From: a virus
DNA length: 6,099 nt
IMG/VR virus record: IMGVR_UViG_3300002170_000109
Location: 1 to 6,099 of that record
Reading direction: 5' to 3' (one strand)
Shown here: positions 1 to 6,099 of the stretch, piece by piece
Layout of the letters: every line of letters starts with the position of its first letter
Position numbering within the stretch: the stretch's first letter is position 1
Program-made: the position numbers and the translations under genes
Notes under the pieces: generated by a model
The model's input: only the letters and a program-made list of their open reading frames with translations
Databases searched by the model: none
Told to the model about the DNA's origin: nothing

Positions 1-93
1 ATATAACAGCTAGTTTAGCAGCTTCTTTTATCTTTTCAATGATTAAAAAATATATCAAAAAATAAGATTAAAACCTCTTTTTCAATATATTAT
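1..93. repeat. Terminal redundancy, copy 1 (identical to 6007-6099); circularisation overlap
   Basis: Base-by-base comparison shows position n equals position n+6006 across all 93 nt. The copy contains the 3' end of the 31-aa ORF (stop TAA at 63-65) and the left arm of the 64-126 hairpin. Confidence 0.97.
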
Positions 94-126
94 TACGAAT
101 AAATATATTGAAGAGGTTTTAATCTT
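64..126 (+). terminator. Long imperfect hairpin (~29 bp stem, loop ACG) followed by a T-rich tract. It may be an intrinsic terminator after the 31-aa ORF and/or an ssDNA structural element.
   Basis: AAGATTAAAACCTCTT (64-79) is the exact reverse complement of AAGAGGTTTTAATCTT (111-126). The inner segment CAATATAT (83-90) pairs with ATATATTG (103-110), with a further 4 bp around loop 95-97. The inner GAGG stem is followed by TTTTAATCTTT. Confidence 0.5.
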
Positions 127-153
127 TAATAAAAAATATAAAGGAGCGTCAAG

Positions 154-441
154 ATGAATACAGATGTAATTATCTTAGGAGCACGTCCGTATGACTTTGA
201 AGATAATCAAACTAAGAAACAGGTGTCTGGTGTTTCTGTCTGGGTTCTACCAAAAGAAACTGATGATTCGAATGTAAACGGATTGCTACCAGTTAAGTAT
301 ACGTTAGATAAGGAGCAGTACAAAGAGATTGCGCAAATCCCATTGCCAGCTCAAGCTGAATTGCTACTTAGCTATAATATCACAAGTAAACGAGTAAAAT
401 TTAAAGCATTTCAAAATATTGAGCCGATTGAGCTGGCCTAA
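154..441 (+). CDS. 95-aa small soluble protein, putative ssDNA-binding protein (gVp-like)
   Basis: Strong SD AAAGGAG lies 7-8 nt upstream of ATG 154. The protein has no TM segment. Its size and its position upstream of the coat genes match inovirus gene V. The segment LPVKYTLDKEQ resembles PVLVKITLDEGQ of Ff gVp as I recall that sequence. Confidence 0.5.
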   Translation: MNTDVIILGARPYDFEDNQTKKQVSGVSVWVLPKETDDSNVNGLLPVKYTLDKEQYKEIAQIPLPAQAELLLSYNITSKRVKFKAFQNIEPIELA

Positions 442-521
442 TATCAATCCGTAGTGACGAAGATTTACTTGAAAATCGTCGGAACGAGGATTCCTCTTGA
501 CGTAGTCAAGATAAAAAAAGA

Positions 522-1010
522 ATGAATATGGAAGAAAAAACTAATACAGTAGACTTATCACAAATTCAAGAAAAAATTGATTCTCAAAATAAAATTCTCG
601 AGACCATTCGAGATGAAATTCAAAAAGCTAACGAACGAGAAAATAATGAATTAGCTGATAAAAAGAAACAAAAAGAGGAAGCAGATAAAAAAGAACAAGA
701 GCGGATTAAAAATGGTGAGTTAACAACTGAAGAGCAAATTTTGAAAGAACTTCAATCCATTTCATCATCTACCTCAAATCAAAATGAAACACTAAATCAG
801 TTTGTTGATGATCTTATGAAAAAAGTTGAATCTGGTAATACATCATCATCAGAAGCTAGTGAGCAGTTAAAAACATTGGTCGAAATTAATCAAAATTCAT
901 CTCATTTTTCCGAAACGCAGACCAATTTACTTGCCACGTATGCTATTGTTATCATTCCTGTTTTTGTAGTGTTAGTTTTAATCTATAGGTTTTTCCGACA
1001 GTTTATTTAA
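522..1010 (+). CDS. 162-aa tail-anchored membrane protein with a charged coiled-coil N-terminal region; function unknown (candidate minor virion or assembly protein)
   Basis: The open frame starts at ATG 522 (a second ATG is at 528) and the SD is weak. The N-terminal ~130 aa are rich in K/E/Q/S with heptad-like character. A single C-terminal TM segment (LLATYAIVIIPVFVVLVLIY) is followed by the basic tail RFFRQFI. The gene sits immediately upstream of the major coat gene, where Ff carries gVII/gIX. Confidence 0.55.
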   Translation: MNMEEKTNTVDLSQIQEKIDSQNKILETIRDEIQKANERENNELADKKKQKEEADKKEQERIKNGELTTEEQILKELQSISSSTSNQNETLNQFVDDLMKKVESGNTSSSEASEQLKTLVEINQNSSHFSETQTNLLATYAIVIIPVFVVLVLIYRFFRQFI

Positions 1011-1062
1011 TTTTATGGTTGGTAGTGGGTGGGAAAATAAGCTAAAAAGGGGGGAATTGCTA

Positions 1063-1203
1063 ATGATTTCAGCAGAAGCGGTTCAAGGTGTTGTTTCTTC
1101 AATCACAAGCGAAATCTCAACAGCTGCGCCTGCAGGTATGACCATTCTTGGTGGTATTCTTGGCGTTAAAGTTGTTGTTCGTTTGATTAAGAGCTTCATT
1201 TAA
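1063..1203 (+). CDS. 46-aa major coat protein (pVIII-like, Pf3-type with no signal peptide). The ORF track extends to ATG 1015, but 1063 is the better-supported start.
   Basis: SD AAAAAGGGGGG (1045-1054) lies 8 nt before ATG 1063, whereas ATG 1015 has no SD. The product is MISAEAVQGVVSSITSEISTAAPAGMTILGGILGVKVVVRLIKSFI. It has an acidic/polar N-terminus, a Gly/Ala-rich hydrophobic core and a basic C-terminus (K, R, K), which is the canonical inovirus coat architecture. A strong terminator follows immediately. Confidence 0.7.
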   Translation: MISAEAVQGVVSSITSEISTAAPAGMTILGGILGVKVVVRLIKSFI

Positions 1204-1209
1204 CTAATT

Positions 1210-1237
1210 AAAGATGCTTCGGCATCTTTATTTTTTT
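1210..1237 (+). terminator. Rho-independent terminator directly after the coat gene
   Basis: Stem AAAGATGC (1210-1217), loop TTCG, stem GCATCTTT (1222-1229), then A plus T7 (1230-1237). The next gene starts 11 nt later at 1248, so its expression would need read-through. Confidence 0.85.
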
Positions 1238-1247
1238 AGGGTGAATT

Positions 1248-2960
1248 ATGAAAAAAATATTTGCGAAGTTAAAAATTATTTTGATGATTTTTTTGGTTTT
1301 ATTTACATTTTTCCATAAACCTAAGCCTGCTAAGGCAGATGCTTTAGTAGCGGGTGGAGGAATGTATTTGATTTCGTTAAATCCTGCCATTTTGCCGATT
1401 GCAGTTATTGGCTTGATTGCTTGTTTGTTAGTTGGTTTTACTATTTCTAATTGGGATGAAGTAACAGCTTTTGGTAATGCAGTAAATCAAGAATTACTGG
1501 CTTTAGGTGGTTCTATTGGTGATTATGTTCACGGTACCAGTGTCAAAATTGATTCAACATTAAAACAGGCTATTTTTAACGCTTATGGAAAAACAGGAAA
1601 AACATTACCTAAATATACAAAAACGGTAGATTATAGCGGTGGAACAGTTGTTCATACAGGATTAATCAATGGAGCTGATATTTATGGTGCTACTGACATA
1701 TTGGATTATCTAAACACAGATTTTAGGTGTTTTGGTAATGTAGTAAACGGTGTTGGTGATAAAAGTAATCTTTATATAAAAAGCGGACAATCAGAAAAGG
1801 TTGGTACTATTTATTATTTGGATTCTATCACTGTTACTGTTACTGTTTTACCTACCAGTGCAGAACTTGCCTTTTTTGATTTAACTGGTTTTTCTTCAAC
1901 AGATTTAAAACGAGATAGTTCAGGAAAAGTGATAGAAGCTAGTTCAACATTATCTGCAAAGACTTTAGAGAGCTTCTTGGGAAGTAGTGTTGAATTACCT
2001 TACTCACTTGGAATGGCTTCAACAGCACCCGTTACAATTACAGATGTTACAATTCCAGAATTAGGGATTGGTAGTAATGTAAGTAGTGTTTCTACTTCCA
2101 CGTTAAAAAGTACAGCAATCAAAAAAGAGAGAGTTAATGAATATATGGATACAGCATTTCCTACAAGTACTTCTGTCAAGTTTAAAGAAGATACCGATGT
2201 GCGAGGAATTACTATATCAGATTTAGCAAATGTTTCAAATGGTAGCATTACTAATGAGCAAGCTAAAGCATTAGACGACATTCAGGCAAATGCTGTTTCT
2301 GAAAATACTGGTTCTTCTTCGTCCGCAGGATCTTCAAGTGGTTTTTGGTCGTTGTTATGGGATTGGCTATTAAAAATTTTAAATGCTATTTTGGGTATTC
2401 CCTCAGCAATTTTAGACGTTATTAAAGTACTATTTGCGACTGTTACAGATTGGCTTGCCAAAATTTGGCAGGGAATTTGTGACTTGAATATTGGTTCTAC
2501 AATCGTTGATTGGTTATCAAAACTTTGGACGGGTATTTGTAGTATTCCTAGTGCTATTGTTGCAGGAGTTACGGGCTTTTGGGAAAAGTTACTTGAGTTT
2601 GTTGAATCAATTGTTAAAGCAATTGACGGCTTTAATCAAGCAATCGCAAATGCAATCACTGGTGCTTTAGAATGGTGTTTTGGACTTGATGAAACTTGGT
2701 TAAGAGGTCGTATCGAGTCACTTAAAAAAACTTTTGATTCAAAATTTCCAGCTTTAAAACCTATTAATTATAAATTTAGTGATAAAGGTAGTTTTGATGA
2801 TTTAACAATGACTGTTCCTTATTGCGGTCAAGTGACTGTGGTTGAATCAGCGATAGTGATGAAGTATGGTTCAGTACTTAAAAATTTCTTGAGAGCATTT
2901 TTCTATTTAATTACAGCACTATTTTTCTTTAAGAGATTTCACAAGGTGGCAGAGGATTAA
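1248..2960 (+). CDS. 570-aa pIII-like minor coat / host-adsorption protein
   Basis: It is the largest ORF and lies right after the major coat gene. The N-terminus looks like a signal peptide (MKKIFAKLKIILMIFLVLFTFF...AKADA), followed by a second hydrophobic segment at aa 38-67. A Ser/Thr-rich central region is followed by a Gly/Ser linker NTGSSSSAGSSSG (nt 2307-2342). Trp-rich ~20-aa repeats span nt 2343-2657. The C-terminal hydrophobic anchor is FLRAFFYLITALFFFKRF. This layout parallels Ff pIII: receptor domains, a G/S linker and a C-terminal membrane or virion anchor. Confidence 0.6.
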   Translation: MKKIFAKLKIILMIFLVLFTFFHKPKPAKADALVAGGGMYLISLNPAILPIAVIGLIACLLVGFTISNWDEVTAFGNAVNQELLALGGSIGDYVHGTSVKIDSTLKQAIFNAYGKTGKTLPKYTKTVDYSGGTVVHTGLINGADIYGATDILDYLNTDFRCFGNVVNGVGDKSNLYIKSGQSEKVGTIYYLDSITVTVTVLPTSAELAFFDLTGFSSTDLKRDSSGKVIEASSTLSAKTLESFLGSSVELPYSLGMASTAPVTITDVTIPELGIGSNVSSVSTSTLKSTAIKKERVNEYMDTAFPTSTSVKFKEDTDVRGITISDLANVSNGSITNEQAKALDDIQANAVSENTGSSSSAGSSSGFWSLLWDWLLKILNAILGIPSAILDVIKVLFATVTDWLAKIWQGICDLNIGSTIVDWLSKLWTGICSIPSAIVAGVTGFWEKLLEFVESIVKAIDGFNQAIANAITGALEWCFGLDETWLRGRIESLKKTFDSKFPALKPINYKFSDKGSFDDLTMTVPYCGQVTVVESAIVMKYGSVLKNFLRAFFYLITALFFFKRFHKVAED

Positions 2961-2962
2961 AG

Positions 2963-3214
2963 ATGATACAAGGTATTTTAAATGTTTTTTTCAATGTCTG
3001 CGAATGGTTTCTTGGACTGTTTCCGACAATCACAATTTTTAGTGATATTTCCGAAAGTGTAGCTGGCATATATAGTTATCTTTATGCCGTTTCAGCTATC
3101 GTCCCTGTTTCAGATTTTTTTATCTGTATTGGTTTGATTAGTGGGTTCTATGTAAGTTTATTTTTAATAAAATTATCAAATTGGATTTTGCATAGAATAC
3201 CGATTTTGAATTAG
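2963..3214 (+). CDS. 83-aa polytopic hydrophobic protein, pVI-like minor coat protein
   Basis: SD AGAGGA lies 6 nt before ATG 2963, which is 2 nt after the stop of the preceding gene, suggesting translational coupling. There are about three hydrophobic segments. The position between the pIII-like and pI-like genes matches gVI. Confidence 0.5.
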   Translation: MIQGILNVFFNVCEWFLGLFPTITIFSDISESVAGIYSYLYAVSAIVPVSDFFICIGLISGFYVSLFLIKLSNWILHRIPILN

Positions 3215-3223
3215 AAAGTGAAT

Positions 3224-3272
3224 AAAAAAAGACGTAAACAGTGCTTGCTGTGCAAGCCTGTTACGGCTTTTT
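3224..3272 (+). terminator. Intrinsic terminator-like hairpin between the pVI-like and ATPase genes
   Basis: An A7 run (3224-3230) precedes the structure. The outer stem CGTAAACAG (3233-3241) pairs with CTGTTACG (3258-3265), with one bulged A. The inner stem GCTTGC (3243-3248) pairs with GCAAGC (3252-3257). The sequence GC plus T5 (3266-3272) follows. Confidence 0.65.
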
Positions 3273-3284
3273 ATGAGGGTTATA

Positions 3285-3992
3285 ATGAAAAAAGGTAAAC
3301 TTGCAAATCGATTTGAAGATTTATCAAATAAACCATTTATTTTAAAATTTATCTATTTTTTTAGTAGTCTGTTTTATGATTTCGCTTATCGCTTTAAAAA
3401 TAAAAATGATTTTAAAGAATTTGGGTTAACTTTATACTGCGGTCGTCAAGGTGCAGGAAAAACAATGGCTATGACAGAATATTTGGAGCGTATGCGAAAA
3501 AAATATCCAAATTGTATTATTTGTACGAATTACGGATATTCCCACGAAAATTTTCCGATGACGGATTGGAAGCAAATTTTCGAGGTTAGAAATGGTGAAA
3601 AGGGTGTGATTTTCGCTATCGATGAAATTCAAAATGAATTTAATTCGTCTGCTTGGAAATCTTTTCCAGAGGGACTTTTGGCAGAAGTTACACAACAGCG
3701 AAAGCAAAAAATTAAAATTGTTGGGACATCTCAAGTATTTACTCGTGTGGTTAAACAATTACGAGAACAGACTTTCGAAGTAGTTGATTGCAAAACGTTA
3801 TTAGGTCGATGGACTTTTGAGAGAGCATTTGACGCAGAAGAATATAATGCTGTTGCTGATAGGCCAGAGGCAAAAATGAAATTACATAGATTATGGCGTA
3901 AAAATTTTGTCCAGTCAAAACGGTTACGTAATTTGTACGATAGTTATGCTAAAATCGAAAAAATGTCTCGTGAAGTTCTAGAAAATAATTGA
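3285..3992 (+). CDS. Zot/pI-like P-loop NTPase (filamentous-phage assembly ATPase). The maximal ORF starts at 3273.
   Basis: Walker A is GRQGAGKT (nt 3441-3464) and Walker B is VIFAIDE (nt 3606-3626). The SD GAGGG lies 5 nt before ATG 3285. An N-terminal hydrophobic stretch PFILKFIYFFSSLFYDFAY precedes the ATPase core. The position after the pVI-like gene matches gI/zot in inoviruses. Confidence 0.7.
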   Translation: MKKGKLANRFEDLSNKPFILKFIYFFSSLFYDFAYRFKNKNDFKEFGLTLYCGRQGAGKTMAMTEYLERMRKKYPNCIICTNYGYSHENFPMTDWKQIFEVRNGEKGVIFAIDEIQNEFNSSAWKSFPEGLLAEVTQQRKQKIKIVGTSQVFTRVVKQLREQTFEVVDCKTLLGRWTFERAFDAEEYNAVADRPEAKMKLHRLWRKNFVQSKRLRNLYDSYAKIEKMSREVLENN

Positions 3993-4017
3993 ATATCGCT
4001 TCCAAAAGTGGTACACT
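3989..4017 (+). promoter_or_regulatory. Candidate sigma-A promoter for the RHH gene, with extended -10
   Basis: The -35 is TTGAAT (3989-3994), followed by a 17-nt spacer ending in TGG, then the -10 TACACT (4012-4017). An inverted repeat AAAAGTG-gta-CACTTTT (4004-4020) overlaps the -10. Confidence 0.4.
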
Positions 4018-4042
4018 TTTCTGTAGATAGAAAGGAGCTTTT

Positions 4043-4225
4043 ATGGTAGTATCTGTAGATTCAAAAAGATTTCAAGTTACACTTCGTAAGAAAACTTTTG
4101 AAAAATTAGAGCAGTGTTCTGATTGGAAATCAATGTCTAAATCACATATTATCGAAGCTGCTTTAATTGACTATCTCGATAAGAACGGGTTCTATGATGA
4201 TGAGGAACGTTTGTTAATTTTGTAA
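4043..4225 (+). CDS. 60-aa ribbon-helix-helix (CopG/Arc/MetJ-type) transcriptional regulator
   Basis: SD AAAGGAG lies 5 nt before ATG 4043. The pattern is RHH-like: a beta strand (KRFQVTLRK), helix A (KTFEKLEQ) and helix B (SKSHIIEAALIDYL). The small size is typical of phage or plasmid repressors. Confidence 0.7.
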   Translation: MVVSVDSKRFQVTLRKKTFEKLEQCSDWKSMSKSHIIEAALIDYLDKNGFYDDEERLLIL

Positions 4226-4247
4226 ATAATTTTTAGGCAAAAAAATA

Positions 4248-4282
4248 AGCCAGTTGGGGAACTGGCTAGGGTGTTGTTTTTT
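4248..4282 (+). terminator. Hairpin with a downstream T-tract after the RHH gene (non-canonical spacing)
   Basis: Stem AGCCAGTT (4248-4255), loop GGGG, stem AACTGGCT (4260-4267). T6 lies at 4277-4282, which is 9 nt after the stem. An A-run (4239-4245) upstream could extend the pairing. Confidence 0.45.
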
Positions 4283-4317
4283 CTTCTTTCAACTAATTAT
4301 AACACACCTGCAAACTT

Positions 4318-5358
4318 TTGCCAATTTTGCTATACAGAAAGTGGTGTGTTTTTTTGGTTGTAGAAAAACGTGAACGTATTAGTTGGAAAAGTAAAAAATT
4401 TGGAAAGATTGTTAATGAGTTCGATTTTTTAACCGCCCTATCTAATAGGCGGTTAGATTCCCAAAGTTTGGGAAAACGGGTGAGTTTACATTGGAGTATT
4501 GACCGAATTACGCTTGTTGGTGAAATTAAATATTTTACTGATTTTGATGTAGATGGTTCTGAAATTATTCGTGGCTTTGATGATGTTTTTGAGAAACTTT
4601 GTCAAAAAGGTCATGCTGAAGAAGTCGGCAATGGTTGGGCTATTAAGGACAAGTATAATGAAAATATAGCCTATGCTGAAATTTTAAAATATGATGAAAA
4701 TAAAGCTCGTATCGATTTCAATCCGAACCGATTAGGAAATTTTTTAGAAGATGACTTGAAAGCATTCTTTAAAAAACTATTGATTAATCCGCATTTCTCA
4801 CGTGCTGACGTAGCTTGTGATTTGATTAATATTCCTGACGAGGCAATTACTCAGTATACAATTGTAGCTCCAGTGAAATCTGTGCTTTATCATGATAAAG
4901 TGGGTAAACTGGAAACTGCTTATTGGGGTAGTCGTTCTAGTGAACGTCAAGTGCGTCTTTATAATAAGTATGTTGAACAAACTCGAAAAGGTCAAATCAT
5001 TCAAAAAGAAATTGAGTCTTGGTGGCGTTTGGAAATGCAATTGCGCCGTGATAAGGCAAGCAATTGGATCAACATTGTTCGGGAAACTTTATCGGAGTTT
5101 AAATCACCACTGTTTTTTCCAACAGACATGAAAGTAACAGATAAAATTATGCTTACAGGTCTTTTAAGTGATGAAAGTCTGTGGGCGGAGTTATCAAAAA
5201 ATAGTCGTACTAAATATAAAAAGTTATTGAATGAGTTAACTCAAGATGATGAATTAACTCTTGCACTTGTTGAATCGTTTTCAGATTGTTACCTAGACTT
5301 AAAAAATGAACTTGATACGTGGTTAATAGGTTTAGATGTAACGTCTAGCGATGTATAA
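4318..5358 (+). CDS. rep: Rolling-circle replication initiator, Rep_trans (pT181 RepC/RepD-like) family. The 5' end is uncertain because there is no in-frame ATG before codon 240.
   Basis: Conserved blocks are typical of the Rep_trans family: HWSIDRITLVG near the N-terminus, RADVACD (nt 4801-4821), YWGSRSSERQVRLYNKY (nt 4921-4971) and WWRLEMQLRRDKA. The maximal ORF begins at TTG 4318. Alternative starts are TTG 4354, TTG 4468 and GTG 4480. None has a convincing SD. Confidence 0.8.
   Translation: MPILLYRKWCVFLVVEKRERISWKSKKFGKIVNEFDFLTALSNRRLDSQSLGKRVSLHWSIDRITLVGEIKYFTDFDVDGSEIIRGFDDVFEKLCQKGHAEEVGNGWAIKDKYNENIAYAEILKYDENKARIDFNPNRLGNFLEDDLKAFFKKLLINPHFSRADVACDLINIPDEAITQYTIVAPVKSVLYHDKVGKLETAYWGSRSSERQVRLYNKYVEQTRKGQIIQKEIESWWRLEMQLRRDKASNWINIVRETLSEFKSPLFFPTDMKVTDKIMLTGLLSDESLWAELSKNSRTKYKKLLNELTQDDELTLALVESFSDCYLDLKNELDTWLIGLDVTSSDV
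4430..4455 (+). promoter_or_regulatory. Putative plus-strand (double-strand) origin nick hairpin, pT181-like
   Basis: The sequence is AACCGCCCTATCTAATAGGCGGTT (4431-4454). Stem AACCGCC pairs with GGCGGTT, TAT pairs with ATA, and the loop is CTA. From memory, the pT181 IR-II nick region is AACCGGCTACTCT/AATAGCCGGTT. That gives 19 of 24 positions identical, including TCTAATAG, and one stem base pair is swapped compensatorily (G-C to C-G). Confidence 0.6.
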
Positions 5359-5399
5359 CAAATGTATATCAAAGTAAAACAATTGTGTAGGTGAGTGTA

Positions 5400-5759
5400 T
5401 TGGCAAATATAAAAGGTTATCAGATTAATATACGTGTTTCTGTACAAGAAAAAGAAGCACTTGATAAAGAAGCAGAAAAACAAGGTTTAAAGCGTTCGGA
5501 ATACATACGCACTAAGCTCTTTTCAAAATCTGCTACAGAAAGTGTACAAAACGATATACAAACGTATACAGATAATATTGAGAAGCTTTTTGAGATGAAT
5601 CAGCAATTAATCAAGAATGATAAAATCAAAAGTGAAACAATTAATAATTTGACTAAGCTTTTTAGCGAAGAACAAAAGAAAACTCTTGCATTAACACAAG
5701 AACTTGATTTTGAAAAAAATAAAAATATTTGGCAAAGGATATTTAAAATAAAAAAATAA
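5400..5759 (+). CDS. ~119-aa protein with an N-terminal ribbon-helix-helix (MobC/CopG-like) domain and a C-terminal coiled coil; putative DNA-binding regulator or replication accessory protein. The maximal ORF starts at GTG 5391.
   Basis: SD AGGTGA (5389-5394) lies 5 nt before TTG 5400. The RHH signature is YQINIRVSVQEKEALDKEAEKQGLKRSEYIRTKL. The C-terminal half is K/E/Q/N-rich and helical. Confidence 0.6.
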   Translation: MANIKGYQINIRVSVQEKEALDKEAEKQGLKRSEYIRTKLFSKSATESVQNDIQTYTDNIEKLFEMNQQLIKNDKIKSETINNLTKLFSEEQKKTLALTQELDFEKNKNIWQRIFKIKK

Positions 5760-5777
5760 AATGCATACATGTTCTGT

Positions 5778-5831
5778 TATATGAATAAAAGGGTCTAGTG
5801 CTTTTAAGCACTAGACCCTTTTATTCATATA
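5778..5831. terminator. Perfect 26-bp-arm inverted repeat (2-nt centre). Likely a bidirectional intrinsic terminator for the rep-RHH unit, and a candidate ssDNA hairpin (packaging signal or minus-strand origin).
   Basis: TATATGAATAAAAGGGTCTAGTGCTT (5778-5803) is the exact reverse complement of AAGCACTAGACCCTTTTATTCATATA (5806-5831). The GC-rich core GGGTCTAGTGC/GCACTAGACCC is followed by TTTTATT. Confidence 0.7.
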
Positions 5832-5853
5832 CATTAGGAGATAAAGCTAGCCA

Positions 5854-5881
5854 TTGCTATAGTATATATATTATCTATTAT
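5854..5881 (+). promoter_or_regulatory. Candidate promoter for the structural-gene transcript
   Basis: The -35 is TTGCTA (5854-5859), followed by a 16-nt spacer and the -10 TATTAT (5876-5881). The 22-bp palindrome lies immediately downstream, in an operator-like position. The context is AT-rich, so a chance match is possible. Confidence 0.3.
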
Positions 5882-5907
5882 CTAGTATCTAGTATATATA
5901 CTAGATA
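5860..5907. repeat. Iteron-like cluster: three direct TATCTA heptamer-spaced repeats, one inverted copy, a 22-bp perfect palindrome and an 11-mer direct repeat
   Basis: TATCTA occurs at 5872, 5879 and 5886 (period 7), and its complement TAGATA at 5902-5907. TATCTAGTATATATACTAGATA (5886-5907) is its own reverse complement. TAGTATATATA occurs at 5860-5870 and 5890-5900. Confidence 0.85.
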
Positions 5908-5975
5908 ACTCCTTTTAACCCTTGGAACGATATTATCAATATAAAAAAAATATAAAAAAGAAAGGAGATCTAAAA

Positions 5976-6071
5976 ATGTTATTAAACATTTTAGATTATT
6001 TGAGAGATATAACAGCTAGTTTAGCAGCTTCTTTTATCTTTTCAATGATTAAAAAATATATCAAAAAATAA
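5976..6071 (+). CDS. 31-aa hydrophobic peptide with a basic C-terminus (candidate pVII/pIX-like minor coat protein or small membrane peptide)
   Basis: SD AAAGGAG (5961-5967) lies 8 nt before ATG 5976. The product is MLLNILDYLRDITASLAASFIFSMIKKYIKK and the stop is TAA at 6069-6071 (equivalent to 63-65). The 64-126 hairpin follows. The ORF is missing from the supplied track only because it is short and spans the circular junction. Confidence 0.5.
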   Translation: MLLNILDYLRDITASLAASFIFSMIKKYIKK

Positions 6072-6099
6072 GATTAAAACCTCTTTTTCAATATATTAT
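6007..6099. repeat. Terminal redundancy, copy 2 (identical to 1-93)
   Basis: Exact 93-nt match to the window start. Confidence 0.97.

Follow-up and report, generated by a model that had tools for sequence, protein, structure and literature searches.

Inoviruses of Firmicutes have been documented from metagenomes (PMC6813254, PMC8530359, PMC9723715); such phages were catalogued by Roux et al. in 2019 (PMC6813254), and uncultivated Firmicutes-associated members from gut and faecal viromes and metagenomes include the porcine "Inovirus sp." records MT1352xx (PMC9723715), the bajarodino viruses and Ino-01..08 (PMC8530359). Related Firmicutes inoviruses were abundant in purified virus-like-particle fractions, and EM showed filaments (PMC9723715). 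The DNA analysed here, a stretch of 6,099 nucleotides that we call the window, shares with these gut inoviruses a circular genome of 4-9 kb, a rolling-circle (RCR) Rep, the absence of a secretin, a stand-alone Zot domain that lacks the C-terminal domain seen in proteobacterial pI, a small coat protein that contains a transmembrane segment and, behind the coat gene, a long gene for a minor coat protein, but the Zot identity is just 33-36%, or up to 42% on a partial match.

Zot is also encoded in Streptococcus elements filed as plasmids or as IMG/VR UViGs: namely, pSt08 (AJ239049, S. thermophilus), pHN38 (CP116605, Streptococcus sp.), the S. marmotae plasmid CP015197, S. suis plasmids of 5.6-6.9 kb, IMGVR_UViG_2703718976 and others. 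These are circular, are of the same size class and host genus as the window, and carry a six-gene morphogenesis block in matching order (identities: Zot 70-78%, with 54% in pSt08; 95-aa protein 48-55%; coat 43-47%; 83-aa protein 52-76%; pIII-like protein 32-38%). Elements of S. suis, S. thermophilus, S. marmotae and S. ovuberis all conserve the block p95-p162-coat-p570-p83-Zot. They replicate, however, by an unrelated Rep_1 (PF01446, pC194/pUB110-type) instead of the Rep_trans of the window, and have no counterpart of the 60-aa RHH protein, the countertranscript (ctRNA) and attenuator leader, the structured element at 446-514 or the NikA-like gene described below; nucleotide similarity is limited to the Zot region, at ~70%.

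Compared with the Ff phages (M13/fd/f1), the Thermus phage PH75 and Propionibacterium phage B5 (Paulinoviridae), the window likewise has, on one strand, counterparts of an RCR Rep, an ssDNA-binding protein, a coat gene followed by a terminator, an adsorption protein, a small hydrophobic protein and a pI/Zot ATPase. It differs in that pVII/pIX are not identifiable, the ATPase is probably anchored N-terminally and has no periplasmic domain, the coat protein has no signal peptide, and the origin lies inside rep and not in a large intergenic region. A pIV secretin is also missing, as the earlier note had pointed out; protein family searches and the ORFs revealed neither a secretin nor an integrase in the window. 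The pI of phage B5 was too distant for detection by tblastn.

We consider it likely that the window represents the complete circular replicative-form genome (6,006 bp), a plasmid-like episome, of an inovirus-like, non-lytic filamentous ssDNA phage. This inovirus-like reading, already offered by the earlier note, is supported by the Zot, coat and Rep_trans results below.

The morphogenesis module

92..153, plus strand: presumed promoter region of the structural operon, RBS AAGGAG (~82% identity to relatives)
154..441, plus strand: 95-aa candidate ssDNA-binding (gVp-like) protein, first in the structural operon, OB-like model
446..514, plus strand: two-hairpin structured intergenic element (conservation, covariation)
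522..1010, plus strand: 162-aa acidic low-complexity protein with a C-terminal transmembrane helix, conserved in relatives
1063..1203, plus strand: 46-aa major coat protein (Phage_Coat_B near threshold; match of the PH75 coat to its profile)
1209..1237, plus strand: intrinsic terminator directly 3' of the coat gene (z -3.6, 0/200 shuffles)
1248..2960, plus strand: 570-aa pIII-like adsorption/terminal-cap protein (architecture, position)
2963..3214, plus strand: 83-aa hydrophobic, pVI-like minor virion/membrane protein (position, hydrophobicity)
3285..3992, plus strand: 235-aa Zot/pI-like morphogenesis ATPase (Pfam Zot, Walker motifs, AF2 model)

Every conserved ORF under purifying selection is on the plus strand, in agreement with the co-orientation that had been described, and all core genes, small ones included, have a dN/dS of 0.03-0.13. 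The gene order given in the earlier note was essentially right but omitted the 162-aa membrane protein (522-1010) and the 60-aa RHH gene (4043-4225). Homology identifies the ATPase and the coat protein, and we infer the rest of the module from architecture, position and conservation; the gVp, pIII and pVI assignments follow position, size, topology and conservation without significant homology.

Position 3285 (235 aa), and not 3273 (239 aa), is the most likely start of the ATPase. Its suspected Zot-like homology is supported by Pfam Zot (PF05707, 23.0 bits against a gathering threshold of 20.3) and by structure, the top BFVD matches of the AlphaFold model (AF2, pLDDT 84) being "Zonular occludens toxin [Inoviridae sp.]" (E 5.8e-11). 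Walker A (GRQGAGKT) and Walker B (AIDE) motifs are present, G53, G58, K59, D113 and E114 are invariant in 44 homologues, and more than 1,300 homologues were found, mostly on 5-7 kb contigs. A Phe/Tyr-rich N-terminal helix (aa 18-38) is a probable membrane anchor, and the protein ends without the C-terminal periplasmic domain. The Pfam match, 2.7 bits above threshold, covers part of the domain.

The 46-aa protein lacks a signal peptide and runs from an acidic N-terminus through a hydrophobic core to a basic C-terminus (RLIKSFI), and its gene shows a dN/dS of 0.06 and the RBS GGGGGG. Pfam Phage_Coat_B was matched at 21.7-21.9 bits, just under the cut-off of 23.5, and came near threshold in 5 of the 13 family members; the profile built from these 13 found its best match in the whole PDB in 1HGV, the 46-aa major coat protein of the inovirus PH75 (E 7.4e-5), and the coat-like homology expected for this protein thus stands. 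In Ff phages, a terminator after the coat gene leaves the upstream genes expressed more strongly than those downstream.

The 570-aa protein is regarded as pIII-like by analogy of architecture and position: besides a Sec signal peptide (…PAKA/DA) and a C-terminal anchor, it has a Ser/Gly linker and a C-terminal half that is conserved, hydrophobic and rich in Trp. Its N-terminal half is hypervariable (aa 74-336, nt 1467-2255; dN 0.75 against a dN/dS of 0.06-0.10 in the flanks), and the window has its own version, with 25-55% nt identity to close relatives over 1468-2255. PHROG matches of this protein were to hydrophobic tape-measure segments only. The 83-aa protein is 52-96% identical across streptococcal relatives (dN/dS 0.05) and had no match in family searches. 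Between the 95-aa and coat genes, the 162-aa protein shows 31-98% identity among streptococcal relatives and no informative match in Pfam, PHROG or NCBIfam; a weak SMC-like match suggests a coiled coil.

As for the 95-aa protein (dN/dS 0.05), the AF2 model (pLDDT 78.5) is a beta-barrel with one helix, and a Foldseek search gave no significant match, its list being dominated by OB-fold DNA binders and unnamed small viral proteins (81-99 aa). The gVp-like role that had been proposed accordingly keeps the OB-like fold but gains no significant structural match, and its support is weak. Upstream of this gene, 92..153 is ~82% identical to the relatives, and the adjoining intergenic DNA is unalignable. 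Downstream, the intergenic core (bin 454-512) has 95% identity against roughly 0.87-0.97 in the neighbouring coding bins, and RNAalifold placed 22 pairs in 446-514, 8 of them with compensatory changes across 4 lineages (DNA fold z -2.3). This element, absent from the Rep_1 clades and plasmids and missing in the Rep_trans clade L034/L035, is the best candidate for a minus-strand origin and/or packaging signal, which we would call a guess.

The replication module and the plasmid question

4043..4225, plus strand: 60-aa ribbon-helix-helix (RHH; CopG/Arc-like) protein upstream of rep (RHH_1, PHROG)
4238..4324, minus strand: candidate ctRNA (promoter, terminator, conservation)
4269..4355, plus strand: rep leader attenuator (alternative folds)
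4354..5358, plus strand: 334-aa Rep, a rolling-circle initiator of the Rep_trans / pT181-RepC/RepD family (Pfam and PDB matches)
4431..4474, plus strand: double-strand origin inside rep (pT181 IRII match, conservation)

Rep most likely starts at TTG 4354 (334 aa), in an ORF open from 4318. Pfam Rep_trans, which had been suggested as the family to look for, was matched at 33.7 bits (threshold 29.6) over just part of the domain, and the PDB entries RepDE/RepDC (4CWE/4CWC) at E 8e-20 in an alignment that runs through RIYNK; the catalytic Tyr is predicted to be that in RLYNK (Y215 of the 346-aa ORF). Rep is ~53% identical to that of small E. faecium, S. suis and S. agalactiae plasmids and has a dN/dS of 0.06, and no homologue was detectable in the INPHARED phage records, nor did IMG/VR yield a close one.

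An origin in the intergenic hairpins was rejected; a pT181-like IRII/IRIII site was found inside rep. The IRII-like hairpin (4431-4454, AACCGCC-CTATCT^AATA-GGCGGTT) is the best match in the window to the pT181 IRII sequence, from whose nick position a nick after T4443 is predicted, and it is followed by an IRIII-like palindrome, TTCCCAAAGTTTGGGAA (4458-4474). This origin is conserved in all Rep_trans phage clades, in one of which (L036) the loop TACTCTAATA is identical to the pT181 loop, and is kept at matching codons in E. faecium plasmids, whose IRIII-like palindrome differs.

Upstream of rep, the minus-strand promoter TTGGCA-17-TGnTATAAT (4324-4296) is the best promoter match in the window (11/12 plus the TG extension). 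The predicted ctRNA of ~50 nt would end at a minus-strand terminator (4267-4248) with a T-run (fold z -3.0), and promoter hexamers and terminator stem are conserved in 5 clades with compensatory stem changes. In the leader, two pairings of AACACACC (4301-4308) are possible: with the preemptor GGGTGTTGTT (4269-4278), or with GGTGTGTT, which with T7 (4343-4355) makes a terminator just before the rep start. Folding the full and the truncated leader gave these alternative structures, and the layout is kept in sister clades. The 60-aa RHH gene, located between the ATPase and Rep genes, adjoins rep in all Rep_trans clades (dN/dS 0.03); its product (Pfam RHH_1 20.7 bits against 20.5; PHROG Arc-like repressor 4e-6) is probably a repressor of the replication operon.

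The window resembles the pT181/pC221 (RepC/RepD) plasmids in its Rep fold family, in an origin that lies within the 5' part of rep and combines an IRII-like nick hairpin (loop ..TCTAATA) with an adjacent IRIII-like palindrome, and in a leader with antisense promoter, terminator and alternative terminator folding; the putative roles of nick site, ctRNA and attenuator are drawn by analogy with pT181. It differs from them in the extra CopG-like RHH gene upstream of rep, as in pMV158-type plasmids, and in the linkage of the replicon to a virion module. Family membership and motifs of the replication module are observed, from which its mechanism would follow.

Cryptic plasmids of 2-4 kb have a replication module that cannot be told apart from this one, closed Streptococcus genomes include relatives deposited as non-mobilizable plasmids, and pSt08 bears a restriction-modification system like an ordinary plasmid. 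Evidence of a virion, ssDNA or infection in the streptococcal clade was not found in the searchable literature, and the relatives are listed as plasmids in public records. The window might thus be a cryptic rolling-circle plasmid with a degenerate or domesticated filamentous-phage block, inherited vertically without infectious virions, its Zot-like ATPase and membrane proteins being repurposed, or else a helper-dependent satellite. We regard this as unlikely, since all six morphogenesis genes, including those for the 46-aa and 83-aa proteins, are intact under strong purifying selection (dN/dS 0.03-0.13) and remain linked whether the replicon is Rep_trans or the unrelated Rep_1, which is what one would expect of a working virion module. 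Also, the N-terminal hypervariability of the pIII-like protein is typical of a receptor-binding protein under host-range selection and would make little sense for a non-infectious plasmid.

The accessory slot and closure of the circle

5391..5759, plus strand: 122-aa NikA/MbpA-like RHH protein with a low-complexity Lys/Glu-rich tail (Pfam NikA-like, 38 bits against 27)
5778..5831, no strand assigned: perfect 26-bp inverted repeat preceded by an A-run and followed by a T-run (-41 kcal/mol, z -11.5)
5860..5908, no strand assigned: AT-rich nested palindromes and TATCTA repeats, unique to the window
5976..6071, plus strand: 31-aa hydrophobic peptide with a basic tail, strong RBS GAAAGGAG
64..126, plus strand: long hairpin with a ~27-bp stem directly after the small-peptide gene (z -8.1, 0/200 shuffles)
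1..93, no strand assigned: terminal redundancy identical to 6007-6099, the assembly overlap closing the 6,006-bp circle

The succession of RHH, hairpins and small peptide had been taken as part of the inovirus blueprint, which was not borne out: the block (5391..6006/1..91) belongs to the variable, accessory part of the genome and is missing from the 5.3-kb sister genomes. The ~90% relatives (L004-L011, L039) and the sister clades of 5.2-5.5 kb (L031-L038) share with the window their genes, the Rep_trans replicon, the origin and the leader, as a species- or genus-level element, but the sister clades have neither the NikA-like gene nor the slot, and even against the ~90% relatives the intergenic cassette 5732..91 is specific to the window. 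The NikA-like protein, whose NCBIfam MbpA and antitoxin-like matches are all below cut-off and which has no relaxase partner, is probably a regulator.

The repeat at 5778..5831 looks like a bidirectional terminator and lies where the window is unalignable with the ~90% relatives, whose slot runs from a peptide through a bidirectional terminator to a direct repeat. The 31-aa peptide gene spans the circle junction, and non-homologous small peptides fill the slot in relatives. This peptide may be a type I toxin and not a virion protein, with a weak NCBIfam CD_typeI_toxin match (17.3 bits, E 0.005, far below cut-off) and no support from Pfam Fst or Rfam. The hairpin at 64..126, of which the right arm alone lies within sequence common to the relatives, is probably a terminator or an ssDNA structure of the accessory region.

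Bases 1-93 recur without change as 6007-6099, 93 being the longest prefix equal to a suffix in the whole window, and the circle unit has a GC content of 32.4%. The eight independent assemblies of ~90% nt identity (L004-L011), drawn from metagenomes in ENA and Logan and from one isolate assembly of S. infantarius, GCA_023927045.1, are units of 6.06-6.08 kb that break at different points and overlap at their ends by 30-141 nt, and a ninth, linear relative (L039) keeps the gene order with no terminal overlap. The NikA-like gene, the variable intergenic region and the 95-aa gene are contiguous in all nine, which covers the equivalent of the window junction; the exact junction sequence falls in a region unique to the window, and it is the gene order across the equivalent junction that the relatives support. 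Closure by the 93-nt overlap, as the earlier note had it, is borne out by the exact repeat and these permuted relatives. A tandemly integrated prophage or a misassembled repeat, which the terminal overlap alone would fit as well as a free circle and which recalls the more distant Zot relatives within large chromosomal contigs of Enterococcus and Clostridia (L023-L027), is very improbable, given that integrase, transposase and dif-like site are all absent from the window (the best difSL match has 11 mismatches, the level of shuffled sequence), that isolate assemblies always show streptococcal relatives as closed circular records or as 5.4-6.2 kb contigs of their own with terminal overlaps, and that, among the contigs examined, none with a 95%-identical Zot or a related Rep exceeds 10 kb.

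Proposed life cycle, host and standing of the group

For the free circular phage genome that we favour, the following cycle may be proposed. Rep would nick the plus strand in the IRII-like hairpin loop inside its own gene (~4443/4444), with the IRIII-like palindrome (4458-4474) as specific binding site, and rolling-circle replication would displace the plus strand, which has the sense of all mRNAs. Copy number might be controlled as in pT181 and pMV158, the ~50-nt countertranscript binding the rep leader and thereby favouring the terminator just before the rep start, and the 60-aa RHH protein would repress the replication operon. The two-hairpin element (446-514) may serve in minus-strand synthesis and/or packaging.

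The displaced ssDNA would be coated by the 95-aa OB-like protein, the 46-aa coat protein would insert in the membrane without a signal peptide, and the N-terminally anchored ATPase would drive extrusion and assembly through the membrane in a secretin-free manner. The 570-aa protein, with its hypervariable half binding the receptor, and the 83-aa protein would cap the filament and mediate adsorption and entry, and the tail-anchored 162-aa protein could be a further conserved assembly or virion component. By the terminator after the coat gene, the first three genes would be expressed more strongly than the rest. The peptide of the accessory slot, possibly a type I toxin, might stabilise the episome.

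The host is likely a Streptococcus of the S. infantarius / S. bovis-equinus group, either S. infantarius itself or a species related to it; the ~90%-identical relatives include the S. infantarius subsp. infantarius isolate contig QINU01000045.1. Exact copies of the window proteins in the public collection were found for none of the proteins tested. Relatives with 77-78% Zot identity are, nonetheless, already in IMG/VR or filed as Streptococcus plasmids, and the novelty that the earlier note saw in this genome was overestimated in view of close relatives in IMG/VR and PLSDB and of the documented Firmicutes inoviruses (PMC6813254, PMC8530359, PMC9723715). The window thus belongs to an already catalogued, never cultivated group, and its genome would be a chimera of a replication module, a morphogenesis module and a variable slot.

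Completeness and gene content of the circular genome

The two ends of the window (6,099 nt, 32.4% GC) are the same sequence, positions 1–93 being exactly identical to 6007–6099, and no prefix longer than these 93 nt recurs as a suffix. An exact terminal repeat of this length cannot have arisen by chance and is the usual mark of an assembler circling a circular or tandem template. We also noticed that a homologue of its ATPase (P0001, 95% identical; Streptococcus infantarius subsp. infantarius in the NCBI database) is encoded on 24 contigs, none of which exceeds 10 kb. Eight assemblies (L004–L011), each ~90% identical to the window across ~5 kb, have units of 6.06–6.08 kb with their own terminal overlaps (30–141 nt) at differing break points; one of these, L005, is a separate contig in the genome assembly of an isolate. 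A ninth relative (L039), also with ~90% identity, has the gene order of the window without a terminal overlap. The junction sequence itself falls in a region unique to the window, and the gene order across it is confirmed by all nine relatives, in which a variable intergenic region directly links the NikA-like gene with the 95-aa gene. The complete circle proposed in an earlier note, which was made from the sequence alone, is hence upheld by the exact overlap, the eight permuted circular relatives and the gene order kept over the junction.

Every conserved ORF is on the plus strand, in keeping with the co-orientation stated in that note, the gene list of which was essentially right, with the 162-aa protein and the 60-aa ribbon-helix-helix (RHH) protein left out. 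The genes are as follows.

Genes of the window
154–441, plus strand: 95-aa gene
522–1010, plus strand: 162-aa gene
1063–1203, plus strand: 46-aa coat gene
1248–2960, plus strand: 570-aa pIII-like gene
2963–3214, plus strand: 83-aa pVI-like gene
3285–3992, plus strand: 235-aa ATPase gene
4043–4225, plus strand: 60-aa RHH gene
4354–5358, plus strand: rep, 334 aa (ORF open from 4318)
5391–5759, plus strand: 122-aa NikA/MbpA-like RHH gene
5976–6071, plus strand: 31-aa small-peptide gene

Ribosome-binding sites are present ahead of the coat, ATPase, 95-aa, RHH and small-peptide genes. When compared with three relatives, each testable core gene, including those of 46, 60, 83 and 95 aa, gave a dN/dS of 0.03–0.13, and the core genes are therefore regarded as real. 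In terms of the detection criteria of Roux et al. 2019 (PMC6813254), which describe an inovirus genome as 5–20 kb with a replication initiator, co-oriented genes and either circularity or att sites, we found a 6,006-bp circle with a Rep_trans initiator and all conserved genes on the plus strand. The reading as a complete inovirus-like genome, maintained as an episome, is largely correct, and the host is most probably S. infantarius or a related species.

Proteins of the predicted virion module

The same criteria name a pI-like ATPase whose nearest known domain is Zot, and a major coat protein of ~30–90 aa that has one hydrophobic segment and whose gene precedes a long minor-coat gene. The window ATPase scored 23.0 bits against the Pfam Zot model (PF05707; cut-off, 20.3), the remaining P-loop families staying below their cut-offs, and 44 homologues all share the residues of its Walker A (GRQGAGKT) and Walker B (AIDE) motifs. 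Its AlphaFold model (pLDDT 84.4) best matched entries named "Zonular occludens toxin [Inoviridae sp.]" in BFVD (E 5.8e-11), with other viral P-loop ATPases scoring far below; the Zot-like assignment made earlier is thus borne out by both the HMM and the structural matches. The model opens with a long Phe/Tyr-rich helix (aa 18–38; PFILKFIYFFSSLFYDFAYRF), which probably serves as a membrane anchor; a simple Kyte–Doolittle scan of this N-terminal segment stays under threshold because of its Phe/Tyr-richness. No C-terminal domain is present, in agreement with the stand-alone Zot domain encoded by Firmicutes inoviruses (PMC8530359), and an anchor at the N-terminus would agree with the transmembrane domains, one or two at either terminus, that pI-like proteins may have (PMC6813254).

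In the 46-aa protein, a hydrophobic core lies between an acidic N-terminus and a basic C-terminus, and its gene is followed by the 570-aa gene. Pfam Phage_Coat_B itself gave 21.7–21.9 bits, just under its cut-off of 23.5. A family profile built from 13 homologues in related loci had its best match among 177,635 PDB sequences in 1HGV, the 46-aa major coat protein of the Thermus inovirus PH75 (E 7.4e-5), by which its earlier description as coat-like is supported. Directly after the coat gene is an intrinsic terminator (1209–1237, plus strand). In Ff phages, a terminator after the coat gene favours expression of the upstream genes, and by analogy that of the window would do the same.

Features of the 570-aa protein are a signal peptide of the Sec type, a linker of Ser and Gly, a C-terminal half that is hydrophobic and rich in Trp, and an anchor at the C-terminus. 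Its N-terminal half (nt 1468–2255, aa 74–336) has 25–55% nucleotide identity to the ~90% relatives and a dN of ~0.75, both flanks being conserved; such variability is the pattern expected of a receptor-binding domain. Replacement or divergence of aa 74–336 among otherwise near-identical phages also suggests swapping of the receptor-binding domain between them. The 83-aa protein is highly hydrophobic and occupies the position expected of pVI.

As for the 95-aa protein, its description as gVp-like is kept tentatively. The AF2 model (pLDDT 78.5) is a beta-barrel with one helix, and its top matches in PDB are OB-fold DNA binders (best E 0.097, the Stn1/Ten1 OB fold); nothing significant was hit by Foldseek, however, and gVp itself was not recovered. 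The top viral matches in BFVD (E 2e-3) are unnamed proteins of 81–99 aa. Judging from the model, a gVp-like ssDNA-binding protein is plausible. ORF and family searches of the window found no secretin, integrase or transposase, and the absence of a pIV secretin had indeed been pointed out. A dif(SL)-like XerS site was rejected, since the closest sequence differs at 11 of 31 positions, as many as in shuffled sequence.

The replicon, its putative copy control and other non-coding elements

Rep scored 33.7 bits against Rep_trans (PF02486; cut-off, 29.6), which confirms the type of initiator recognized previously. It aligns to the staphylococcal RepDE/RepDC structures 4CWE/4CWC (E 8e-20), with RLYNK opposite RIYNK, and the Tyr residue of RLYNK is presumably the catalytic one. 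Rep is also ~53% identical to the Rep of cryptic plasmids (2–4 kb) of Enterococcus faecium, Streptococcus suis and Streptococcus agalactiae. Short-word BLAST of the intergenic regions against the E. faecium Rep_trans plasmids found no origin, and we matched the window to the IRII sequence of pT181. The match (4431–4454, AACCGCC-CTATCTAATA-GGCGGTT) is in the 5′ part of rep and is followed by a palindrome, TTCCCAAAGTTTGGGAA, at 4458–4474. This IRII-like hairpin is kept in all ~90% relatives and in four more distant phage clades, in one of which the loop, TACTCTAATA, equals the pT181 loop. At the same codons of the rep genes of E. faecium plasmids there is also the hairpin, next to a palindrome of different sequence; such a difference is expected if the palindrome is a Rep-specific binding site. 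From the IRII match inside rep and its conservation in phage clades and plasmids, the predicted origin is therefore placed within rep, as in pT181, with an IRII-like nick hairpin and an IRIII-like repeat, and not in the intergenic hairpins assumed in the earlier note. With the predicted nick on the plus strand, the displaced (packaged) strand would have mRNA sense, which is also the sense of the packaged strand in known inoviruses.

The leader between the 60-aa RHH gene and rep has candidate features of copy control. The best promoter match of the window is found there on the minus strand (4324–4296, TTGGCA-17-TGnTATAAT) and is followed by a minus-strand terminator (4267–4248); together, they would yield an antisense RNA of ~50 nt (fold z −3.0). 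In the full plus-strand leader, GGGTGTTGTT (4269–4278) pairs with AACACACC (4301–4308), and in the leader without the target of the countertranscript, AACACACC pairs instead with GGTGTGTT, which is then followed by T7 directly before the rep start. The leader folds have modest z-scores (−1.4 to −1.6), and the alternative folds are consistent with attenuation. Conservation across five clades extends to the attenuator, the promoter hexamers and the terminator stem, which has compensatory changes. By analogy with pT181, we infer an attenuation layout accompanied by a CopG-like RHH gene. In the rep leader of L038, a genome of a sister clade (5289–5379 plus 1–100), there are two tandem copies of the segment with the antisense −10 box (TTATTATAACACACCTTGATTTTTTTTT), and this duplication could be a copy-control variant.

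Another non-coding element is in the spacer (86 nt) that separates the 95-aa gene from the 162-aa gene; the identity of this spacer (0.95 in the 454–512 bin) is at least that of the surrounding coding DNA. Positions 446–514 fold into a long imperfect hairpin and a second hairpin, and 8 of the 22 predicted pairs have compensatory changes across four lineages. Copies are located as follows.

Copies of the two-hairpin element
446–514, plus strand as presented: window
1207–1300: L004, a ~90% relative
5089–5181: L031, a sister-clade genome
4617–4710: L036, a sister-clade genome
1475–1569: L038, a sister-clade genome

The element occurs only in the phage clades with Rep_trans, matches no Rfam family, and is absent from the clades with the Rep_1 initiator, where the spacer is 9–23 nt. 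Occurrence in plasmids would argue for an sso, and that in Rep_1 phages for a packaging signal; a covariance model searched over 31 loci, nonetheless, found the element only in the lineages used for building the model and in no plasmid. Since the minimal sister genomes have no other sizeable non-coding region with structure, we propose with low confidence that the element may act as a minus-strand origin and/or a packaging signal.

The sister genomes (5.2–5.5 kb) possess the Rep_trans module but neither a NikA-like gene nor the accessory intergenic DNA, and 5391..6006/1..91 is hence considered an accessory slot. Its features are listed below.

Features of the accessory slot
5391–5759, plus strand: NikA/MbpA-like RHH protein
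5778–5831: perfect 26-bp hairpin with the shape of a bidirectional terminator (z −11.5)
5860–5908: AT-rich palindromes
5976–6071, plus strand: 31-aa hydrophobic peptide
64–126: second long hairpin

For the peptide, a 49-aa ORF from TTG 5922 was rejected, since ATG 5976 (31 aa) has a strong ribosome-binding site and fits the size of the positional counterparts. In the ~90% relatives, the slot after the NikA-like gene (L004:540–760, L008:1744–1960 and L010:810–1010) encodes non-homologous hydrophobic peptides of 32–38 aa, followed by a bidirectional terminator (A-run, GC-hairpin and T-run) and then by a 20–25-nt direct repeat of the gene start. Such an order of peptide, bidirectional terminator and direct repeat is known from type I toxin-antitoxin loci of the par/Fst kind, which the slot of the relatives resembles. 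Pfam Fst_toxin matched none of the small peptides of the window or the relatives, no Rfam antitoxin was hit, and the window peptide scored 17.3 bits against NCBIfam CD_typeI_toxin (cut-off, 60). Of such a layout, the window has only a promoter-like minus-strand site inside the peptide gene (6045–6018). At a permissive threshold, Rfam gave chance-level matches from the perfect hairpin and nothing at 446–514 or the rep leader. The possibility that the peptide is a virion protein of the pVII/pIX type was downgraded, given that the slot peptides are non-homologous in the ~90% relatives and the slot is absent from the sister genomes.

Relatives of the element and their significance

The block of six morphogenesis genes (those for the 95-aa and 162-aa proteins, coat, 570-aa and 83-aa proteins, and Zot) is also found in "plasmids" of Streptococcus thermophilus (pSt08), Streptococcus marmotae and S. 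suis and in pHN38, as well as in IMG/VR viral genomes and small isolate contigs (S. suis and S. ovuberis), with protein identities to the window of 31–78%. All these elements have the unrelated Rep_1 initiator (E about 1e-85). In CP015197, CP116605 (pHN38), AJ239049 (pSt08) and other PLSDB records, which are deposited as non-mobilizable plasmids, a complete set of inovirus morphogenesis genes is joined to a Rep_1 replicon; pSt08 also encodes a type II restriction endonuclease along with a DNA adenine methylase. These Streptococcus records are probably replicative forms of filamentous phages misfiled as plasmids. Their deposition would also fit a plasmid that carries a non-infectious phage block, but with the six-gene block in place we regard this as unlikely for the window element and prefer its reading as a filamentous phage; the prediction from its genes is a filamentous virion with circular plus-strand ssDNA and non-lytic release.

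More distant Zot relatives (49–56% identity) are within large chromosomal contigs, namely of Enterococcus phoeniculicola (L025, 889 kb), Enterococcus sp. (L026, 310 kb) and an Anaerotruncus MAG (L024, 166 kb). Enterococcus and Clostridia hence have relatives that are integrated as prophages, whereas the streptococcal clade is episomal. A Zot fragment 78% identical to the streptococcal type was also noticed on a 395-bp contig (L028; coverage 0.9) of a Rhizobium lusitanum assembly, and this contig is almost certainly cross-contamination. In 50,697 GenBank phage records, neither blastn of the whole unit nor tblastn of Rep gave a match, and the nearest Zot is ~36% identical. No close relative of Rep was found in IMG/VR, and an exact-sequence look-up of the window ATPase found none on record.

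The novelty of the element suggested previously is, nonetheless, not sustained: uncultivated genomes of this kind are already known and have been predicted in the thousands since 2019, and IMG/VR already has streptococcal relatives. Indeed, Roux et al. catalogued 5,964 distinct inovirus genomes across bacteria (PMC6813254), and many circular Firmicutes-associated inoviruses were described by Sugimoto et al. (PMC8530359) and Billaud et al. (PMC9723715). Some Firmicutes inoviruses were present in purified VLP fractions, and filaments were seen (PMC9723715); these are distant relatives of the window element. A 2025 review of phages of the S. bovis/equinus complex (SBSEC) lists no filamentous phage for the group, and we found no description of a streptococcal or SBSEC filamentous phage in the literature searched. 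What is added here is a pT181-type replicon with its predicted origin and putative copy control located, replicon swapping in one virion-module lineage, and a covarying candidate cis-element.

In conclusion, the element and its relatives, which the databases currently call plasmids or hypothetical proteins, are in culturable and genetically tractable streptococci, including an available S. infantarius isolate. Recognition of them as inovirus replicative forms corrects both plasmid and phage annotation in the genus, dairy S. thermophilus and the pathogen S. suis among its species. It also offers a clean case of module exchange between phages and plasmids, with one virion module carried by two rolling-circle replicons that are unrelated. 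Concrete cis-elements are also supplied: the predicted nick site in rep, the candidate countertranscript/attenuator and the covarying hairpin element. We tentatively entertain the possibility that the Zot-bearing "plasmids" of streptococci (the window element, pSt08 and those of S. suis and S. marmotae) form a clade of fully functional filamentous phages of a Gram-positive coccus, in which a minimal set of ~8 assembly/extrusion genes with an N-terminally anchored stand-alone Zot and without a secretin would be combined with swapping of whole replicons (pT181-type and pC194-type) and with the covarying two-hairpin element at 446–514, of a kind not described before, as a minus-strand origin or packaging signal. 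To our knowledge, Gram-positive filamentous phages are known almost wholly from sequence, and they would have to leave a cell that has a thick wall and no outer membrane. If the above proposal is true, S. thermophilus, S. suis and S. infantarius would offer a tractable system for the passage of filaments across the thick peptidoglycan wall.

Follow-up and report, generated by a model that had tools for sequence, protein, structure and literature searches.

A pT181-type nick hairpin inside rep as the probable plus-strand origin of a 6.0-kb inovirus-like element

Introduction

In plasmids of the pT181 family, the initiator Rep nicks and closes DNA through a covalent tyrosine–DNA adduct and is inactivated after one round (RepC*). 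Expression of rep is controlled by a countertranscript in the rep leader, and Rep synthesis is regulated by attenuation. It is documented that inoviruses and plasmids exchange replication modules and that Rep_trans initiators are prevalent in filamentous phages. An origin located inside rep is a hallmark of the pT181 family (PMC5703833), and the inverted repeat IR-III has a published spacing of 23 bp from the nick (PMC4797284). A G/C-rich hairpin that carries the nic site CT'AA in its loop is reported for Rep_trans origins and for MOBT relaxases (PMC9371924). Six residues of the initiator act as the origin-specificity determinant in the pT181 family (literature cited in PMC5703833 and PMC9371924).

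Among filamentous phages of Gram-negative hosts, CTXphi uses RstA, a rolling-circle initiator of family PF02486, and a nick in a hairpin loop (PMC4439123, PMC4797284). Its ori(+) is described as an elaborate region of 167 bp that contains several stem-loops, depends on HU and is nicked between G and T (PMC4439123), whereas the origin described here resembles the compact pT181 type and is placed inside rep. The latter was found in a window of 6,099 nucleotides, the whole stretch of DNA that we analysed, taken from IMG/VR record IMGVR_UViG_3300002170_000109. A sequence-only reading of this window had proposed that a hairpin at 4430–4455 is a pT181-type nick site, tying a filamentous-phage morphogenesis module to a staphylococcal-plasmid-type origin and initiator. 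We conclude that the hairpin 4431–4454 is very probably the nick site, equivalent to IR-II, of a pT181-family double-strand origin, and as such the plus-strand origin of a 6.0-kb inovirus-like circle.

Results

Table 1. Features of the element and of its putative replication origin (window coordinates)
Feature	Position	Strand	Evidence or remark
Probable major coat protein, 46 aa from an internal ATG	1063..1203	+	Inovirus Coat protein B, 21.9 bits, below cut-off 23.5
Zot/pI-like morphogenesis ATPase (inovirus hallmark gene)	3273..3992	+	Pfam Zot, 23.0 bits, cut-off 20.3
Ribbon-helix-helix (CopG/Arc-like) gene, 60 aa	4043..4225	+	Pfam RHH_1, 20.7 bits, cut-off 20.5; PHROG Arc-like repressor
Candidate countertranscript, ~50 nt, rep leader	4238..4324	-	Predicted promoter and terminator
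rep, Rep_trans/pT181-family initiator, 334 aa	4354..5358	+	Probable TTG start at 4354; frame open from 4318
IR-II-type nick hairpin of the double-strand (plus-strand) origin, AACCGCCCTATCTAATAGGCGGTT	4431..4454	+	Match to pT181 IR-II; conservation
Predicted Rep nick, T4443/A4444 in CT'AA	4443..4444	+	By homology to the nic motif of Rep_trans/MOBT
IR-III-type palindrome, TTCCCAAA-G-TTTGGGAA, putative sequence-specific Rep binding site	4458..4474	.	Perfect 8-bp arms
Codon of predicted catalytic tyrosine Tyr203, motif RLYNK	4960..4962	+	Aligns with RepC Tyr191 (RIYNK)
Six-residue element SKNSRT	5194..5211	+	Aligned with RepC 265–270 (HRNSRT)

The two ends of the window overlap exactly over 93 nt, which makes it a circle of 6006 bp, in which all genes lie on one strand. 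This fits the small circular genomes of filamentous phages, whose genes usually run in the order replication, ssDNA binding, coat, adsorption and assembly. Its relatives are circularly permuted contigs of 5.3–6.1 kb with the same gene order, and four related phage lineages of this one gene order share the origin. Besides its Pfam match, the Zot/pI-like frame has a PHROG Zot-like match and a Walker A motif (GRQGAGKT). The size, hydrophobic core and basic C-terminus of the coat candidate would fit the short, hydrophobic, alpha-helical major coat protein of filamentous phages, and gene calling in the relatives gives a 46-aa gene at the corresponding position. Because the Pfam match of the coat candidate is below the cut-off and that of Zot just above it, gene order and gene sizes also enter into the phage assignment. 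From its genome sequence the element is probably inovirus-like, and it is known from metagenomic contigs alone, biogas fermenters being among the source metagenomes. The proposed combination of a filamentous-phage module with a plasmid-type origin is supported here; the link between such phages and Rep_trans is not new, however, as Rep_trans is the commonest rolling-circle endonuclease among filamentous phages (PMC13595969).

Near-identity DNA searches with the complete window found no match among deposited phages or plasmids, and tblastn searches of 50,697 phage genomes with Rep as the query gave none at E ≤ 1e-5. The Rep of a high-GC relative, L045, likewise had no match in the phage genomes. 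When genome collections were scanned for a host, small plasmid-like contigs only were recovered, and these searches turned up neither an isolate nor a host. Hits labelled Dechloromonas, Desulfovibrio and Brevundimonas were not counted towards a host, the contigs being 1.4–2.7 kb long with about 1.5–2.7x coverage and likely contamination.

The hairpin itself is real. As single-stranded DNA, positions 4420–4465 fold into 8 bp, a bulged C4438 and a further 3 bp, with an energy of -8 kcal/mol compared with a shuffle mean of -2.64 (z = -3.55; 0 of 200 shuffles as good). Its stem AACCGCC/GGCGGTT can be extended to 4430–4455, which yields perfect 8-nt arms, TAACCGCC (4430–4437) and GGCGGTTA (4448–4455), around a loop region CTATCTAATA that contains TCT/AATAG. 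We read pT181 IR-II directly from NC_001393, where positions 4357–4380 are AACCGGCTACTCTAATAGCCGGTT, identical to the sequence used in the earlier comparison. The agreement of 19 out of 24 positions holds against this record, with a loop core CTAATAG common to both. Furthermore, positions 6 and 19, which both mismatch, pair with each other and have swapped bases, C:G here and G:C in pT181, as had been claimed for a compensatory pair. In the relative L040, the site equals pT181 IR-II except for this swapped pair. Nowhere else in the window is the pT181 24-mer matched as well, the runner-up reaching 16/24, and 200 first-order Markov simulations gave a maximum of 17/24 versus the 19/24 observed.

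Location points in the same direction. The hairpin lies 78–101 nt inside the probable rep frame and its pT181 equivalent 69–92 nt inside repC, i.e., roughly 70–100 nt into the gene in both, which bears out the placement of the origin within the 5' part of rep. The reading frame is also the same, giving TALSNRRLD here and TGYSNSRLD in RepC. Since the nic site of Rep_trans origins is CT'AA, the Rep nick is predicted between T4443 and A4444.

All relatives examined keep the hairpin, and TCTAA.AG is invariant in 22 distinct origins. Conservation of a hairpin within an open reading frame might reflect the protein: every low-GC relative conserves the peptide (L)(T/A)A(L/P)SNRRL, and the sequence encoding TALSNRRL may simply happen to be self-complementary. 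The hairpin would then be a coding by-product or an origin relic, and the working origin might be sought in a region such as the AT-rich non-coding stretch 5760–6006, which has strong hairpins. Codon usage argues against this. In 21 distinct relatives, the SNRRL serine is encoded by TCT in 21/21, its first arginine by AGG in 20/21 and its second by CGG in 21/21, with AGG and CGG being minority arginine codons in the genome of the element. In contrast, in the equally conserved control peptide WSIDRIT, which is invariant and nearby, serine is encoded by six codons, arginine by three and threonine by four. Synonymous sites are thus frozen in the hairpin and free in the control, and this comparison supports selection on the hairpin codons at the DNA level. 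Moreover, three high-GC relatives (L045–L047), found by a DNA-pattern scan for the hairpin in IMG/VR, carry the same nick hairpin outside the rep reading frame and therefore keep it without a coding role; a protein-pattern scan of IMG/VR found no relatives. In the pT181 family, the origin-encoded peptide is reported to be dispensable for replication (PMC5703833). A large structure in the non-coding region, a 26-bp perfect hairpin at 5778–5831, is not kept in the relatives. We consider a coding by-product or relic extremely improbable. Neither a minus-strand origin nor a packaging signal was found in the element; the hairpin 5778–5831 was rejected for either role, as it is not conserved and resembles a bidirectional terminator.

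The relatives were compared for conservation of the loop and co-variation of the stem. Loop and stem are both kept, with the stem paired in 83.8% of cells as opposed to 15–52% in slid controls, and some changes are compensatory. In the 6.1-kb relatives, an A:T stem pair is replaced by G:C, which exchanges Thr for Ala in one arm and is a synonymous Leu change in the other. Overall, covariation is modest, with double changes in 2 of 9 pairs and 17 of 500 shuffles as high. Several plasmid relatives carry an internal stem mismatch (AACAGCC/GGCGGTT) or a shifted register. The strong conservation of the site leaves little variation to test. In view of the modest covariation, we put more weight on the synonymous-site contrast.

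Three bases past the hairpin begins the perfect palindrome TTCCCAAAGTTTGGGAA. Its centre, G4466, is 23 nt (23.0) from the predicted nick at T4443, a spacing shared by pT181 and by the majority of the 27 distinct origins that we compared. The sequence is unrelated to that of pT181, GCACATACTGTGTGC; it varies among lineages and follows the Rep specificity peptide. A TCCCAAA(G/A)TTTGGGA palindrome is common to the four phage lineages, all of which carry SKNS(R/K)T, and across the relatives like palindromes accompany like six-residue elements, which is a correlation only. From these sequences, the C-terminal element SKNSRT is the putative partner of the cognate palindrome in origin specificity.

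By homology, the adjoining gene product is a pT181-family (Rep_trans) initiator, and the claimed pairing of origin and initiator is supported. Rep matches Pfam PF02486 (Rep_trans) with 33.7 bits (cut-off 29.6) and the staphylococcal replication initiation proteins of PDB entries 4CWE/4CWC with E ~1e-19 (8e-20). BLASTP aligns it with RepC nearly over its full length (28% identity over 300 aa, E=5e-24), in an alignment that starts at the hairpin-encoded peptide and includes Tyr191. Tyr203 (Y215 in ORF numbering) is invariant in a 12-sequence alignment. For close homologues, gene callers place the start codon at the equivalent of TTG 4354. Starts downstream of the hairpin (TTG 4468 or GTG 4480) were rejected: the upstream frame is open and conserved in homologues, including the residues NEFDxL ahead of the hairpin, and both gene callers and RefSeq begin upstream.

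The attribution to staphylococcal-type replication needs some qualification. Origin and initiator are of pT181 type, but the closest non-phage Reps belong to small Enterococcus, Streptococcus and Tetragenococcus plasmids (50–55% identity), with staphylococcal Reps at 28–31%. Neighbour-joining groups the phage Reps in a separate clade, sister to the Enterococcus and Streptococcus plasmid Reps. The cryptic plasmids of E. faecium, S. suis, S. agalactiae and Tetragenococcus encode Reps annotated as 'replication initiation factor domain-containing protein' that align over >90% of their length. Like the element described here, they carry within rep a hairpin encoding LTALSNRRL, with a palindrome at an equal distance from it; unlike the element, they are 1.9–5 kb in size, lack morphogenesis genes and differ in their palindromes and Rep specificity peptides.

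Rep_trans proteins also occur as relaxases. The protein could thus be mainly a MOBT-type relaxase and the hairpin an oriT, in which case the element would not be a phage that replicates from here but a mobilisable plasmid. The MOBT relaxases of ICESt3, Tn916 and ICEBs1 have a distantly related Rep_trans fold, and their nic sequence, likewise CT'AA, is also set in a G/C-rich hairpin (PMC9371924). In addition, a NikA-like ribbon-helix-helix gene (5391–5759) follows rep, and a 51%-identical Rep is found in a chromosomal island (L043) beside DUF3173 and a tyrosine integrase. MOBT relaxases, however, serve conjugation and differ in bind sites and domain layouts, whereas Rep is homologous to RepC/RepD over its full length, including the C-terminal DNA-binding domain and specificity element. 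The putative bind site directly adjoins the predicted nick site, an arrangement that pT181 origins also show (PMC1851628). Furthermore, the nearest non-phage relatives are the sole Rep genes of 2–5 kb plasmids, the 6-kb circle contains no other replication gene, and the 5.3-kb sister lineages, from which the NikA-like gene is absent, retain the origin. A main function as oriT is very unlikely, although origin and oriT roles are not mutually exclusive.

Directly upstream of rep, and at the same position in all four phage lineages, lies the ribbon-helix-helix gene, whose product is, from its sequence, a probable transcriptional regulator of the replication module. pT181 has no such gene ahead of rep. 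Between the two genes, a minus-strand promoter (TTGGCA, 17 nt, TG-TATAAT; 4324–4296) has 11 of 12 matches, and a terminator AGCCAGTT-CCCC-AACTGGCT is followed by a T run (4267–4238). The predicted RNA would span 4238–4289. Promoter and terminator are kept in place in L010 and L040, with different stems.

Since the hairpin is stable and transcribed close to the rep 5' end, it could in principle also act as RNA, i.e., as an attenuator or translational regulator in the 5' part of the rep mRNA, all the more as pT181 Rep is under attenuation control. However, the stem lacks a T run behind it, the hairpin was not picked up in the terminator scan, and an Rfam search gave no relevant match for either the hairpin or the countertranscript region. 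Conservation is highest in the loop, with its invariant TCTAA.AG, as for a nuclease recognition site and not for a stem-only RNA, and candidates for regulation are present upstream at 4238–4324. To an RNA element we assign a very low probability.

Discussion

Homology to pT181 and pC221 suggests a mechanism for this origin. The Rep_trans protein would bind the palindrome 4458–4474 as a dimer via its C-terminal domain and, on supercoiled replicative-form DNA, extrude the hairpin as a cruciform. Tyr203 would then cut the plus strand between T4443 and A4444 and remain on the 5' phosphate, while a host PcrA-type helicase and DNA polymerase III would extend the 3'-OH and displace the plus strand. 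Upon return of the fork, the regenerated hairpin would be cut again and the displaced strand closed to a single-stranded circle. As the nicked strand is coding-sense, the displaced plus strand would also be the packaged one. Nicking at this bond, the use of PcrA, the identity of the packaged strand and the fate of Rep after each round are what we infer by analogy.

This analysis provides a base-precise predicted plus-strand origin for Gram-positive-type filamentous phages known from metagenomes only, with a predicted nick, bind site, catalytic tyrosine and specificity element. The origin is well supported but unsurprising, and current views are not overturned. pT181 and pC221 carry resistance and mobilisation genes in place of the filamentous-phage morphogenesis genes found here. 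The compact pT181 layout, with its 23-nt spacing and its location inside rep, reaches past staphylococcal plasmids to Lactobacillales plasmids, chromosomal islands and phages. As the nick loop is invariant while the palindrome varies along with a matching Rep peptide, these features could serve to predict where such phages and co-resident plasmids cross-react or are incompatible. The origin could also aid the construction of phagemid-like vectors for low-GC Gram-positive bacteria.

We may further speculate that a whole clade of uncultivated filamentous phages of low-GC Gram-positive bacteria is maintained and amplified exactly like a copy-controlled pT181-type plasmid, with a replication and control module that is ancestral and not a recent capture. 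The clade would comprise at least four lineages of 5.3–6.1 kb and the high-GC sister group from IMG/VR with the same nick hairpin. What this clade would share with plasmids is a dimeric single-tyrosine Rep, perhaps used only once per round, an intragenic origin, the ribbon-helix-helix repressor and the ~50-nt countertranscript. This extension is tentative, and we regard it as possible rather than probable. If true, these phages would be a natural test of how a 'single-use' plasmid initiator can support the production of phage single-stranded DNA.

The probable nick origin within rep

The rep gene of the window (probably 4354-5358, + strand) carries a hairpin (Table) whose arms, TAACCGCC (4430-4437) and GGCGGTTA (4448-4455), are perfectly inverted around a 10-nt spacer. 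Folding of 4420-4465 as single-stranded DNA gave 8 bp, a bulged C4438 and 3 further bp, with an energy of -8 kcal/mol (z = -3.55), and 0/200 dinucleotide shuffles folded as well. We read IR-II, the nick hairpin of pT181, from the fetched record (NC_001393, 4355-4382, AAAACCGGCTACTCTAATAGCCGGTTGG); its 24-mer is identical to the window hairpin at 19/24 positions. This was the top match within the window, with a runner-up of 16/24 and a maximum of 17/24 across 200 simulations that preserved first-order composition. Fold, match, shuffles and simulations thus confirm the pT181-like hairpin that a sequence-only reading had claimed. Its claim of a compensatory exchange is borne out as well, since mismatch positions 6 and 19 are both halves of a single base pair, C:G in the window and G:C in pT181.

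Features found in the window, with position and strand where assigned
Feature	Position	Strand	Remarks
Nick hairpin AACCGCCCTATCTAATAGGCGGTT	4431-4454	+	Sequence read in the window
Perfect palindrome TTCCCAAA-G-TTTGGGAA	4458-4474		Three bases 3' of the hairpin; absent from the sequence-only reading
Candidate antisense promoter, TTGGCA, 17 nt, TG-TATAAT	4324-4296	-	Near-consensus, 11/12 matches
Canonical terminator	4267-4238	-	3' of the antisense promoter
Zot/pI-like ATPase		+	Pfam 23.0 bits, cut-off 20.3
Short coat-like protein		+	Inovirus Coat B 21.9 bits, slightly below cut-off
570-aa ORF, then 83-aa ORF		+	Positions of adsorption and minor coat genes
95-aa ORF		+	3' of rep
Ribbon-helix-helix proteins (n=2)		+	Profile matches; one of them the NikA-like protein of the next row
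NikA-like ribbon-helix-helix gene, 122 aa	5391-5759		3' of rep; Pfam PF21983, 38 bits
Perfect 26-bp hairpin, 2-nt gap	5778-5831		Directly 3' of the NikA-like ORF; A run before, T run after

The hairpin-bearing ORF is open from 4318 to 5358. Its product matches Pfam Rep_trans (PF02486) with 33.7 bits (curated cut-off 29.6), and searching the PDB by sequence retrieved 4CWE and 4CWC, both structures of staphylococcal replication initiation proteins (E about 1e-19). With RepC, the pT181 initiator, reassembled over the junction where its circular record begins, BLASTP gave an alignment of 300 residues at 28% identity (E=5e-24). RepC Tyr191 (RIYNK) is aligned with RLYNK in the window, i.e., Tyr203 counted from the probable start (nt 4960-4962). 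The alignment begins precisely at the hairpin-encoded peptide (window TALSNRRLD, RepC TGYSNSRLD); hence both elements read the hairpin in a common frame. Gene callers begin homologues of 90-94% identity at the counterpart of TTG 4354 (MTVEKRER.../LTVEKRER...), and this TTG is the probable rep start. The hairpin would then lie 78-101 nt into rep, compared with 69-92 nt into repC for pT181, where the double-strand origin (dso) position published for a pT181-like plasmid of equal size agrees (PMC6395029). The proposed origin-within-rep arrangement therefore holds; a dso inside rep is the trait separating the pT181 family from other rolling-circle plasmids (review, PMC5703833).

Origins of this family pair the nick hairpin (IR-II/ICRII) with a plasmid-specific inverted repeat on its downstream side (IR-III/ICRIII), to which Rep binds and whose centre is placed 23 bp past the nick (PMC4797284; PMC1851628). 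We sought the best inverted repeat 3' of the hairpin in each of 27 distinct origins. The distance from the nick T to its centre is 23.0 nt exactly for the window, pT181, a pC221-like plasmid and most enterococcal and streptococcal relatives. The sequence of these palindromes varies by lineage (e.g., TGCACAAACTATGTGCA, TGTACATAATATGTACA, GTGTAAAAAATGTTTACAC), as would be expected of a specificity determinant. The published specificity element of the pT181 family consists of six residues, RepC 265-270. Residues aligned with it, SKNSRT in the window, shift jointly with the palindrome across relatives, a correlation that includes SKNS(R/K)T in 4/4 phage lineages with the palindrome TCCCAAA(G/A)TTTGGGA.

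Conservation of the hairpin

A fair objection is that the hairpin might be conserved merely through coding constraint on its peptide, and all low-GC relatives indeed encode (L)(T/A)A(L/P)SNRRL over it. However, the hairpin codons are frozen among 21 distinct relatives (Ser TCT 21/21, Arg AGG 20/21, Arg CGG 21/21), both Arg codons being in the minority in the window genome (AGG 7/62, CGG 5/62), whereas the invariant peptide WSIDRIT, 13 codons downstream, uses six codons for Ser, three for Arg and four for Thr. Moreover, a left-arm ACC->GCC change (Thr->Ala) in the 6.1-kb relatives is offset by a synonymous right-arm TTA->CTA, and another stem pair takes the G:C form in pT181 and a Liquorilactobacillus plasmid. 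In the 5.4-kb phage lineage L040, the hairpin (AACCGCCTACTCTAATAGGCGGTT, L040 2964-2990) closes the same loop of 6 nt, CTCTAA, with a 9-bp stem free of mismatches and matches pT181 IR-II at 22/24 positions, the sole difference being the swap of this latter pair (C:G/G:C). The peptide is also bypassed altogether in three high-GC IMG/VR contigs (L045-L047), in which the same nick loop on a 13-bp perfect stem (CGTTCACCGCCTA-ATCTAA-TAGGCGGTGAACG) is found just upstream of the rep reading frame, outside it. As the Rep of these contigs is 24% identical to that of the window, the nick hairpin is, judged by sequence comparison, conserved well past recognisable DNA similarity.

Stem pairing was seen in 83.8% of all cells versus 15-52% in slid controls. 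Relatives conserve the loop; for co-variation of the stem, compensatory changes were found, but both-sided changes affected only 2/9 pairs and the observed covariation score was reached by 17/500 shuffles. This formal pair count supports selection on the stem only moderately; the strong conservation of the site leaves little room for covariation.

The element, its relatives and its likely host

Window 1-93 and 6007-6099 form an exact 93-nt direct repeat, and these identical ends show that the window was assembled from a circle of 6006 bp. A k-mer end overlap of this kind is also seen in related contigs, whose true sizes come to about 6111 bp and about 5290 bp. All substantial ORFs of the window are on the + strand. 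The NikA-like gene occurs in the 6.1-kb lineage and is missing from the 5.3-5.4-kb sister lineages; from this patchy distribution we regard it as an accessory gene, and it is the sole hint of a mobilisation link.

Rep homologues of 90-94% identity are encoded on circularly permuted 6.1-kb metagenomic contigs that share the gene order of the window, and those of 56-67% identity on three more sets of 5.3-5.4-kb circles with the order unchanged. Homologues of 50-55% identity are the Reps of small plasmids from Enterococcus, Streptococcus and Tetragenococcus. In a quick neighbour-joining tree rooted with RepC and computed without support values, phage Reps formed one clade, sister to these plasmid Reps. 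The element was not found in the isolate genomes, deposited phages or plasmids searched; its host is likely a low-GC Gram-positive bacterium.

The high-GC contigs L045-L047 are viral, 5.3-6.0 kb long and ordered as the window, with the hairpin at 2849-2880 in L045. A 224-kb chromosomal contig (L043, 8001-10439) carries a 51%-identical Rep and the same hairpin, beside genes for a DUF3173 protein and a tyrosine integrase; the Rep/origin module is thus also present in integrated islands. Four Rep contigs of 1.4-2.7 kb (L012, L024, L025, L029) were found in Dechloromonas, Desulfovibrio and Brevundimonas assemblies. They have a coverage of about 1.5-2.7x, are similar to enterococcal plasmids and probably represent assembly contamination, not Gram-negative hosts.

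Relation to known systems and proposed replication mechanism

Rep_trans is described as the commonest rolling-circle endonuclease of filamentous phages (PMC13595969), CTXphi RstA being the classic example (PMC4439123; PMC4797284), and replication-module exchange with plasmids is well documented for these phages (PMC13595969; PMC6813254). The link between a filamentous-phage module and a pT181-type origin and initiator, put forward by the sequence-only reading, is hence real but expected. What sets the present case apart is a complete origin layout of the pT181 type (IR-II sequence, contiguous IR-III at 23 nt, intragenic position) in an uncultivated Gram-positive-type filamentous phage group, where it can be annotated to the base. 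MOBT relaxases likewise use a CT'AA nick in a G/C hairpin (PMC9371924).

All steps of the following mechanism we infer by homology with pT181 and pC221 (PMC4797284; PMC5703833). A Rep dimer would bind 4458-4474, and the hairpin would be extruded on supercoiled replicative-form DNA. Tyr203 would cleave TCT/AAT at the predicted T4443/A4444, the CT'AA position (PMC9371924), and remain on the 5' end. Displacement of the + strand would involve a PcrA-type helicase and Pol III, and the regenerated hairpin would be cut and the displaced strand ligated into a circle. Since the nicked strand is coding-sense, this circle would carry mRNA polarity, which is the convention in Ff filamentous phages. Over the entire genome, GC skew is positive.

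Non-coding regions and rep leader

Flanked by an A run and a T run, the hairpin at 5778-5831 can be read as a probable bidirectional terminator. Positions 5832-6006 and 1-153 are non-coding, very AT-rich (about 25% GC) and unalignable with an 86%-identical relative; with overlapping palindromes at 5878-5908 (TTATCTAGTATCTAGTATATATACTAGATAA), this region is a candidate location for a minus-strand origin or packaging signal. The 5778-5831 hairpin was rejected for either role, as it is not conserved in relatives.

The candidate antisense promoter and terminator lie in the leader between the ribbon-helix-helix gene (4043-4225) and rep, with a predicted antisense RNA of about 50 nt. Both are retained at the equivalent place in the related phage lineages L010 and L040, with differing stem sequences. 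This putative antisense unit and the ribbon-helix-helix gene upstream of it resemble the way rolling-circle plasmids control copy number with a repressor plus a countertranscript, and we take the pMV158 CopG/RNAII circuit to be the closest model for the arrangement.
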